Below, one piece after another: positions 1 through 64,000 of a DNA stretch of 64,000 nucleotides. Below the pieces are notes generated by a model, which saw nothing but the letters and a program-made list of their open reading frames with translations, made no database searches and was not told the origin of the DNA. The stretch comes from Candidatus Limnocylindrales bacterium. GTDB lineage: Bacteria; Chloroflexota; Limnocylindria; Limnocylindrales; CSP1-4. The stretch spans positions 17,998-81,997 of the forward strand of contig JBPPMZ010000069.1 of the NCBI GenBank assembly GCA_051306295.1, written 5' to 3'. Position 1 is the stretch's first letter. Each line of letters opens with the position of its first letter. The translations under genes and the position numbers were made by a program.

Positions 1-1170
1 CGACGCGACCAGCGCGTCGATGTCCGAGGTGTCGTTGTAGCGCTGGGCGGACACGCGCAGCAGGACCGCGCCGGGTGGGCCGTCGGGATCCGCGCGGCCG
101 GCCCGGACGGGCCAGGGGACGACAGGCACTTCGATCCGGTCAGCTTCCAGGTGGCACTTGAGAGCCAGCCCATCGGCATCGCTCGCGAGCCCGGGCACGA
201 CCACGGACGTCATCGATCCGACCATCGACGCGGGCGTCGTCGCCGCGCCGCCCAGCGCCGTCGACAGTCGCCGTCCGGCTTCGAGCGCAAGGGCCCGGTT
301 CGCGGCCATGACCGCCGGCCAGCCTCCGGGGTCCAGCCCGGCCATGAATTCGATCGCCGCGGGCAGGGCGAGCGCAGCGGTCGGGTCGGCCGTGCCCATC
401 CAGTCGAACTCCAGGCGGAAGCGCGAGCGGTCGGTCCGCGGGTCGTTGGCGCCGTGGGAGGTAACCGGTGGATGGATGGCGGCACGACGGTCTGCGCGGA
501 CCCACAGGAAGGCGGATCCCTTGGGCCCGCACAACCACTTGTGCCCGTTGCCCGTGTAGTACGCGGCGCCCAGCGGATCCAGGTCCAGCGGCAACATCCC
601 GGGCGCGTGCGCGCCGTCCACGAGCGCGTCGATGCCACGCGTCTCGAACGCCGCGACCAGGCGCTCGATCGGGAGCACGAGGGCGGTCGGGCTCGTGACG
701 TGGCTGACCATCAGGAGGCGCGTCCGGTCCGTCGCGTGGGCCAGCAGCGTCTCGATGACCTCGTCCTCGCCGAGGGGCGGGAAGGGGAGCGGCGCGACGA
801 CGACCGTGGCCCCGTCCCGCTCCGCGACGGCTCGGAGGGCGTTGATCGTCGCGTTGTACTCGTGGTCGTCGGTCAGCAGCTCGTCACCCGGGGCGAACGG
901 CAACGATCGGAGCACGGCGTTCACCCCGGTCGTGGCGTTGGGCACGAACGCCAGCCCCGCCGGGTCCGCCCCGATGAAGGCCGCCACGCGCTCGCGGGCG
1001 TCGTCGAGCGCGCCGGGCAGGACGTCGTCCATGAAGTGCACGGGCTGACGCTCCAGGCGATCTCGCCACTCGCGCTGGGCCGCGAGCACCGGTTCTGGGC
1101 ACGCCCCGAACGAGCCGTGGTTCAGGAAGGTCCAGCCCGGGTCAAGGTTCCAGCCGAGGTCGGTCCGCAT
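1..1170 (-). CDS. Class V (fold type I) PLP-dependent aminotransferase, isopenicillin N epimerase/cysteine desulfurase-like. 3' end lies outside the window.
   Basis: Manual reverse-strand translation from ATG at 1170 gives MRTDLGWNLDPGWTFLNHGSFGACPE ... YYTGNGHKWLCGPKGSAFLW (PLP-lysine HK motif) ... open to position 1. Not in ORF track because no stop in window. The 638-aa plus-strand ORF over this region is antisense artefact. Confidence 0.8.
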   Translation of the reverse strand, partial: MRTDLGWNLDPGWTFLNHGSFGACPEPVLAAQREWRDRLERQPVHFMDDVLPGALDDARERVAAFIGADPAGLAFVPNATTGVNAVLRSLPFAPGDELLTDDHEYNATINALRAVAERDGATVVVAPLPFPPLGEDEVIETLLAHATDRTRLLMVSHVTSPTALVLPIERLVAAFETRGIDALVDGAHAPGMLPLDLDPLGAAYYTGNGHKWLCGPKGSAFLWVRADRRAAIHPPVTSHGANDPRTDRSRFRLEFDWMGTADPTAALALPAAIEFMAGLDPGGWPAVMAANRALALEAGRRLSTALGGAATTPASMVGSMTSVVVPGLASDADGLALKCHLEADRIEVPVVPWPVRAGRADPDGPPGAVLLRVSAQRYNDTSDIDALVAS

Positions 1171-1176
1171 CGTCAG

Positions 1177-1938
1177 TCAGCGGGTGTCGAGGCGGTCGCC
1201 GTCGCGCAGGACGGTGGCGCCATCCGGGTCCAGGTCAGCGGTGCCGGCCACCGCGCGCAGCCACCGGACCTCACCCTCCCCGACGACCCGCCACGTCCCG
1301 TCGCCGGGGCCGATGACGCCGGTCCGCTCGCCGAGGCCCAGCAGCCCGACGGGCGATGTCGTCGATGCCCCGCGCCCGCCGAACCGCCGCAGGTTGTTCG
1401 CCCACGAGCCCGCGTCGGCATGTGGCACGACAAGGAGGCCCGCCACCGCGCCGAGACCAGGGACGATGCCGGCCGGCGTCCAGGTCAGCTCGGCCAGCCC
1501 CATCGCCCCGGCGCTCGCACCCGCGACGACCGCGCCGTCGGCCAGGGCGCCGGCCACGGCTGCCCAGGCCGCACTTCCTGCCAGCGTCCCCGGGATGAGA
1601 TCCGGGTCGCCGCCCGGCAGGTAGATGAGGTCGGCGGCCGCCAGGCGGGCCGCCAGGGTGGGATCGACGGCGGACTCCGCATCCAGGACCGGCACCACCG
1701 AGGCGACCAGCTCGACCCCGAGCGACGCCGCTACCGGCTCCAGCGCCGAGACCCCCCGCGCGCCCGCCAGATCCGGCCGTCCGCGCGCAGCAGCGGTCGG
1801 GACCACGACGGCCTGGATCGGTCGCCCATCGGCCCGCCGCTCGACCCGCCCCCGCGCGGCCTCGACGAGCGCGGCCAGGAAGCGCTCGTCGCCGGGCTCG
1901 AACTCGCCGCCCCCGTGCAGGGCCAGGGTGCCCATCAA
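1177..1938 (-). CDS. Peptidase S51 family (cyanophycinase / dipeptidase E-like)
   Basis: 253 aa; LHGGGEF ... IYLPGGDP ... GASAGAM motifs typical of S51 serine peptidases. Stop 7 nt before the aminotransferase start, so likely one operon. Confidence 0.75.
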   Translation of the reverse strand: MMGTLALHGGGEFEPGDERFLAALVEAARGRVERRADGRPIQAVVVPTAAARGRPDLAGARGVSALEPVAASLGVELVASVVPVLDAESAVDPTLAARLAAADLIYLPGGDPDLIPGTLAGSAAWAAVAGALADGAVVAGASAGAMGLAELTWTPAGIVPGLGAVAGLLVVPHADAGSWANNLRRFGGRGASTTSPVGLLGLGERTGVIGPGDGTWRVVGEGEVRWLRAVAGTADLDPDGATVLRDGDRLDTR

Positions 1939-2264
1939 GATCCGCTGCCGGCGTCCGGCGGGGTCACGTCCTTCATCGGTGGTCGGTCGATCGGCGGCGT
2001 GCCGGGCGGCCGTCGTCGGAAGATCCGGCGCACCTGGTCCGGCCCGGCGACGAACGGTGCGAGGTAGACGACCAGCAGGAACGGCACGAGGATCCGGCCG
2101 CCCGCCGGGCGGATGGCGAAGGCCATGGCCAGAAGCCAGAGACCCAGCGCGTACATGCCGATGGTCCGAGCTGCGAACCCGCTGAGTTGCAGTCGTCGCG
2201 CCGGGATCAGGACGAGCAGGCCGACGACGAGGGCGAGCGCCAGCAGCCAGGGCGGCGCCAGCAC
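1935..2264 (-). CDS. Small membrane protein (3 predicted TM helices), hypothetical
   Basis: 109 aa hydrophobic ORF, GTG start at 2264, TCAT overlap with S51 gene start. Confidence 0.5.
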   Translation of the reverse strand: MLAPPWLLALALVVGLLVLIPARRLQLSGFAARTIGMYALGLWLLAMAFAIRPAGGRILVPFLLVVYLAPFVAGPDQVRRIFRRRPPGTPPIDRPPMKDVTPPDAGSGS

Positions 2265-2268
2265 GACG

Positions 2269-2715
2269 TCAGCGGCTCATGTTCCGGTAGCGCCGGATGC
2301 CCAGCGTCCCGAAGAAGAGCGTGATGACGACGATCCAACCAAGGGTCACGAGGATGGGATGCTGAGACGGAAAGCTGTCGGTCACGAAGGGGTTGGGGTT
2401 GCCCCATAGCTGGCGAAGCGACTGGGTCAGCGTGCTCGTCGGGTTCCACTCAGCAACGGGTCGGAGGAAGTCGGGCAGGCCCTGCGGTGGGACGAACACG
2501 CTCGAGATGAACGTGATCGGAAAGAGCGTCGTGAACACGACCTGGTTGGCGACCTCGACGGTGCGGACGGTCGTCGTCTTGCCGGCGCCGTTGGGACCGA
2601 GCAGGCCCAGGACCGTGCCTTCCTCGACCGTCAGGTCGACGCCATCGAGCGCGCGGACCTCGCTCTTGCGGCTCTTGTAGATCTTGACCAGGCCCTCGGC
2701 CACGATCGCAGACAT
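2269..2715 (-). pseudogene. Chimeric in-frame remnant: ABC ATPase N-terminus (through Walker A) fused to ABC-2 permease C-terminus
   Basis: From Met at 2715: [52 protein letters not shown] (ATPase residues 1 to ~55) continues directly into [23 protein letters not shown]...RRYRN (ABC-2 permease C-terminal signature). Compare the intact pair at 5863-7562. Confidence 0.6.
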
Positions 2716-2865
2716 GGGCACGCACTCCAATGGCTCGGGGGAAGCGGAGTATACGACGCCGTTGTTTCCGGCTGAGGCCTGGCGTCCTGTGCCGCGGTCC
2801 GAGCGGATCGCACGCCTCCGAGGGGCAGTACGCTGGCGCACCCTGCCGTTCGGATCGATGCCTCG

Positions 2866-4209
2866 ATGACCGCTGTCCCGCCCTCCTCGCGACGTTCGCG
2901 ACCGGCCGCCTGGCTGGATCGCTGGGGTGGCATCCTGCCGCTCCTGGTCGCCGAGTTCGTCGTGTGGCTGGGGTTCGGCGGCCTGCTGCCGGTCCTGCCC
3001 CTGTACTTCACCGAGCAGGGCATCGACCTCGCGACGCTCGGCGTCGTCATCGCGGCCTGGCCGGCTGCCCGACTCGTCAGCGAACCGATCTTCGGCTGGT
3101 TGGCGGATCGCACGGCGCGCGTGCCGCTGATGGTCGTGGGGCTGGTGGTGACCGGCCTTGCCGGCGCCCTCCCGCTCGTCTTCATCGGCCCGACGGCGTT
3201 CATCCTGCTGCGAGCGATCTCCGGGCTGGGTGCCGCCATCTACGATCCGGCGGCCCGCGGCTTCCTGACCGATGCCACGCCCCCGGAGCGCCGCGGCGAA
3301 GCGTTCGGCCTGTACGGCGCGGCGCAGATGGGCGGGCTGCTGCTCGGCCCCACGATCGGGGCGTTCGGGGCCGGGCAGTTCGGTGGCATCGGCTTCGTCT
3401 TCGTGTTCAGTGCGGTCACCTCGGTCATCGCGGCGGCGGGCATCGCGCTCCGGGTGCGCGAGGAGGTCGTCGAACGGCGCGCCCACCGGACGCCGTCGCC
3501 TGACCGTACGGAGTTCCCACCCGATGCCCCGTTCCTCGAGGAGCGCTGGGCGCGCGATCTGGCCGCGGATACTGCTCGGACCGCGGGCGTCGGTCAGGCC
3601 GGGACCGCGGCGGCGCCGATGCGGTTGCTCAATCGGGGCCTCGTCGCGGCTCTCGTGCTGAACATGGGCGGCTACTTCGGGAGTGGCACGTACGAGGTCA
3701 TCTGGAGCCTGTTCCTGGAGCGCCTCGGGGCGGATCTCGCGCTCATCGGTCTGACCTTCGCGATGTTCGGGTTGCCGGTGCTGCTCTTCTCACCCTTCGC
3801 CGGGCGGATCGTCGATCGGCGCGGGCCGTTCGCCTTCGTGGTGCTGGGGACCGTGCTGCCGGCGATCACCGGGATCGTCTACACCTTCCTCGTGGATCCC
3901 GTGCTGGCGGTGCCGCTGATCCTGGTGGAGGCGACCGGGTTCGCCCTGCTCAACCCGGCCCTCTACGCGATCGTCGCCGCGAACTCACCGCCGGGTCGAT
4001 CGTCCACGGCGCAGGGCATCTACGGTGCGGCCGGGACGCTCGGGTTCATCGCCGCGTCGCTGGTGTCGGGCGTGCTGGCCGCCCAGGACATCCGCTACCC
4101 GTTCTACCTGTTCAGTGCCGTGATGATCACGAGTCTGGTCATCGGCATCGCCATCGGTGGCGATCGGTTGCGCATCCGGCCACGCTCGCTGGCAGCAAGC
4201 GATCCTTGA
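2866..4209 (+). CDS. MFS transporter
   Basis: 447 aa, 12-TM pattern, ATG 2866. Long central loop. Confidence 0.85.
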
Positions 4210-4335
4210 TGGATGAGCACGAGCCAAATGCTTCGCGGTCCCTCATATGCGTCTTGGGCGATTTACCGCGAGACGTTCGTCCGAATCTGGCTGCTGACAG
4301 AGAGCAGCGGACACCGGCACGGCCGGAGGCCGCAT

Positions 4336-4364
4336 TTGACCGATGCGGCCTCCGTCCCTATCAT
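4336..4364 (+). promoter_or_regulatory. Sigma-70-like promoter for the tRNA: -35 TTGACC (4336-4341), 17-bp spacer, -10 TATCAT (4359-4364). The -35 is embedded in a 10-bp inverted repeat GGAGGCCGCA/TGCGGCCTCC (4325-4334 / 4344-4353).
   Basis: Hexamers and spacing read directly. Predicted TSS coincides with tRNA +1 at about 4370. Confidence 0.45.
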
Positions 4365-4369
4365 TCGCC

Positions 4370-4444
4370 GGCGGGGTGGAGCAGCGGCAGCTCGTCGGGC
4401 TCATAACCCGAAGGTCACTGGTTCGAATCCAGTCCCCGCAACCA
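4370..4444 (+). tRNA. tRNA-Met, initiator type (anticodon CAT). CCA is encoded.
   Basis: Cloverleaf: acceptor GGCGGGG/CCCCGCA with unpaired 1:72 (G.A), D stem GAGC/GCUC, anticodon stem UCGGG/CCCGA carrying three consecutive G:C pairs, loop CUCAUAA, T arm ACUGG-UUCGAAU-CCAGU, discriminator A, CCA. Near-identical to E. coli tRNA-fMet body. Confidence 0.85.
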
Positions 4445-4457
4445 ACGCCTTTCCCTG

Positions 4458-4492
4458 AACCCCGGGTCCCGACCAACCCGGGGTTCTTTCCT
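4458..4492 (+). terminator. Rho-independent terminator: GAACCCCGGG-(10 nt loop)-CCCGGGGTTC followed by TTTCC
   Basis: Perfect 10-bp inverted repeat immediately after the tRNA 3' end, followed by a T-run. Confidence 0.6.
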
Positions 4493-4500
4493 GTCCGGCG

Positions 4501-4860
4501 TCACTCGCCGCGGCGTTGCCAGTCGGGCAGGTTCGCGGCGTTCCAGTCGAGGCGCTCGGAGTCCCCGGAGGCCGGGTCGATCGAGTAGACCTCCTGCGTG
4601 TTCTCCGTGCGCATCAGGACTCGATCGCCGGCGGGCGACCAGGTCATGATCAGGCCCGTTTCCTCGACGAAGGTCGGTGGCCCGCCGTCGAGGGGCGCGA
4701 TCTCCAGCCGCCGATCGGGCACGTTCTGAGCGACCTCTAGAATGGATTTCCCATCGGGCGACCAGCTCCATCCGAAGCAGCCATCGACGTTGATGATCCC
4801 GACCTCCGCGAAGGATGAGGCGAACGGCCCGGTCCAGCCGCACGACGGCCGCTCGGGCAA
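4501..4860 (-). pseudogene. Fragment of a beta-propeller (TolB/WD40-like, WSPDG repeat) protein. Probably an N-terminally truncated remnant.
   Basis: 119 aa with WSWSPDGKSIL, IAPLDGGPPTFV, WSPAGDRV blade-like repeats. Too short for a full propeller. Abuts the tRNA. Confidence 0.4.
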
Positions 4861-4971
4861 GCTCGGCGGTCGTGATTCCCTGCCTCGCCAGGGTATGGCG
4901 TCCGTGTCAGGGGAACGGCTCTTGGGGGCTGGCCCGGCCGGGCAAGGGCCCGCGGGGCGAGGTCACCCGCG

Positions 4972-5109
4972 ATGACCAGGTCAGCCCGGGTGACCATTTC
5001 GCGACAGACGAGCGTGGCCGTGGCCCCAGGATGCAGGATTCCGCAGGCTGGGGCCACGGCCCGTGCTCATTCGTTCAAGACTGGTCAGCGGGGGTGACCT
5101 GGTCAGCCA
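4972..5109. repeat. Repeat A: 138-bp element with terminal inverted TGACCaGGTCA / TGACCtGGTCA motifs and a central 14-bp perfect hairpin (GGCCGTGGCCCCAG ... CTGGGGCCACGGCC)
   Basis: About 90% identical to copy B at 5677-5814. Direct orientation. Confidence 0.7.
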
Positions 5110-5125
5110 GCCTGACCTGGGGCGA

Positions 5126-5500
5126 TCAGCCAGCCGGCGACGCGGGCAGCGCATCCAGGAAGCGAACGGTGTCGAGCGAGGCCCGGTCGACCTGGAAGTC
5201 CCTGCCAGCAAAGGTCAGGGCCTCGAAGGTCAAGGTCACGCCATCGGCCTCGGTCACGACCAGGATGTTGCGACCGCCGATCGAGTCGTTCCAGAACCCG
5301 CCCCCGGCCGCCTGGGGGACCCAGGTGAGGATGCCGGTTCGGTCATTGGAGTCGCCATCCAGTGTCCAGCACGGGGCCGTCAGGTTCTCGCCGAAGTGCA
5401 GCTCGACCTCGACGGCCCGATGCCCGTCCATCGTGAACTCCTCCTGGCGGACGACGGTGAACCGTGCGTCTCCGTTCAGGTACGCCAGGAACGCGTCCAT
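5126..5500 (-). CDS. Hypothetical protein, likely 5'-truncated (protein-like coding continues upstream of the Met to an in-frame stop near 5611)
   Basis: 124-aa ORF. Upstream in-frame translation ...IDAGDYTFKVWKDLDGFADPCDLEKGRLLIDPG-M looks like genuine protein but has no start codon before a TGA. Confidence 0.4.
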   Translation of the reverse strand: MDAFLAYLNGDARFTVVRQEEFTMDGHRAVEVELHFGENLTAPCWTLDGDSNDRTGILTWVPQAAGGGFWNDSIGGRNILVVTEADGVTLTFEALTFAGRDFQVDRASLDTVRFLDALPASPAG

Positions 5501-5676
5501 GCCGGGATCGATCAGGAGGCGGCCCTTCTCAAGGTCACAGGGATCCGCGAACCCGTCGAGGTCCTTCCAGACCTTGAAGGTGTAGTCGCCGGCATCGATG
5601 ACGATGTGTCGCCGTCAGGCCGATCGTTCCCAAGCAGGGTCGCGGGCTCGAGGCGCGGCTGGCGGGGTCAGCCACC

Positions 5677-5814
5677 ATGACCAGGTCAGCCCGGGTGACC
5701 GATTCGCGACAGATGAGCGTGGCCGTGGCCCCAGGATGCAGGAATCCGCCATCTGGGGACAGGGCGCGTGCTCATTCATTCGAAACAGGTCATCGGGGTT
5801 GACCTGGTTATCCC
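5677..5814. repeat. Repeat B: second copy of the 138-bp TGACC/GGTCA-rich element (central hairpin partly degraded)
   Basis: Aligns with 4972-5109 base for base over the first ~85 nt with few mismatches. Confidence 0.7.
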
Positions 5815-5862
5815 CGGTGACCTCGGGTCGACCCCTCGGGGCGGACCGTTCGGCTCGGACGT

Positions 5863-6618
5863 TCAGTCGAAGCGGAAGGTCCGGATCGCGAGGGTGACGG
5901 AGCCGGCCGCCCACAGCGCCAGGGTCAGGATCGCCCGGGTTTCGACGGCGCTCCCCGCGAGCCCGTCGCCGAGGAGATCGACCAGCGCCGCAGGAGGGAG
6001 GAGCGCCACCACAGGCGCCACCGGCCCAGGCAGGTCCGCGACCGGGATGAGCACGCCACCGATGCCGAGCACCAGCAGGAACAGGACGTTGGCCAGGAGC
6101 AGGGTCGCCTCGGCGCGGAGCGCGCCGGCCAGACCGAGGCCCAGTCCGGCGAAGGTCGCGGTCCCGAGCGCGATCGCGCCGATGAGGAGCGGCCACGATG
6201 GGCCGGCCGCCGGCGGTCGCCAGCCCAGGAACCCTGCTGCAAGCGCCGTCAGCAAAACGAGCAGCCCGAGCTCGATGACGAGCACGGCCAGGATCTTGGC
6301 GCCGACCAGGCCGGTCCGCCCAAGTGGCGACCCGCCGAGCCGCTTGAGGACGCCGTAGCTGCGCTCGTAGGCCGTGGCGATCCCAAGGTTGACGAGGCTG
6401 GTCGCGATGATGGCCAGGGCGAGGACGCCAGGCAGCAGGGCATCGATCCGCGAGCCGGTGGCCTGGGGGCCCGGGACGGCGCCAGACCCGAACACCAGGA
6501 GGACCGCAGCCGGGATGCCGAGCATGGCCAGCAGGTTCTCGCCGCGGCGCGCGGTGAGCCGCAGCTCTACGGCGGTCTGGGCCAGGGTGGCGCGGAGGAG
6601 GGGCGCCGGCCGGCTCAC
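5863..6618 (-). CDS. ABC-2 type transporter permease
   Basis: 6 TM segments, GTG start at 6618 overlapping ATPase stop (GTGA). Confidence 0.8.
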   Translation of the reverse strand: MSRPAPLLRATLAQTAVELRLTARRGENLLAMLGIPAAVLLVFGSGAVPGPQATGSRIDALLPGVLALAIIATSLVNLGIATAYERSYGVLKRLGGSPLGRTGLVGAKILAVLVIELGLLVLLTALAAGFLGWRPPAAGPSWPLLIGAIALGTATFAGLGLGLAGALRAEATLLLANVLFLLVLGIGGVLIPVADLPGPVAPVVALLPPAALVDLLGDGLAGSAVETRAILTLALWAAGSVTLAIRTFRFD

Positions 6619-7562
6619 GACGACCCCTCCGCCCCGACGAGTTCCAGGTACGCCTCCTCGAGCGAGCCTCCCACGGTCCGGGACTCCAGCACGAGGCGAC
6701 CCGCCTCGGCGCACCAGGCCGCGACCGCCGCGACGAGCGCGGGCGTGGGGGTCGGTGCGAGGTCGGGGCCCGTCACTTCGTAGCGGGCCGGCTCCAACTC
6801 AAGGACCGCGCCGCCGCCTGCCGCGGCGCCGAGCGCCAGCAGTTCGGCTGCATCCAGCGGCCGGTCCAGCCGGATGCGCAACCGCGGACGCAGGCCGGCC
6901 GTGAGCTCCGCGACCGTGCCCGCGCCGACGATCCGACCGCCCGACAGGATCGCGATCCGATCCGCCAGCCGCTCGACGTCGACCAGGTCGTGGCTGGTCA
7001 GGAGCACGGCGACCCCGTCCGCACGCAGGCCATGGACGATGTCGCGGGTCGCCGCGCGGGCCTCGGGGTCCATGCCCGCGGTCGGCTCGTCCAGGATCGC
7101 GACCTCCGGCCGCCCGACGAGCGCGACGGCCAGGGCAAGTCGTTGCCGTTCCCCGCCAGACAGCCGCCGGTACGGCGTGGAGGCCACTGCCCGCAAGCCG
7201 ACCAGGTCCAGCAACTCCCCGGGGTCACGCGGCTCGGCGTGGAAGGCCGCGTACTGGCGGAGCGTCTCGAGCGGCCGAGCCCGGATGTCGAAGCCGCCGT
7301 CCTGGAGCATCAGGCCGACCCGGGCCCGCAACGGGCGTCCGCCGCGGACCGGATCCATGCCCAGCACCCTGACCGTGCCCGCGTCGCCGGCCCGGTAGCC
7401 CTCGATGATCTCGACCGTCGTCGTCTTGCCCGCGCCGTTGGGTCCGAGCAGCGCCACGATCTCGCCAGCCCGCACGGTGAGGTCGATGCCGTCGAGGATG
7501 GTTCGCTCGCCGTAGCGCTTGACGACCCGGGCGACCTCGATGGCCGCCTCCGTCTCCGTCAC
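6615..7562 (-). CDS. ABC transporter ATP-binding protein (ABC-2 / DrrA-like)
   Basis: Walker [10 protein letters not shown], signature LSGGERQRL, Walker B ILDEPT, H-loop. GTG start at 7562 (VTETEAAIEV...). Confidence 0.85.
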   Translation of the reverse strand: MTETEAAIEVARVVKRYGERTILDGIDLTVRAGEIVALLGPNGAGKTTTVEIIEGYRAGDAGTVRVLGMDPVRGGRPLRARVGLMLQDGGFDIRARPLETLRQYAAFHAEPRDPGELLDLVGLRAVASTPYRRLSGGERQRLALAVALVGRPEVAILDEPTAGMDPEARAATRDIVHGLRADGVAVLLTSHDLVDVERLADRIAILSGGRIVGAGTVAELTAGLRPRLRIRLDRPLDAAELLALGAAAGGGAVLELEPARYEVTGPDLAPTPTPALVAAVAAWCAEAGRLVLESRTVGGSLEEAYLELVGAEGSS

Positions 7563-7569
7563 CGGCGCT

Positions 7570-8037
7570 TCACGGGGCGATCTTCGCGTACTGCCGCTCG
7601 AAATCGGCGTCGCGCAGTTCGCCGATCTGGATCGAGCGGATGACGCCCTCGCCATCGACGAAGTAGGTCTGTGGGCGTCCGGCCACCCGATACGTGGTCT
7701 TGTGCGCCTTGTCCGGATCCTCCACCGTGGGCCACGTCGCGCCGAAGTCGGCGACGAACAGGCGCGCCGGTTCCGGCGGGTCGTCGGTCAGGACGCCGAC
7801 GATCGCGAACTCGTCATCGGCATGCTCGGCGAGCTTGGCCAGGAACAGGGGGAACTCGTCGCGGCAGGGCACACACGACGGCCCCCAGAAGTTGATCAGC
7901 ACCGGCCGTCCGCGGTACGACGCAAGATCGAACGCCGCTCCATCCAGGGTGGTCCCCACGAGGGCCGGCGCCGCGCTGTCCACGGCGGCTCGCCGCGCCC
8001 CACCGTCCCGCGGACCCACGAACAGGTACACGCCCAC
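7570..8037 (-). CDS. TlpA/ResA-like thiol:disulfide oxidoreductase (thioredoxin fold, CVPC). The annotated GTG start lies inside a predicted TM anchor.
   Basis: WGPSCVPC motif. In-frame upstream sequence RRPTTPRRPILIALAIAVATTV (signal anchor) lies between a TAG at 8110-8112 and the first GTG at 8035-8037 with no ATG/GTG/TTG. Confidence 0.7.
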   Translation of the reverse strand: MGVYLFVGPRDGGARRAAVDSAAPALVGTTLDGAAFDLASYRGRPVLINFWGPSCVPCRDEFPLFLAKLAEHADDEFAIVGVLTDDPPEPARLFVADFGATWPTVEDPDKAHKTTYRVAGRPQTYFVDGEGVIRSIQIGELRDADFERQYAKIAP

Positions 8038-8109
8038 GGTCGTGGCGACCGCGATGGCCAGGGCGATGAGGATCGGACGTCGTGGCGTGGTCGGCCTCCG
8101 GCCAGGGTC

Positions 8110-9201
8110 CTACTGGACCGTGGCAGTCCCGGTCATCGACGGGTGGACCGTGCACAGGAAGGTGTACGCGCCGGCGGGCAGGGCCGGGACGTCGTAGACC
8201 TTGGTCGCGATGCCCGGGAAGATCTCACCGAGATACGCGACCGCTCCGCCGGCATCCTTCAGCTCGACGTTATGCGGGATCCCATCGTCGTCGTTGACGA
8301 AGGCGAGGGTGAACGGCTTGTCAGCCGGAGCCGTGATGCTCGTTGTCAGGAAGGCGATGCCCTTGGCCGTCACGGTGACGTCGGCGGCGGGTGGTGACGC
8401 CTCAGCACCGGCCGGTTCGCCCGAGGGTCCGCTGACTGGTGGGCCTGACGCGACGGGCACCTCCCCGCCACTCGCCCCACGAGGCGGCACCCAGCCACCC
8501 TGGATGAGGACGGCACCGACCAGCAGGATCCCCAGTCCGACGAAGAGCAGTGACGGCGTTCGCGGATCCGGGATGTTCTCGAGGTGGCCGGTCGTATCGG
8601 CCTCCTCCGTCTTGACGTACTCCTTGCGCGCATCCACGAGCCAGCCCAGCAGCGTCACGATGAGGGCGATGACGCCGACCGCCAGGACCCACTCCCCGAA
8701 GACCAGGCCGAGCATGAGCATCGCCGCGCCGAGCGCGCCCAGGAACGGCCGGTACGACGGTCCGGGCATGTGGACGCCGGGCGGGGGGCCGGGATGGATG
8801 ACGGCCGGCAGGGCCGGGGTCGTGGCGCCCGTGTCGTGCTCGTAGACGCGCAGCGCCTCGCGCAGCCAGTACAGCAGGCCGACCACCAGGCCGATCGCAC
8901 CGACGACCAGCACCAGGCCGCCGAACACGAGGCCCAGGAACAGCAGGAACGCTCCGAACGAGGCGACGATCGGCGCGAACGACGGCCCGGGCATGTGGAT
9001 CCCGGCGGGGGTCAGCGGCTCGATCCGGGCCTTGCCGCGCCGGGCCGGCGCCTGGTGGAAGAGCTTGAGGAAGACCCACAGCAGGATCGCGACGACCAGG
9101 AAGATGACCAGGATCGGAAGCAGTGCCACGACGGCACCCCAATCCGGGATGACGAACTGGGCCGTCAGCTCAAGGAAGCCGTTCCACAGGTCGTCGAGCA
9201 T
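8110..9201 (-). CDS. Membrane protein: tandemly duplicated CtaF (cytochrome oxidase subunit IV) C-terminal-like module fused to a C-terminal cupredoxin (type-1 copper) domain
   Basis: Two repeats of HMPGPS(F/Y)xP + TM helix pair (compare actinobacterial CtaF SPHSWWP region), then PHNV ... YTFLCTVHPSMTG cupredoxin ligand pattern (His, Cys, His, Met). Paralogous to the C-terminus of the CoxB gene. Confidence 0.65.
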   Translation of the reverse strand: MLDDLWNGFLELTAQFVIPDWGAVVALLPILVIFLVVAILLWVFLKLFHQAPARRGKARIEPLTPAGIHMPGPSFAPIVASFGAFLLFLGLVFGGLVLVVGAIGLVVGLLYWLREALRVYEHDTGATTPALPAVIHPGPPPGVHMPGPSYRPFLGALGAAMLMLGLVFGEWVLAVGVIALIVTLLGWLVDARKEYVKTEEADTTGHLENIPDPRTPSLLFVGLGILLVGAVLIQGGWVPPRGASGGEVPVASGPPVSGPSGEPAGAEASPPAADVTVTAKGIAFLTTSITAPADKPFTLAFVNDDDGIPHNVELKDAGGAVAYLGEIFPGIATKVYDVPALPAGAYTFLCTVHPSMTGTATVQ

Positions 9202-9215
9202 CGGTCAGGCGTCGA

Positions 9216-9410
9216 TCAGTCGTTCGAGGAACCGGCCGTCAGGACGTAGGCCATGATCGACATGGCGATCCCCAGGCAGAGCAGCAGCGTCACGCCGGCG
9301 TAATCGACGTGCCACCCGCCCACGGTCGGCACGACGAAGAAGATGATGCCGATGACGGCGAACGACGCGCCGATGACGATCGCGTTGCGGGAATGGCTCG
9401 CGGTCTTCAT
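9216..9410 (-). CDS. ctaF: Small 2-TM protein resembling the N-terminal half of actinobacterial cytochrome c oxidase subunit IV (CtaF)
   Basis: 64 aa from ATG at 9410: MKTASHSRNAIVIGASFAVIGIIFFVVPTVGGWHVDYAGVTLLLCLGIAMSIMAYVL. Positioned between ctaE and the CtaF-like/cupredoxin gene. Confidence 0.5.
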   Translation of the reverse strand: MKTASHSRNAIVIGASFAVIGIIFFVVPTVGGWHVDYAGVTLLLCLGIAMSIMAYVLTAGSSND

Positions 9411-9423
9411 GGCTTCAAGCCCC

Positions 9424-10086
9424 TTACGCGGCGGGCCCGGTCCCGGGCAGCAGATAGAGCAGGGAGAAGAGCAGGATCCAGACCACGTCGACGAAGTGCC
9501 AATACAGGCTGACCGCCTCGACCGCATCGTGGTGCTTGGCCGAGAACTGGCCGGCCATGCCGCGATAGAGCACGACGCCGAGCATGATCACCCCACCGAA
9601 GACGTGCGCGCCGTGGAAGCCCGTCAGGGTGAAGTACGTGGTCCCGAACGTCCCGGCCGAGAGCGTGATGCCCTCGCTGCCCAGGGCGGCGTAGTCGATC
9701 ACCTGCATGATCAGGAACACGATGCCGATGCTGAACGTGACCGCGATGTTCCGGATGAATGCCGTCCGGTCACCTCGACGGATGCCCCACACCGCGAACT
9801 GGCAGGTGAAGGACGAGAGGATCAACAGGACGGTGGCCGGCCCGACGAGCGGCAGGATCGCGAGGTGGAACGCCTCGTTGGTCTCAGGATTGAGCGGCGG
9901 CCACTGCGCGGCGTTCGCGCGGACGTTGAAGTAGGCCGCGAACAGGCCGGCGAAGAACATCACCTCGGAGGTGATGAACAGGAGCATCCCCAGGATGACG
10001 TTGCTGATGCCGCCGCCGGTCCCGTGCGCGGCGGCCGCCGGAGCGTGCTGGTCGGCCGTCGTCAGCGCGTGGCTATCGCTGGTCAC
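9424..10086 (-). CDS. ctaE: Cytochrome c oxidase subunit III
   Basis: GTG start at 10086 immediately after ctaD stop. 5 TM segments, conserved subunit III motifs (TGFHGAHV, LYWHFVDVVW). Confidence 0.85.
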   Translation of the reverse strand: MTSDSHALTTADQHAPAAAAHGTGGGISNVILGMLLFITSEVMFFAGLFAAYFNVRANAAQWPPLNPETNEAFHLAILPLVGPATVLLILSSFTCQFAVWGIRRGDRTAFIRNIAVTFSIGIVFLIMQVIDYAALGSEGITLSAGTFGTTYFTLTGFHGAHVFGGVIMLGVVLYRGMAGQFSAKHHDAVEAVSLYWHFVDVVWILLFSLLYLLPGTGPAA

Positions 10087-10088
10087 GG

Positions 10089-11726
10089 TCAGTGCCCCCC
10101 GGTCGCGGCGTCGCCGCGATGGCGCAGGTCGAAGACCGGGCGCTCCGAGCGGATCTCCGGCAGGCGATCGAAGTTGTAGGGCGGTGGCGGCGAGCTCGTC
10201 GCCCACTCCAACGTGTTGCCTTCCCACGGATCGTCGCCGGCCGGCTTGCCGCTGCGCAGCGAGACGAAGATGTTCCACAGGAGCGGCAGCATGCTGGCCG
10301 CGATCGTGAATCCGCCGACCGTGGCTGCCAGGTTCAGGTCGTTCCAGCCAGCGGTCGAGGCGTAATCGGCGATGCGTCGCGGCATCCCCGACAGCCCGAG
10401 CTCATGCATCGGGAAGAAGGTCAGGTTGAAGCCGATGAACATGAGCACGAACTGGACCTTGCCCAGACCCTCGCTCAGCATCCGGCCCGTCATCTTGGGG
10501 AACCAGTAGTACAGGCCGCCCATGATCCCGAACACCGAGCCACCGAACAGCACGTAGTGGATGTGGGCCACGACCCAGTACGTATCGTGGATGGCGAAGT
10601 CCACCGGCACCGACGCACTGAACGCGCCGTTGATGCCGCCGATGAGGAACATGCTCAGGAAGCCCAGCGCGAACAGGAGCGGGGTCTTGAGCATCAGCTG
10701 GCCGCGCCACAGGGTGAAGATCCAGTTGAACATCTTGACGCCGGTCGGGACCGCGATGAGGAACGTCATGAGGCTGAAGAACGGCAGGTAGACCGCGCCG
10801 GTCGTGAACATGTGGTGGGCCCACACGGAGAACCCGAGCGCCCCGATGCCGGCCGTCGCGAACACGAACGCCTTGTAGCCGAACAGCGGCTTGCGACTGA
10901 ACACCGGCAGGATCTCGCTGATCATGCCCATCGCCGGCAGGATCATGACGTAGACCGCCGGGTGCGAGTAGAACCAGAAGACGTTCTGCCAGAGGATCGC
11001 ATCGCCGCCGTTGGCGGGGTCGAAGAAGCTGCCGCCGAGATTGCGGTCGATGAAGAGCATGATCAGGGCGCTGGTGATGACCGGCGTCGCCATGAGCACC
11101 AGGACCGACGTCACGAGGACCGTCCAGGTCATGATCGGCATCCGGAACAGCGTCATGCCGGGAGCCCGCATCTTGAACATCGTGACCAGGAAGTTCACGG
11201 CGCCCAGGATCGAGCTCGTGCCGATGAGGATGAGCGCCACGATCCACAGGTCCTGCCCGGTCCCGACGGCCGCGAGGGGCCGGTCCTGGGCCAGCGGGCT
11301 GTAACTCGTCCAACCCGCCGCCGCCGACCCACCCGTCACGAACGATAGCAGGAGCAGGATGCCGCCCAGGGGCAGCATCCAGAACGACAGGGCATTGATG
11401 CGCGGGAAGGCCATGTCCGGCGCGCCGATCTGGAGCGGCACGATGTAGTTGCCGAAGCCCGCCAGCATCGGGATCACGAACAGGAAGATCATGAACGTGG
11501 CGTGCATCGTGAACAGTTCGTTGTAGGTCTGGTCGGTCACGAACTGGAGTCCCGGCTGTGCCAGCTCGACGCGCACACCCAGGGCGAGCAGGCCACCGAT
11601 GAAGAAGAACAGGAACGAGTTGATCACGTACAGGATCCCGATCTTCTTGTGATCGGTCGTGGTCACCCAGTCGTACAGCGTGGTGCGGTACGTCGGGGCG
11701 GCCGGGTGGAGCGCGGTGGTCGCCAC
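10089..11726 (-). CDS. ctaD: Cytochrome c oxidase subunit I (heme-copper oxidase)
   Basis: 545 aa, canonical subunit I sequence (His ligands, WFFGHPEVY-like region). GTG start with GAGGAG SD upstream. Confidence 0.95.
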   Translation of the reverse strand: MATTALHPAAPTYRTTLYDWVTTTDHKKIGILYVINSFLFFFIGGLLALGVRVELAQPGLQFVTDQTYNELFTMHATFMIFLFVIPMLAGFGNYIVPLQIGAPDMAFPRINALSFWMLPLGGILLLLSFVTGGSAAAGWTSYSPLAQDRPLAAVGTGQDLWIVALILIGTSSILGAVNFLVTMFKMRAPGMTLFRMPIMTWTVLVTSVLVLMATPVITSALIMLFIDRNLGGSFFDPANGGDAILWQNVFWFYSHPAVYVMILPAMGMISEILPVFSRKPLFGYKAFVFATAGIGALGFSVWAHHMFTTGAVYLPFFSLMTFLIAVPTGVKMFNWIFTLWRGQLMLKTPLLFALGFLSMFLIGGINGAFSASVPVDFAIHDTYWVVAHIHYVLFGGSVFGIMGGLYYWFPKMTGRMLSEGLGKVQFVLMFIGFNLTFFPMHELGLSGMPRRIADYASTAGWNDLNLAATVGGFTIAASMLPLLWNIFVSLRSGKPAGDDPWEGNTLEWATSSPPPPYNFDRLPEIRSERPVFDLRHRGDAATGGH

Positions 11727-11737
11727 GTGGATGCTCC

Positions 11738-12943
11738 TCAGTTGGCTGTGAGGGTGCCGGTCATGTTCGGGTGGACCGTGCAGACGAAGGTGTACGACCC
11801 GGCCGCCAGGGCCGGGACGTCATAGGTATTCTGGGCTGGCCCGCTGAAGATCTCGCCCTTGAAGACCTCGGGACCGGTCGGCGAACCCTCGTGGATGGCC
11901 ACGTTATGCGGCACGCCGTTGTCCTTGTTGTCGAACGTGATCTGGAACGGGGCGCCGCCGGTCACGCTGACCGCGGTCTGTTCGAAGGCGATGTTCAGGG
12001 CACTGATCGCAACGGGCGGCCCGGCTGGGGCTCCGGATGTCCCTGGCTCACCGGACGGTGCCGGTCCATCGGACGGAGGCGGCGGTGGCGTGGCCTGTGC
12101 TTCGGCGATCTTGGCCGCCAGCCAGGCGTCGAAGTCCGCGGGCGTCAAGGCGTTCACTTCGAACAGCATGATCCGGTGCCCAGCGCCGCACAGCTCAGCG
12201 CACTGGCCGCGGAACGTCTGGCCGACGTCCTTCTCGTTGACGTCGAATTCGAAGACGTTGGTCCGCCCGGGCACCACGTCCCGCTTGAACAGGAACTGCG
12301 GCACGTAGAAGGCGTGGATGACATCCGGGCTGGTGAGATACAGCTTCACGGAACGGCCCACCGGGACCGCCATGCCGCCGCCCTCGCCGGTCGGGAGGTT
12401 CTGGGTATAGAGCGGGGCCTTCGCCGTCTCGCCGGCGGCGGGCGGCTCCCAGTCCGCGGGCAGGTATTCGAACTGCCACTGGAACTGGCCCGCCACCGCC
12501 CGGATCTTGACGTCCGGCTGCGCGGAGACCGTTTCGACCGCGTTGAGCGTCTGCCACGAAGCGACGAACAGGAACGCGACGATGAGCGTCGGGACGACCG
12601 TCCAGATCAGCTCTGCCACGTTGTTGCCATGCGTCTGGACCGGAAGGGTGTCGTCACCGGGCTGGCGCCGATAGCGGATGACGGACCAGACGATGAGTCC
12701 TTCGACGAGGAAGAAGATGATGACCCCGATCAGGAAGACGATCGTGTACAGGTCACGGATCTGGGCGCCCTGGCTCGTCACCGCCTCCGGTGGATACAGG
12801 CTGGTCACGATCCGCTGCGACAGGCCGACCAGGTCGCCACCGCTCAGGAGTGCGAGCACCGCGACCGTGGCGACCAGCAACGCCCCGACCACGATGGCCG
12901 TGGTCGTAGCGGATGAGCGGCCGGTCCTGGGGGAACTCGCCAT
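11738..12943 (-). CDS. ctaC: Cytochrome c oxidase subunit II with an extra C-terminal cupredoxin (plastocyanin/azurin-like) domain
   Basis: CuA site CAELCGAGHRIM, then Pro-rich linker, then PHNVAIH ... YTFVCTVHPNMTG type-1 copper ligand pattern. Confidence 0.9.
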   Translation of the reverse strand: MASSPRTGRSSATTTAIVVGALLVATVAVLALLSGGDLVGLSQRIVTSLYPPEAVTSQGAQIRDLYTIVFLIGVIIFFLVEGLIVWSVIRYRRQPGDDTLPVQTHGNNVAELIWTVVPTLIVAFLFVASWQTLNAVETVSAQPDVKIRAVAGQFQWQFEYLPADWEPPAAGETAKAPLYTQNLPTGEGGGMAVPVGRSVKLYLTSPDVIHAFYVPQFLFKRDVVPGRTNVFEFDVNEKDVGQTFRGQCAELCGAGHRIMLFEVNALTPADFDAWLAAKIAEAQATPPPPPSDGPAPSGEPGTSGAPAGPPVAISALNIAFEQTAVSVTGGAPFQITFDNKDNGVPHNVAIHEGSPTGPEVFKGEIFSGPAQNTYDVPALAAGSYTFVCTVHPNMTGTLTAN

Positions 12944-13274
12944 GCAGGGTCCTCAACGGTTCGGTCGGGGCACACACCCGGACCAGGCGCGGGTCAAGAA
13001 CGGGTAGCGGTCCGGCCCACGGGGGTCGGACGGCGCCATGATACCCGGAGCGTGGGCCGCTCGCGTGGTCCTGCGTTGTGGCTCGGTGGGAGCAGGCCAG
13101 GGGCGCGCGACCGGCGATGTTCCCCCCAGTACCGCATCCGCGATAGACACCTCGTGGAATCGCGACGAAACGACGACGCCGTGTCGATCCTGCAAGGGAC
13201 CACGCACGTTCGTTCAGGATCCGGTACTGGCCGCACCGCCGAGGCGCGGGATCGGTTCGTGCGACGATGCGGGC

Positions 13275-14297
13275 ATGCGCACCCGTCGGCCCGTGGCCCT
13301 CCTCGCGGCCTGGCTCGCCGCCGCTCCGGCCGTCAGCGCCCATGGCGCGACCCCATCGGAACCGCCGACCGCCGCCTCGCTCCTGTTCGAGTGGACGCTC
13401 GAGCCGCTGCCCACGCTCGGGATCGTGGTCGCGCTCGCCGTCTGGTGGCGGCTCGTTGGTCGGGTGAACGCGGCCCACCCGGCGAATCCGGTGCCGCGTC
13501 GGCGGTCGGTGGCGTTCGCCCTGGGGCTGGCGGCCATCGCTGTCGCGCTGTTGTCCGGCATCGATGCCTACGACACGACGCTGTTCTCCGTGCACATGGT
13601 CCAGCACGTCCTGCTCACGTTCGTCGCCGCGCCGCTCATCGCGCTGTCCGGTCCGATCACCCTCCTGCTCCGTGCCTCGACGCCCGCCGTGCGTCAGCGC
13701 TGGATCCTCCCGGTCCTCCACTCGCGCACGCTCCGCGTGTTGGCCTTCCCGGTCGTGGCCTGGGTGGTGTTCGCCGCGGTGATGTGGGCGAGCCACTTCT
13801 CGCCGCTCTTCGATGCCGCGTTGGAGGACCCCCTCCTCCACGACCTGGAACACGGCCTGTTCCTCGGGACCGCGCTGCTGTTCTGGTGGCCGGTCGTGGC
13901 CGTCGATCCCGGCCCGTGGCGGATGCCGCACCCCGTCCGGGCCTTGTACGTGTTCCTGCAGATGCCCCAGAACACGTTCCTCGCGGTCGTCCTGCTGGGG
14001 GCGACGAACGTGCTCTACCCGCATTACGCGTCGACCGGCCGCACCTGGGGTCCCACGCCGCTCGCCGACCAGGGCACGGCCGCGGGCATCATGTGGATCG
14101 CCGGCGACGTGGTGTTCCTCATCGCGATCCTGGGGGTGATCGGAGCCTGGATGCGATCGGAGGCACGCGAGACGGACCGGACGGACCGACGGGCGGACGT
14201 CGAGCGGGCGGCCATCCGCAGCCGCGAACGGGAGTTGGCCGATCGCCTGACCCGCGAGCGCGAGGACGCTCAGTCCGGGAGTGGCGTCTCCAGGTAG
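13275..14297 (+). CDS. ctaG: Cytochrome oxidase assembly factor, Caa3_CtaG/CopD-like polytopic membrane protein
   Basis: Signal peptide, 7-8 TM, HMVQH motif. Divergent from ctaC. Confidence 0.6.
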   Translation: MRTRRPVALLAAWLAAAPAVSAHGATPSEPPTAASLLFEWTLEPLPTLGIVVALAVWWRLVGRVNAAHPANPVPRRRSVAFALGLAAIAVALLSGIDAYDTTLFSVHMVQHVLLTFVAAPLIALSGPITLLLRASTPAVRQRWILPVLHSRTLRVLAFPVVAWVVFAAVMWASHFSPLFDAALEDPLLHDLEHGLFLGTALLFWWPVVAVDPGPWRMPHPVRALYVFLQMPQNTFLAVVLLGATNVLYPHYASTGRTWGPTPLADQGTAAGIMWIAGDVVFLIAILGVIGAWMRSEARETDRTDRRADVERAAIRSRERELADRLTREREDAQSGSGVSR

Positions 14298-15259
14298 CGC
14301 CAGTACGCCTCCGGATCTACGTTGCCGCCGCTGACGACGCCGACGACCGGGCCCGTGAGGTCGTCTAGGCCGGCTTCTCGCGAGCGGAACACCATCGCCG
14401 CGACGACGAGCGCGCCAGATGGCTCCACGACCAGGCGCGACCACTCGGCGGCCAGCCGGACCCCGGCCGCGATCTCCGCCTCGCTGACGACCACGATGCC
14501 GTCGAGGTGGGCGCGCATATGGGCGAACGGGCGTTCGCCGATGGACTGGGTGCGCGTGCCGTCGGCGATGGTCCGCGACACGTCCTCGGCCGACCAGCGA
14601 ACGACCGAGCCCGACGCCAGCGACTCGCGCGCGTCCGCGGCCAGTTCCGGCTCCACGCCGATGACCCGCGCCGCCGGAGCGAGCGCCTTGATCGCCGTCG
14701 CGACGCCACTCGCCAGGCCGCCGCCGCCGATCGGGACCAGGACGGCGGCGACGTCGGGCAGGTCCTCGACGATCTCCAGACCGACGGTGCCCTGGCCGGC
14801 GATGATCCGATCGTCGTCGTAGGGCGGGATGATGGCCAGGCCGCGCTCCGCAGCGATCGACTCGGCGACGCGCTGGCGCTCGTCCGACGCGGTGCCCACG
14901 ACGACGACCTGGGCGCCGTCGGCTTCGACGCGCTCGCGCTTGATGGCCGGCGCGTCCGAGGGCATGACGACGACAGCGGGGCAGCCCAGCAGCCGTGCGG
15001 CCCGAGCCACGCCCTGGGCGTGATTGCCCGAGGAGTAGGTGATGACCCCCCGCGCGCGCTGGGTGTCTGAGAGCGTGGCGACGGCGTGGTAGGCGCCGCG
15101 GATCTTGAATGCGCCGATCGGCTGGAGGCTCTCTGCCTTCAGGAAATGCCGTTGCTCCGGCGGTCCGAATGGCACGAGCGGCGTGTGGATGGCAACGCCG
15201 AGCAGGATCGTCGCCGCGGCCCGGATGTCGTCGATCGTGACGAGCGGTCGCTCGGTCAT
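14270..15259 (-). CDS. Threonine/serine dehydratase (PLP-dependent, IlvA/TdcB-like)
   Basis: FKIRGA PLP-lysine motif, SSGNHAQG, GGGGL loop. Confidence 0.85.
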   Translation of the reverse strand: MTERPLVTIDDIRAAATILLGVAIHTPLVPFGPPEQRHFLKAESLQPIGAFKIRGAYHAVATLSDTQRARGVITYSSGNHAQGVARAARLLGCPAVVVMPSDAPAIKRERVEADGAQVVVVGTASDERQRVAESIAAERGLAIIPPYDDDRIIAGQGTVGLEIVEDLPDVAAVLVPIGGGGLASGVATAIKALAPAARVIGVEPELAADARESLASGSVVRWSAEDVSRTIADGTRTQSIGERPFAHMRAHLDGIVVVSEAEIAAGVRLAAEWSRLVVEPSGALVVAAMVFRSREAGLDDLTGPVVGVVSGGNVDPEAYWRYLETPLPD

Positions 15260-15600
15260 CGCCGACCCCGGTCGAGCTCGGACTGGCAGGCGATGCAGTG
15301 GGCGGCCCAGGGCAGCGCTTCGAGTCGGGCGGGCGCGATCGGCCGGCTGCAGCGGAGGCAGACGCCGTATCCACCGGCGTCGAGCCTGGCGAGCGCGGCG
15401 TCCACCAGGTCGAGATGTGTCGACGATCGGTCGCGGAGCGCGAGGTCGCGTTGCTGCTCGAAGACCTGGCTGGCGGCGGCGGCCTGCGAGCCATAGGTCA
15501 TCTGGCCGGGCGCCTGGATCGTCTCCGCGACCTCAGCTCGGAGTCGGGTTCGTTCAGCGAGCAGCGCCGTGCGCAGCGCTGCGAGATCGGGGACATCCAT
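15256..15600 (-). CDS. DksA/TraR family C4-type zinc finger protein
   Basis: 114 aa, C-terminal CLRCSRPI...(17)...CIAC zinc finger. ATGA overlap with dehydratase gene. Confidence 0.75.
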   Translation of the reverse strand: MDVPDLAALRTALLAERTRLRAEVAETIQAPGQMTYGSQAAAASQVFEQQRDLALRDRSSTHLDLVDAALARLDAGGYGVCLRCSRPIAPARLEALPWAAHCIACQSELDRGRR

Positions 15601-15643
15601 CAGCGGAGCCTACGCCGGGCGGGGTGTCGCCGCCAGCTCGGCT

Positions 15644-15660
15644 ATACTCCTAGGGAGTAC
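15644..15660. promoter_or_regulatory. Palindromic operator ATACTCC-TAG-GGAGTAc overlapping a TATACT -10 box, in the divergent region between the dksA/traR-like gene and the YHS gene
   Basis: Seen directly. Same half-sites as the 17-bp palindrome at copA (50648-50664). Confidence 0.5.
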
Positions 15661-15681
15661 CACCCAACTGGAGGATGACCG

Positions 15682-15852
15682 ATGGCCACCGCGAAGGATC
15701 CCGTCTGCGGCATGGAGGTCGATACCACGACCTCGCTCCTGTCCCTGGAGCATGACGGCACGACCTACTGGTTCTGTGGCAAGGGCTGCCTGCTCGAGTT
15801 CAAGGACGACCCCGACAAGTACCTCGCCGAGGACTATCAGCCAAGCATGTAA
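15682..15852 (+). CDS. YHS/TRASH domain metal-binding protein (56 aa). Missed by ORF track (too short).
   Basis: MATAKDPVCGMEVDTTTSLLSLEHDGTTYWFCGKGCLLEFKDDPDKYLAEDYQPSM. GGAGG SD 8 nt upstream of ATG. Confidence 0.75.
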   Translation: MATAKDPVCGMEVDTTTSLLSLEHDGTTYWFCGKGCLLEFKDDPDKYLAEDYQPSM

Positions 15853-15867
15853 CAGCCCGACGGCCCT

Positions 15868-15990
15868 GCGTTCCTGCCAGTACCCGGATCGCGATGAACG
15901 TGCGTGGTCCCGCGCAGGATCGACAGGTTCCTGTCAGTTGGTGATCGGTCCACACGGGACTCGTAGCGAATCCGGTACTCAGGGGAACGC
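15868..15990. repeat. X-family element copy 1: 123 bp with about 20-bp imperfect terminal inverted repeats (GCGTTCCTGCCAGTACCCGG ... CCGGTACTCAGGGGAACGC). Internal sequence diverged from copies 2 and 3.
   Basis: Shares both termini and length with 37823-37945. Lies 3' of the YHS gene. Confidence 0.6.
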
Positions 15991-16236
15991 AGGCCGTCTG
16001 GGCCGCCCACCCGGCCTGGCGCGCGATCCGCGATAAGTCGCAGCTAAGCGGTCATGAGGACACTGCGCATCCGCGCTGGTGATCGGGCACTCCTTGGTGG
16101 GATCGCATCGGCGCCCCAGGCCGGCCAGATGCCGGCGGAGGTACTCGACGTGCGTGCCCGGATCCTCGCCTCGGCCATGGCCGTCCTCCCCGTCCTCGTC
16201 GCCTTCTTCGAGTTCGGTCGGCGATGGCACTGAGCC

Positions 16237-17037
16237 TCAGGTTCGGGCCTCGGTGACGCTAGAGCTGATGCGGGTGGCGATGTAGACCGGGACCACGGAC
16301 AGCAGGATCAGGACCAGCGCGACGACGTTCACGACCGGCAACTCCGTCGGTCGCTGGATCGCGGTCAGGATCCACATCGGGATCGTCTGCGTGCCGGCAC
16401 CAGCCGTGAAGTTGGTGACGATGATCTCGTCGAACGACAGCGCGTAGGCCAGGAGGCCACCCGACAGCAGGGCCGTGCCCATACCCGGCAGCGTCACCCG
16501 GCGGAACGTCGTGAACGCGTTCGCCCCAAGGTCGGCGGAGGCCTCCTCGGGTGTACGTGGCAGGCGTCGAAGCCGGGCCACGACGTTGTTGTAGGCGATG
16601 ACCACGCAGAACGTGGCATGGCCGATGACGATGGTCAGCAGCCCGAAGTCGATGCCGAACGTGACAAAGCTCGTCCGCAGGGCGATGCCCGTCACCACGC
16701 CCGGCAGGGCGATCGGCAGGACGAGCAGGAACGAGATCGTCTGGCGCCCGAAGAACGCGTAACGCTGCACGGCCAACGCAGCCAGGGTGCCCAGGACCAG
16801 GGCGATGGCCGTGGCGACGGTCGCCACGATCAGGGTGTTGGCGAGCGCCGCGACCACGCCCGGGTTGTTGGCCGCTTCCGCGAACCACTGGAGCGTGAAG
16901 CCCGTCGGGGGCCAGGCCTGGAGGCGGCTCGGGTTGAAGGCGTAGATCGCAAGGATGACCAGCGGGAGGTACAGGAACGCGAGGACCAGCGCGGACGCGA
17001 TCCGCAGGGCGATCTTGACGGCCCGCGACTCAACCAT
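16237..17037 (-). CDS. potC: Spermidine/putrescine ABC transporter permease
   Basis: ABC permease EAA-like loop, 6 TM. Confidence 0.85.
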   Translation of the reverse strand: MVESRAVKIALRIASALVLAFLYLPLVILAIYAFNPSRLQAWPPTGFTLQWFAEAANNPGVVAALANTLIVATVATAIALVLGTLAALAVQRYAFFGRQTISFLLVLPIALPGVVTGIALRTSFVTFGIDFGLLTIVIGHATFCVVIAYNNVVARLRRLPRTPEEASADLGANAFTTFRRVTLPGMGTALLSGGLLAYALSFDEIIVTNFTAGAGTQTIPMWILTAIQRPTELPVVNVVALVLILLSVVPVYIATRISSSVTEART

Positions 17038-17046
17038 CCCGGTCGC

Positions 17047-17985
17047 TCACAGCGAATCGAACGCGCCCAGCCGGCGCGCCACGAGCAGGTAGATGGTCAT
17101 GATCCCGATCGGCAGCAGTGAGTACGCCGCCGCCAGCGGCAGGTTGCCCAGGCTCGAGTTGTCGTAGATGACGTTGCCGATGAACTTGGCATCGGACACG
17201 AGGTCTGGCGTGATGTAGTCGCCCAGCGTCAGCGAGAACGTGAAGATCGAACCGGCGACGAGTGCCGGGAAGACGAGGGGCAGGATCACCCTCCGGAAGG
17301 TCGCTCCCTGCCGGCCGCCCAGGTCGGCCGATGCCTCCAGCAGCGACGGTGGGATCCGCTCCAGACCGGCATAGATCGGCAGGATCATGTACGGCAGCCA
17401 TAGGTAGCTCAGGACCAGCCAGCTGTTGCTCAGCTCGCTGAGCCCCGGACTCTCGATGCCGAACGGCGACAGGGCCCATTCCATGAACCCGTTGCCCTGC
17501 AGGATCGTCCGCCAGGCGTAGACCTTGACGAGATAGGCGGCCCATAGCGGCATCAAGACCGCGATGACCAGGATGCCGCGGGTTCGTGGTGAGGCCACGC
17601 GGGCCATGTAGTAGGCGATCGGGAAGGCCAACAGGACGTCCGTGATGGTCACCAGGATGGCCATCCCGACCGTCCGGATCGCGATCGTCCGGTAGACCTC
17701 GTTCTCGGCCAGACTGACGAACGCGTCCAGGGACCAGGAGAACGGTTCGACCTTGCCGGTGAACGCGTCCTTGTCCCAGAACGCGTTGAGCAACAGGATG
17801 AACAGGGCGCCCAGGTAGGCGATGGCGAGCCATCCGAGCGGGCCGGCAAGCAATCCGCCCAACTGGAAGCGTCGGCGCGGATAGAGCCAGGTCGACAGCC
17901 GATGGGCGAACCCCGGTCGCCGCGGGATGGCGGCCGGCGCTGGCGTCGGCCCCGTTCCGTCGGTGGGCGGCGCTGGATCGGTCAT
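17047..17985 (-). CDS. potB: Spermidine/putrescine ABC transporter permease
   Basis: 312 aa, ABC transmembrane type-1 domain. Confidence 0.85.
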   Translation of the reverse strand: MTDPAPPTDGTGPTPAPAAIPRRPGFAHRLSTWLYPRRRFQLGGLLAGPLGWLAIAYLGALFILLLNAFWDKDAFTGKVEPFSWSLDAFVSLAENEVYRTIAIRTVGMAILVTITDVLLAFPIAYYMARVASPRTRGILVIAVLMPLWAAYLVKVYAWRTILQGNGFMEWALSPFGIESPGLSELSNSWLVLSYLWLPYMILPIYAGLERIPPSLLEASADLGGRQGATFRRVILPLVFPALVAGSIFTFSLTLGDYITPDLVSDAKFIGNVIYDNSSLGNLPLAAAYSLLPIGIMTIYLLVARRLGAFDSL

Positions 17986-18074
17986 CGGGTCATCGCCATG
18001 TGATGGGCGTGACGAAGGGCCCCCGGGACGTGCCCGGAAGCCCTTCGATCATGGTCGCGTGTGCCGCGGGCCGG

Positions 18075-19244
18075 TCAGGCGCCGCGGAGCTTGGTCCAGG
18101 CCTCGACCCAGGCGTCCTGGTCCTTGCACGTCGTGGCTGCATCCTCATCGGCGCAGTCCGCCTCGGGCGTGGACCAGTACCAGATCTTGTCGTAGTAGGC
18201 CTCATCCGTGGCGTGGTTCAACTCGCAATGACCGGGCGACAGGGTCTCGGCGTAGTCACAGGCCTGCTGGCTCGTGGGAGCTTCGCCGAACCAGACCGTG
18301 GCCTGGCCGTTCGCCTCCGCGGACGCCATGTGATCCATCCACATGTACATGCAGTTGGGGTTCTTGGCCTTGGAAGCGATCATCCACGTGTCGGACCAGC
18401 CCGTGGAGCCCTCCGCCGGGAGGACCCCCGCGATCGGTTCGCCCTCGCCCTGCATCAGGTTGACCTGGAACTGCCACGACGTCCCGATGACGACATCATC
18501 GGCCGCATACGAGGCGACCTGATCGCTGTAGGTGCCCCAATACAGGGCTCCGCTGGCGTTCTGTGCCTCGAGGAGTGCGACCGCCGCGTCGAGTTGCTCC
18601 TGGTTGAGCTGGTACGGATTGGTGATGCCGAGATCGGGCTTGGTAGACATCAGGTACAGCGCCGCATCGGCGATGTAGATCGAGGAGTCGTAGACGCTGA
18701 CCTTGCCGCCATAGGTGCCGTCCCAGACCGGAGCCCAGCTGGTCGGCGCCGCGGTGACGACCTCGGTGTTGTACATGAGCAGGTTCGGGCCGCGCCCGTG
18801 GGGCACGCCATACGCCACGCCATCCAGCGAGTTGTGGGTCTTGTTCTTGAGGCCCTCGAAGATGTTCGCGTAGTTCGGGATCAGGGCCGTGTTGACGGGA
18901 GCGACGATGCCGCCGGCCATCAATCGGCTCGTGGCGTCACCCGAGAACGACCCACCGTCGTAGTCGCCCGACTGCATGAGCGACACGCCGTTGTTCGAGT
19001 CGGTCATGTCGGTCGTCTTGACGATGCAGCCGGTCTTCTCCTCGAACGGGGTGACCCAGTCGAAGTTGGGATCGACGGCGCCGCGTTCAGCGTAGCCGGC
19101 CCAGATCACGAGGTTCAGGGCGCCTTCGCCCTCGCCAAGGGACGCCTGGGCGCTCGGACCCGCTGATCCGGATGCGCCGCCGCTACAGGCGGCCAGCGCC
19201 AGGGCGGCGATGCCCACGAGCGAGACCAGTCTTCGGTGCTTCAT
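18075..19244 (-). CDS. potD: Polyamine ABC transporter substrate-binding lipoprotein
   Basis: Lipobox LAACSGG, PotD/PotF family. Confidence 0.85.
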
Positions 19245-20287
19245 GCGGTCCTCTCCTCCTCCATGCCGGACCCCCCGTCAGCGACGGGGAGCTCATGCTG
19301 TCGCTTCCACACGAGGCGGACAGCCTTGCCTTGCTGAGCGAGCGCCTCGCTCGAGGTCGTCGCGAGATTCTGCTGGGTGACGACCAGCCGCGAACCGGCT
19401 GCGAGCTCCACGATATAGCGCGTGTCCGGGCCGAGATAGACGACATCGTGGATGGTCCCCGGCGCCGTCGTCTCGTCGTCGCCGGCGACCGCGTCCGGCT
19501 CGGCCAGGCGGATCTTCTCCGGACGGATGGTGAACGTCCCGGATCGGCCCAGCACCTGGCGGGCGACGTCGCCGCTCAATAGGTTGGACGTGCCCACGAA
19601 GCCGGCCACGAAGCGCGTCGCGGGCTGTTCGTAGACCTGTGCCGGCGTCCCGAGTTGCTCGATCCGGCCGTCGCGGAAGACTGCCATCCGGTCGCTCATC
19701 GTGAGCGCTTCCTCCTGGTCGTGGGTCACGTAGATGAACGTGATCCCGACCTGTTGCTGGATGGCCTTGAGCTCGATCTGCATCTCCTCGCGGAGCTTGA
19801 GGTCCAGGGCGCCCAGCGGCTCGTCGAGGAGCAGAACGCGCGGTCGATTGACGAGCGCCCGGGCGAGGGCGACGCGCTGCCGCTGGCCGCCGGACAGCTG
19901 CGCCGGCTTGCGCGCCTCGTAGCCCTCCAGGCGGACCATGCGTAGCGCCTCGGTCACGCGCCGGCCGCGCTCGTCGCGGGGCACCTTGCGGACGACCAAC
20001 CCGTAGGCCACGTTCTGGCCGACCGACATATGCGGGAACAGCGCGTAGTCCTGGAAGACCGTGTTGACGTCACGGTCGAAGGGCGGCACCCGCGTGACGT
20101 CCTCCCCGTGGAGCAGGATCCGCCCGGCCGTCGGCAGCTCGAACCCGGCGATCATCCGCAGGGTCGTGGTCTTGCCCGAGCCGGACGGCCCGAGCATGGA
20201 GAAGAACTCGCCGTCGCGGACCTCCAGGTCCAGGCCGGCGACCGCGACGACATCGCCGTAGTGCTTCTCCACGCCTTCCAGGCGCAC
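19241..20287 (-). CDS. potA: Polyamine ABC transporter ATP-binding protein. Start uncertain: GTG 20287 preferred; in-frame TTG 20344 / ATG 20461 possible.
   Basis: Walker [29 protein letters not shown]-like C-terminus. ATG at 20461 would leave only 12 bp before the divergent gene. Confidence 0.8.
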
Positions 20288-20472
20288 GGCCGGGGTCGTG
20301 GATGGCGCAGCGGGGGACGTCCGGGTCTGGGTCTCTGACGCCAAGCGGTGGCCTCGTGACGGTGAGGGGGGCCCTGTCCGGGGGGTGACGGTGCGCGAAC
20401 GATGCGACGCGCCATTGGCAGTGTCAAGCACGGCTGGGACGCGTTCCGGGCACCGCGCCATAGACTCGGTGC

Positions 20473-20985
20473 ATGCAGGTGCTGTCGCGGACCATGGTCG
20501 TGCTGGCCATCGCCGCACTGGCGGCCGTCGTGGCAGGGGCGTGCGAGGCCGGCCCGCCGCCGGCGACCCCGCCCGTCGTGCCCGGGTCCTCCGCCCAGCC
20601 GCGTGAGGTCAACATCATCGCCAAGGACTACGCGTTCCTGCCCGACGCCGTGGACTTCGCGCCCGGTGAGACCGTCCTCCTGCATGTCATCAATGGCGGC
20701 ATGGAGATCCACGAAGCGATCATCGGGGATACCCGCGTCCAGGACGCCTGGGAGGTCGCGGAGGCCGCGACCGTTGGGGCCCCGCCCGGCCCGACACCCA
20801 TCGTCAGCGTCCCGCCTGATGTGAGCGGGATCCGGATCGTGGTCCGCTCCGGGGAGCGCGTGGACCTGGTCTGGACGGTCCCCGCGGACGCCGGGAGCGC
20901 GCCCTGGATCGTGGGCTGCCACATCCCGGGCCACTGGGCGAAGGGGATGCAGGTGCCTGTCCGGTGGCTCACCGCGACCGAATGA
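20473..20985 (+). CDS. Cupredoxin-like copper-binding lipoprotein
   Basis: Signal peptide plus lipobox VAGAC, His ... [12 protein letters not shown] copper ligand pattern. Confidence 0.65.
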
Positions 20986-21090
20986 TCGGAGTGGCCGGTC
21001 CCACGGCCTCGTACGGTGGTACGCTCTGGCCCCGCACCGGTCGGTGCGGCTTCGTGAAGACCCCTTGGTCCCCTCGAAGGAGGATGTCGG

Positions 21091-21384
21091 ATGACCTACG
21101 TGATCGCCGAGCCGTGTATCGATGTGCTCGACCTGTCGTGCGTGTCCGTCTGCCCGGTGGACTGCATCCACTTCGAGGAAGGCACCGACCGCAAGCTGTT
21201 CATCGACCCCAACGAGTGCATCGATTGTGGCGCGTGCGAGCCCGAGTGCCCGGTGAACGCGATCTTCCCCGAGGAGTCGCTGCCGCCCGAATGGGCCAAG
21301 TTCACCGCGATGGACGCGACCTGGTACACGGACAAGGCCGCTGCCCGCGCGGCCGTCGATGAGTTCAAGCCACCCTCGGGCTGA
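21091..21384 (+). CDS. fdxA: 7Fe ferredoxin (3Fe-4S plus 4Fe-4S), FdxA type
   Basis: MTYVIAEPCIDV ... CVSVCPVDCIH ... CIDCGACEPECP. Confidence 0.9.
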   Translation: MTYVIAEPCIDVLDLSCVSVCPVDCIHFEEGTDRKLFIDPNECIDCGACEPECPVNAIFPEESLPPEWAKFTAMDATWYTDKAAARAAVDEFKPPSG

Positions 21385-21462
21385 TGGCTTCGCGGAGCTC
21401 AGCCTCAGACCTCCGGGCGCGAGTGCCGGCTCTCCGCTGAGGGTGCCAGTACCCAGACACGT

Positions 21463-22395
21463 ATGCGCATCGTCTCGCTCCTGCCTTCGGCGACGGAGAT
21501 CGTCTGCGCCATCGGCCTGCAGGATGAGCTCGTCGCGGTCACCCACGAGTGCGACTGGCCGCCGTCGGTCATCGGCAAACCCGTCGTCACCCGCAACGTC
21601 AACGACCTCACGGACGTGTCGTCCCGCGAGATCCATGCTCGTGTCACGGCCTCGATGCACGGCGGATCGTCGCTGTACGAGCTCGACGAGGAGGCCCTCG
21701 CCGCCGCCGAGCCCGACCTGATCATCACCCAGGAGCTGTGCCGTGTCTGCGCGGTCAGTTATCGCGAGGTGAACGAGGTCGCGCGCCGGATCGACGCCGA
21801 CATCACCGTGGTGTCGCTCGAGCCGACCTCGATCGAGGGCATCTTCAACACCATCACAACGGTCGGCGCGATGACCGAGGTCGAGGACGCCGGCATCGAT
21901 CTCGTCGAATCGCTGCGCGAGCGGCTGGGCGCGGTCGAGCGTCGCGTCGCCGAGCGCCGGAAGGGCGGGCATCAAGCCCCTCGAGTGGTCGGTCTCGAGT
22001 GGCTGGACCCGCCGTTCGCGCTCGGGCACTGGGTCCCGGAGCAGATCCGGCGGGCGGGCGGCTGGGACCTGCTCGGCAAGGACGGGGCGAAGTCACAGGA
22101 GACGACGTGGGACGCCGTCGCGGAGGTGGATCCCGAGATGTTGTTCCTCATGCCCTGCGGCTTCCACCTGGCCGAGACGGTCGCCGAGTGGGCGCGCACG
22201 CCCAAGCCGATCTGGCTCCCCGATCTCCCGGCCGCCCAGCGCGGGGCGGTCTTCGCCGTGGACGGCTCGGCGTACTTCAGTCGGCCCGGGCCGCGGGTCA
22301 TCGACGGCATCGAGCTGCTGGCGGAGATCATGGATCCGGCGGGGTTCGTGGACATCGCGGCGCCCGACAGCTGGACGCCCGTCCAGGTCAGCTGA
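21463..22395 (+). CDS. Class III periplasmic-binding-protein fold (BtuF/FecB-like) protein without signal peptide
   Basis: N-terminus MRIVSLLPSATEIVCAIGL typical of PF01497. No signal sequence. Confidence 0.65.
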   Translation: MRIVSLLPSATEIVCAIGLQDELVAVTHECDWPPSVIGKPVVTRNVNDLTDVSSREIHARVTASMHGGSSLYELDEEALAAAEPDLIITQELCRVCAVSYREVNEVARRIDADITVVSLEPTSIEGIFNTITTVGAMTEVEDAGIDLVESLRERLGAVERRVAERRKGGHQAPRVVGLEWLDPPFALGHWVPEQIRRAGGWDLLGKDGAKSQETTWDAVAEVDPEMLFLMPCGFHLAETVAEWARTPKPIWLPDLPAAQRGAVFAVDGSAYFSRPGPRVIDGIELLAEIMDPAGFVDIAAPDSWTPVQVS

Positions 22396-22398
22396 GCG

Positions 22399-23301
22399 AT
22401 GCCGTTCCGCGCGACCTTCGCGTGCCTGTGGTGCGGCACGCCCCACACGACCCGAACCCCCGACGACCTGGAGGGCTGGGCCCAGCTCTGCCCGGACTGC
22501 GTCGGCAAGGCGGGCGACAACGAGTTCCTGCGGTATCGACTTCGCCAGGCGCTGACCGAGCGGGGAGCGGCAGGAGCCCTGCCACCTGTCAGCGCGCCTC
22601 CACCTGCGGTCGACCCACCGGCCGACCCCGCAGACGATCTGGTCGCCTACTACGAGGCCCGCGCCGGCGAGTACGACGACTGGTACCTGCGCCGTGGCCG
22701 GTACGAGCGCGGCGCCATCCACGACGCCGCCTGGAACGCGGAGCTCGACATGGCCGGACGCTGGCTCGATGAGCTGCCGATCAGCGGCGAGATCGTCGAA
22801 CTGGCCGCGGGCACGGGTTGGTGGTCGCCCTTGCTGGCGTCCAAGGGCGAGCTGTCGATGTACGACGCGGCGAGCGCGCCGTTGGATCGCGCTCGCGAAC
22901 GCCTGGTGGCGCACCAGTTGCGCGCGCATCTCCACGTCCGTGATGCATGGGCGGAGCCGGACCGCGCCGTCGACGCGCTGTTCACCGGCTTCTGGCTAAG
23001 CCATGTCGAGCGGGCGCGCCTCGGCGACTTCCTGGCACTGGCGCGTCGGTGGCTCAAGCCCGGCGGGCGCTTCGCGTTCATCGACTCGCTGCCGGATCCC
23101 GCGTCCGGCGCCGCCGACAATCCACTCCCTGCCGCGGACCGGGCGACGCGACGCCTTGCCGACGGACGCGAGTTCTCGATCGTCAAGGTCTACTACCCCG
23201 CGGACGAGCTGGCGGCCGCTCTGCGCGCGGCGGGGTTCGATGACGTCAGGGTCACGACGACCGGACGCTTCTTCGTCACCGGCGTTGCGCGGGCTGGCTG
23301 A
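22399..23301 (+). CDS. Zinc-ribbon plus class I SAM-dependent methyltransferase
   Basis: CLWCGTP ... CPDC ribbon, then VELAAGTGWWS motif I. Confidence 0.65.
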   Translation: MPFRATFACLWCGTPHTTRTPDDLEGWAQLCPDCVGKAGDNEFLRYRLRQALTERGAAGALPPVSAPPPAVDPPADPADDLVAYYEARAGEYDDWYLRRGRYERGAIHDAAWNAELDMAGRWLDELPISGEIVELAAGTGWWSPLLASKGELSMYDAASAPLDRARERLVAHQLRAHLHVRDAWAEPDRAVDALFTGFWLSHVERARLGDFLALARRWLKPGGRFAFIDSLPDPASGAADNPLPAADRATRRLADGREFSIVKVYYPADELAAALRAAGFDDVRVTTTGRFFVTGVARAG

Positions 23302-23349
23302 TCGCACGCGTCGCCCGCTGACCGACACAGGAGCCGACTGGCGCATCGC

Positions 23350-23355
23350 TATACT
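23350..23355 (+). promoter_or_regulatory. TATACT -10 box placed for a leaderless proC transcript (TSS about 23362, ATG 23363)
   Basis: gcTATACTcc is identical to the -10 context at 15643 and 50647. Confidence 0.4.
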
Positions 23356-23362
23356 CCGCCCG

Positions 23363-24241
23363 ATGTCCCCCCTCGCCAAGGCCACGATCGCGACCGTCGG
23401 TTCCGGCGTCATGGCCGAGGCGATGATCGCCGGGTTGCTCCGCGGCCAGCACGGCCAGCTCGTGCAGCCTGGTCAGGTCGTGGCCAGCCACCCGCGCCCC
23501 GAACGGCGTGAGGCGCTGGAACGCGAGTACGGCATCCGGACCGTGTCGGGCAACGTCGAGGCCGTCGCCGACGCCGATGTCATCCTGTTGGGCATCAAGC
23601 CCCAGATGCTCGAGAAAGTGGGTCAAGAGATCGGCCCGCACCTGCGCCGCGGTCAGCTGGTCCTGAGCGTGCTCGCCGGTGCCACGACCGCGGCCCTGAC
23701 CGGGATCCTGGGCCATGACCAGGTCGTGCGCAGCATGCCCAACACGCCCGCCCGCCTGGGCAAGGGCATGACCGTCTGGTACGCGACCCCCGAGACGACC
23801 GTCGACCAGCGCGCCCAGGCCGCGGCACTCCTCGGGGCGCTCGGCGTCCAGCTCGAGGTCGATGACGAGAAGATGGTCGCGATGGCCACCGCGGTCAGTG
23901 GCACCGGCCCGACGTACGTGTTCCTGTTCATGGAAGCGCTCATCGATGCGGCCGTGCACCTGGGCTTCCCGCGCCACATGGCCCACGACCTGGTGATCGA
24001 GACCCTGGAGGGCAGCACCCTGTTCGCCAAGCAGTCGGGGATGCATCCGGCGGAGCTGCGCAACATGGTCACCTCGCCCGGCGGCACGTCCGCCGCTGCG
24101 CTGCACGAGCTGGAGAGTGGTCGACTCCGCACGGTCCTCTCGGAGGCGGTATGGGCGGCGTTCCGGCGCACGGTCGAGCTCGGCGACCAGCTGGAGGCGA
24201 AGGTCGACGCGGCTCCCCGGAAGGCCGGGCCGCTAGCCTGA
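23363..24241 (+). CDS. proC: Pyrroline-5-carboxylate reductase
   Basis: Full-length ProC homology, Rossmann N-terminus. Confidence 0.9.
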   Translation: MSPLAKATIATVGSGVMAEAMIAGLLRGQHGQLVQPGQVVASHPRPERREALEREYGIRTVSGNVEAVADADVILLGIKPQMLEKVGQEIGPHLRRGQLVLSVLAGATTAALTGILGHDQVVRSMPNTPARLGKGMTVWYATPETTVDQRAQAAALLGALGVQLEVDDEKMVAMATAVSGTGPTYVFLFMEALIDAAVHLGFPRHMAHDLVIETLEGSTLFAKQSGMHPAELRNMVTSPGGTSAAALHELESGRLRTVLSEAVWAAFRRTVELGDQLEAKVDAAPRKAGPLA

Positions 24242-25311
24242 TGGCTGACGCGTCGGCCGTCGCGACCCAGCCGGACCTGCGCCGGGCGCCGCTGGCCGAC
24301 GTTCGGGCAGTCGACTACCGCGCCGCGGCGCGCGACCTGTGGGCCGATGAGGCGGCACTCTGGGATCGCATGCACGCCTCCTGGGCCGGTCTCGACGATG
24401 CCGCTTGGCACCTACCTGGGGCCGCCCCATCGGATGCGGGTGGGCCGGACTGGACCCTCGCCGAGCACGTCGGTCACATCGCGGACTGGCAGGAACTGGC
24501 GATCGACTACGTGGCGACCGCGCAGGCGACCGGTCGCTGGCCGACCGACGACGACTTCGACGGCGGCGACTTCGACCGCTACAACGAGCGACGACGTGCG
24601 CCATGGACCACGATGCCGGCCGCGTCCATCCTGGCCCGGCTCGCCGCAGCGCGCCCGCGCCTGCTGGCCGCCGTCCAGCGCCTGCCCGGCGACACCATCC
24701 GCAGTGACGAGTCGTGGGCCTGGATTAACCTGACGCTGCACGGCCACTACCTGGACCACCTGGCGGTGCTGGAACCGTGGACCGAGCAACTCCGCCTGCG
24801 CCAGGTCGATGGTGACCCATTCATGGGCGACCCGCGCGCCGCGGATCACGCCGGACTGGTGGCCCAGGACACGGCGATCGCGGCCCAGTTCGATGCACTG
24901 GTACGCGCCGTCTCGCCCGAGCGCTGGCTGGGCGAGGACCTCACGCCCGGCTGGACCCTGCGCGACCACGTCGCCCATCTCGCGGACTGGGTCACGGAGG
25001 CCGTCCGGGCCATCGATGTCTACCGCCGGCGCGGCCACTGGCTGTCGGACCCGGAGGAGGGCGTGGACGCCTGGAACGATCGGCTCGTGGCCGCCTCGCG
25101 GGCCTCCGGCGAGTCGCCGGGCGCGACCCTGGCACGCTACGACGCGACCCGGGCGGACCTGCTGGCCGCGGCCGGGACCCTGAGCGTGGAGGAGCTCCGT
25201 TCCGCTGACGGCTGGTCGTGGGTCTACGACTGCCTTCACGGCCACACCCGAAAGCACCTCGCGATGCTCGGGCCGTGGTGCGCCGCCCTCGGCTGGCCGA
25301 GCGAGCCGTGA
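24241..25311 (+). CDS. Tandem DinB_2/MDMPI_N (mycothiol maleylpyruvate isomerase N-terminal-like) domain protein
   Basis: Two repeats with LAEHVGHIADW and LRDHVAHLADW His motifs. Confidence 0.6.
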   Translation: MADASAVATQPDLRRAPLADVRAVDYRAAARDLWADEAALWDRMHASWAGLDDAAWHLPGAAPSDAGGPDWTLAEHVGHIADWQELAIDYVATAQATGRWPTDDDFDGGDFDRYNERRRAPWTTMPAASILARLAAARPRLLAAVQRLPGDTIRSDESWAWINLTLHGHYLDHLAVLEPWTEQLRLRQVDGDPFMGDPRAADHAGLVAQDTAIAAQFDALVRAVSPERWLGEDLTPGWTLRDHVAHLADWVTEAVRAIDVYRRRGHWLSDPEEGVDAWNDRLVAASRASGESPGATLARYDATRADLLAAAGTLSVEELRSADGWSWVYDCLHGHTRKHLAMLGPWCAALGWPSEP

Positions 25312-27299
25312 GCGACCGCGCGCTGGAGTCGGCGCTCGACGCCGCCCGGGCCGGCGGCGGCCTGACCATCGAGTCGATCGTCGCGGTCGATCCGCCGCGC
25401 GAGTTCCGGGTCCACCCGCGCGATCGGGTCGTCGCGTATACCGCGGACGTCGGCGGCGCGCGCCAGCTGTTCACCCTGTCGCTGCGCGGGACCGGCACGC
25501 CACCGACCCAGTTGACCGCCTCGGAACAGGCCATCAGCGACCCGCAGTGGTCGCCGGACGGGCGGCGCCTGGCGTTCGTCCGGGACGGCGAGGTCTGGCT
25601 CGTGGAGGCGGACGGTTCGCGCCTGGTCCGGGTGGTCGCCAAGCCCGGCGGCGGCCGCGACCCGCGCTGGTCGCCGGATGGCAAGCAGCTCGCGTTCATC
25701 TCGCGCCGGCGCGGCTGGAGCCAGGTCTGGTTGATCGATGCGCCGGTCCCGCGTCGCGGTCGGCCGCAGCGCGACCCCCGGCCCGTGGAGGCTCGCGCGC
25801 TGACCGCGCTCGGTGTCGATGTCGAGTCGTTCGTCTGGTCGCCGGACGGGTCGCAGCTCGCGGTCATGGCCCAGCAGCAGCCGGACGCCCTGGTCACCTC
25901 GCAGATCGCGATCGTGGATGTGGTCACCGGGGAGCAGCGCATCGTCGCCGGCGAGCGTAGCCATGACACGGCGGCGCAATGGCTGCCCGACGGCTCGCTG
26001 ACCTACGTGTCCGATGCCGACGGCTGGTTCCAGGTCGTGCGCCGCTCGCCCGACGGGCGTGACCGCATCGTGCTGACCGATGGCGAGCGCGAGCACGGCG
26101 ACCCGTCCGGTGGCTACGGGTACGTGCCGCTCCCGTCACCCGATGGCAGCCGGATCGTGCACATCGAGGTCCGCGACGGGCTCATCGATCTCGTCGTCCG
26201 CGGCCTCGGCGATGGCACGCCGCCCAAGCGCGGGCGCGGCCGGCCGCCCAAGACGCCACGGACCGTCGTCGCGGCGGGCGCGGGCACACCCCAGCGGATC
26301 TCGCCATGGGACGGCGTCTGGCGCGCGATCGGCTGGCTGCCGGACGGCGCGTGGGTCGCGGCCATCGGCGAGAGCGAGACACGCCCCCAGGACCTGTGGC
26401 TGCTACCCGTCCCGGGCGTCGCACCCGACGGCGCTCGACCCCGGCAGGTCACCGATTCCCGGCCCGCCGTCCTGGGCGCCGCGCTCGGGGCGGGCCGCGT
26501 GCCGGGCGGCGAGCGGGTCGTCGTCACGGCCCGCGACGGGCTGCGCGTGGAGGGCACGCTGTGGCGCCCGGCGGCGGCCACCGGCAAGCGCGGCGGCAAC
26601 CGCGTCCCGACGATCATCTACCCGCATGGCGGCCCGACCTGGCAGGCCTACCGCAGCTTCCAGCCGATCAAGCTGCTGCTCGCGCGTGAGGGCTACGCCT
26701 TCCTCGACATCGATTTTCGCGGCTCCACCGGGTATGGCCGGGACTTCCGCCACGCCAACCACGGGGAGTGGGGTCACGCCGACGTCCACGACCTGGTGGA
26801 CGCCGCGAGATGGGCGCAGGCCCAGCCGTGGTCGGACGGGCGGATGGCCATCTTCGGCGGGTCGTACGGTGGCTATATGGTCCTCGCGGCCCTGGTCGAT
26901 GAGCCCGAGCTGTGGTCCGCGGGCATCGACCTGTACGGCGACTCCGAGATCGCGGAGAGCTTCCGCCACGGCGACCGACCCGGGCGACTGGACCTCCAGA
27001 AGATGATGGGCACGCCCGACGATCCGGCGAAGGTCGAGGCGTTCCGGCGCGGCTCCCCCGTCTACCGTGCGGAGCGCATCCAGGCACCGCTGCTCATCCT
27101 CCACGGCCGCAAGGACAAGCGGGTCGTGCCGCTCATGACGGAGCGCATGGTGGAGGCGCTGGCCATCGAGGACAAGGTCCACGAGGTCCACTGGTACGAC
27201 GACGAGGGCCACGGCTGGGAGCACCGCGAGAACCGCCGCGACGCCTTCGAGCGGATCCTGCGCTTCCTGCGCACCCACGTCCCGCCCGGCGGGAGCTAG
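25308..27299 (+). CDS. S9 family peptidase (prolyl oligopeptidase/dipeptidyl aminopeptidase) with N-terminal beta-propeller
   Basis: WSPDG propeller repeats. C-terminal GGSYGGY nucleophile elbow, Asp and His catalytic residues. Confidence 0.85.
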   Translation: MSDRALESALDAARAGGGLTIESIVAVDPPREFRVHPRDRVVAYTADVGGARQLFTLSLRGTGTPPTQLTASEQAISDPQWSPDGRRLAFVRDGEVWLVEADGSRLVRVVAKPGGGRDPRWSPDGKQLAFISRRRGWSQVWLIDAPVPRRGRPQRDPRPVEARALTALGVDVESFVWSPDGSQLAVMAQQQPDALVTSQIAIVDVVTGEQRIVAGERSHDTAAQWLPDGSLTYVSDADGWFQVVRRSPDGRDRIVLTDGEREHGDPSGGYGYVPLPSPDGSRIVHIEVRDGLIDLVVRGLGDGTPPKRGRGRPPKTPRTVVAAGAGTPQRISPWDGVWRAIGWLPDGAWVAAIGESETRPQDLWLLPVPGVAPDGARPRQVTDSRPAVLGAALGAGRVPGGERVVVTARDGLRVEGTLWRPAAATGKRGGNRVPTIIYPHGGPTWQAYRSFQPIKLLLAREGYAFLDIDFRGSTGYGRDFRHANHGEWGHADVHDLVDAARWAQAQPWSDGRMAIFGGSYGGYMVLAALVDEPELWSAGIDLYGDSEIAESFRHGDRPGRLDLQKMMGTPDDPAKVEAFRRGSPVYRAERIQAPLLILHGRKDKRVVPLMTERMVEALAIEDKVHEVHWYDDEGHGWEHRENRRDAFERILRFLRTHVPPGGS

Positions 27300-27715
27300 G
27301 AACCGCCTCCCAGCACGAGCGTCGCATCGCGCGGAAGAGCATCGAAGGCCCCGACCGGCGCTTCGACGGCCCAGCGATAGGGAGCCGGAGCCTGGTGGAG
27401 CGGGCACGGGTCCGCGGAGCACTGCGGCATGGTCGCCGTCCCGACGAGGACGCCGTCGCCGTCGAACCAGGCGATCGCGAGGGGGAATGCGACCTCGTCC
27501 ATGACCCAGGCGGCCACCCGATGGTCGACCTCGCTGTCGTACGCGAACAGCATCCCGTCCATGCCGCCGAAGCCGTCCATGCCGCGCATCCCGTTGCCGC
27601 TCCCGACCAGGAGTTCCCAACGCTCGCCGTCGATCGATGCGATCTGGACCGGTCGTGGCGCGCAGGCGGTGACAACGACGAGGAGGAGGCCCAGTGCGAC
27701 GAGCCCGCGGGTCAT
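27296..27715 (-). CDS. DUF192 family lipoprotein
   Basis: 139 aa, lipobox VTAC, conserved DUF192 Gly/Asp-rich core. Confidence 0.55.
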   Translation of the reverse strand: MTRGLVALGLLLVVVTACAPRPVQIASIDGERWELLVGSGNGMRGMDGFGGMDGMLFAYDSEVDHRVAAWVMDEVAFPLAIAWFDGDGVLVGTATMPQCSADPCPLHQAPAPYRWAVEAPVGAFDALPRDATLVLGGGS

Positions 27716-28239
27716 CAGGCCGATCGATCGTCAGTCGGCGGCCGGTTCGACGGCGTGGTCGTGCCCTGGTCGAGCGGGATGACGCTGATCGAGCCGTCCG
27801 TTTCCAGGACCGCCAGCCGGACCTCCTCCACCCGCGCCAGGCCGTGGGCCCGGACGGCGGCTCGGACGTCGTCGGCGTCGATCTTCTCCTCGCGCAAGGC
27901 CTTGTCGAGCAGGCGGCCGTCGCGGACGAGGAGGCGCGGCTCTCCCTCGATGACGTTGCGCAGGGTGCGCGAGCGCCCGGTGAACCATTTGATGGCGAAG
28001 TCGAGCGCGAGCAGGGTCACGACGGCGACGAGGCCGCCCCATAGCGTGGTGTTCTCGCCGACCATCGAGTTCTGCACCGCGTCGCTGATGACCAGGATGA
28101 CCACGAGCTCGAGGACGGACATCTGCCCGACCTCGCGTTTGCCGGAGATCCGGATCGCCGCGACGACGAACAGGTAGACGATCGTCGTGCGGAGGACGAC
28201 GTCCGGGAGGCTGGAGCCGAGTTCGGGGAGGGTCGGCAT
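27715..28239 (-). CDS. DUF421/YetF family membrane protein
   Basis: N-terminal TM helices plus C-terminal DUF421 region. Confidence 0.65.
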   Translation of the reverse strand: MPTLPELGSSLPDVVLRTTIVYLFVVAAIRISGKREVGQMSVLELVVILVISDAVQNSMVGENTTLWGGLVAVVTLLALDFAIKWFTGRSRTLRNVIEGEPRLLVRDGRLLDKALREEKIDADDVRAAVRAHGLARVEEVRLAVLETDGSISVIPLDQGTTTPSNRPPTDDRSA

Positions 28240-28271
28240 GTCCGGTCGACTGTAGCGGCTACCATCGGCCG

Positions 28272-28907
28272 ATGCCCATGATCGACGACGAGCGCTTGGA
28301 ACTGTCGCTCCTGACCGACCAGCTGACTCGGATGCGCGGGATGCTGTACGGCTACTCGGACCTGTTCTTCCGGCGCATCTGCGACTGGGCGGTCGTCTCG
28401 ATCGTGCTGCTGGTCATCGCCTGGGCGGGCATCGCCCCGGCCGCGGCGGCGATCGTGCCGTTCCTGGTGCCGTTCGCGTTCCTTGAGACCGGCTACCTGT
28501 TCTTCTACACGGTCTTCGCGCGCCGCTATGCGGAACGGCTTGAGCGCCGGATCAACCGGCTGGTGGGCGCGGACGCGCTCATCGCCCGTCGGCTGGAGGC
28601 GGCCTACTTCTACCCGCCGGACGCCCGTATGGTGGCGGCCCTGTCGCTGGGCAACCCGGCGGGACTGATGTCTGTGACGACGCTGGGGTACTCGCTGGGG
28701 GCGGGGCTGTTGTGGGTAGCCGGGTTCAGCGGGCTGGTGTCCGTGGCGGACGGGGCGCGCGGCTTGGGCGTGTTGCTCGTGCCGGGCGCGCTTTTCTGGA
28801 CCGCGGCGATCGCCGGCTACCTGGTCTGGAAGTTCTGGACGCGCCACGACAAGGCGCGCCTGCTCGCCGAGCTGGATCGATGGGAGCCGGGGGCCGCGAG
28901 CGAGTGA
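28272..28907 (+). CDS. Hypothetical membrane protein
   Basis: 211 aa, several TM helices. No recognisable family. Confidence 0.45.
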   Translation: MPMIDDERLELSLLTDQLTRMRGMLYGYSDLFFRRICDWAVVSIVLLVIAWAGIAPAAAAIVPFLVPFAFLETGYLFFYTVFARRYAERLERRINRLVGADALIARRLEAAYFYPPDARMVAALSLGNPAGLMSVTTLGYSLGAGLLWVAGFSGLVSVADGARGLGVLLVPGALFWTAAIAGYLVWKFWTRHDKARLLAELDRWEPGAASE

Positions 28908-29220
28908 CGAGGCCTGGTCTCGGGGCGTTTCCGGCATACAGCGGCGTGGCTGCTGGTATCCGCGTCTCGGTGTGGCGCGGAGCCCAGATCCTTGGCTACC
29001 AGCAGTACGGCTGCTGCAAATGGGGGTGATCCTGCGCTGTCGACGGGATCAGGCCGCCCGGGGCGCTGTCGACGCTCCTAGCAGAGGCGTCGCTGCTACA
29101 TGCCAGGATTCGGACGCCGAGCCCGGCCAACCGCCCGGAATCGAAACGGCCGTCCTCATCGGACGGCCGCTGCGTGCAAGGTAGGACCGGCGGCCACCGC
29201 CGGGTTGAGACGATCCGGGC

Positions 29221-29319
29221 CTAGAACCAGCGCCGGCCGGCCATCAGCACGAGGCTGGAGCTGGCCAGAGCGGATAGGAGCATCACGACCCGGAAGGTCT
29301 GCGACTTGATCACGTTCAT
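29221..29319 (-). CDS. Small hydrophobic peptide (32 aa) MNVIKSQTFRVVMLLSALASSSLVLMAGRRWF
   Basis: AAGGGA SD 6 nt upstream of ATG. Single TM with C-terminal RRWF. Not in ORF track. Confidence 0.35.
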   Translation of the reverse strand: MNVIKSQTFRVVMLLSALASSSLVLMAGRRWF

Positions 29320-29476
29320 CGCGTCCCTTTCGTGATGGCGAGAGTTGGACCCCCAGGACCGAAACGTACGGTTGCAGTGGGGAGCCCGGCCATAGGACCT
29401 CGGTACCTGTCCGGACAGCCTGTGGTGGGAGTTGCCGCGGCGCACCACCCTCCCCACGGACCCCGACACGCGCCGT

Positions 29477-30007
29477 TCAGGAAGCGTCGTCCCGCCGCAT
29501 CGCGAGCGCGATGACCGCAGCCACGCCGACCCCGATCACCACATCGCCGACGCTGAACACGTTCGCGAACGGGACCCAGCCGGGCAGCACGAAGATGTCC
29601 GTCAGCGGCCGCAGCGCCGGATCCGCCATGACGACGCTGTTCGAGAACCCGGGTCCGGCCTGCGCTTCCAGCGCCGCAGCCGCCTCGGGAGAGGCCGGCA
29701 TCACGCCACCGTTCGCGGCGATCGCCGCGAGATTGCTGGCCGCCCCGAGCGCCACGAGCACGAGCCCCGGGATCCGCCAGTTGCGCAGCACTGCGACCAG
29801 GACAGCCGCGGTGGAGGCCACGTACAGCAGGGGACCAAGATCACCGATGGAGTCCGCGACCGGCCCGGAGAACAGGATCACCTGGGCGAACAAGCCGGCG
29901 ATGGCCAGCCAGCCCCACGCGAATCGGACGTCGCCCAGGCGCTCCAAACGACCGCCCACCAGGTAGCCGGCGGCGATCCCGATCGGGATGGCGTACAGGA
30001 TGAACAT
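29477..30007 (-). CDS. Polytopic membrane protein (DUF5317-like)
   Basis: 176 aa, 5 TM. Confidence 0.5.
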   Translation of the reverse strand: MFILYAIPIGIAAGYLVGGRLERLGDVRFAWGWLAIAGLFAQVILFSGPVADSIGDLGPLLYVASTAAVLVAVLRNWRIPGLVLVALGAASNLAAIAANGGVMPASPEAAAALEAQAGPGFSNSVVMADPALRPLTDIFVLPGWVPFANVFSVGDVVIGVGVAAVIALAMRRDDAS

Positions 30008-30020
30008 GCGATTGCGGGCG

Positions 30021-30533
30021 CTAGCGGCCGGCCGCCGCGAGGATCATATCGAGCTGGGCGATGTGCTCCTCGGTGTGGCCGAGGATGAACCGTTCGGCCA
30101 TCCCCCCGACCGCCATCTCTCCGAGCCGTGGATGGAGTCCGACCCGTTCGCGGTCCGTCGCGGTCAGGGTCGGCAGGCGGACCATCCAGGCCCACAGGCT
30201 CGCATCCACACGATCGAACAGCACCCGCAGCGGCAACGAACGGTCGCGTTCGATGAGGCCGATCCGCGAGGCGTCGTCGGCGACACGCCCGAACGGCACC
30301 GACCCCGACCCATCGCCGTCAACGACCCGCTCCAGCTCGCCGAGCCAGAACGGCAGCATCTCGGCCAGGTGGGCCAGGACCTCGCGCGGACCCCATAACG
30401 CTTCTGGCTTCGTGCCGAAGGACTCGGCCAGCGGCCACGGCTCACCATCGGCGATCCGCGGCCGGAGGGCAGCCAGCGCCGCGCGGGCGTCAGCCAACCG
30501 GTCGAGTTCGGACGGCAGCTCAGGGTCGATCAT
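30021..30533 (-). CDS. DinB/YfiT-like (DinB_2) metal-dependent hydrolase-fold protein
   Basis: LAHLAEMLPFW His motif. Confidence 0.55.
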   Translation of the reverse strand: MIDPELPSELDRLADARAALAALRPRIADGEPWPLAESFGTKPEALWGPREVLAHLAEMLPFWLGELERVVDGDGSGSVPFGRVADDASRIGLIERDRSLPLRVLFDRVDASLWAWMVRLPTLTATDRERVGLHPRLGEMAVGGMAERFILGHTEEHIAQLDMILAAAGR

Positions 30534-30636
30534 CGACCGCAGTGTCGCACGCTCGCTTCGGCCTCGAGGTCACGGAGTACCATCGCCTGCGCTCGGTGAT
30601 GGAGCCGGGCGGCCGCGTCAGGCAGGAGGATGCCGG

Positions 30637-31131
30637 ATGGAGCTGTACCCCTGGGTCGTCGTCGCCCACGTCTTCTTCGTGATCGTTTCGTTCGGCGCGC
30701 ACGGCGTGTCGGCGTTCGCGATGTTCCAGGCGCGGACCGAGACGGACCGCGATCGCCTGGCGGCGACATTGGACCTCTCGACCTCGTCACTCATGGTCGC
30801 CGGGGTCGGGCTGGTGCTCGCTGTCGTCCTGGGGATCGTCGCCGCGGTGATGGGCGGCCACTTCGGTCAGCTGTGGCCGTGGGTTTCGATCATCGTCGTG
30901 GTCGTCGTCTGGCTGGCCATGACCCCGATGGCCGCCAACAGGATGACGGCCGTTCGCGAGGCCATGGGTATGCCGAGCCGCAACGACAAGAAGGGCGATC
31001 CGCCGCGATCGCCGGCCGGTGATGCCGAGGTGGCCGCCGCCCGCGCCGACCTCAAACCCGAACTCGTTGCCGCGATCGGATTGGTCGGCATCGCCGTCCT
31101 GGTCTGGCTCATGGAGCTGAAGCCGTTCTGA
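30637..31131 (+). CDS. Hypothetical integral membrane protein (4 TM)
   Basis: AGGAGGA SD, ATG at 30637. Confidence 0.55.
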   Translation: MELYPWVVVAHVFFVIVSFGAHGVSAFAMFQARTETDRDRLAATLDLSTSSLMVAGVGLVLAVVLGIVAAVMGGHFGQLWPWVSIIVVVVVWLAMTPMAANRMTAVREAMGMPSRNDKKGDPPRSPAGDAEVAAARADLKPELVAAIGLVGIAVLVWLMELKPF

Positions 31132-31916
31132 TGCGAGGCCGATCACGCGCGCCCGGATGGTTCGTCGGCCCGCTGCTGGCCGTCGCCCTGGTCGTCGGCC
31201 TTGCCGCCTGCGAGGGCTTCGGAGACGACAACGCGAACGGCGGTCTTGGCGGCACGAGCTGGAGCGTGACGTCGATCGCCGGCACCGCGACGATCCCCGA
31301 CGCCCGACCGACCATGCGCTTCGCCTTCGGGGGTGAGCTCACCGGCAGCGATGGCTGCAACCAGTACAGCGGGCCGTTCAAGACCGATGGCCAGGACATC
31401 GCCGTCGGGCAGTTGACCTCGACGCTGATCGGCTGTGAGCCGCTCCTGGGTGCGCAGGCGCAGGCCTTCAACGAGGCGCTCACGGGCGCATCGACGTGGC
31501 GTCAGACCGAAGCCGGCGGACTGGAACTTCGCGGACACGGCGATGTCCTCGCCGAGCCGCTCATCGACGTCCCACCGTCCGCAGCCGTCGAGACCGACCT
31601 GGCCGGCACCACCTGGGCGCTCGAGGAGCTGGGTGGGGCGGTGCTGGTGGACGTCGAGCCGACCCTCACGTTCGGCGGCGACGGCACGGTCAGCGGATCC
31701 GCCGGCTGCAATACCTTCAGCGGTACGTACGCCCTGGAAGACGCGAGCCTGACGTTCGGACCACTCGCCGCGACCAAGATGGCCTGCGCTGACCCGACCA
31801 TGTTCGTGGAATCGGCCTTCCTGGCCGCCATGGCCGGGGTGGCCGGCTGGTCGCTTGATGGGGCCGGCCGCCTGGTCCTGGAAGGGCCACGGCCGTTGAC
31901 GTTTCGTCCGGGCTGA
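31131..31916 (+). CDS. Tandem META-domain (HslJ-like) lipoprotein
   Basis: Lipobox LAAC. Two GCNxY(S/F)G META signatures. Confidence 0.7.
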   Translation: MRGRSRAPGWFVGPLLAVALVVGLAACEGFGDDNANGGLGGTSWSVTSIAGTATIPDARPTMRFAFGGELTGSDGCNQYSGPFKTDGQDIAVGQLTSTLIGCEPLLGAQAQAFNEALTGASTWRQTEAGGLELRGHGDVLAEPLIDVPPSAAVETDLAGTTWALEELGGAVLVDVEPTLTFGGDGTVSGSAGCNTFSGTYALEDASLTFGPLAATKMACADPTMFVESAFLAAMAGVAGWSLDGAGRLVLEGPRPLTFRPG

Positions 31917-32066
31917 GGCGCCGGAAAGCGTCGAAGGCGGCTCGCCCCAGCAAGCCGGCTTCGGTTGGAGATCGCGTGACTCCGACAACGTAGAGCCGCG
32001 GCACTGCCCGGACCATCGACGGATGACGATGCTCGACGACGACGAACCTCCACGCGTCGACGTGTG

Positions 32067-32630
32067 ATGATTTCGCCGATGGGTGATGCATCGGCCGCCG
32101 AACCGACCCTCCGCATCGACGCGATGACTGCGGCCGATTGGTCGGCCGTCCATCGCATCTACGTCCAGGGCATCGCGACGGGGAACGCGACCCTGGAGCG
32201 TGAGGCCCCGGACTGGGACCATTTCGACCGATCGCATCGGCCGGACTGCCGGCTCGTCGCGCGCGACCGATCCAGCGGGCCGGACGGGCCGGTCCTGGGC
32301 TGGGTCGCGGTGAGTGGGGTGTCTGCGCGGCGGGTGTATCGCGGCGTCGCCTGGGAGAGCGTCTACGTGGAGGAAGCGGCGCGCGGCCGCGGTGTGGGCC
32401 GGGCGCTGCTCGATGCGCTCATCGCCGAGACGGAGGCGGCCGGCTTCTGGACGCTCCAGGCGGGCGTGCTCGCCGACAACGGGGCCAGCCTGGCCCTCCA
32501 CGAGCGGGTCGGTTTCCGGCGGGTCGGCGTCCAACGGCGGCTGGGCCAGGATCGGACCGGTCGCTGGCGCGACGTCGTCCTGCTGGAGCGCCGCAGCGCG
32601 ACGGTCGGCCTGGACTCGGACCCGGCCTGA
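32067..32630 (+). CDS. GNAT family N-acetyltransferase
   Basis: RGRGVGRALL acetyl-CoA binding motif. Confidence 0.8.
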   Translation: MISPMGDASAAEPTLRIDAMTAADWSAVHRIYVQGIATGNATLEREAPDWDHFDRSHRPDCRLVARDRSSGPDGPVLGWVAVSGVSARRVYRGVAWESVYVEEAARGRGVGRALLDALIAETEAAGFWTLQAGVLADNGASLALHERVGFRRVGVQRRLGQDRTGRWRDVVLLERRSATVGLDSDPA

Positions 32631-32653
32631 CGTCGCCGGCGCGTCGGGTTCGC

Positions 32654-33469
32654 CTAGATGCCGACGTCCGATGATGTCGAGACCCGGTGCACGACGACAT
32701 CGACCGAACCATCGCGGCCGCGGACGGCGATGGTTCGACGATCCTCGGCCGCGGTCGAGCGGCCCGCGGCCTCGGCGGCTGCCACGCTGATGACGACCTC
32801 GCCGACGGCTGCTTCGGCGACCAGCCGGGCCGTGGTGTTGACCACGTCGCCCAGCGCAGTGAAGTCATCCACCGCCCCGACCGGGCCGCTCGTGCCGACG
32901 TAGGCCTCGCCCGTGTGCACAGCTGCTCCGACCGGGATGGTGCCGCGTGGCGTGGCATCGCGGCGTCCGCAGCGCTCGGAGAGATCGATGGCGGCGGCGA
33001 TAGCGGATCTCGCGTGGTCCGGTCCGGAGATGCCACCGAAGAACAGGCCGATCACCTCGTCGCCAACGAATTTGTCGACGATGCCGTCGTGACCCAGGAC
33101 CGTATCGGAGGCGATCCGGTAGAAGCGGTCCAGGAAGGCATGAAAATCGCGCGGCGCGAGCCGCTCGCCGATGGTGGTCGAACCGCGAATGTCCGCGAAC
33201 AGCAGCGTGATCGGGATCTCAGCTCCGGTGAGGCCGTGCCGTCGGAATTCGACGATGCACTTCTGGCAGAGTGCCGGGTTGGCGGCGAAGCGCGCATAGC
33301 CGAAGTGCTTCAGCACCGTGCCGCCCACGCCGGCAAACGGCGCGGCGCACAGCTTGCAACGCGGTGAACTGGGGAAACGCTTCATGGCGCGTCGCATCCC
33401 ACCCAGGCCGGGGTGCTCTCCTGTCAGGACGGCCCGCATCTCGTCCTCGGGCATCGGGGTCGGCGGCAC
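32654..33469 (-). CDS. Class III adenylate/guanylate cyclase with N-terminal zinc ribbon
   Basis: CKLC ... CQKC, then LLFADIRGST ... FVGDEV cyclase core. Confidence 0.8.
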   Translation of the reverse strand: MPPTPMPEDEMRAVLTGEHPGLGGMRRAMKRFPSSPRCKLCAAPFAGVGGTVLKHFGYARFAANPALCQKCIVEFRRHGLTGAEIPITLLFADIRGSTTIGERLAPRDFHAFLDRFYRIASDTVLGHDGIVDKFVGDEVIGLFFGGISGPDHARSAIAAAIDLSERCGRRDATPRGTIPVGAAVHTGEAYVGTSGPVGAVDDFTALGDVVNTTARLVAEAAVGEVVISVAAAEAAGRSTAAEDRRTIAVRGRDGSVDVVVHRVSTSSDVGI

Positions 33470-33650
33470 GGGAGATACCGTACGCTGTCGCCGTCCTGGG
33501 TGGAAGGACCATCCTGAGCGTCAGGCCTTGCGGCGCCCAGGGGCTGTCCTGGACGATCACGCGGTGCGTCCCGGAACCGGACCACGGTCGGGTCGCGGTG
33601 GGACGTCCGGGCCCCTCCCGCCCAGGGAGCGTCGGGCCCACGCTTCGGTC

Positions 33651-35081
33651 ATGCCGACGCCCTCGCGCACCCGTGTTCGATCGACGGTCGTGACCAGCTT
33701 GGTCGCGGTCGTCGTGTTGTCGACGGTGATGATCGGGTCGGCGTCGGCAGCCACCACCGACCCCGACCGCGATGGCCTGACCAGCGCCTACGAGCGTGAC
33801 TGGACCCGGACCGACCCATCGCGCAAGGACACCGACCGCGATGGCACCCCCGACGGCAGCGAGGACCCGGACGCCGACCGCCTGATCAACAAGCAGGAGG
33901 CGACGACCGGCACGCGGCCGCGCCGCGCGGACACGGACCGCGACGGCCTGCGCGACGATCGCGAGAACGCCGATGGCGACGCCCTCTGGAACTGGAGCGA
34001 GTTCCGGGCCGGCACCCATCCGCGCCGGGGCGACAGTGACCGCGATGGGCTTGGCGACGGCAAGGAGGACCCGGACCGCGACGGCCTGTCGAACGCCACG
34101 GAACAGCGCGTCGGTACGCATCCGCGCCGCGCCGACACCGACGGCGACGGCTACAGCGACGCCGCCGAGCGATCGGCCGGCACGAACCCGCTGGACCCGG
34201 CCAGCCACCCGACACCGGCCCCCGGCACCGCCCCGACGCTCCCTGGCGCGCCCGCCTGTCCGGTCTTCCCCGCGGACAACGTGTGGAACGTTCGCGTCGA
34301 TGGTCGGTCGGTGGCGGCGAACTCCGCCACGATGATCTCGGCCATCGGGCTGGACCGCGGCCTGCACATGGACTTCGGGTCGTACGCCGGCTACGGGATC
34401 CCGTATCAGGTCGTGACGGCGGCCACGCCGCGCTCCACGGTCGCCTTCGAGTACGCGGACGAGAGCGACCAGGTCATGTATCCGATCCCGGCCTCGCCAT
34501 CGATCGAGGGCGCAGGCGCGGGCGGAGATCGCCATATCCTCATGGTCGACAAGGACGCGTGTCGGCTGTACGAGCTGTTCGCCGCGGAGAAGGTCGGCAG
34601 CCAGTGGACCGCTGGCAGCGGGGCGACCTGGGACCTGCGCTCGAATGCCCTGCGAGCGGCCGGTTGGACCAGCGCCGATGCGGCCGGCCTGCCGATCCTG
34701 CCCGGCCTGGTCCGCTACGACGAGGTCGCCGCCGGCGCGATCACCCACGCGCTGCGGTTCACGACCAACCAGACCAAGCGCGCGTACGTCTACCCGGCGC
34801 GGCACTACGCGAGCTCGTCGACGTCGACGTCACTGCCGCCGATGGGCATGCGGGTTCGGCTCAAGGCGTCGTACGACACGTCTGCCTTGTCGCCGCACGC
34901 TCGGGCGATCGCGGTTGCGCTCCAGCGCTACGGGATGATCCTGGCCGACAACGGGTCGCCCTGGTACGTGAGTGGTATGAGCGACCCCCGCTTCGACGAC
35001 GATGTCCTGCACGAGCTTGATGTCATCACCGGGCGGGATCTCGAGGTCGTGGACACCAGCGGGTTGGTCAACGGGCCGTAG
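33651..35081 (+). CDS. Secreted protein with thrombospondin type-3-like calcium-binding repeats (DTDRDG/DSDRDG) and a C-terminal domain of unknown function
   Basis: Signal peptide, six or more DxDxDG repeats. Confidence 0.6.
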   Translation: MPTPSRTRVRSTVVTSLVAVVVLSTVMIGSASAATTDPDRDGLTSAYERDWTRTDPSRKDTDRDGTPDGSEDPDADRLINKQEATTGTRPRRADTDRDGLRDDRENADGDALWNWSEFRAGTHPRRGDSDRDGLGDGKEDPDRDGLSNATEQRVGTHPRRADTDGDGYSDAAERSAGTNPLDPASHPTPAPGTAPTLPGAPACPVFPADNVWNVRVDGRSVAANSATMISAIGLDRGLHMDFGSYAGYGIPYQVVTAATPRSTVAFEYADESDQVMYPIPASPSIEGAGAGGDRHILMVDKDACRLYELFAAEKVGSQWTAGSGATWDLRSNALRAAGWTSADAAGLPILPGLVRYDEVAAGAITHALRFTTNQTKRAYVYPARHYASSSTSTSLPPMGMRVRLKASYDTSALSPHARAIAVALQRYGMILADNGSPWYVSGMSDPRFDDDVLHELDVITGRDLEVVDTSGLVNGP

Positions 35082-35093
35082 CGCAACCAGGCC

Positions 35094-36338
35094 TCACGGT
35101 TCGAATGTCGCTGACTCGACCATCGGCCCGATCCGTCGCAACCACGCATCGAATGTCGCGGTCGGTGCCTGGACGGAGATCGCGACGGTCATCCCGTCGA
35201 CCTCGACGATGTCCATCTGCTCGGTCGTGCCGCCGCTCGACATCCCACCCTGGCGAGCCCCGCCTGCGACCTCACCGATCATGGTCCCCGCGTCGATCCA
35301 GTAGGCGACCATCCCCGATCGACACGAGGTGGCCGCCGCGAGGTCGATGTCGAAGGTCAGACGCACGGCGGGCCGACCATCGATGGTCGTGGACGACCGC
35401 TCCCGGACGTGGATCTGCGGTACGGCCGCCAGGAAGTCCGCAAGGTCGCCGGGCGTTCCGTCGAACGGGGTCACCGACTTGGTGATGTCACAGGGATCGA
35501 CATAGACCGTCTCGACGACCGACACCAGCACGATCTGGTTGGTCCCCGGGAGCGTTGCCACGTAGGTCGACCATGGCGGCTCCGAGGTCCCTTCGAGTGC
35601 TACGCCCTGGGGAACGGTCATCGCGACGATGCGAGGCGCGGCCTCCGCGCGATACGTGGATCCGGCGCGCATGATGCCGTTCCAGCGACGCGTCCAGGCA
35701 CGCGGGGCAAGCGCGGCTCGCCGTTCCGAGCAGTCGTCGGCGACCGGCGAGAGTCGCAGGACGTCGCCGCCATCGATGCGCCAGTGGTAGCTCGCCGCCT
35801 GGCCCGCACATGCCGCCCCGAGCGGGGCAGGGATGTCCAGCTCGTCGCCGCTCACCGTCACGGGTCGCAGCCACAGGGCATAGGTATCGGTGGGGTCCCC
35901 GTCGACCGCCGGCCGGCTGACCAGCGCCCACTCGCCGAGCGACAGTTCCCACGTTCCGCCAGGGAGACCGGTCGCCGGATCGGACGTCGTCCAGGTGCCA
36001 TCGAGGAGTGCCGCGTCCTGGGCGGCCACGCTGGGCGTCGGGGGGGCCGTGGGCACGGTCGTGTCGCGGCCTGTCACTGCCGGATCGACCACGACGCGCC
36101 ACCCGACGATCGCAAGGAGGGCGAAGGCGGCGAGGACGACGCCGCCGGTGGAGCGACGTCGCGACGCCGGGGCATCGATGATCCGGGGCGCCCGCCAGGG
36201 CCACCACCGAGGCAAGCGGCGGCGCTGACGGCGTCTGGCGACCGCCTCCCTGATGTGGGCGCGGGCCTCGGGCGATAGGCCCGCTGGGCCGTCCTCGAAC
36301 CAGGCGGCCAGGCGCGGATCCAGGTCGTCGTCGATCAT
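35094..36338 (-). CDS. Putative anti-sigma factor (cytoplasmic N-domain, one TM, large extracytoplasmic domain)
   Basis: ATGA-coupled downstream of the ECF sigma gene. Confidence 0.5.
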   Translation of the reverse strand: MIDDDLDPRLAAWFEDGPAGLSPEARAHIREAVARRRQRRRLPRWWPWRAPRIIDAPASRRRSTGGVVLAAFALLAIVGWRVVVDPAVTGRDTTVPTAPPTPSVAAQDAALLDGTWTTSDPATGLPGGTWELSLGEWALVSRPAVDGDPTDTYALWLRPVTVSGDELDIPAPLGAACAGQAASYHWRIDGGDVLRLSPVADDCSERRAALAPRAWTRRWNGIMRAGSTYRAEAAPRIVAMTVPQGVALEGTSEPPWSTYVATLPGTNQIVLVSVVETVYVDPCDITKSVTPFDGTPGDLADFLAAVPQIHVRERSSTTIDGRPAVRLTFDIDLAAATSCRSGMVAYWIDAGTMIGEVAGGARQGGMSSGGTTEQMDIVEVDGMTVAISVQAPTATFDAWLRRIGPMVESATFEP

Positions 36339-36931
36339 GCCGGGCGCTCCACTGTGGGTGCGAGGCGGTCGTCAGCCTCCAGCGCGGCGCGGATCTCGGC
36401 GGTCGCCCGGTGGAGGCGCGACTTCACGGTGCCTTCCGGGATGGCCAGTTCGGCGGCGATCCCCTCGACGGACAGGTCGACGAAGTAGCGATACGCCAGG
36501 ATCACGCGTAGATCCGGTGACAGTCTACGGAAGGCCCGGTCGATGGCGTCTCGTTCCGCGATCATCGACGAGGCATCCTCCTCGTCGGTCGAGGCAAGGA
36601 GGCGGACCCGCGGGGCGGCCGACCGGCGATCCCTGCGCAGCTCTCCGTAGCAGACATTGGCGAGGATCTGGCGGACCCAGGGCTCGAACCTCGCTGGATC
36701 GCGAAGTCTGGGAAGCTCCTCCCATGCAGCGATGAGGGCGCGCTGCAGCGCTTCCTCGGCTCGATCGTGGTCGCGCAGGACGCGATAGGCCAGGCCCAGC
36801 AGCCGATCGCCCACCGCGGACACGATCTGGTCGAACGCCGCGTGATCACCCGTCTGCGCACGTTCGACCAGCCGGTGATCCATCAGATCCTCTTCGGTCG
36901 AGATCGACGAGCCATAGGCGAATGCCACCAT
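36335..36931 (-). CDS. ECF (sigma-70 family) RNA polymerase sigma factor. Start may be the internal Met at 36883.
   Basis: Region 2 and region 4 motifs (AFDQIV ... LSVEGIAAELAIPEGTVKSRLHRA). Confidence 0.85.
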   Translation of the reverse strand: MVAFAYGSSISTEEDLMDHRLVERAQTGDHAAFDQIVSAVGDRLLGLAYRVLRDHDRAEEALQRALIAAWEELPRLRDPARFEPWVRQILANVCYGELRRDRRSAAPRVRLLASTDEEDASSMIAERDAIDRAFRRLSPDLRVILAYRYFVDLSVEGIAAELAIPEGTVKSRLHRATAEIRAALEADDRLAPTVERPA

Positions 36932-37034
36932 CTTGCAGATACGGTGTCGCGGTGGCGCAAAACGTTCGCTCTTCGCAGCAGCCGCCGACCGTGGGCGCTG
37001 GCACGCATCGGCGCGGACCGGTCATCATGACGAC

Positions 37035-37796
37035 ATGACCGACCTTCGAACGCGCATCCGCGCCGGCGAGACCCTCATCGGATCGTTCGCCGATCTCGCT
37101 TCGCCGCTGGCCGCGGAGCTCCTGGGCCAGGCCGGCTTCGATTGGACCGTCCTCGACCTGGAGCATGGCGAATCGACGGAAGCTGACCTCCTGGCGATGC
37201 TGTATGCCGTCGGAACGACGCCTATGACGGCCGTCGTCCGTGTGCCGTCCGCCGAGCGGCTGCGGGTCGGGCGCGCCCTGGATCTGGGCGCCGCCGGGAT
37301 CATGTTGCCGCAGCTCCAATCCATCGAAGGTGTTCGCGAGGCCGTGTCGTACCTGCGCTACCCACCAGTCGGCCAGCGCGGGGTGGCGTTGCGGACCCGA
37401 GGCGGCGGGATGGGTTCGCTGGGGCATCCTGACGTGGCCCGGGTCGTCAACGAGCGCATCGTGGGTATCGTCCAGATCGAATCGGCCGGGACGGTCGCCG
37501 ATGCTGACGCCATCGCGGCGCTCGACGAAGTGGACGTGCTTTTCGTGGGGCCGGCGGACCTTTCGCACAACCTTGGCGTCCCCGGCCGGTTCGACGACCC
37601 GACGTACCTCGCGGCGCTACGGACCGTGCTCGACGCGTGCTCGAACCATGGCAAGGCGGCCGGCATCCTCATCTACGACGCGGCCGTGCTGGCCCGCCAC
37701 CTCGATCTCGGGTTCCGGTTCATCGGTCTCGGCTCGGAGGGCTCGTACGTGAGTGCCGGGGCGCGGGCCATGCTGGCGGCGGCTGGCCGCACCTGA
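37035..37796 (+). CDS. HpcH/HpaI aldolase / citrate lyase beta-like
   Basis: PF03328-like TIM barrel motifs (LDLEHG, VVRVP, QIES). Confidence 0.8.
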   Translation: MTDLRTRIRAGETLIGSFADLASPLAAELLGQAGFDWTVLDLEHGESTEADLLAMLYAVGTTPMTAVVRVPSAERLRVGRALDLGAAGIMLPQLQSIEGVREAVSYLRYPPVGQRGVALRTRGGGMGSLGHPDVARVVNERIVGIVQIESAGTVADADAIAALDEVDVLFVGPADLSHNLGVPGRFDDPTYLAALRTVLDACSNHGKAAGILIYDAAVLARHLDLGFRFIGLGSEGSYVSAGARAMLAAAGRT

Positions 37797-37822
37797 TCAG
37801 GAGTCGCGGCCGCCGCCCGCCT

Positions 37823-37945
37823 GCGTTCCTCTGAGTACCGGAATCGCGACGAACCCTTCGTGGATCGCCGACCAAACGACACGATCCTTTCGATCCTGCG
37901 TCGCACCGTGCACGTTCATACGGATCTCGGTACTCACCGGAACGT
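37823..37945. repeat. X-family element copy 2 (123 bp, TIRs GCGTTCCTCTGAGTACCGG ... CCGGTACTCACCGGAACG)
   Basis: Near-identical to copy 3. Distinct flanks on both sides. Confidence 0.7.
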
Positions 37946-38121
37946 GGCGGGTCACCACTAGGCCGCCGATCGCCGGGCGGCGTCCGCGTAGTCGGCATAA
38001 CGGGCCGGCGACCGGCGCCCATCGAGCCGGCTCCGGATGAGCCACTCACGACCGCGGCTCGATGGGTCGATCAACGCCATCCCGCGACCCGCCGCCGGCG
38101 AAATCCCACCCGGCATCAGCG

Positions 38122-38757
38122 TCAGGCCATCTCGCGTGCCCGAACCGGAAAGGCAGTGTTCAAGTACGGCCGGTTGGCCCACAGCACTCGCTCGACCTCG
38201 TCACTGGCCAAGACGAGCAGCCAGGTCTGGACTCGCCGTGGCTCCCAGCCGAGCTCTCGTGCGCGGTCCCAGGCCGCCCGCTCATACCAGCCGAGTTGGC
38301 GCTCCACGGCGCCGAGATCATCGAGCCGCGTCTTGACCTCGATTACAAGAAGCGTCCGGGTCCTGGGGTCGAAGGCCAGCAGGTCGATCCAACCGTGCGA
38401 CCGACCGTGGACGATCTCGATCTCGCGCGCCGCGTCCCACCCCTGGCTGCGCAATCGACGCTCGACATAGGCCGAACATCGAGCGTGGACGGCATCGCGC
38501 ACCCGCGGCCCGCCGATGATGGTCGGGCGGCGGATCGCCAGGTCGACCTCGAGACCGAGGGCCTGGGCGATCGCTTCTACGCGACGTATCGATGGATTCG
38601 CATCGCCGCGCTCGACCCTGGCGATATAGCTCCGGGTGACCCCCGCCCGATCGGCGACGGCCTGCTGCGTCAGGTCCAACGCCAGGCGCGTGTCGAGGCA
38701 GGCCCGGGCGAATGTCGTCCGGACCGGCTGCCGTGCGGGGCCGGTACTCGATGTCAT
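38122..38757 (-). CDS. XRE-family HTH domain fused to a PD-(D/E)xK nuclease-fold domain
   Basis: From ATG at 38757: HTH TQQAVADRAGVTRSYIARVERG. C-terminal core GWIDLLAFD ... LLVIEVK (Asp, then Glu-x-Lys). The 288-aa track ORF over-extends into the repeat. Confidence 0.6.
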   Translation of the reverse strand: MTSSTGPARQPVRTTFARACLDTRLALDLTQQAVADRAGVTRSYIARVERGDANPSIRRVEAIAQALGLEVDLAIRRPTIIGGPRVRDAVHARCSAYVERRLRSQGWDAAREIEIVHGRSHGWIDLLAFDPRTRTLLVIEVKTRLDDLGAVERQLGWYERAAWDRARELGWEPRRVQTWLLVLASDEVERVLWANRPYLNTAFPVRAREMA

Positions 38758-38837
38758 GCGGACATTGGAGCAGAGGGCCCTTACCCCGGACTTACCCGGG
38801 GCTCTTCCGGCCCGTCGCCGTTCCACCGCGCGCCCGG

Positions 38838-38958
38838 TGTGCCCCTGAGTACCGGAATCGCGACGAACCCTTCGTGGATCGCCGACCAAACGACACGATC
38901 CTGCCGATCCTGCGTCGCACCGTGCACGTTCATACGGATCTCGGTACTCACCGGAACG
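38838..38958. repeat. X-family element copy 3 (about 121 bp), direct orientation relative to copy 2
   Basis: Differs from copy 2 by about 3 substitutions internally. 5' outer TIR partly degenerate (GTGCCCCT vs GCGTTCCT). Confidence 0.7.
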
Positions 38959-39023
38959 TTGGCCACCCTGACCATCGGGAGCCCCCACGTCACCGAGCGC
39001 GACGACGGACTACACTTCGCGAC

Positions 39024-39524
39024 GTGACCGACCTCACCGAACGTGCGGTCGCCCGTCGCGTCCCATCGCTGACCGACGAGCGCCTCCGTGTCCTCAGCCG
39101 TCGCCAGCCTGTGACCGTCCCATCGGGCACGACGCTGGCCGACTGCGTTCGCGCCATCCAGCGGTCCGGCACCGGCGATTCCGTGTTCGTGTGCGACCCG
39201 GAGGACCGCCTCCTGGGCGTCCTCACAGAACGTGACATCTTCAGCCGCATCGTCGGTGGGACCGTGGACCTGACCCAGCCGGTCGAGAACTTGATGACGA
39301 CCGAGCCGCGCACCCTGGACCTCGACCAGACGATCCGCGACGCCATCGAGCTCATGCAGACCGGCCGATATCGCAACGTCCCCGTCGTCGACGAGCATGG
39401 CCACCTTGCCGGGGTCGTGCGCCAATCCGACATCATCAGGTACCTGGCCGAGTCGTTCCCCGAAGAGCTGCTCAACCTCCCACCGAGGCCACACCAGCGC
39501 ATGAAGGAGCCAGAAGGGGCGTGA
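39024..39524 (+). CDS. CBS-pair domain protein
   Basis: GTG start. Two CBS motifs. GTGA-coupled to korA. Confidence 0.7.
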   Translation: MTDLTERAVARRVPSLTDERLRVLSRRQPVTVPSGTTLADCVRAIQRSGTGDSVFVCDPEDRLLGVLTERDIFSRIVGGTVDLTQPVENLMTTEPRTLDLDQTIRDAIELMQTGRYRNVPVVDEHGHLAGVVRQSDIIRYLAESFPEELLNLPPRPHQRMKEPEGA

Positions 39525-41383
39525 CCATCACCTCGGAGCCGCCCGTCGACATCCAGGAGCTCGAGCGCGTCACCATCCGCTTCGCCGGCGATTCGGGCGA
39601 CGGGATGCAGCTGACCGGGACCCAGTTCACGAGGACCGCCGCGGTCTTCGGCAACGACATCAGTACCCTCCCGGACTTCCCGGCGGAGATCCGCGCCCCG
39701 GCCGGCTCCCTGCCAGGGGTGAGCGGCTTCCAGATCAGCTTCAGCTCGACCGACATCCACACCCCCGGCGACGAGCCCGATGTCCTGGTCGCGATGAACC
39801 CGGCGGCCCTCAAGACGAACATCGGCGACCTGCCGGCAGGTGGCGCGCTCATCGTCAACAGCGACGCCTTCACCCAGGCCAACCTGAACAAGGCGGCCTA
39901 CACCTCGAACCCGCTGACCGACGGCTCGCTCAAGTCGTTCACGACCTTCGAGATCCCGATCTCGACGCTCAACGAGCGTTCGCTCGACGGCCTCGACATG
40001 ACGAGCAAGCAGAAGGACCTGACCAAGAACTTCTTCGCCCTCGGGATCATGTTCTGGCTGTACGAGCGGAGCATGCAGCCGACCGTCGAATGGATCGATG
40101 CCAAGTTCGGCGCGCGACCGGTCGTCGCCGAGGCCAACAAGCGCGCGCTCCGAGCCGGCTATGCGTTCGGCGAGACGACCGAGCTGTTCCACACCCACTA
40201 TCGCGTCAAGCCGGCGCGCCTGGATCCGGGCACCTATCGGAACATCACCGGCAACGAGGCCACGGCCCTGGGGTTCCTGGCGGCCAGCAAGCTCGCCGAT
40301 CGCCCGCTCTTCTACGGCTCCTACCCGATCACGCCGGCCAGCGACATCCTTCACCAGCTGTCGGGCTACAAGACGTTCGGGGTCAAGACCTTCCAGGCCG
40401 AGGACGAGATCGCGGCCATCGGCGCGGCCATCGGGGCGAGTTACGGTGGTGCGCTTGGCCTGACCGCCAGTTCCGGGCCGGGCATCGCCCTCAAGACCGA
40501 GGCCATGGGCCTCGCGGTCATGGTCGAGCTGCCGCTGGTCGTCGTCAACGTCCAGCGCGCCGGCCCATCGACCGGCATGCCGACCAAGAACGAGCAGGCC
40601 GACCTGCTCCAAGTGATGTTCGGGCGCAACTCGGACTCGCCGCTGCCCGTCGTCGCTCCTGCGACGCCCGGCGAGTGCTTCGACCTGGCCATCGAGGCCG
40701 CTCGTCTCGCGCTCAAGTACATGACCCCGGTCGTGTACCTGTCCGATGCGTTCCTGGCCACCGGATCGGAGCCGTGGAAGGTGCCCTCGGTCGCGAATCT
40801 GCCGCGTATCGACGTCCCGAATGCGACGAAGGGCGACGGCCCGTTCTGGCCGTACCTGCGCGACCCGGTCACCCTCGCTCGACCCTGGGCCGTCCCGGGC
40901 ACGGCGGGCCTGGAGCACCGCATCGGCGGCCTCGAGAAGGCGGACGTGACCGGCAACGTCAGCTACGACCCGGACAACCACCACAGGATGCAGCTCCTCC
41001 GCCAGGCCAAGGTGGCCGGGATCGCCAACGACATCCCGCCGCTGGAGGTCCACGGCCCGGCCGTCGGCGATCTGCTCGTCCTGGGCTGGGGTTCCACGTA
41101 CGGCGCCCTTCGGTCCGCGGTCGAGCGCCTGCAGGCCCAGGGCCAGAGCGTCGCCCACGCCCACCTGCGCCACCTCAATCCCTTCCCGGCGAACACCGAG
41201 GACGTCCTGCGCAGCTATCGCCGCGTGCTCATCCCGGAGGTCAACCTGGGCCAGCTGCTGATGCTTGTCCGGGCGAAGTACCTGATCGATGCCGTCGGCT
41301 ACGACCGCGTCCGCGGCAAGCCGTTCCGCATCGCCGAGATCGTCTCGGAGATGGAGCGCCTCCTGGCGGAGACCGTGTCATGA
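39521..41383 (+). CDS. korA: 2-oxoglutarate/2-oxoacid:ferredoxin oxidoreductase, fused alpha/gamma subunit
   Basis: 620 aa, OFOR alpha family (compare mycobacterial KorA). Confidence 0.9.
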   Translation: MTITSEPPVDIQELERVTIRFAGDSGDGMQLTGTQFTRTAAVFGNDISTLPDFPAEIRAPAGSLPGVSGFQISFSSTDIHTPGDEPDVLVAMNPAALKTNIGDLPAGGALIVNSDAFTQANLNKAAYTSNPLTDGSLKSFTTFEIPISTLNERSLDGLDMTSKQKDLTKNFFALGIMFWLYERSMQPTVEWIDAKFGARPVVAEANKRALRAGYAFGETTELFHTHYRVKPARLDPGTYRNITGNEATALGFLAASKLADRPLFYGSYPITPASDILHQLSGYKTFGVKTFQAEDEIAAIGAAIGASYGGALGLTASSGPGIALKTEAMGLAVMVELPLVVVNVQRAGPSTGMPTKNEQADLLQVMFGRNSDSPLPVVAPATPGECFDLAIEAARLALKYMTPVVYLSDAFLATGSEPWKVPSVANLPRIDVPNATKGDGPFWPYLRDPVTLARPWAVPGTAGLEHRIGGLEKADVTGNVSYDPDNHHRMQLLRQAKVAGIANDIPPLEVHGPAVGDLLVLGWGSTYGALRSAVERLQAQGQSVAHAHLRHLNPFPANTEDVLRSYRRVLIPEVNLGQLLMLVRAKYLIDAVGYDRVRGKPFRIAEIVSEMERLLAETVS

Positions 41384-42462
41384 CCAGCGACCACAACGGC
41401 CACGACCACGACCAGACGCTCGTCCAGCCGCCGCTCTCGCCCGAGAACCAGCAGGTCATCGCCCTGACCCGCAAGGACTTCGTGTCCGACCAGGAGGTCC
41501 GCTGGTGCCCGGGCTGCGGCGACTACTCGATCCTGGCCCAGACCCAGAAGGTGATGCCCGACTTCGGCTACAAGAAGGAGGACATCGTCTTCATCAGCGG
41601 CATCGGCTGCTCCGGGCGTCTGCCGTACTACATGAACACCTATGGCTTCCACACCATCCACGGTCGAGCGCCGACGCTGGCCACCGGCCTCAAGGCCGCG
41701 CGACCGGACCTGATGGTCTGGGTCATCACCGGCGATGGCGACGCGCTGTCGATCGGCGGGAACCACGTCATCCACTCGATGCGCCGGAACGTGGACATCA
41801 ACCTCGTGATGTTCAACAACCGCATCTACGGCCTGACCAAGGGCCAGGCCAGCCCGACGTCGGAGTTCGGCAAGCGCACGAAGTCGACCCCGATGGGCTC
41901 GGTCGACACGCCGATCATCCCGCTGACGATCGCCCTCGCCGCCGAGGCGTCCTTCGTGGCGCGCTCGGTCGACACCCACACGGAGCACCTCCAGGGGACG
42001 CTGGAGCGGGCCGGCCGGCACAAGGGCAGCTCGTTCGTCGAGGTCCTCCAGAACTGCAACATCTTCAACGATGGCGCCTGGCGCGACTTCACGGATCGTG
42101 AGTTCCGCGACGACCGGATGTTGTTCCTGGAGCACGGCAAGCCGATGATCTTCGGCAAGGATCGCGACAAGGGCATCCGCCTGCGCGGCCTGCACCCGGA
42201 GGTCGTCACCATCGGGCAGGACGGCGTGACGGAGGCGGACATCCTGGTCCATGACGAGGCCGCCGACGAGCCGTACCTCGCCCTGATGCTGTCGCGCATG
42301 TTCTGGCCGGAGTTCCCGGTGCCCGTCGGCGTCCTGCGCTCGACGGACCGACCGACCCACGACCGCCTCATCGAAGACCAGCTGGCGGCCGCGGTGGCCA
42401 CGTCGGGGCTGGGGGATCTGGACCGCGTGCTGCGCGGCGGCGAGACCTGGACGGTCGAATAG
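41380..42462 (+). CDS. korB: 2-oxoacid:ferredoxin oxidoreductase beta subunit (TPP-binding)
   Basis: CPGCGD motif, GDG TPP-binding motif. ATGA overlap. Confidence 0.9.
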   Translation: MTSDHNGHDHDQTLVQPPLSPENQQVIALTRKDFVSDQEVRWCPGCGDYSILAQTQKVMPDFGYKKEDIVFISGIGCSGRLPYYMNTYGFHTIHGRAPTLATGLKAARPDLMVWVITGDGDALSIGGNHVIHSMRRNVDINLVMFNNRIYGLTKGQASPTSEFGKRTKSTPMGSVDTPIIPLTIALAAEASFVARSVDTHTEHLQGTLERAGRHKGSSFVEVLQNCNIFNDGAWRDFTDREFRDDRMLFLEHGKPMIFGKDRDKGIRLRGLHPEVVTIGQDGVTEADILVHDEAADEPYLALMLSRMFWPEFPVPVGVLRSTDRPTHDRLIEDQLAAAVATSGLGDLDRVLRGGETWTVE

Positions 42463-42514
42463 ACGGACGAACGAGCCGGGACGTCCCGGACGGAATGCAG
42501 AGGAGGCTCCGGCA

Positions 42515-43021
42515 GTGCGCTTGCGTTGTCCGGCCTGTGGCTACGAGAACCTGACCGGGGCAGAAGTCTGCGACAACTGCGGGGGCGACCTCGCGGGTAG
42601 CAACATCCCGGCCCAGGCCCTGGCGTTCCAGGGTCGCCTGCTCGGCGAGCACCTCGACGAACTCGGTGCGGCGGCGCCCATCGCCGTCGAGCCCGATACG
42701 ACGCTCGATGTGGTCATCGCCAGGATGCACGAGTCGGAAACGGACTGCGTCCTGGTGGTCGCCGGCGAGCGCCTGGTCGGCATCTTCACGGACCGGGACG
42801 CCGTCGTGAAGGTGGCCGGGGCGCGCCTCGCCGCCATCCGCGTCCGCGATGTGATGACGCCCGATCCGGTCGTCCTCCGCCACGACGACCCCATCGCCAT
42901 CGCCATCCACAAGATGGCCGTCGGCGGGTTCCGCCATATCCCCATCGTCAAGGATGGTCGGCCCACGGGGGTCGTCACAGCCCGCGACGTCTTCCACCAC
43001 CTCGCCACGACGCTCGATTGA
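42515..43021 (+). CDS. Zinc-ribbon plus CBS-pair domain protein
   Basis: CPACGYENLTGAEVCDNCGG, then two CBS motifs. AGGAGG SD. Confidence 0.7.
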   Translation: MRLRCPACGYENLTGAEVCDNCGGDLAGSNIPAQALAFQGRLLGEHLDELGAAAPIAVEPDTTLDVVIARMHESETDCVLVVAGERLVGIFTDRDAVVKVAGARLAAIRVRDVMTPDPVVLRHDDPIAIAIHKMAVGGFRHIPIVKDGRPTGVVTARDVFHHLATTLD

Positions 43022-43413
43022 GCGGCGCCGCGCGCGTCGTCATCCTGGCCGACGACCTCATCTGGGCCGACCGCCTGGCAAGTGCAGCCCGAACCATGGG
43101 AGCGGAGGTGGTCGCCGTCCGCACCCTGGAGCGCTTCGAGGCGGCGCTGGCCGATCGCCCGTTCGCGATCGTCGACCTGACCGCGCGGGCCTACGACGGG
43201 GTCGTTGCCATCCAGGCCGCCGCGGCGGCAGGTGCCCGATGCCTGGCGGTCGGTCAGCACGACGACCACGCCCTCCGCAAGCGCGCACTGGCTGCCGGTG
43301 CCGAGCGGGTGTACGCCTACCGAGCGCTGTTCGAGGATGGCCCCAGTCGCCTGGGTGCGTGGCTGGCGACCGCGGCATCATCACCGTCTCCCGAGCCGGA
43401 GGGTGGCGCCTGA
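43018..43413 (+). CDS. Receiver (REC)-like single-domain protein
   Basis: VVILADD ... FAIVDLT pattern. TTG start. Weak. Confidence 0.45.
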   Translation: MSGAARVVILADDLIWADRLASAARTMGAEVVAVRTLERFEAALADRPFAIVDLTARAYDGVVAIQAAAAAGARCLAVGQHDDHALRKRALAAGAERVYAYRALFEDGPSRLGAWLATAASSPSPEPEGGA

Positions 43414-44561
43414 TGACCGCCCCGACAGAACGGCCCGTGATCCCCGCCGCCACCTTCGCCCATCGACTATCCCGGGCCGGCCTGGCGGCACAGGATGGCG
43501 GGCTCGACGCCCTGCTCATCGGCGTCGGCTCGGACCTGCGTCACCTGACCGGCTACGAGGCGATGCCCCTGGAGCGCCTGACGATGCTCGTCGTCCGGCC
43601 CGAGGCGGAACCGTTCATCGTCGTCCCACGCCTGGAGCGGGGTGCCGCGGAAGCCGGCCTCCGGACGGCCATCGAGATCCGCACCTGGGACGAGACGGAC
43701 GACCCGTACGCGCTGGGCCTCGCCGGACTCCCGCCGACCGCCGCACTGGCCGTGTCCGACACGATGCTCGCCATGCACCTGCTGCGCCTGCAGGCCGGCA
43801 TCGGTCCGGCCGCACGGTTCGGCCTCGCGTCGACCGTCCTGCGCGACCTGCGCATGGTCAAGGACGCTGACGAGATCGCGCTGCTGCGCCTGGCCGCGCA
43901 GGCCGCCGATCGGGTCGTGGCCAGGATCGCCGCCGGCCGGCTGGTCGGTCGGACGGAGGCGGATGTGGCCCGCGAAGTCCGTGAGCGGCTCATCACCGAG
44001 GGCCACGAGGAGGCCCACTTCGCGATCGTGGCGTCCGGGCCCAACAGCGCGTCGCCGCATCACGAGGCCTCGGAGCGGATCATCCGGGCCGGCGAACCCA
44101 TCGTCCTGGATATCGGCGGCACCCTGTCGGGGTATGGCTCGGACATCACGCGCACGCTGTGGGTGACCGGCGGCGACGCGACCAAAGGCCCGGACGAGGC
44201 GTTCCGGCACCTGTTCAACGTCCTCTACCACGCCCAGGCGACCGGCACCGCCGCGGTGCGGCCTGGGGTTCCCTGCGAGGCGATCGACGCAGCGGCCCGA
44301 ACGCCGATCGACGCCGAGGGCTACGGCGAGGCGTTCTTCCATCGAACCGGCCACGGGATCGGCCTGGAAGGGCACGAGGATCCATACCTGGTGACCGGTA
44401 ACGCCCTCCCGCTGCGGGCTGGGATGGCGTTCAGCGTGGAGCCCGGCATCTACCTGCCGGGCCGCTACGGCGCGCGCATCGAGGACATCGTCGTGTGTGG
44501 CGACGATGGGCCGCTCGTGCTCAACGAGGCGCCCCGCGAGTTGATGGTCGTCGACGGCTGA
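43413..44561 (+). CDS. M24 family Xaa-Pro aminopeptidase/dipeptidase
   Basis: Pita-bread fold metal ligands (D ... D ... HxxGHGIG ... E ... E). Confidence 0.85.
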   Translation: MTAPTERPVIPAATFAHRLSRAGLAAQDGGLDALLIGVGSDLRHLTGYEAMPLERLTMLVVRPEAEPFIVVPRLERGAAEAGLRTAIEIRTWDETDDPYALGLAGLPPTAALAVSDTMLAMHLLRLQAGIGPAARFGLASTVLRDLRMVKDADEIALLRLAAQAADRVVARIAAGRLVGRTEADVAREVRERLITEGHEEAHFAIVASGPNSASPHHEASERIIRAGEPIVLDIGGTLSGYGSDITRTLWVTGGDATKGPDEAFRHLFNVLYHAQATGTAAVRPGVPCEAIDAAARTPIDAEGYGEAFFHRTGHGIGLEGHEDPYLVTGNALPLRAGMAFSVEPGIYLPGRYGARIEDIVVCGDDGPLVLNEAPRELMVVDG

Positions 44562-44697
44562 CCCCTAACCTCCCGGGCCGTGCCGGGCACCTGCGGTATC
44601 ATCGGGCGGCGTCAGGCGACCAGCGAGGCGCGCGAACCACCTGAGATCCGATGCCCACCCGACCGCAGCGTACCGCCGCAAGCCAGCCCACCGACCG

Positions 44698-45267
44698 ATG
44701 AGCCGACGACACCACGGCCGGACCCGTCACACGGGACGGAGCCGCGCGGACGCGCCGGCCGCCACCAGCGACCTCGCGCCCGGTTCGCCATCCGGGCCGC
44801 CTGCGCCCGCTGCGCCAGTGCTCCCGGTCGTGGCCGATCCGCCGCCCGCTCCGGCGCCTCGCCATGACCCGCTGCCGCCCCCGTCCAGCCGTGCGCCGGC
44901 GCCCCAGGGGCACGTCCAAGCTCCGATGAACGGCCACGCACCGACCAACGGGCCGGTCCCGACGAACGGCAACGCGCCGATGCCCGCGTCGGGCTGCACG
45001 GCCCCCCAGCTGCGCCGGTTCATCAAGAGCCGTCCGTACGTCCCGATGCATGAACTGCGTCGCCGTTTCGGGATCTACGGGAGCGACGATGACGTGTCGC
45101 AGGTCCGGATGGACATCGGGGCCATCTATGTCGGCCTGCCGGAGCGCGAGGGCTCCCTGTTGGGCGAGCTCCTGCGCTCCGGCGATATCGGTTACGAACT
45201 ATCGCTCGACCCGCGCACGCCGATCGTCATCGGCGTGTACCCGATGCGTCCGGTACCGCGCGGCTGA
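44698..45267 (+). CDS. Hypothetical protein with Pro/Ala-rich N-terminus. True start may be ATG 44926.
   Basis: Only the C-terminal ~90 aa look globular. Confidence 0.3.
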   Translation: MSRRHHGRTRHTGRSRADAPAATSDLAPGSPSGPPAPAAPVLPVVADPPPAPAPRHDPLPPPSSRAPAPQGHVQAPMNGHAPTNGPVPTNGNAPMPASGCTAPQLRRFIKSRPYVPMHELRRRFGIYGSDDDVSQVRMDIGAIYVGLPEREGSLLGELLRSGDIGYELSLDPRTPIVIGVYPMRPVPRG

Positions 45268-45291
45268 TCGTCGCCCGCGTACCATCTGGCC

Positions 45292-46032
45292 ATGGTCGGC
45301 GCCCTGGATCCCACCGCGAAGGCGGCGTTCGGCGCCCTGCGCCAGTGCCGCCTGTTTGCCGGGCTTGACGATGGGTCACTCGGCATCGTGGCCGCGGCGC
45401 TGCGCCCCAGACGTTTCCGTCGCGGCGAGACGATCTTCCATGCCGGCGACCCAGGCGACGCCCTGTTCGTCGTGGCCAGCGGCCAGGTGAAGATCACCAT
45501 CCCGCCAGATGGCGGATCGGAGCCCGCCATCCTGACGACCATCGGTCCCGGCGGGTTCTTCGGCGAGCTGGCCTTGCTCGATGGGGCGCGCCGCTCTGCG
45601 ACCGCCGTCGCGCTGGACGCGGTCACGACCGAGGTGCTCCGCCGCGACGCCTTCGATCGCTTGGTCGACGAGCAGCCGCCCCTGCGGCGCGCCTTGCTGG
45701 CGGCGCTCGCCGGCGAGGTCCGGCGGTTGACCGTGCAGGTCGAGGAACTGCACTTCCTTGACCTTCCGGGTCGACTGGCGCGCCACTTGTTGCGCTCGGC
45801 GGCCGGCGCGGGCACCGGCGATAGTGGTGACGTCGAAGCGGAGCTTCCCGTCGGCGAGATCCGGATGCCATGGCCGTACACGCAGGCGGAGCTCGCGGGC
45901 ATGATCGGCGGATCTCGGCAGACCGTGAATCGGCTGCTCGCCGACTTCGTGGGCGCGGGCCTCTTGCGCTTCGAGGGCGACGAACTGGTCATCCCCGACG
46001 CCCGGCGGCTGGAGGCCGCGGCCCGCCGATGA
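45292..46032 (+). CDS. Crp/Fnr family transcriptional regulator (cNMP-binding plus HTH)
   Basis: FGELALLDGARRSATAVA cNMP-binding motif. C-terminal HTH RQTVNRLL. Confidence 0.85.
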   Translation: MVGALDPTAKAAFGALRQCRLFAGLDDGSLGIVAAALRPRRFRRGETIFHAGDPGDALFVVASGQVKITIPPDGGSEPAILTTIGPGGFFGELALLDGARRSATAVALDAVTTEVLRRDAFDRLVDEQPPLRRALLAALAGEVRRLTVQVEELHFLDLPGRLARHLLRSAAGAGTGDSGDVEAELPVGEIRMPWPYTQAELAGMIGGSRQTVNRLLADFVGAGLLRFEGDELVIPDARRLEAAARR

Positions 46033-46877
46033 CGGACGCGCCGCGGGACCCCGCCGCCGTCGAAGCCGCGACCGACCTGTTGTTGGCGGTCGCCCGGAGG
46101 CTGGAGGCCGTTGATCGCCTCACGGCGACGAGCGCGGGCGGGACGCTCGCCGATGAGCCGATGCTGACCGCCGTCGCCCGGACAGCCACGGTCGTCCTGG
46201 AGGCCCAGGCCGCGTCCATCGCGCTGCACCAACCGGCCGACGATCGGCTCGTCTTCGTGGCGGCGGCTGGTCCGGCGGCCGGTGACGTCGTGGGCTTGGG
46301 GATCGATGCTGCAGCGGGGATCGCTGGCTACGCCTTCTCGACTGGTCAGCCCCTGGCCGTCGCCGACGTGAGCGCCGATCCGCGATTCGACCGGACGATC
46401 GCCGAGGCCACGGGGTATGTGCCTCGGTCCCTCCTGGCCACGCCGCTCATCGACGAACTCGGCACGATCGGCGTGCTGGAGGTCCTGGACCGGCGCGACG
46501 GCACCTTCAGCCTTCGCGACCTGGACCTCGCCGCCACGCTGGCTGCGGAGGCGACGATCATCGTGCGCCGGAGTCAGACCGGTCGTGAGGCGACCCGCCT
46601 GTTGCGCGGGGCCTTGACCTCGTTGGTGGCCGCGGACGCGGCGTCGGCCGACGCGCCACCGCGTGATATCGATATCGACGCCATCGTCAGCGGTCTGGCC
46701 GCGCGCCTGGCAGAAGACGCCGACGACCCGACGTGGCGCCTGGCCGACCAGCTCGCGCGCCTGCTTGCCAGCGACCCGGACCGCCTGGAGCTTGCGGTCG
46801 ATTGGCTGGACGCGCTATTGCGGCGGACGGACCGGCACGCCGGCCGATCCGGCTCGGCGGGCGCGGGCCGGCGGTGA
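46029..46877 (+). CDS. GAF domain protein
   Basis: ATGA-coupled. GAF core. Confidence 0.65.
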   Translation: MTDAPRDPAAVEAATDLLLAVARRLEAVDRLTATSAGGTLADEPMLTAVARTATVVLEAQAASIALHQPADDRLVFVAAAGPAAGDVVGLGIDAAAGIAGYAFSTGQPLAVADVSADPRFDRTIAEATGYVPRSLLATPLIDELGTIGVLEVLDRRDGTFSLRDLDLAATLAAEATIIVRRSQTGREATRLLRGALTSLVAADAASADAPPRDIDIDAIVSGLAARLAEDADDPTWRLADQLARLLASDPDRLELAVDWLDALLRRTDRHAGRSGSAGAGRR

Positions 46878-47686
46878 CCGGTCCGGTCCCGGCCTGGAGC
46901 GAGGCGTTCGCCGCCGAGTCGCGCGGAACGCTCCACCGGCAGATGCCGCTGGGTGCCCTCGATCGAACCGAGGTGTTCGGCGATGCGGACGGCCGGGGCG
47001 TCCGTGTGGCGATCATCGATTCCGGGGTCGACGCCGACCACCCGGCGCTCAGCGGGCGCGCCGTGCGACGCTTGCGCGTCGAGTTGCGGGGGGACGACGC
47101 CGTCGTCGTCGACGACCCGGACGCCGGCGACCTGGTCGGACACGGAACCGCGTGCGCCGGGATCGTGGCCGGCATCGCCCCAGCGGCCGAGTTGGTCTCG
47201 ATCCGAGTCCTGGGCGCCGACAACCGCGGCAAGGGTCGCGCGCTGGCGGCCGCGGTCGAATGGGCCGTGGACGCGGGCATCGCCGTCGTGAACCTGAGCC
47301 TCTCGTCCCGCTCAGAGGCCATGTTCGCGGCATTCCACGACCTCGCGGATCGGGCGTATTTCGCCAACTGCCTGCTGGTCTGCGCGGCGAACAACATCCC
47401 GGGCCCGTCCTACCCGTCGCTGTTCGCCGCGGTCCTGTCGGTGGCGGCCCACGACGTGGCCGACCCTGACGTTTGGTTCTACAACCCATCGCCGCCGGTC
47501 GAATTCGGGGCGTATGGGCTGGATGTGGACGTGGCGTGGCGGGACGGTGGTCGGATCCGGGCCACGGGGAATTCCTTCGCGGCCCCGCATCTCGCTGGCC
47601 AGGCGGCGCGCCTGCGGTCGCGCTATCCGGCGGCGTCCCCGTTCGAGATCAAGGCCCTCCTCGCCGCCACCGCCACACAGGTCTGA
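46874..47686 (+). CDS. S8 (subtilisin-like) serine peptidase, no signal peptide
   Basis: Catalytic triad motifs DSGVD, HGTACAG, GNSFAAP. GTGA-coupled. Confidence 0.85.
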   Translation: MTGPVPAWSEAFAAESRGTLHRQMPLGALDRTEVFGDADGRGVRVAIIDSGVDADHPALSGRAVRRLRVELRGDDAVVVDDPDAGDLVGHGTACAGIVAGIAPAAELVSIRVLGADNRGKGRALAAAVEWAVDAGIAVVNLSLSSRSEAMFAAFHDLADRAYFANCLLVCAANNIPGPSYPSLFAAVLSVAAHDVADPDVWFYNPSPPVEFGAYGLDVDVAWRDGGRIRATGNSFAAPHLAGQAARLRSRYPAASPFEIKALLAATATQV

Positions 47687-47777
47687 AGGTCTTACCTGCC
47701 CCCGGCCCATAACCGTGCTTCCCAGGCGGTCCGCGGCCCACGGGGCCCGCATCCCACGATCCTCGCCCAGAATCGAA

Positions 47778-47803
47778 CGACCGCCCGGCGGACCGGGCGG
47801 TCG
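47778..47803. terminator. GC-rich perfect hairpin CGACCGCCCGG-cgga-CCGGGCGGTCG between convergent genes (no U-tract)
   Basis: 11-bp perfect stem. Confidence 0.4.
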
Positions 47804-47844
47804 GGTCGAGGTGCGAGGCTCATCTACTGCCGAAGGCGGTGCCC

Positions 47845-48042
47845 CTAGACGTCGTCCTCGTCCTCGACCGGGCTCGGGATGTTCTCGCCACCGTGGCCGG
47901 GTCGGCTACCACCGATGAGGCTCGGCGGCGGAGTCAGCGGGATGCCGTGCCCCTCGACGTCGTCACCGTCGACGATGCTCCTGCCCTGACCCTCGGGGTC
48001 CGTCAGGCCTTCCTTGGGGAGTTGGTAGCGCTGCTTGGCCAT
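47845..48042 (-). CDS. Small acidic protein (65 aa), hypothetical
   Basis: MAKQRYQLPKEGLTDPEGQGRSIVDGDDVEGHGIPLTPPPSLIGGSRPGHGGENIPSPVEDEDDV. GGAGGG SD 8 nt upstream. Confidence 0.45.
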   Translation of the reverse strand: MAKQRYQLPKEGLTDPEGQGRSIVDGDDVEGHGIPLTPPPSLIGGSRPGHGGENIPSPVEDEDDV

Positions 48043-48142
48043 GATCGAAGCCCTCCATGGTGTCCATCGATCTCGATGTCGATGGGCGGACTGTACGCCG
48101 CCGTGGGGCGGCACGACTAGGCCGCGCACGACGCGCGGGTTG

Positions 48143-49981
48143 TCAGCTACCTGACACGCCACCCTCGCCGTAGGAGCGAGGAAGCGCCTCGACCGTGGGC
48201 CGCGGCGTGCGCAGATCGCGCAGCGACTCCTGGTCCACGCCGGCGAGGCGCGGCAGGTCCGCCGACTCGGTCCGCAGCAGGCGCGACGTGAGGGTCGAGA
48301 ACACCAGTCTCTGGATCTCGGGCACGACCATCGTCGCGCGCAGTGCGTCGGCCGGCACCTCCAGGAGGATGGCGTCCTCCTCCGCGACGACATCGGCCGT
48401 CCGCGGGCTGCCGGTCAGGGCCGCGATCTCGCCGAAGAAGTCGCCGGCGCGCATCGTCGATAGACCGCGGTAGCCGCCGTCATCCTGTGGGATCCCCGCC
48501 GCCGCGACACCATCAAGGACGAAGTACGCCGACGACGCGACCTCACCGACCTGCACGATGCGCGTCCCGGAGGGAACGTCCCGGACGGTGGCATCGCGGA
48601 TGAAGGCCGCTCGCTGCTCCGGCGAGAGCCGGCTGAACGTCCCGAGGCGTCCCACCAGCCGATCGAAGTCGGCCGGCCTGGCCGCCCGCACCGGGATCGA
48701 GGCAAGGCTGGGTGCCCCCGCCATGGCCGCCGCCAGCCGCGCCGAGGCTGCCCGCCAGGTGGTGATGCCCAGGCCCGGGGCGACCAGGGTGAACGCCGCC
48801 GATACGAACAGCAGCGAGGAGGCGACGATGATGAGCAGGCGGATATCGACGATGTCGGCCAGGCCGGCGCCGGCCATGCCCAGCAGGAAGATGACATCGC
48901 GCATGACGTAGAACGCCGAGAACACGCGTCCCCGCATCTCGCGCGGCGTGTTCCGCTGAAGGATGACCGAGCGCGACACCGATGAGGGCGGCTGGAGGAG
49001 CCCGCTGATGGTCACGAGCAGGATGGCCGGCCCCACTTCTGTGGAGAAGGCGTAGCCGATCCCGGCGATGCCCATCCCGATCAGCGACACGACGATCCAG
49101 GCCGGTTCCGGCAGGAGCCGCGCGAAGCGCGCCATCAGCAATGACCCGGCCACGAACCCGACGGACGTGAGGCCTTCCTGCAGGCCGTACTCGAACTCCG
49201 TTGCGTTCAGTTCCCGGATGGAGAACGGCAGCAGGAGCACGTTCCACAGGCCGAAGGCCACGAACATGAACGCCCCGACGACGAACAGCGAGCGGATGAT
49301 CGGCGTCCCGAACAACGTGCGTATCCCGACCTTCAGGTTCGCCACGATGACCGCGACGCTGGCCTCCTCATCGGGCACCGGCATCGGGTAGCGCCCCATG
49401 AGCGAGATGAGGACGGCGCAGATGACGAACGAGGCCGCGTCCAGGATGAACGCCCAGGTCAAGCCGACGGTGCTCGCCAGCAGGCCGGCGCCGGCGAACC
49501 CGATGGCCGTCGAACCGAACGCCGCGATCGAGAGGAAGGCGTTCGCTGACGTCAGCTCCTCATCGCTGGCCATCTCCGGGATCAGGCTGTCGTGCGCCGG
49601 ATCGAAGAACTGCTTTACCCCGGCGTTGAGCAGGATCAGGGCGTACAGCCCGATGATCGAATCCATCTCCACGGTCAAGGCGATGAACCCGACGATGACC
49701 GACTGGATGAGGCACGTGACGATGAGGATCTTCTTGCGATCGTGGCGGTCGACGTAGACGCCCGCAAGCAGGCCGACGATGAGGCTGGGGACGGCCGTGG
49801 CCATGAGCGTCAGCCCGACCGCCAACGCGGACCCCGTCTCGCGATAGACCCAGATCCCGGCCGCGAGGTCGGTCAGCGACGACCCGGCGGTGGAGATGAG
49901 CTGCGCGAGCCACAGCAGGGAGAAGTCCCGGCGGCGGAACACCGCGAACATCGAGGGTGCCGGTGCGACGGCAGTGCTCAT
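48143..49981 (-). CDS. MFS transporter fused to a C-terminal cyclic-nucleotide-binding domain
   Basis: 12 TM MFS core from MSTAVAPAPSMFAVFRRRDF, then FGEIALLTGSPRTADVVA cNMP motif. Confidence 0.75.
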   Translation of the reverse strand: MSTAVAPAPSMFAVFRRRDFSLLWLAQLISTAGSSLTDLAAGIWVYRETGSALAVGLTLMATAVPSLIVGLLAGVYVDRHDRKKILIVTCLIQSVIVGFIALTVEMDSIIGLYALILLNAGVKQFFDPAHDSLIPEMASDEELTSANAFLSIAAFGSTAIGFAGAGLLASTVGLTWAFILDAASFVICAVLISLMGRYPMPVPDEEASVAVIVANLKVGIRTLFGTPIIRSLFVVGAFMFVAFGLWNVLLLPFSIRELNATEFEYGLQEGLTSVGFVAGSLLMARFARLLPEPAWIVVSLIGMGIAGIGYAFSTEVGPAILLVTISGLLQPPSSVSRSVILQRNTPREMRGRVFSAFYVMRDVIFLLGMAGAGLADIVDIRLLIIVASSLLFVSAAFTLVAPGLGITTWRAASARLAAAMAGAPSLASIPVRAARPADFDRLVGRLGTFSRLSPEQRAAFIRDATVRDVPSGTRIVQVGEVASSAYFVLDGVAAAGIPQDDGGYRGLSTMRAGDFFGEIAALTGSPRTADVVAEEDAILLEVPADALRATMVVPEIQRLVFSTLTSRLLRTESADLPRLAGVDQESLRDLRTPRPTVEALPRSYGEGGVSGS

Positions 49982-50031
49982 CCAGCCTCCAGGCGATGCC
50001 GGGTCGACGTCATCCGACCGTGGTCGGGAGT

Positions 50032-50595
50032 CTAGACGGCGCGTCGAGGCACCGTGACGCCCTCCCGCGCAAGGAGCTGCTGTTTGCGATCCAGGGCGTC
50101 GCCACGCCCGCCGGGTTCGTCGCCGCCATAGCCGCCCAGGGTCCCATCGGCTGCGATGACGCGATGGCAGGGGATGAGCAGGGCGATGGGACAGCGACCG
50201 ACCGCCCCGCCGACGGCTCGCGCGGCTCGCGGCGCGCCTACGCGCCGTGCGATCTCGCCATAGCTCGCCGTTTCGCCCCAGCCGAGCGAACGTACCGCCC
50301 CAAGGACGGCCTGATCGAAGGTGGGACGATCGGCGAGGTCGAGCGGCACGGAGGCGAGATCCTGCGACCGCCTGGTCAGGATGGCGTCGATCGCCGGCCG
50401 CCATCGACGCAGGAAGTCAGCCGCCGGCCCCTCCCTCACCGACTCGATCGAGCCCAGGCGTCGACCCAGATCACGCTCCATGGCCGACTCGTCGCCCCAC
50501 CACTCGGCCGCCACCACACCACGTTCCGTGGCGGCCACGGTCAACGGTCCATCGGGGCCGGGTAGGACCAGGACGGCGATCGGTTTGGCGCTCAT
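50032..50595 (-). CDS. ogt: Methylated-DNA-protein-cysteine methyltransferase
   Basis: PCHRV active-site motif. Confidence 0.85.
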
Positions 50596-50647
50596 CGTCG
50601 CGGCAGTGTGCCTGAACCTTGCCACCGCTCGCTTGCCGTCGTCTGCT

Positions 50648-50664
50648 ATACTCCCCTGGAGTAT
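50648..50664. promoter_or_regulatory. 17-bp perfect palindrome ATACTCC-CCT-GGAGTAT overlapping a TATACT -10 box and the copA ATG. Candidate metal-responsive operator.
   Basis: Perfect 7-3-7 inverted repeat. Same half-sites as at 15644-15660. Confidence 0.5.
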
Positions 50665-53383
50665 GAGAACCTTGAGCCCGACCCCTCCGCCAACCACCGA
50701 GATCCAGCTGCCCATCGAGGGCATGACCTGCGCGTCGTGCGTGAATCGCATCGAGCGATTCCTGAACAAGACGGACGGCGTCGAAGTCGCGACCGTCAAC
50801 CTCGCCACGGAGATGGCGACCATCCGCTACCTGCCCGACGTCGCCGGTCGCGAGGCGTTCGTCGCCGCGGTCGAGGCCGCCGGCTACGACGTCCGTGCCG
50901 TCCAGGAGCGGACCGCCGACGCCCCGCCCGTGACCCTCGCCGACGAGTTCACGGCCGAGGACCTGGAGCGCGAGCGCCACACCCGAACCCTGCTGCGCGA
51001 GGCGGTCGTCTCGATCGGCGTCGCGTTGCTGATCATGGTCGCGATGTTCACCCCGCAGACCAGCGTCGCGATGGAGGACATCAACCGGATCGTCCTGGTC
51101 CCGGCCACGATCATCCAGGTCTGGGCCGGCCGGCGCTTCTATCGGGCCGCGTGGCGGGCGATCAGCCACCGGACCACGAACATGGACACGCTCGTCGTGG
51201 TCGGCACGAGCGCCGCCTGGCTGTACAGCGTGTTCGTGACGTTCTTCCCCGAGGTCATCCACGAGGCCGGGCTGCACCCCGAGACCTACTTCGACTCGTC
51301 GACCATCATCATCGGCCTCATCCTGCTGGGTCGCTGGCTGGAGGCCCGGGCCAAGAGCAGCACGACCGGCGCGATCCGGCGCCTCATCGGCCTGCAGGCC
51401 ACCACGGCCCGGGTCGTCCGCGACGGTCGGGAGGAGGACGTCGCTCTGGAGGCGGTCGTCGTCGGCGACCTGCTCCGGGTCCGGCCGGGCGACAAGATCC
51501 CGGTCGACGGCGTCCTGGTCGAGGGCGCGTCGTCGGTCGATGCCAGCATGCTCACCGGCGAGCCGATGCCCGTCGAGAAGGGTCCCGGCGACGAGGTCAT
51601 CGGCGCGACCCTGAACACCACCGGCACGTTCGTCATGCGCGCCACCGCGGTCGGGCGCGACACCGCCCTGGCCCGGATCGTGGACCTGGTCAGCCGCGCC
51701 CAGGGCAGCAAGGCCCCCATCCAGCGTCTGGCCGATCGCATCGCCGAGGTCTTCGTGCCGATCGTGCTCGTCGTCGCGCTCGGGACGTTCGCGGTCTGGC
51801 TGCTGTTCGGCCCGGACCCGCGCCTGACTCTGGCGCTGACGTCGTTCATCGCGGTCGTGGTCATCGCCTGCCCGTGCGCCATGGGCCTCGCCACGCCGAC
51901 CGCGATCATGGTCGGGACGGGTCGCGGCGCGGAGGCCGGCATCCTCATCCGCGGCGGCGAAGCGCTTGAGACCGCCCATCGCGTGGACGCCGTCATCCTC
52001 GACAAGACCGGCACCCTGACCCTGGGCCGACCGACCGTCGCCGAGGTCGTGGCGGTGGCGGGCTTCAGCGCCCGCGACGTGCTGGACCTGGCGGCCTCGG
52101 CGGAGGCCGGCAGCGAGCATCCACTGGGTGCGGCGATCGTCGGACGCGCGCGCCAGGACGAGCTCGGCTTCGGCAAGATCGAGGCCTTCGAGTCGGTGAC
52201 CGGCGGCGGCGTGCGCGCGACCATCCGGACCGAGGCGGGCGAGCGTCACGAGGTCCTCGTCGGCAATCCACGCCTGCTCGGCAACGCGGGCATCGACCTC
52301 GCGCCGCTCGACGAGGCGATCTCCACTGCCACGGCCGCCGCCCGGACGCTGGCCATCGTGGCGGTGGACGGCCGCGCCGCCGGCCTGTTGGCGATCAGCG
52401 ACCCGGTCAAGGCTGAGTCCGCGATCGCCGTCCGGGAGCTGCTGGCTGCCGATATCGAGGTCTGGCTCGTGACCGGCGATGCCCGTGCCACGGCCGAGGC
52501 CGTTGCCGCCCAGGTCGGCATCCCGGCACACAACGTCCTCGCCGAGGTGCTGCCCGCCGACAAGGTCGCCGTCGTCGAGCGACTGCAGGCCCGTGGCCGG
52601 ATCGTGGCCATGGTCGGCGATGGCATCAACGACGCCCCGGCCCTCGCCCAGGCGGACCTCGGGATCGCGATCGGGACCGGGGCGGACGTGGCCATCGAGG
52701 CCGCCGGCGTGACCCTGGTCGGCGGCGATCCGCGCGGCGTCCCGGCGGCGATCGGGCTGTCGCGCGCGACGATGGGCGTCATCCGCCAGAACCTCTTCTG
52801 GGCGTTCGCCTACAACGTGCTGCTCATCCCGGTCGCCATGGGCGTGCTCTTCCCCGCGTTCGGCGTCCTGCTCTCGCCGGCCCTCGCGGCCGGAGCCATG
52901 GCCCTCTCGTCGGTCAGCGTCGTGGCCAACTCGCTCCGTCTGCGCCGCTATGACGCTCGTCCGGATGCAGCCCACCGGGTCGCCAGCGGGGGTGCGGTCG
53001 CGCGGGTGCGTGAGGCCTGGTTCCTGCTGGTCATCGCGCTCGCCTCGTTCGGTGTCGCCGGCGGCGTCCTGGCGGCCGACCAGGCGATCGAGGCCGGCGC
53101 CCAGCGTGTCGCGGTCCGCGCCGCCGATGTCCGTTTCATGCCCGCCGAGATCCGCGTGCAGGCAGGCCGGTTCGTGGTCGTCGAGTTCACCAACGACGAC
53201 CCGATCTTCCACGACTGGATGGTGGAAGGGGTCGCCAACGTTGACGCGGGCGCGCGGCCAGGCCAGACCCAGAAGATCCGCTTCCGGATCGACCAGCCAG
53301 GCACGTACGAGATCCTGTGCAGCGTCGAAGGCCATGCCGAGGCGGGCATGATGGGCACTCTGATCGTGGAGCCGGCCGAGTAG
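50663..53383 (+). CDS. copA: Copper-translocating P1B-type ATPase with N-terminal HMA domain and an additional C-terminal cupredoxin-like domain
   Basis: [27 protein letters not shown] motifs. C-terminal FHDW ... [17 protein letters not shown] (His, Cys, His, Met). Confidence 0.9.
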
Positions 53384-53598
53384 CGCCTGCCTGCGGCGTC
53401 TGCGCCCAGCGAAGCAGGCGACCGACGATTCCCGGCCCGATCGCCGTTTGGTTCGCTGGGTGGAGCAGCTGACGGCCGGCCGGCCTCTCAGCCGCCCGAC
53501 CCTCCGCCCAGCGCACGGGATGACCGACTCGCCGGTCGCCTGCTCCGCTCAGCGAACGGCAGCCGGTCGCTTTGGCCGCCCGGCTCGGCACATAGCGC

Positions 53599-53627
53599 TT
53601 GACCGGCCGCATCGAGATGGCTAGATT
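53599..53627 (+). promoter_or_regulatory. Sigma-70-like promoter: -35 TTGACC, 17-bp spacer, -10 TAGATT. Predicted TSS at the vapB ATG (leaderless).
   Basis: Read directly. -10 ends 6 nt before ATG 53634. Confidence 0.5.
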
Positions 53628-53633
53628 GGCCAG

Positions 53634-53927
53634 ATGAAACGGGCGACGATCACCGAGGCCAAGAATGGGCTGTCGGCGCTCATCGATCGGGTGAAGGCCG
53701 GCGAATCGATCCTGATCACCGATCGCGGCGTCCCGGTCGCCCGACTCGCTCCGCCGACGAGCATCAGCAACGACGATGAGGGACGGCTGACCCGGCTCGA
53801 GCGGGCGGGGCTCATCACCCGAGGCACCGGAGACTTCAGCGCCTTCCTGCAGCGAGCACCGGTCGAGACCGTCGAAGGCCACGGCATCGTTGACCTCGTG
53901 CTCGAGGAACGTGAGTCAGGCTGGTGA
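53634..53927 (+). CDS. vapB: Type II antitoxin, Phd/YefM-VapB-like
   Basis: 97 aa, N-terminal MKRATITEAKNGLSALIDRV antitoxin fold. Overlaps vapC. Confidence 0.75.
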   Translation: MKRATITEAKNGLSALIDRVKAGESILITDRGVPVARLAPPTSISNDDEGRLTRLERAGLITRGTGDFSAFLQRAPVETVEGHGIVDLVLEERESGW

Positions 53928-54355
53928 GGTTCTGGGACACGTCGGCGCTCGTGCCACTGCTGCTGCGCGAGCCGCTCTCATCCAACGCGCGCGGCTGGCT
54001 TGCGGCTGATCCGGTGATCAGCGTGTGGTGGTCGACGCCCATCGAGTGTCTGTCCGCCATCGCCCGAGCCGAGCGCGACGGTCGCATCCAACCAGCCGTC
54101 GTGCCCGACGCCATCGCGGCCCTCCGCCTGCTGCGCAGCGGCTGGTCCGAGGTGGATGCGACGTCCCGACTGCGCGACATCGCCGAGCGCCTGGTCCGGA
54201 CGCATCCCCTCCGGGCGGCGGATGCGTGTCAGCTGGCGGCCGCCATCGTCGCTGCCGAAGGCGCGCCATCGGCGTTACCGTTCGTGACCCTTGACATGCG
54301 CCTGGCCGACGCAGCGGATCGGGAAGGCTTCGAGATCATCGGTTGCCGAGCATGA
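53924..54355 (+). CDS. vapC: PIN-domain ribonuclease toxin
   Basis: WDTSALV ... acidic PIN residues. GTG start overlapping vapB stop. Confidence 0.85.
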   Translation: MRFWDTSALVPLLLREPLSSNARGWLAADPVISVWWSTPIECLSAIARAERDGRIQPAVVPDAIAALRLLRSGWSEVDATSRLRDIAERLVRTHPLRAADACQLAAAIVAAEGAPSALPFVTLDMRLADAADREGFEIIGCRA

Positions 54356-54739
54356 CCGACCTCGAGCGGATCGAGACGGCCGTGGATCCGCGTGATCTGC
54401 CCGGGCCATTCCGGCACCGCGTCACCAACGACGTGCGCTTCGCCGACACGGACGCGATGGGCCACGTCAACAACGCGGTGTACCTGACCTACTGCGAGAC
54501 GGCCCGCATCCGCTACTGGACCGACGTGACGGGGGAGCCGGTCGCGGCCCGCCACCACGGGGCGGAGAGCCTGATCCTGGCCGAGGCGCGCATCACCTAC
54601 CGGGCCCAGCGTTCCACACGGATCTGGTCACCGTCGAGACGCGAGCGACGCACATCGGCCGGACGAGCTTCACCCTGGAGCACCGGCTCACGGCTCGGGC
54701 GGAGGGCGGCCCGGCGCGCCTCATCGCGGTCTGCGACTA
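54352..54739 (+). pseudogene. 4HBT (YbgC-like) acyl-CoA thioesterase interrupted by a -1 frameshift in a C-run near 54605-54607
   Basis: Frame 1 gives the thioesterase N-half up to ITYRA. The +2 frame continues PAFHTDLVTVETRATHIGRTSFTLEHRL ... AVCD*. Frame 1 after the shift is Arg-rich nonsense. Confidence 0.6.
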
Positions 54740-54906
54740 GGTCGAGTCGATCGTCAGGTCATCCGGCGGCCCGCGTCGCCGCCTGGACGCGCGCTGTAAC
54801 GCCGAGGGATGGTGCCGACATGGACACCGGCCGATCATGCCCCGGTCAAGCCAGATGGGCTGGCTGATCCGCTCGCTGGCGGGTCAGACGCAAGCCGCCA
54901 GAGCGG

Positions 54907-56172
54907 CTAGTCCGTGACCCGGCGGAAGATGGCCACGGCGTTCTGGCCACCGAACCCGAAGCCGTCGATAGCGACGGTGTCAACCTTCGCTCTGCGGGCC
55001 GTAAGCGGCACGTAGTCCAGGTCGCAGTCCGGGTCGGGCGTGTGGAGGTTCGCCGTCGGCGGGATGATGCCATCGCGGATGGCCCCGATGCCGGCCAGCG
55101 CCGAGGCCACCCCGGCCGCGCCGACGAGGTGCCCGATCATCGACTTGGGCGAACTGATCGCGACTTTGTAGGCGTGCGCTCCGTAGGCCGCCTTGATCGC
55201 TCGCGTCTCGGTGGCGTCGTTGAGCGGCGTGGCGGTCCCATGGGCGACGATATAGTCGATCTCGTCCGGCGCCACATCGGCGTCGCGCAGCGCGTTGGTC
55301 ATGGCGCGGGTCTGGCCACGGCCCGTGGGCTCCGGGGCGCTGATGTGGAACGCGTCAGCGGTCAGCGACGCGCCGAGGACCTCCACGATCGGGGTCGCGC
55401 CACGAGACAGGGCGTGCTCCAGGGACTCTACGACGCAGACCCCACCACCCTCGCCCAGGACGAACCCATCACGGGTCAGGTCGAACGGGCGGGACGCCGT
55501 CTCGGGTGACTCGTTGCGCTTTGATAGGGCGGTCATGTTGGCCAGCGCCGCCACGCCCATCGGCCAGATGGGCGCCTCCGTACCACCCGTGACGACGACA
55601 TCGCACTCCCCGGTGCGGATGAGTCGGAGTGCGTCCTGGAACGCGATCACGGAGGTCGCGCACGCGGCGACCTGGGTCATGACCGGACCGGTCAGGCCCC
55701 ACTCCATGGACAGCATCGCGGCACCCATCGAGCCCGACAGGGCCGGGACCGTGAACGGCGAGACGAAGCGCGGACCCTTGGTGTCGTGGACGTGGGTGCC
55801 GTCGATGATCTGCTCGATGCCGCCGCCGCCGGTATTGACGACGACACCCACGCGATCGCGCTGCTCCGGGCTCATCGCCGCGAAGTCGATGCCGCTGTCG
55901 GCGACGGCTTCCTTGCCGGCCGCCATCGCGAAGTGGATGAAGCGACTCATCCGGCGGGCCATCTTGGCGTCCATGTACTTCGTCGGCTCGAAGTCGATGA
56001 CCTCGGCCGCGATGCGCACCTCGTGGGCGGCGGCGTCGAAGCTGCGGATCAGGCGCGTGCCGGTGACCCCGGCCTGCAGGTTCGCCCAGTAGGTGGGAAA
56101 GTCATTGCCGATGGGCATCACGGCACCCAGGCCGGTGATCACGGCGCGGCGGGCAGGGTCTCGTTCAGGCAT
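54907..56172 (-). CDS. fabF: 3-oxoacyl-ACP synthase II (KAS II)
   Basis: Active-site Cys (ACATS), His-His motifs. Confidence 0.9.
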   Translation of the reverse strand: MPERDPARRAVITGLGAVMPIGNDFPTYWANLQAGVTGTRLIRSFDAAAHEVRIAAEVIDFEPTKYMDAKMARRMSRFIHFAMAAGKEAVADSGIDFAAMSPEQRDRVGVVVNTGGGGIEQIIDGTHVHDTKGPRFVSPFTVPALSGSMGAAMLSMEWGLTGPVMTQVAACATSVIAFQDALRLIRTGECDVVVTGGTEAPIWPMGVAALANMTALSKRNESPETASRPFDLTRDGFVLGEGGGVCVVESLEHALSRGATPIVEVLGASLTADAFHISAPEPTGRGQTRAMTNALRDADVAPDEIDYIVAHGTATPLNDATETRAIKAAYGAHAYKVAISSPKSMIGHLVGAAGVASALAGIGAIRDGIIPPTANLHTPDPDCDLDYVPLTARRAKVDTVAIDGFGFGGQNAVAIFRRVTD

Positions 56173-56205
56173 CGTCGCGGATTGTAGTCGCCGCAGGGAC
56201 GGCGA

Positions 56206-57480
56206 TCAGTCGCCGTCGTAGCGCTTGAAGATGACGGCGCCGTTGTGGCCACCCAGGCCGATGTTGTTCGACAGGGCGTAGCGGATCGGCTGGGCCTGCG
56301 TCTCGGCGACAACCCACAGGTCGCAATCCGGGTCGTAGTCGCGGTAGTTGATGGTGCCGGGGACGCACTGCTGCGCGACGGACATGACCGTCGCGAACGC
56401 CTCGAACGCCCCGGCCGCGCCCATCATGTGGCCGGTCATCGACTTGGTGCCGCTGATCGCCAGCGAGTGCGCATCGCGCGATGAACGCGACCCGAACACG
56501 GCCCAGATCGCTTCCGCCTCGCGCTTGTCACCGAGCGGGGTGGACGTGCCATGCGGATTGATGAGATCGACCTCGTCGGCCGGGACCCCGCGACGCTCCA
56601 GGGCCATGTTCATCGCCCGGGCGGAGCCGACGCCGGCCTCGATCGGCTGGACCATGTCCCAGCCGTCGGCAGCCGACCCGTAGCCGACGACCTCGGCGTA
56701 GATGTGGGCACCGCGCGCCTTGGCCAACTCGAGATCCTCCAGGAACAGCGAGCCCGCGCCCTCGCCCAGGACGAATCCGTCCCGGCTGGCGTCGAACGGC
56801 CGGGACACGGTCGCGATGGACTCGCCCGGCCGGGGCAGGCCCATGCCGCGCATGTTGCTGAAGCCGGCGTGGGCCACCTCCAGCAGGGGCGCCTCCGTCG
56901 AGCCCGCGATGACAGCCACGCAGTCGCCGCGGCGGATCGCCTCGGCCGCCTCGCCGACGTTGTGTGTGCCGGTGGCGCACGCGGAGACGACGCAGATGTT
57001 GTGCCCGATCGCGCCGGTCTCGATGGCGATCATCCCTGAGCAGCTGTCGACCAGCGCGTTGGCGATGAACGTCGGCGCGACGGTCCGGGCACCGCGGTCG
57101 TGGAGGGAGATGTAGTTGTCCACGAACAGCTGCTGACCACCAGCCCCGGAGCCGAAGACGACGCCGACCTCCGTGCGGTTCTCGTCGGTCAGCTCGAAGC
57201 CGGAGTCGGCGAGGGCCTGCTTGGCCGCTGCGACGCCGAAGTGCAGGCTCGACTCGCTCCGTCGTGCCGCCTTGGGATCCATCCATGCCTTGGCGTCGAA
57301 ATCGTGGACCTCGCCGGCGGCCTTGGCCTCGTACGGGCTCGGGTCGAAGTGGGTGATGGTGTCCAGGCCGGACACGCCGTTCACGAGATTCGCCCAGGCC
57401 GTGGCCTTGTCGTTACCGACGGGGCTGATGACCCCGAGTCCGGTGACGACGACGCGCCGGTCGTAGTCGGGTCGACGCAT
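56206..57480 (-). CDS. 3-oxoacyl-ACP synthase (KAS I/II paralog)
   Basis: 424 aa, paralog of downstream KAS. Confidence 0.9.
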   Translation of the reverse strand: MRRPDYDRRVVVTGLGVISPVGNDKATAWANLVNGVSGLDTITHFDPSPYEAKAAGEVHDFDAKAWMDPKAARRSESSLHFGVAAAKQALADSGFELTDENRTEVGVVFGSGAGGQQLFVDNYISLHDRGARTVAPTFIANALVDSCSGMIAIETGAIGHNICVVSACATGTHNVGEAAEAIRRGDCVAVIAGSTEAPLLEVAHAGFSNMRGMGLPRPGESIATVSRPFDASRDGFVLGEGAGSLFLEDLELAKARGAHIYAEVVGYGSAADGWDMVQPIEAGVGSARAMNMALERRGVPADEVDLINPHGTSTPLGDKREAEAIWAVFGSRSSRDAHSLAISGTKSMTGHMMGAAGAFEAFATVMSVAQQCVPGTINYRDYDPDCDLWVVAETQAQPIRYALSNNIGLGGHNGAVIFKRYDGD

Positions 57481-57505
57481 GGGTAGGGATTCCTCCTGGT
57501 GACGG

Positions 57506-58468
57506 TCAGGCCGGCTCGGGGCCCAGGGCGATGAGGCGATCGAGCGAGGCGGGATCGTCGGCGGGGACGACCTCCGCTTCGGGGGCGATGCGCTTGATGA
57601 GGCCGGTCAGGACCTTGCCCGGTCCGACCTCGATGAAGGTGGTCACGCCGGCGTCGGTCATCCGTCGGACGGCCCCGACCCAGTCCACCCCGGCGGTCAG
57701 GTGCTCGACGAGTTCGGCGCGACAGCGGTCCGCGGTGGTGATGACGTGACTGTCGGCGTTGGCCAGCAGCGGGCTCGTCGGATCGTGGAAGGCGATGCTG
57801 GCGAGGGTCTCGCGCATCGCGTCCGCAGCCTCCGCCATGAGCGGGGAGTGGGCCGCGACGCTCACCGGCAGGACGATGGCGCGCTTGGCACCGAGCTCCT
57901 TCGCGAGCGTCGCGCCGGCCTCGATCGCGGCTCGCTCTCCCGACACGACGACCTGCCCAGGCGCGTTGCGGTTCGCGACGACGAACGTGCCGTGGGCTGA
58001 GGCGCCGGCGACCAGCTCCGGCAGCCGCGCGTCGTCCAGTCCGATGAGCGCGGCCATGGCCCCATCGCGACCCTGACCGGAGGCCTGCATGAGCTCGCCA
58101 CGCCGTCGCACCAGGCGGACGCCGTCCTCCATGGACAACGCGCCGGCCGCCACCAAGGCGGAGTACTGGCCCATCGAGTGGCCGGCGAAGAACGCCGGTG
58201 TCGGCGCCGTGTGGCCGGACGCGGCCCATCGTTCACGAAGGGCCTGCAGGATCGCGATGGAGGTGGCCAGCAGGGCCGGTTGGGCGTTCTCCGTGAGGTC
58301 CAGGCGCTCCGCCGGCCCGTCCCAGGCCAGGGCGCTGATGGCCTCCCCGAGCGCGGCGTCAGCGGTGGTGAAGACGGTCGCGGCCGCGGGCGAGGACGCG
58401 GCGAGGTCCCGGCCCATGCCCACGCTCTGCGAGCCCTGGCCGGGAAACACGAAGGCGATCGATGACAT
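57506..58468 (-). CDS. fabD: Malonyl CoA-ACP transacylase
   Basis: GHSMGQY nucleophile motif. ATG at 58468. Confidence 0.9.
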   Translation of the reverse strand: MSSIAFVFPGQGSQSVGMGRDLAASSPAAATVFTTADAALGEAISALAWDGPAERLDLTENAQPALLATSIAILQALRERWAASGHTAPTPAFFAGHSMGQYSALVAAGALSMEDGVRLVRRRGELMQASGQGRDGAMAALIGLDDARLPELVAGASAHGTFVVANRNAPGQVVVSGERAAIEAGATLAKELGAKRAIVLPVSVAAHSPLMAEAADAMRETLASIAFHDPTSPLLANADSHVITTADRCRAELVEHLTAGVDWVGAVRRMTDAGVTTFIEVGPGKVLTGLIKRIAPEAEVVPADDPASLDRLIALGPEPA

Positions 58469-58701
58469 CGAGGCGAAGCGTAGTCGCGCGGTGCGGGATG
58501 GGGCCGATTCCGGTGCACGCCTGCACGCGAATCGCACTACGCTTATGGCCGATGACCGAGCACCGTCGCCCCTCGCGCCTGTCCGCCCGACCAGCACCGG
58601 CCCGGGCGATCGCCCGACGGTTCGAAGCGGATCTTTCGGCTCCCGTGCTCGCTGCAGGACAGCGGATCCAGAACGTGCGCCAGATCAGCGAGCGAGTCGC
58701 G

Positions 58702-59139
58702 ATGGGTCGCGCCTTGTGGCGCGAGCTGGTCATCGGGTTCGCCAGCCAACTCGGGGACCTCCGCCTGGGTTTCACGCAGCTCGCCGCGCTGTACGTCCTG
58801 GCCGACGGCAGCACCCTGACGATCGGCGAACTGGCCGAGTCGATCAATCGGTCGCCATCCGCGACGAGCCGACTCATCGATGGCCTCGTCAAGCGGCGCC
58901 TCGTCGAGCGGCGGGCGGAGGAAGAGGACCGGCGCCAGAAGACGCTCCGCCTGACGCCGCGGGGCCACGCGGTCCTGCGGGTGGTGGACCGCGCCCGCGC
59001 CGAACAGTTCCTGTCCGCCGTCCGCCCGTTGCCGACGGCCGAGCGCGCGATCGTGGCGATGGGTGTGGCCGCCCTGGCCACCCACGCCATCAGCCGGCGG
59101 GGCCGGTTGATCAAGGCGACGCGCGACCCGGGCACCTGA
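58702..59139 (+). CDS. MarR family transcriptional regulator, divergent from the fab operon
   Basis: Winged HTH LTIGELAESINRSPSATSRLIDGL. Start could be further upstream (GTG 58675 or ATG 58552). Confidence 0.65.
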   Translation: MGRALWRELVIGFASQLGDLRLGFTQLAALYVLADGSTLTIGELAESINRSPSATSRLIDGLVKRRLVERRAEEEDRRQKTLRLTPRGHAVLRVVDRARAEQFLSAVRPLPTAERAIVAMGVAALATHAISRRGRLIKATRDPGT

Positions 59140-59163
59140 GGCGGGGACGCCAGCCCGCGCCGG

Positions 59164-59394
59164 TCAGCGGTCGGACGTGGTGGAGTCGGTGGGCTCCTCG
59201 ATCAGCGCGATGCCATCGCGAGCGAGCAGGTCGCTCGCCCAGGCGATCGCGGTCTCGATGTCGATGACGCTCAGGCGGTCGTCGTCGCCGTGCTGGGCAT
59301 AGGCGTCGCGAAGGCTGCACAGGCGTTCGAAGTGCTTCCGTCGTGCGTAGCGGTCCATCGTGATCTCCCTACCCTGTGGTGACGTCGCCACCAT
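59164..59394 (-). CDS. Hypothetical small protein (76 aa)
   Basis: ORF only. Confidence 0.3.
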   Translation of the reverse strand: MVATSPQGREITMDRYARRKHFERLCSLRDAYAQHGDDDRLSVIDIETAIAWASDLLARDGIALIEEPTDSTTSDR

Positions 59395-59504
59395 CGACGT
59401 TGACTTTGGGTCGGAGAGGCGGGGGTGCCATCGGGCGGCGCCTTATCGCTCGTGGCCCAGCCACCAGAACCTTGAGCGGCCGCCGCGTCGCATCGCCTTA
59501 TCGC

Positions 59505-60935
59505 TCAGGCGCAGAAGCGGCGGACCACGTCGTACAGGACCGGCAGGCCAAACCGGAGCGCGTCGAGCGAGACCCGCTCATCGACGCCGTGGAAGCGCTC
59601 CAGGAAGCGCTCATCCGGGTCCAGGCGGAGCGGGGAGAAGCCGTAGGTCGGCGTACCGAGCGGGATGGTCGTCTTGGCGTCGGTCGCGAACGGGGCCATG
59701 ACCGGCAGGGGGATGCCGTCGGGATCGTGGTCCCGAAGCGTCGCCACGAGGACGTCCCAGAGCGGACCCTCCGCGGGTGAGGCCACGGGCGCGCCCCAGA
59801 CCATCAGCTCGATGGTGCACGCGGGCAGGAGATCGGCCCCGATGCGCTCCTCGACGATGGCCCGGATCTCCGGCTCGGTCATGCCGGGTAGCACGCGGCA
59901 GTCGATCTCGATCGTGGCATCGCCCGGGATGACGTTGTATTTCACGCCGGTGTGGATGACGTCGGGCGAGATGGTATCGCGGATGAGCGCTCGCAGAGCA
60001 CGGGCGTACATCGGGTCGCACAGCGCGTCGATCAGGCGGTCCGCGTCGGGTTCACCGGCGGCGATCCGTCGAAGGGCCGCGCCGGCGTCACCGGGCAGGG
60101 CGTCCGCGGTCGCCGCCAGGAAGCGGGCCATCACCTCCGTCACCCGCACGGGCCCCGGGACGGCGAGCCGTTCCACGATCCGCGCGGCCAGGACCGCGGC
60201 GTTGTCCTCGCGTGGCATCGACCCGTGGCCCCACGTCCCCGACACATGGATCCGGTACGGCGCAAAGCCCTTCTCGGCGACCTGGATCGGATAGAGCCGG
60301 CGTCCAAGCACCGTGACGGAGATGCCGCCGCACTCGTTGAGCGCCCCGGCCGCGCGCAGCCACTCCGGGTGGTGCGCTTCGACCGCCTTCACGCCCGCCG
60401 CCCCGCCGGCCTCCTCGTCGGAGGTGCAGGTGAACAGGACATCTCGGCGCAAGCCGGGGATGGGGTCACGGGCCGGATCCAGGCCGGCGGCCCGCGCTTC
60501 CGCGGCCAGCCGCTCCACCACCGCCAATTCCATGGCGACCATATCTTTCATGTCGACCGCGCCGCGCCCGACCACGTAGCCGTCCACGATCTCCGCGGCG
60601 AACGGGTCGTGGCTCCAGCGATCGGCAGGCGCCGGCACGACGTCCAGATGCGAGAGCAACAGCAGGGGATCGCCCCCGCTGCCGTCGCCGCGCAGCCGGG
60701 CGTGGACGGAGGCGCGCCCAGGGACCGTCTCGAGGACCTCGGGCTCCAGGCCGGCGGCCCGCAGGCGGGCCTCGAGATAGCGGGCGACGCGGGTCTCGCC
60801 GTCGGCGCCTGGCGTCGGCGGCGGGTTGACGGACGGGATGCGGATCAGGTCGCGCAGCGTCTCGACGAGATGATCGTGCGCCGCAGACCAGTCGGCCGCC
60901 GATACGGACGTGGACGGACGAACGGCCGTGGCCAT
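59505..60935 (-). CDS. M20 family metallopeptidase (dipeptidase/ArgE/DapE-like)
   Basis: HLDVVP, GAVDMKD, EEAGG motifs. Confidence 0.85.
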   Translation of the reverse strand: MATAVRPSTSVSAADWSAAHDHLVETLRDLIRIPSVNPPPTPGADGETRVARYLEARLRAAGLEPEVLETVPGRASVHARLRGDGSGGDPLLLLSHLDVVPAPADRWSHDPFAAEIVDGYVVGRGAVDMKDMVAMELAVVERLAAEARAAGLDPARDPIPGLRRDVLFTCTSDEEAGGAAGVKAVEAHHPEWLRAAGALNECGGISVTVLGRRLYPIQVAEKGFAPYRIHVSGTWGHGSMPREDNAAVLAARIVERLAVPGPVRVTEVMARFLAATADALPGDAGAALRRIAAGEPDADRLIDALCDPMYARALRALIRDTISPDVIHTGVKYNVIPGDATIEIDCRVLPGMTEPEIRAIVEERIGADLLPACTIELMVWGAPVASPAEGPLWDVLVATLRDHDPDGIPLPVMAPFATDAKTTIPLGTPTYGFSPLRLDPDERFLERFHGVDERVSLDALRFGLPVLYDVVRRFCA

Positions 60936-60936
60936 G

Positions 60937-61200
60937 TCAGCCGCCGCTGGTCGGCCCGACGAGGGCGAGGATCGTCCCGACGACGAACCCGGACGCGACG
61001 ATGGTCAGGACCATCGCGACGAGCAGTCGCCAGTAGCGTCGCTCTTCCGCGAGAGCCGGACCCGGGTGCGGGTCGTCGCCGCCGGCGATGTACGGCGCAT
61101 CGAGGCCCTTGGCTCGCGCCCGGACGGACCGTGGCGAGTCGTAGGCGTCGGGGTCTGCGGGCAGGTCCGGGGTGGGTCGCGCGTCGGTCACGAGGGTCAT
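60937..61200 (-). CDS. Small protein with C-terminal TM helix, hypothetical
   Basis: 87 aa. Start-stop overlap with M20 gene. Confidence 0.4.
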   Translation of the reverse strand: MTLVTDARPTPDLPADPDAYDSPRSVRARAKGLDAPYIAGGDDPHPGPALAEERRYWRLLVAMVLTIVASGFVVGTILALVGPTSGG

Positions 61201-61766
61201 GATGCCCCCTTGCCGCCCGTCGTGCTGTGGGGCAGGAAGAGGGGACCGCGCATCGTGACCTCGTCGGGCAGCGCCGCATAGCCCATCCGGCCATTGACCG
61301 CCCGCATCCCGGCGTTCTCCTCGTCATTGCCGGTCTCGAGGGCGGTGAGGCCGTGCTCGATCGCCCAGGCGATGGTCGCGACCTTGAGTGCCGTGGCGAT
61401 CCCACGACCTCGCCACGACCGGCGCACGGCCGTCATATCGTGCCAGGCCGCGGTCGTCGAGCCCGGGATCATCATCAGGCTGGCGTAGCCCACCACCTCA
61501 CCGGTCGTCTCGTCGAGCGCCACCTTGAACGCCCCTGGTGGGATGCCCGGTCGATCGACGTCCCGAGCGCGAAACTCCTGGAGGTCGCCGGCGGCCATCG
61601 GGTCGTCGCCGCCCGGGATGTCGTCGAACGCGTCGAGGGCCACGGCGTGGACACCGACGACGAGTTCCGGCCGTGCCTCGAGGTCCGTGAGCGCGACCAG
61701 GATCGCGAGGTCCGCCTCGCTCGTGGCCGGTCGGATCGTGACGGCGTCGATCACGCGTTCCTCCAT
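61197..61766 (-). CDS. GNAT family N-acetyltransferase
   Basis: RGRGIATALK motif. ATG at 61766. Confidence 0.7.
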   Translation of the reverse strand: MEERVIDAVTIRPATSEADLAILVALTDLEARPELVVGVHAVALDAFDDIPGGDDPMAAGDLQEFRARDVDRPGIPPGAFKVALDETTGEVVGYASLMMIPGSTTAAWHDMTAVRRSWRGRGIATALKVATIAWAIEHGLTALETGNDEENAGMRAVNGRMGYAALPDEVTMRGPLFLPHSTTGGKGAS

Positions 61767-62680
61767 GCCTCGCTCAGGGGCTTCGCGACCTCGCGGGCGA
61801 GAGCCTCCACGCCTGCGGCGCCCAGATCGGGTGGCAGGCCCAGGATGACGGCCGCCGCTCCCAGGCGGATGGCGTCGAGGGCCTGGTCCAGGGCCCACGC
61901 CCGATCCGCCGCCGTCCGACCGGTGCCGACCTGCGCGACGATGGCGAACCCGGCGGGATCGCGACCGGCATCGGCGAGGGCGGCCAGGATCGCGTCGCGG
62001 CGGTCGCTGAAGTAGTCGAGGTCGGCCGGCTGGCCAGGGCTGACGATCGAGGGCAGCAGCCAGCCATCGGCCACGGCCGCGGCCAACGCGATGCCTCGAC
62101 GCTTCTGACCGCCCAGGAAGAGCGGGGGGCCGCCGGCCGTCAGGGTCGGTGGTTGGTTCGTCGCGTCGGCCAGCGGATAGAACCGGTCGGGTCGGGTCAC
62201 GCCGGGAGTCGTCGCGGCCTCTGCGGACCACAGCGCGCGCAGGACGTGAACGGCCGACTCGAAGCGGTCGAAGCGTTCGGGCATCGGCGGCATCGGGATG
62301 CTGAACGGGAGGTGCTCGCCCTCGTGCCAGCCCGCCCCGAGCCCGACGATGAACCGACCACCCGTGGCGTGATCCATGACCGTGGCCGCCTTGGCCAGCA
62401 CGGCCGGGTGTCGGAACGTCGAGGACAGGACGGCGTGACCGACCCACTTCCCGGGCACGTGGTGGACCAGCGCGGCCATCGCGGTCAGCGCCTCCAGGCT
62501 GGGGCCGTGGAACTCGTGCGCGACATCGGTCAGGTGGTCGTTCATCCAGACCGAGTCGAAGACGTCGTGCTGCCCGATCTGGCGCCACGCGCCGTCCAGC
62601 GTCGCCCAGTCGACTGCCTGCGGGGAGGTCTTGATCCCGATCCGCAGGCCGGGGACCCGCGTGCGAACCTCAGCCGACAC
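61751..62680 (-). CDS. LLM-class (luciferase-like) F420/flavin-dependent oxidoreductase
   Basis: TIM-barrel LLM motifs. GTG start. Confidence 0.85.
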
Positions 62681-64000
62681 GCGGTGGGCGCGTGAGGTTC
62701 GCGGTCATCCGCGGTCCGGTCGTGACGGCTCCCTGGGACGCCGACCCGACGAGCGCCGCGTACTTGGCCATGACCCCACCCGGGTAGTTCGGGGAGCGCG
62801 GCGTCCAGGCCGCGAGCCGGCGGGCGACGACATCGGCGGGCACGTCGAGGTCGAGGGCCTTGCGATCGACGTCGATGATGATCGTGTCGCCCTCCTCGAC
62901 GATGGCGATGGGTCCGCCGAGGGCCGCTTCGGGCGCGATGTGGCCGATCATCAGGCCGTGGGTCCCACCGCTGAACCGGCCGTCGGTGATGAGCGCGACC
63001 GAGTCGCCCAGGCCCTCGCCGACCAGCGCGCCCGTCACGCTCAGCATCTCCTGCATGCCCGGCCCACCGACCGGGCCTTCCCAGCGGATCACCACGACAT
63101 CGCCCGGCTGGATGCGGCGATCGCGCACGGCCGCGTAGCACTCGGTCTCGGAGTCGAACACCCGCGCCGGCCCACGGTGGTGGCGTCGCTCGTGGCCGGC
63201 CAGCTTCACGACGCACCCGTCGGGGGCCAGTGTGCCGTGCAGGATGGCCAGGCCGCCGGTCGCCTTGAGCGGGGCGTCGATGGCGACGACGACCTGCTGG
63301 CCGTCGGCTTCGGGTGTCTCGGCGGCGATCCGCGCGATCGTCCGCCCATCGACCGTCGGGGCATCGCCGTGCAGGAGCCCAGGGCGCTTGAGCAGCTCGC
63401 GCATGACGAGGCCGACGCCGCCGGCGTCGTACATGTCGGCCGCGGTGTAGCGACCGCCAGGCTGCATGTCGGCGATGACCGGGGTGCGGTCGGCGATGGC
63501 CCCGAATTCGTCGATATCGAGGGCGATGCCGTACTCGTGGGCGATGGCCAGCAGATGCAGCACACCATTGGTCGAGCCACCCGTAGCCGCCACCGAAGCG
63601 ATGGCGTTCTCCAGGCTCTCGCGGGTCACGAAGCGCGACGGCCGAGCATCGGCGCGGACGAGGTCCATCACGAGCTCGCCGGACCGATAGGCAGCAGCGT
63701 CCTTGGCCGGATCCTCGGCCGGGATGCCGTTGAGCCCGGCGGGGGCGAGCCCGAGGAACTCCAGGGCGGTGGCCATCGTGTTGGCCGTGAACTGCCCACC
63801 GCACGCACCCGGGCCCGGGCACGCGAGTTGCTCCACCTCGTACAGCTCGTCGAGCGTGATCTTGCCCGCGCGGTACGCCCCGATGGCCTCGAAGACGCTG
63901 ACGACCGTCGCGTTGCGCCGGCCGCCGATCGTGCCCGGGTAGATCGTGCCGCTGTACAGGATCAACCCTGGGACATCCAGGCGACCCAGCGCCATCGCCG
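62670..64000 (-). CDS. ilvD: Dihydroxy-acid dehydratase. 5' end lies outside the window.
   Basis: ILVD/EDD family from the mid-region ([12 protein letters not shown] ...) to the C-terminus. The Met at 63995 is internal. Confidence 0.9.

Follow-up and report, generated by a model that had tools for sequence, protein, structure and literature searches.

The locus examined here lies in a 64-kb window (the whole stretch of DNA that was analyzed, 64,000 nt) from a Candidatus Limnocylindrales bacterium. An ORF on the minus strand (38122..38757, 211 aa plus stop) is preceded by a conserved box and flanked on each side by a copy of a repeat element, beyond which are an aldolase gene and a divergent CBS-korAB operon (Table 1). 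The ORF product is identical to an NCBI protein (P0001) of a Candidatus Limnocylindrales MAG. Homologues are 250–290 aa in length and share a conserved tail of about 55 aa (GRGLALIDP..W..DGRRSP..Y.DYADAA), which in the window is found in another frame (38128..37958). One C is absent from the sequence GGCC(C)TG beside the TGA at 38122-38124, and this missing base accounts for the premature stop; since the tail is encoded in the other frame, the full gene is taken to be about 266 aa. The initial annotation had described a 212-aa protein, and while the ORF is real, it is not the complete gene, as the 1-nt frameshift shortens it and relatives carry the extra tail. The frameshift falls within a poorly conserved linker ahead of the last beta-strand and, because it deletes the conserved last strand and helix, the window copy is either inactivated or mis-assembled.

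Table 1. Positions of the gene, its promoter-proximal box and the repeat elements in the window.
Feature	Coordinates	Strand	Remarks
Full family gene	37958..38757	-	XRE HTH residues 12-67, linker, PD-(D/E)xK residues ~89-266; 1-nt frameshift at ~38125-38128
Frameshift site	38122..38128	-	Reads GAGATGGCCTGA; relatives read through
Catalytic-type core codons	38332..38424	-	E112, E114, H121-G-W-I-D125, E140-x-K142
Box directly upstream of ATG	38764..38796	-	In 48/70 upstream regions vs 0.7% of controls
Upstream flanking element	38830..38963	+	Between XRE gene and divergent CBS-korAB operon
Downstream flanking element	37815..37952	+	TIRs 37825-37839, 37929-37943
Solo copy, same repeat type (GTACC/GGTAC)	13110..13245	+	Divergent COX2/CtaG intergenic space; 66% identical to flanking copies
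Solo copy, same repeat type	15862..15996	-	Intergenic, after small YHS-domain gene; 74-75% identical to flanking copies
Copy of different type (GTCAC/CTGAC)	4976..5102	-	Pairs with the 5681-5790 copy
GTCAC-type partner copy	5681..5790	+	Inverted relative to 4976-5102

Domain architecture of the protein

The N-terminal region was confirmed to be an XRE-type HTH, with a match to Pfam HTH_3 (PF01381) over residues 24-72 (56.7 bits, where the cut-off is 23; E=2.5e-15), and it is 36% identical to C.BclI. In the AF2 model the HTH helices occupy residues 12-67. Foldseek placed them on C.BclI and C.AhdI, and the best matches of the HTH were controller proteins of restriction-modification (R-M) systems, with an rmsd of 1.1-1.3 Å over 57-59 residues. 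As a Foldseek search with the whole-protein model gave HTH matches only, the C-terminal domain was also modelled alone. The resulting AF2 model (pLDDT 91.7) has an alpha-beta-beta-beta-alpha-beta topology, made up of a helix (4-21), three strands (25-34, 37-47, 52-59), a second helix (65-85) and a final strand (92-100). When searched against PDB and BFVD its matches were nearly all PD-(D/E)xK nucleases, including R2 RLE, XisH, Can2/Card1, Hjc, AddAB and phage exonucleases, but with marginal scores (best E 2e-4, query TM-score at most 0.42). The nuclease fold that had been assigned from a motif is thus upheld by AF2 and Foldseek, at that level of score.

The two sequence motifs quoted in the initial annotation are present, HGRSHGWIDLLAFD at residues 117-130 and TLLVIEVK at residues 135-142. 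In the model, strand 2 contains D125 and strand 3 ends with E140-x-K142; the helix that follows the core carries D147, R153 and Q154xxxY158, a QxxxY motif of RecB/NucS type. Among 149 cluster representatives (50% identity) the Asp / Glu-x-Lys signature is near-invariant, with E112 conserved in 137, D125 in 142, E140 in 146 and K142 in 148, and the same applies to R153 (148) and Y158 (144). Judged from the models and this conservation, the protein joins an XRE HTH to a predicted PD-(D/E)xK fold, with the catalytic constellation intact in the family.

Pfam and NCBIfam returned HTH families and weak PD-(D/E)xK matches only, and hold no model for the nuclease domain of this family; a sequence-profile search of PDB with the C-terminal domain found nothing. 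The weak matches, all below threshold, were to NucS_C (13.9 bits, cut-off 24, E=0.055), the NCBIfam model PRK04247 (E=0.016-0.02, its cut-off of 216 bits not being reached), YraN and sce7726. The family shares with NucS/EndoMS and other RecB-family nucleases (Cas4, the AddB nuclease domain) the D ... E-x-K layout followed by a QxxxY helix, a two-domain plan, N-terminal DNA-binding and C-terminal nuclease, and weak HMM similarity over residues 120-162. It differs in that its N-terminus is an XRE HTH (HTH_3) and not the NucS N-domain, and in an extra conserved C-terminal strand and helix tail. XisH, YraN/UPF0102, Hjc and sce7726 have a similar core fold and an h-h-h-D ... h-h-h-E-x-K-T/S-R pattern, and XisH, YraN and Hjc occur among the fold or HMM matches of the domain, but the similarity is marginal (Foldseek E ~1e-3 or weaker; HMM E 6e-4 or weaker, below curated cut-offs) and these proteins lack both the XRE HTH and the C-terminal tail of the family.

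Distribution and genomic neighborhood of the family

At least 1155 clusters (50% identity) match the family at E<=1e-3, mostly with the same architecture. All 77 of the species-level loci found are in Chloroflexota / Limnocylindrales MAGs, with 1-3 paralogues per MAG, and across all genome searches made here the family was seen only in MAGs of Chloroflexota (Limnocylindria). The gene had been described as inserted between the aldolase gene and korAB. That description is not borne out: a further 18 species-level loci show the arrangement korAB - gene - aldolase, although over the C-terminal domain the proteins of these species have no more than 59-69% identity, and the closest relatives have the gene in that position too. 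Because of this constancy the gene is not an insertion here; it stays in place and is inherited vertically. The neighbors are housekeeping (metabolic or regulatory) genes, such as IclR/MscS, aminotransferase, PurK and aldolase/korAB, and differ between paralogue groups, each of which has its own stable neighborhood. A search for conserved neighbors of homologues found no gene common to the neighborhoods of all paralogue groups, and no partner toxin gene in an operon.

The initial annotation had proposed a minimal addiction or defense module, and a restriction-type module (e.g., a Type IV-like restriction enzyme or a fused toxin-antitoxin) would agree with the combination of a stand-alone HTH and PD-(D/E)xK domain without a methylase, as in Mrr-type enzymes, and with the resemblance of the HTH to R-M controller proteins and CapH. 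It is, however, highly improbable given what surrounds the gene. There is no defense-island context and no partner gene, the position among housekeeping genes is syntenic and vertically inherited, PADLOC matches cover the HTH only, and searches of viral contigs and plasmids found no family relatives. No methyltransferase or restriction gene is present among the window neighbors, and neither kind of family appears in the top 25, by frequency, of the 61 Pfam families represented in 79 flanking genes.

Palindromic elements and the promoter-proximal box

The direct repeats that had been noted on either side of the gene (37820-37945 and 38834-38959) are real, being 95-97% identical where 0 such repeats are expected by chance, but they are not the only copies: the window holds six members of the element family, the two flanking the gene and four in other intergenic spaces. 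The TIRs of the upstream element read GTGCC-CCTGA-GTACC (38839-38853) and GGTAC-TCACC-GGAAC (38943-38957), and the downstream element lies 6 nt past the restored stop codon of the gene and 19 nt past that of the aldolase gene. Two of the remaining copies are of the same repeat type as the flanking pair, and since they are 66-75% identical to it over their full length they represent homologous DNA and not convergent sites. The two GTCAC-type copies bracket an unrelated ORF of 124 aa (5126-5500) that has no Pfam match. No decayed family genes were found beside the solo copies. The orientation of the elements relative to genes is mixed (convergent, divergent or 3' of genes), and Rfam searches of the repeat region and of the whole window found no family except for one tRNA. 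A riboswitch or leader function was rejected on account of the mixed orientations and of helix covariation without G-U enrichment.

BLAST had suggested a dispersed element specific to the window and unrelated to the gene, there being no copies in four loci (L001-L004) and almost none in 81 loci, but profile searches overturned this. The element is about 135 bp long with TIRs of 15-17 bp, often perfect GTTCCTGNCAGGAAC-type palindromes, and in about half of the 69 loci from Limnocylindria it adjoins or brackets the gene. Copies lie upstream in 32 of 66 loci, downstream in 25 of 60 and on both sides in 20, the paired elements being direct in 11 cases and inverted in nine. The gene as sole cargo between repeats, described at first from this locus, is therefore a recurrent arrangement in the family; in about half of the loci no element was detectable at E<=1e-3. 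Copies away from the gene number three in about 630 kb of other loci against four in the 64-kb window, in a sample that is biased because those loci were chosen through the gene. Of two pattern scans of metagenomes for gene-independent elements, one gave 0 matches and the other 120 random matches, with no element or family gene among them.

Within the elements the two TIRs covary (82% of cells paired, with 179 double-sided changes, a level reached in 0 of 500 shuffles), and the absence of G-U enrichment places the constraint at the level of DNA. TIR type tracks both the protein clade and the recognition helix, and it differs between paralogues of a single MAG; its agreement with the protein clade could reflect shared vertical descent alone. 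One rival explanation takes the protein to be a chromosomal nuclease of DNA repair or recombination, akin to NucS or Hjc but with an HTH where another DNA-binding domain would usually be, and the palindromic elements to be unrelated intergenic repeats or terminators that build up in permissive spaces. The RecB/NucS-like motifs, the weak NucS_C and YraN HMM matches, the presence of Hjc and AddAB among the fold matches, and vertical, syntenic inheritance in housekeeping neighborhoods would all suit such an enzyme. A chance association of gene and element is argued against by the HMM matches in 632 kb, of which 57 of 60 lie within about 400 nt of the gene ends, and by the way element type follows the paralogue. 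For a core repair enzyme it would also be unusual to occur as one to three diverged paralogues in a genome, with a separate repeat type for each, and this explanation is considered quite improbable.

Elements flanking the same gene resemble each other more closely than those of different loci (median identity 62.5% vs 44%), some pairs being 92-98% identical. In the window, the downstream copy shares 97% identity with the upstream copy and no more than 73% with its positional orthologue in a related locus (L202), while another locus (L203) has no downstream copy and a tandem pair upstream. All but two of the flanking pairs are less similar than that of the window, even though the gene copy there is frameshifted. 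Another rival explanation is an autonomous IS-like transposon or its relic, in which element, nuclease gene and second element move as a unit, with the solo copies as the corresponding MITEs. The presence of TIR-bearing ends to either side of the gene, whether direct or inverted, solo copies in the window, and best fold matches that include the R2 retrotransposon endonuclease and XisH are in its favor, and like MITEs and their parent insertion sequences these are short, TIR-bearing, non-coding intergenic elements related to the flanks of an enzyme gene. It is nevertheless very unlikely. The chromosomal position is kept across species in which the C-terminal domain has fallen to 59-69% identity, the paralogues have diverged instead of being nearly identical to one another, what would be an 'end' is in each case a whole palindromic element of 135 bp and not a simple TIR, and there are no plasmid or phage copies. 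Unlike MITE systems, there is also no known transposase family, the gene with its flanking elements is not a multi-copy mobile unit, and no target-site duplication was detected, the longest direct repeat in the flanks averaging 3.70 nt compared with 3.74 in shuffled pairs. Old element copies could have lost a target-site duplication.

Directly before the start codon is a box with the layout GGTAAG-N5-GGTAAG (11-nt phased iterons), N10, then TCCAAT preceded by TG, and 6 nt to the ATG. No occurrence of the combined pattern lies anywhere but upstream of family genes, and the window contains one. From its layout, the box is proposed to be an operator together with an extended -10-like promoter giving a leaderless or short-leader mRNA, and its presence before each family gene suggests autoregulation. 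C proteins (C.BclI, C.AhdI, C.Esp1396I), which the HTH matched best in both sequence and structure, likewise have repeated boxes right before the start codon of the regulator's own gene with almost no leader, and C genes are often leaderless. They differ in that the family HTH is fused to a nuclease-fold domain, its locus is without restriction or methylase genes nearby, and the palindromes of C-boxes are replaced by 11-nt phased direct xTAAG iterons. The iterons beside the start codon do not vary with TIR type, so the HTH may bind these and not the TIRs.

An ordinary autoregulated transcription factor would also account for the box. The ~135-bp elements would then be composite operators whose two palindromic sites are separated by about ten turns of the helix, the flanking copies would repress by DNA looping, the solo copies would mark a regulon (korAB, COX2/CtaG and the YHS gene), and the nuclease fold would serve as a dimerization or sensor domain. 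Several observations favor this: the 15-bp palindromes with 7-1-7 spacing are typical of HTH dimer sites, the HTH is closest to R-M controller proteins and HipB, the promoter-proximal box is conserved, and the window copies occupy the divergent promoter regions of genes that are copper-related or belong to energy metabolism. Against it, homology spans the whole elements and not the 15-bp sites alone, including in the solo copies. Tandem duplicates, gain and loss in close relatives, and flanking pairs of 97-98% identity point to copying of DNA, and the near-invariant E...D...ExK...QxxxY residues would not be needed by a pure sensor or dimerization domain. Other genomes are almost without copies away from the gene, and so would have no regulon under this explanation, which on balance is thought unlikely.

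Comparison with REPIN-RAYT systems

The explanation we tentatively prefer, at somewhat short of even confidence, is that the gene encodes a predicted HTH-nuclease which regulates its own expression and would act on the repeat family that accompanies it, much as in REPIN-RAYT systems. A dimer of the HTH would recognize the terminal palindromes of cognate elements, the nuclease domain would cut at or near these palindromes, and repair of the break would then copy or homogenize the elements. Cutting followed by break repair would explain the concerted similarity of flanking copies, gain and loss between close relatives, and solo copies in intergenic spaces.

REPIN-RAYT systems consist of REP doublets and REP-associated tyrosine transposases (Bertels & Rainey; bioRxiv 10.1101/2021.07.10.451892). 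The points of resemblance are a vertically inherited chromosomal enzyme gene that keeps the same extragenic position and is flanked by a cognate palindromic repeat of ~100-140 bp; absence from plasmids and phages, without target-site duplication; and several enzyme/repeat pairs of different type in one genome. REPIN-RAYT repeats also have further copies dispersed in extragenic DNA, for which the counterparts here are the four non-flanking copies of the window and the three in the gene-centered sample of other loci. The differences lie in the enzyme, which is an HUH/Y1 (IS200-like) transposase in REPIN-RAYT and an XRE HTH with a PD-(D/E)xK domain here, and in the repeat, which consists there of two short REPs with a GTAG head and here of 15-17-bp terminal palindromes with about 100 bp of conserved interior. 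Element copy numbers also appear low in most genomes of the present family, and mobilization is only proposed. A literature search in a limited collection found no description of an XRE-PD-(D/E)xK protein tied to palindromic repeats.

In a broader form, which we regard as possible but doubtful, the family would be a second, independently evolved and vertically inherited enzyme-plus-repeat replicator. A sequence-specific, HTH-guided PD-(D/E)xK domain would cut at the terminal palindromes, break-induced gene conversion rather than HUH transposition would copy the element, and several specificities would co-diversify in Limnocylindria. If the nuclease does act on its flanking repeats, the REPIN-RAYT lifestyle, in which a domesticated enzyme passed on vertically maintains a population of short palindromic repeats, would have had two or more origins based on unrelated catalytic folds, with one in a poorly known, uncultured phylum-level lineage. 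Compact, naturally diversified pairs of HTH-nuclease and palindrome would then be attractive for studying the co-evolution of DNA recognition and target. Even a conservative reading defines an uncharacterized family with an active site, a promoter/operator box and a companion DNA element.

The HTH-nuclease gene and its family

The ORF of the initial annotation exists and encodes 211 aa identical to P0001, an annotated protein of a Candidatus Limnocylindrales MAG, but it is incomplete. Homologues are 250–290 aa long and share, beyond the window stop, a conserved tail of about 55 residues (GRGLALIDPxSRRRxWLIRxxxDGRRSPxxYxDYADAARR). In the window this tail is encoded in another frame, running to a TAG, and a second tblastn segment covers residues 211–247. 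Alignment with the DNA of the closest relative shows one C absent from GGCC(C)TG, within a variable linker, and its absence creates a TGA. Because the tail lies in the other frame and one missing C gives rise to the stop, the family gene in the window is a longer one, of 266 aa after restoration. The frameshift may be genuine or an assembly error; if genuine, the product would lack a strand (residues 225–230) and a helix (257–265), both part of the predicted fold, as well as the near-invariant D231, P232 and W239.

The XRE HTH proposed for the N-terminus was confirmed (Pfam HTH_3, E=2.5e-15, residues 24–72 of the window protein), and its best PDB matches by sequence and structure are the restriction-modification controllers C.BclI and C.AhdI, with HipB next. 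AF2 modeled the restored protein with a pLDDT of 88.9, and the C-terminal 183 residues alone with a pLDDT of 91.7 and a pTM of 0.89, giving a topology of helix, three strands, long helix and strand. Fold searches with this domain scored marginally (top E 2e-4, query TM-score 0.42), and nearly all PDB matches are PD-(D/E)xK enzymes (the R2 retrotransposon restriction-like endonuclease, XisH, Upx, Can2/Card1, bunyavirus cap-snatching endonucleases, Hjc and AddAB); hits in the viral library were phage exonucleases, homing endonucleases, and MmcB- and Mrr-like proteins. Weak HMM matches all point in the same direction (NucS_C, UPF0102/YraN, NOV_C, sce7726), and no curated model in Pfam or NCBIfam spans the domain. 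Residues of catalytic type are near-invariant in a set of 149 cluster representatives (clustering at 50% identity): E112 (137), D125 (142), E140 (146), K142 (148), D147 (146), R153 (148) and Y158 (144). The family pattern, hhhD ... hhhExKTR ... QxxxY, is the RecB/NucS-type arrangement. The agreement of fold search, weak HMM matches and conserved residues argues that the earlier nuclease-fold call, made from a motif, was right, and the protein is predicted to join an HTH to a PD-(D/E)xK fold whose active-site constellation is conserved.

Searching with a C-terminal-domain profile gathered 1155 clusters at E<=1e-3, 193 of them reaching E<=1e-30. Most are 260–290 aa, and in these the domain begins around residue 80, the same architecture as the window protein. 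In one-genome-per-species data all 77 loci lie in Chloroflexota/Limnocylindrales MAGs, each MAG holding one to three paralogues; the search relied on very specific peptide patterns, which more distant lineages could escape. The supposed insertion between an aldolase gene and korAB proved to be a conserved position: the gene lies between the korAB operon and a convergent HpcH/HpaI aldolase gene, in many cases with an ECF sigma gene beyond the latter, in 18 other distinct loci (59–69% protein identity to the window over the C-terminal domain), and the closest relatives (83–88% identity) are arranged as in the window. Other paralogue groups have stable neighborhoods of their own (IclR and MscS; class-III aminotransferase and a small HTH_17 gene; PurK). 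The recurrent neighbors of family genes include no toxin, methylase, integrase or defence gene, the PADLOC match is restricted to the HTH, and no relatives were found in IMG/VR viral contigs or PLSDB plasmids. Given this conserved position, the neighbors, the PADLOC result and the viral and plasmid absence, the suggested addiction or defence module is unsupported; inheritance is vertical and syntenic.

Two points concern the annotation of neighboring genes. In several relatives (L001, L002, L018, L039, L065, L091, L112 and L120) the called HTH-nuclease ORF reads on through the convergent aldolase gene in antisense, producing spurious C-terminal extensions of about 35 aa (…APxDTNxPSEPxPMN…) in database proteins. 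The CBS-domain gene is listed with a long ORF that begins within the promoter region of the XRE gene, and a GTG about 65 nt past the upstream element is the more likely start. The order CBS, korA, korB, (zinc-ribbon)CBS is kept in the relatives L001 and L002.

Coordinates of features in the window and of tandem elements at related loci
Feature	Position	Strand
HTH-nuclease ORF as called	38122–38757	-
Restored family gene	37958–38757	-
TAG closing the tail frame	37958–37960	
TGA created by the missing C	38122–38124	
Second tblastn segment	38128–38018	
Combined iteron and box pattern	38764–38796	-
Downstream direct repeat	37820–37945	
Upstream direct repeat	38834–38959	
Long ORF listed for CBS-domain gene	38712–39524	+
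More likely GTG start of CBS-domain gene	~39026	
Further copies (BLAST)	13115–13228; 15869–15993	
Solo element adjoining iteron-like site (same copy as 15869–15993)	15862–15996	
GTCAC/CTGAC-type copy	4976–5102	-
GTCAC/CTGAC-type copy	5681–5790	+
124-aa ORF	5126–5500	-
tRNA gene	4370–4441	+
COX2/CtaG genes	11738–12943; ~13276–14297	
56-aa gene	15682–15852	+
Iteron-like site	16030–16053	+
59-aa ORF	16054–16233	+
Tandem elements, L005	2734–2860; 3106–3232	
Tandem elements, L077	5536–5668; 5682–5806	
Tandem elements, L203	2–99; 117–249	

A palindromic element beside the gene

The two direct repeats first noted around the gene are real (95–97% identical, 0 expected by chance), but they are not the only copies, as BLAST located two more in the window. 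It found none in other genomes, and the repeat was at first read as dispersed and window-specific; this was overturned when an HMM built on the four window copies matched immediately 5' and 3' of the family gene in many other loci. Three further rounds brought the model to 86 copies. Across the 69 loci at which the gene start was mapped, an upstream copy is present at 32 of 66 testable loci and a downstream copy at 25 of 60; matches elsewhere than at the gene number 3/60, in 632 kb. At roughly half the loci no element could be detected. Both flanks are occupied at 20 loci (11 direct, 9 inverted). The repeats are a family trait, and the earlier remark on placement between them proved weightier than first thought. 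Tandem duplicates beside the gene were seen in L005 (98% identical), L077 and L203.

The element is about 135 bp long and ends in inverted repeats (TIRs) of 15–17 nt with the form G-NNN-C N5 G-NNN-C, often perfect 7-1-7 palindromes such as GTTCCTGTCAGGAAC. Variable TIR positions covary strongly (82% of cells paired, 179 double-sided changes, 0 of 500 shuffles as high, against 26–49% paired in slid controls), and a long-range TIR-TIR model fits better than a local hairpin (77% paired). Since G-U pairs are not enriched relative to other mismatches, the constraint is on DNA and not RNA. No target-site duplication was detectable around the elements.

The association is strong and type-specific. 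TIR type tracks protein clade and recognition-helix sequence: GTTCC/GGAAC with ...IAK(V/I)E(L/R)G, GTCAC/GGCAC with SR(A/P)YIA(T/A/S)IE(S/T)G, GCGCC with SRGYIANIE, GTACC/GGTAC with TRSYIAR(V/I)ERGDANPS (the window and L013), and GCATC at L031 and L036. Paralogues within one MAG differ in type, as in MAG094 (L023 GTTCC, L046 GTCAC, L069 GTCAG). Copies flanking one gene have a median identity of 62.5%, compared with 44% for copies of different loci (95th percentile 56%), the most similar pairs being those of L008 (98%), the window (96–97%) and L064 (92%). In L202, the closest relative, both flanking elements occupy the positions seen in the window. Because the window downstream copy is 97% identical to its upstream partner, 73% to its positional orthologue and 82% to the L202 upstream copy, and shares derived substitutions with its upstream partner, it is a recent copy or conversion tract. 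In L203–L205 (83% protein identity) there is no downstream copy and there are two tandem upstream copies. These comparisons indicate that elements have been duplicated, converted, gained and lost.

Elsewhere in the window, two solo copies share the resident TIR type and occupy unrelated intergenic spaces, between COX2 and CtaG and 3' of a YHS-domain gene. Their likeness to the flanking copies (66–75%) spans the full length, making them homologous DNA and not convergent binding sites. Two inverted copies of GTCAC/CTGAC type bracket a 124-aa ORF with no Pfam match and no similarity to the HTH-nuclease family, which suggests a further paralogue of GTCAC specificity outside the window. No decayed family gene was found near the four non-flanking window copies. 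A tRNA gene, the sole Rfam match in the window, lies about 530 nt from the GTCAC-type pair. The 56-aa gene has a good RBS, and its product, judged by eye, resembles metal-binding domains of YHS/TRASH type (MATAKDPVCGMEV...FCGKGC); since it lies near COX2/CtaG, the cluster may be copper-related.

The proposed promoter box and the transcription-factor alternative

One layout recurs directly 5' of the start codon in members of all paralogue groups (the window and the equivalent site in about 70 related loci): two to four xTAAG hexamers (GGTAAG, GATAAG or GCTAAG) phased at roughly 11 nt, a spacer of about 10 nt, TGnT(T/C)nA(C/A)T, and 5–8 nt before ATG or GTG. Of 70 upstream regions, 48 carry the box-plus-start pattern, compared with 0.7% of the 1706 controls. 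Only family genes are preceded by the combined pattern, which occurs once in the window and sets the ATG at 38757 as the start codon. Judged from its layout, the box would combine an extended -10-like promoter with an operator that is probably autoregulatory, and the mRNA would be leaderless or have a very short leader.

An iteron-like GATAAGTCGCAGCTAAG also adjoins a solo element, directly 5' of the ATG of a 59-aa ORF. No HTH-nuclease gene is present there and blastx found no family remnant near the site, which may be what is left of the promoter of a lost paralogue.

The main rival explanation treats the protein as an ordinary transcription factor that regulates its own gene through operators that happen to be complex modules. 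Since the iterons are constant across the TIR types of flanking elements, they could be the true HTH target, which counts against a role for the protein at the TIRs. The transcription-factor explanation is opposed by the full-length homology of element copies, their tandem duplication, the concerted evolution of flanking copies and the invariant catalytic residues.

A proposed partnership of enzyme and cognate repeat

We prefer a reading in which the protein would bind the terminal palindromes, its nuclease domain would cut there, and repair of the break would spread or homogenise the elements. Also counted against it are the frameshift in the window gene, the loci lacking a detectable element, and the scarcity of solo copies outside this genome, in a sample biased toward the gene.

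In logic, the closest analogue is the REPIN-RAYT system, in which an enzyme gene, single-copy and vertically inherited, keeps a fixed extragenic position with its cognate palindromic repeat at its flanks, and a genome may hold several such families (bioRxiv 10.1101/2021.07.10.451892). The window enzyme, however, is not an HUH/Y1 transposase, which places the locus outside the REPIN-RAYT family. By analogy, the Limnocylindrales system may likewise pair an enzyme with its cognate repeat, using a different fold.

Follow-up and report, generated by a model that had tools for sequence, protein, structure and literature searches.

Conserved palindromes at copA and a YHS-domain gene of a Limnocylindrales bacterium as probable operators of a CsoR-family copper repressor

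Introduction

The operators of CsoR are defined by a TAC-X9-GTA dyad, mutation of which abolishes CsoR binding (PMC3902906). The hallmarks of type-2 CsoR operators, which are known from Streptomyces lividans, Bacillus subtilis, Listeria and Staphylococcus and follow the consensus ATATACCCCTNAGGGGTATAT, are this dyad, G/C tracts and AT-rich ends (PMC3902906). In Escherichia coli, RcnR recognizes a type-1 operator, TACT-G6-N-AGTA (Iwig and Chivers, summarised in PMC3902906). Another member of the CsoR/RcnR family, NreA of Mesorhizobium, has its operator on the leaderless nreAXY operon; this operator (TATCC-N9-GGATA) is located in the spacer between the -35 and -10 boxes, and NreA senses Ni (PMC12724321).

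Literature searches on CsoR with YHS, CsoR with Chloroflexi, and Limnocylindria with copper found nothing relevant. Limnocylindria are an abundant, uncultured class of Chloroflexota living in freshwater and soil. Here we report on a 64-kb stretch of DNA from a Candidatus Limnocylindrales bacterium (hereafter the window), in which two closely similar palindromes are found at copA and at a gene for a YHS-domain protein. Judging from the sequence and its relatives, we consider it likely that both are operators of a Cu(I)-sensing CsoR-family repressor (PF02583, Cys-His-Cys), which would be encoded at an unlinked site outside the window.

Two palindromes in the window

The features discussed here are collected in Table 1.

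Table 1. Genes, palindromes and predicted signals in the window
Feature	Position	Strand	Remarks
YHS-domain (TRASH-like) small metal-binding protein, 56 aa	15682..15852	+	Pfam PF04945
Operator 2 (predicted), ATACTCC-TAG-GGAGTAC	15644..15660	.	Single mismatch, at the outermost (last) base
Putative -10 hexamer of the YHS promoter, TATACT	15643..15648	+	Sequence read; promoter predicted; arrangement matches copA
Shine-Dalgarno GGAGGA	15670..15675	+	6 nt 5' of the YHS ATG; sequence read
copA, Cu(I)-exporting P1B-type ATPase, 906 aa	50663..53383	+	N-terminal HMA, C-terminal cupredoxin domain
Operator 1 (predicted), ATACTCC-CCT-GGAGTAT	50648..50664	.	Perfect 7-3-7 palindrome, T-variant CsoR-type box (predicted)
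Putative -10 hexamer of copA, TATACT	50647..50652	+	Makes up the left arm of operator 1; promoter predicted

At copA, direct reading of the sequence gives ATACTCCCCTGGAGTAT, and repeat finding returns the same inverted repeat, so that the perfect palindrome described in an earlier note on this DNA is confirmed, together with its overlap with TATACT and the copA start codon. The ATG (50663-50665) takes its A and T from the end of the right arm and is completed by the next base, G; the TAC-N9-GTA pattern is TACTCCCCTGGAGTA (50649-50663), and a TG at 50644-50645 precedes the TATACT in the manner of an extended -10 element (TGc). Two details of that description need correction: the hexamer, called an ideal -10 box, agrees with TATAAT at only five of six positions, and the arms, given there as both 7-3-7 and 6-3-6, are 7 nt long, with a comparative consensus of 8-1-8.

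At the YHS gene, the sequence is ATACTCCTAGGGAGTAC, and an independent assembly (L001) has exactly this site too. The TAC-N9-GTA pattern is intact (TACTCCTAGGGAGTA, 15645-15659). The site overlaps a TATACT and ends 22 nt before the YHS ATG (15682), as had been claimed. The YHS transcript would be leadered, with a 5'UTR of roughly 25 nt and a normal Shine-Dalgarno sequence, a layout that is also seen at the YHS gene of L199.

These two sites are the sole matches at up to three mismatches in the 64 kb searched, and even the minimal TAC-N9-GTA pattern occurs in the window only twice, both times at the operators.

CopA contains the Pfam domains E1-E2_ATPase, HMA, Hydrolase and Cupredoxin_1, and scores 599.6 bits against NCBIfam TIGR01511 (cutoff 397); the YHS protein matches PF04945 with E=6.7e-15 and 55.3 bits (cutoff 30.3). 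The NCBI form of this CopA has 903 aa (P0001). The embedded ATG is the NCBI-annotated start in two further Limnocylindrales MAGs (L213 and L214), and the public copA start in this MAG, a TTG at +9, is corrected here to that ATG.

Conservation at copA in relatives

For comparison, 34 distinct related copA loci were assembled, comprising L002-L006, L016, L030, L213, L214 and about 25 metagenome loci. The site is present in 7/7 close copA loci of the genome collection, and it is also carried by L213 and L214, which share the ogt-copA synteny. The consensus of the 34 loci is tATACTCCC-N-GGGAGTATG, with the G/C tracts ATACTCCC-N-GGGAGTAT and AT-rich ends. The arms are conserved and the central base is variable, while neither the flanks nor the N-terminal peptide is conserved. 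An in-frame ATG stands at the end of the right arm in all 34 loci, a point absent from the earlier note. The T before the left arm is likewise invariant (34/34), and A never occurs at the mirrored position behind the right arm; such an asymmetry is consistent with a -10 box and not with a longer palindrome.

The embedded start codon and its retention in 34 loci imply that the copA mRNA is probably leaderless or nearly so, with a 5'UTR of 0-4 nt. Between TATACT and the A of the copA ATG lie 10 bases. The usual spacing from the end of the -10 box to the start is 6-8 bases. Because the spacing here is longer, the transcript may begin 3-4 nt before the ATG instead of exactly on it. Scanning both sites for the sigma-70 consensus gave no complete -35/-10 pair, such a scan being uninformative for this GC-rich lineage, and a terminator scan at both sites gave no result. 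No -35 box at proper spacing was found in the window; TTGCCA lies 22 nt and TTGCCG 8 nt upstream.

The motif next to csoR and other genes

In a metagenome scan, the exact motif was found 5' of C-H-C csoR genes in L099 (d=0) and L194 (d=6), and also in the intergenic region between the divergent csoR and copA genes of L097. The corresponding csoR-copA regions of L208-L212 contain TACT-N7-AGTA dyad sites, either TATACTGGGGTGGAGTAT or ATACTCGGGTGGAGTAT, and that of L210 contains one perfect ATACTCCCAGGGAGTAT as well. YHS-domain genes are preceded by the motif in L128, L199, L115 and L165. In summary, in high-GC loci the motif precedes copA, csoR and genes for YHS-domain proteins and a cupredoxin-like lipoprotein, the last assigned by eye. 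The right arm is also conserved before csoR and YHS genes, at d=6-30.

The scan with the 18-mer returned 120 metagenome matches, many of which are unrelated: some stem from low-GC genomes, one occurrence is conserved within a coding region of gut contigs, and a TATACTCCANTGGAGTATA palindrome precedes a small conserved ORF. Unrelated matches were left out by GC content and context. The exact 18-mer alone is therefore not diagnostic.

A candidate regulator in related genomes

The earlier note had seen no matching repressor gene in the window. This holds: phmmer with two CsoR queries against the six-frame ORFs of the window (E<=1) found no CsoR gene, and a regular expression for the CsoR signature found no match. 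The neighbours of both sites were considered as regulators and rejected by their Pfam identities, namely the divergent ogt (50032-50595), the divergent gene for a DksA/TraR zinc-finger protein (15256-15600), and the ORFs downstream of copA at 53634-53927 and 53924-54355, which encode a Phd antitoxin and a PIN toxin. A regulator linked to copA, just outside the coordinates given in the earlier note, was also rejected, as the seven close genome loci have no csoR in the region of +/-10 kb around copA.

In other Limnocylindrales MAGs, a C-H-C CsoR is encoded at a conserved locus that is not linked to copA (L202-L207), which would explain the missing repressor gene. The csoR-copA divergons of L210 and L211 share the Metallophos-Usp-TrkA synteny with this stand-alone locus. 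PF02583 is precomputed for CsoR proteins of the Limnocylindrales type, and one of these (P0216), which NCBI lists as a Limnocylindrales metal-sensitive regulator, shares 63% identity with the CsoR of L097. In an alignment with reference CsoR sequences, Cys36 and His61 (M. tuberculosis numbering) are invariant, Cys65 is present in all sequences of the Limnocylindrales type, and the DNA-contact motifs RLSR-x-EGQ and LQQ are conserved. The best NCBIfam match of the relatives' CsoR is the copper repressor RicR, below the cutoff. From these relatives we infer that the regulator of the present organism is also a CsoR.

The csoR promoter has an identical sequence in L202-L205 (two Limnocylindrales MAG assemblies and two metagenome assemblies), where the box is of the classic C-variant and not of the T-variant; the full box was not found in the csoR promoters of L206 and L207. 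We assume that one protein binds both variants.

Comparison with described operators

Classic ATACCCC-NNN-GGGGTAT boxes occur in loci of other phyla, L034, L064 and L067 (Devosia, Acidobacteria), where csoR adjoins copA. The window sites have the same 7-3-7 geometry and differ from the classic box at one mirrored position, arm position 5, where T (mirrored by A) replaces C (mirrored by G). Because of this T/A, the tracts are 2-3 bases long, versus 4 in the classic box. The resemblance to type-2 CsoR operators extends to the TAC-N9-GTA dyad, the ATAC/GTAT ends, the inner C/G tracts and the free centre, to the placement on the promoter (putative here) of a copZA/copA-type efflux gene, and to the predicted logic, in which the apo-repressor binds and Cu(I) releases it. 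Unlike in the known type-2 systems, the regulator gene in this lineage is unlinked to its targets, and copA takes both its putative -10 hexamer and its start codon from the window operator.

The window sites resemble the E. coli RcnR operator in their outer dyad, in which 7 bp separate TACT from AGTA. The csoR-proximal TATACTGGGGTGGAGTAT sites of L208-L210 resemble the RcnR type-1 operator in having a single G tract, whereas those in the window have two short tracts arranged symmetrically, as in type-2. Moreover, the targets in the window are Cu genes, not Ni/Co genes, and the regulators tied to this clade are of the C-H-C type, not H-C-H-H. NreA offers a parallel in layout, with a same-family dyad in a very compact promoter directly 5' of the start codon of a leaderless operon; but the leaderless state is documented for NreA and predicted for copA, and the window dyad extends over the putative -10 box and start codon of a different target, copA.

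Proposed mechanism and alternative explanations

Without copper, apo-CsoR tetramers would occupy the TAC-N9-GTA dyads. Since the left arm would form the -10 hexamer TATACT at both genes, and the right arm at copA would also cover the transcription start and the ATG, the bound repressor would block RNA polymerase. Binding of Cu(I) would free CsoR, and copA (for Cu efflux) and the YHS protein, whose role is probably Cu binding or buffering, would then be transcribed.

One challenge to this proposal is that two AT-rich palindromes coincide by chance in a GC-rich genome, for which nothing speaks except the small number of sites. It is effectively refuted: 0.0035 matches at up to one mismatch are expected analytically per 64 kb at 70% GC, none of 100 shuffles contained such a match, and the site is kept across dozens of orthologous loci. 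It is also very unlikely that no repressor is involved and that the conserved block merely combines a promoter with a signal for leaderless initiation (-10 box, start site and ATG). The left arm is indeed -10-like and the right arm holds the copA ATG, but the GGAGTA of this arm is kept just as well at the YHS gene, whose ATG follows 22 nt later and has a Shine-Dalgarno sequence of its own, and the right arm is likewise retained ahead of csoR and YHS genes in other loci; moreover, symmetric arms around a free central base are what marks a site bound by protein.

If a protein binds, the question is which one. The earlier note had suggested a CsoR/CopY-type site. The CsoR half of this suggestion is strengthened by the TAC-X9-GTA dyad, the 7-3-7 geometry, the conservation before copA and the recurrence at YHS and csoR genes, while the CopY half is not upheld, as the cop box TACANNTGTA has zero matches in the window. 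That absence likewise counts against a regulator from outside the CsoR family (CopY/BlaI, ArsR/SmtB or MerR/CueR), an idea that draws on the lack of a visible regulator in the window, by which the family is not directly fixed. For a MerR/CueR-type activator, the dyad would be expected in a 19-20 bp spacer between -35 and -10, not on the -10 box and start, which is the geometry of a repressor. Given also that classic CsoR boxes have the same geometry and that the motif repeatedly adjoins PF02583 genes, we regard a non-CsoR regulator as highly improbable. Somewhat less remote, though still unlikely, is another CsoR/RcnR paralogue (RcnR/DmeR-like with H-C-H-H, or FrmR-like), with a signal that is not, or not only, Cu(I). 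In L151, the identical TATACTCCCTGGGAGTATA lies between the genes for an RcnR/DmeR-like (H-C-H-H) regulator and a CDF transporter, which means that the motif alone fixes neither the family member nor the metal; in L152 and L091 it is followed by FrmR/RcnR-like regulators, and it is this TACT/AGTA dyad that E. coli RcnR has been described to use (PMC3902906). Against this, the targets in the window are a Cu-type P1B ATPase (TIGR01511) and a YHS protein, and the regulators adjoining copA in this clade are always C-H-C (L097, L208-L212). A Cu(I)-sensing CsoR is the reading that we prefer.

Implications for copper homeostasis in Limnocylindria

The T-variant box could be more than a CsoR site that has drifted and could belong to a two-tier design in Limnocylindria, which we consider unlikely. 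One unlinked CsoR could read both the C-box at its own promoter (L202-L205) and the T-box at copA and YHS, with the C-box being the high-affinity site, or a second, specialised paralogue could read the T-box; either way, the copper responses would be graded. If this were true, copA, with its operator, -10 box and start codon obligatorily fused, would be forced into leaderless translation across a whole bacterial class.

Under the preferred reading, a CsoR repressor of both genes, the system is an ordinary one in a compact, lineage-specific form, and the understanding of CsoR biology is unchanged. What it provides is a testable cis-element and a regulon for copper homeostasis in Limnocylindria, consisting of copA, YHS-domain proteins, csoR and probably the cupredoxin-like lipoprotein. 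The module of roughly 20 bp, which would unite -10 box, operator and leaderless start, could serve as a copper-inducible part.

Two palindromic sites in the window

The earlier note had described a 17-bp perfect palindrome overlapping both the -10 box and the start codon of copA, with the same site at the YHS gene, and all of this was borne out by sequence reading and an inverted-repeat search. At copA the site is a perfect 7-3-7 inverted repeat, the preceding T completes TATACT, and the final two bases of the repeat form the ATG with the next G; at the YHS gene a T again precedes the site. In the whole window (G+C about 70%), the ATACTCC/GGAGTAT pattern has only these two matches, even allowing three mismatches, and bare TAC-N9-GTA is likewise confined to them. 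At no more than one mismatch, the pattern was absent from 100 dinucleotide shuffles of the window, and its analytic expectation is 0.0035 per window.

Table. Predicted sites and neighboring genes in the window
Feature	Position	Strand	Details
Operator 1, at copA	50648-50664		ATACTCC-CCT-GGAGTAT; sequence read, inverted-repeat search
Putative copA -10 hexamer	50647-50652		TATACT; sequence read
copA, 906-aa ORF	ATG at 50663-50665		HMA, E1-E2 ATPase, HAD, C-terminal cupredoxin domains
Cupredoxin/plastocyanin-like domain of CopA	53075-53383		residues ~805-906; PF13473, E=2.5e-11
Phd/YefM antitoxin (97 aa) and PIN/VapC toxin (143 aa)	53634-54355		directly downstream of copA
ogt, Ogt-type 6-O-methylguanine methyltransferase gene	50032-50595	minus	divergent from copA, 67 bp from copA ATG
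MFS transporter fused to C-terminal cNMP-binding domain	48143-49981	minus	PF07690 + PF00027
Operator 2, at YHS gene	15644-15660		ATACTCC-TAG-GGAGTAC; sequence read
Shine-Dalgarno of YHS gene	15670-15675		GGAGGA; sequence read
YHS-domain protein, 56 aa	ATG at 15682		PF04945
DksA/TraR zinc-finger gene			upstream of YHS gene, divergent
ORF	20464-20985	plus	signal-peptide-like N-terminus, C-terminal motif typical of cupredoxins

The copA product lies above the NCBIfam cutoff for the copper-translocating P-type ATPase subfamily (TIGR01511). Precomputed domains show the PF13473 fusion in practically all of the best 120 CopA homologues listed; the domain may act as a periplasmic Cu acceptor or in the redox handling of exported Cu. 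Because ogt starts so close to the copA ATG (57-69 bp in two other Limnocylindrales MAGs, L213 and L214), its promoter must lie within or beside the copA promoter/operator. In both the window and L213, the MFS-cNMP-binding fusion shows synteny with ogt-copA; its counterpart in L214, truncated by the locus end, shows MFS domains only. The overlapping Phd/YefM and PIN/VapC genes (stop with start) are replaced in L213 and L214 by a 4HBT thioesterase gene, so the toxin-antitoxin pair of the window looks like a local insertion. No CsoR-type box precedes the ORF at 20464-20985, as the window has two sites only.

Conservation at copA

A copA protein scan, with one genome per species, gave 80 loci. 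The seven closest (L002-L006, L016, L030; 60-74% identity to the window copA, best segment) all carry ATACTCC-NNN-GGAGTAT, with 0-1 mismatch, directly upstream of copA, and this T-variant site is upstream of copA in none of the remaining, more distant loci among the 80. It is also carried by L213 and L214, which have MFS-ogt-copA synteny and for which NCBI places the copA start precisely at the right-arm ATG. A metagenome contig scan for TATACTCCNNNGGAGTAT returned at least 120 loci. Taking together genome loci, the window and the metagenome matches listed, the embedded ATG is in frame in at least 34 distinct copA loci. Across these 34, the arms are invariant and the center is free (consensus tATACTCCC-N-GGGAGTATG), the 50 nt upstream are unconserved save the T completing TATACT, and the stretch from the ATG to the GMTCxSC peptide varies freely in length and sequence. 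Such a conserved dyad with a free center in otherwise unconserved DNA is the mark of DNA binding by a dimeric or tetrameric protein. The left T never has a mirror A on the far side of the right arm in the 34 loci, an asymmetry that fits a -10 hexamer. As the ATG keeps one register throughout, it is likely the real start codon, on an mRNA that is leaderless or nearly so.

The window copA product is 100% identical to P0001, an NCBI protein of a Candidatus Limnocylindrales bacterium MAG, which is annotated as 903 aa from a TTG 9 nt downstream of the embedded ATG (50672 vs 50663). Since that ATG is conserved in at least 34 orthologous loci and is the annotated start in L213 and L214, it is probably the true copA start, and the P0001 record is probably mis-annotated.

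Genes behind the motif

Further copies before metal-related genes, for which the earlier note had proposed a search, were found in high-GC loci. The gene that follows is copA in the large majority of the matches listed, and csoR also occurs there. Short YHS proteins follow the motif in the window, L128 and L199; in L115 and L165 it is followed by larger proteins that are Cys-rich at the N-terminus and have YHS at the C-terminus. The latter, of ~166 aa (Cys-rich CPCGC...CCCGNH, His/Asp-rich linker, C-terminal YHS), have no NCBIfam match and could form a family of copper-storage or chaperone proteins in the clade. In L200 and L123 the motif precedes, respectively, a lipoprotein that is cupredoxin-like by eye and a membrane protein with a C-terminus SHOCT-like by eye. 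The genes after the motif in high-GC loci are a coherent copper set.

The same 18-mer is found at an H-C-H-H (RcnR/DmeR-like) regulator adjoining a CDF transporter (L151) and before FrmR/RcnR-like genes (L152, L091), which indicates that the motif identifies the family and not the metal; copper is assigned from the target genes and the C-H-C regulators adjoining copA in the clade. Low-GC metagenome contigs have the 18-mer as well, in settings unrelated to these. In L085, L140, L160, L171 and L175 it is contained in a different conserved palindrome, cagTATACTCCAnTGGAGTATAct, which lies ~10 nt before a small ORF that is itself conserved (V[HQ]TVVETPAFL...GGARKVRFAG.GKGKSGGYRV); this site may serve the ORF as its operator and seems to have no link with copper.

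Likeness to CsoR operators

Tan et al. described a TAC-X9-GTA dyad shared by CsoR operators from several species, showed that S. lividans CsoR needs it for binding, and gave a type-2 operator consensus, ATATACCCCTNAGGGGTATAT, with ATAC/GTAT ends and inner G/C tracts (PMC3902906). The window site shares the dyad, the ends and the tracts. The classic box ATACCCC-NNN-GGGGTAT is present in Devosia and Acidobacteria loci with csoR beside copA (L034, L064, L067); the window motif has identical 7-3-7 geometry and departs from this box only by a C-to-T change at position 5 of the arm and the mirrored G-to-A change. The resemblance to CsoR boxes with different bases, as first noted, holds. The change gives a TACT/AGTA dyad, as described for RcnR (PMC3902906).

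csoR genes of the lineage

No CsoR-like ORF is present anywhere in the window, in agreement with the earlier reading. In the metagenome scan the exact T-variant motif is found before csoR in L099, where the csoR ATG falls inside the arm just like the copA ATG, 6 nt before the csoR start in L194, and between divergent csoR and copA in L097. Homologues of the L097 CsoR include P0216 (63% identity), an NCBI Limnocylindrales bacterium metal-sensitive regulator. The csoR homologues looked up fall into two kinds of loci. Stand-alone csoR genes (L202-L207; from several ENA assemblies and from two NCBI MAG assemblies that are the source of P0216) lie far from any copA, in a conserved neighborhood of housekeeping genes for phosphoribosyltransferase, GidB, metallophosphoesterase, permease, Usp, TrkA, Hsp20, MerR and Lon. 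The csoR-copA divergons (L208-L212) have TATACTGGGGTGGAGTAT or ATACTCGGGTGGAGTAT in their intergenic regions, with an additional perfect ATACTCCCAGGGAGTAT in L210; L210 and L211 retain the metallophosphoesterase-Usp-TrkA genes downstream. In an alignment with reference CsoR sequences (A1), the Cu(I) ligands Cys36, His61 and Cys65 (M. tuberculosis numbering) are conserved in all these CsoR proteins, as are the RLxR and Gln DNA-contact motifs.

Judged from these gene neighborhoods, csoR is unlinked to its targets in this lineage, which accounts for a window with no repressor gene; we infer the regulator of the window genome from the csoR of its relatives. The csoR promoter of L202-L205 has a classic C-variant box, ATACCCCCAGGGGGTAT, located roughly 27 nt ahead of the csoR GVG start (e.g., L202 9974-9990), and the CAT after it creates a TATCAT -10-like hexamer 10 nt before the GTG start. 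The csoR promoters of L206 and L207 have no recognizable full box, only a GTATCAT half, and csoR autoregulation may be variable within the class. It is assumed that one CsoR reads both C-variant and T-variant boxes.

Proposed mechanism and significance

In the proposed mechanism, apo-CsoR bound to the dyad would mask the -10 hexamer of either promoter and, at copA, the start site too; CsoR would leave the dyad on binding Cu(I). Ten bases separate the final T of TATACT from the A of the copA ATG, so that copA transcription probably starts at 50659-50663, with a 5'UTR of 0-4 nt. With only 1 nt between GGAG and the ATG, no Shine-Dalgarno can work there. Two bases ahead of its hexamer the window copA promoter carries TG (extended -10-like); on sequence reading it has no -35 element at proper spacing. 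Several copA orthologues have TTGCC 17-18 nt upstream. Operator 1 itself provides the putative -10 box and the start codon of a copA that is probably leaderless. This design principle is already known from Mesorhizobium NreA, a CsoR/RcnR-family repressor for which a leaderless operon with a very compact promoter/operator was shown experimentally (PMC12724321).

We conclude that the two sites are a real, conserved, lineage-specific pair of predicted CsoR-type operators for copA and the YHS gene, and that the pair is useful for annotation.
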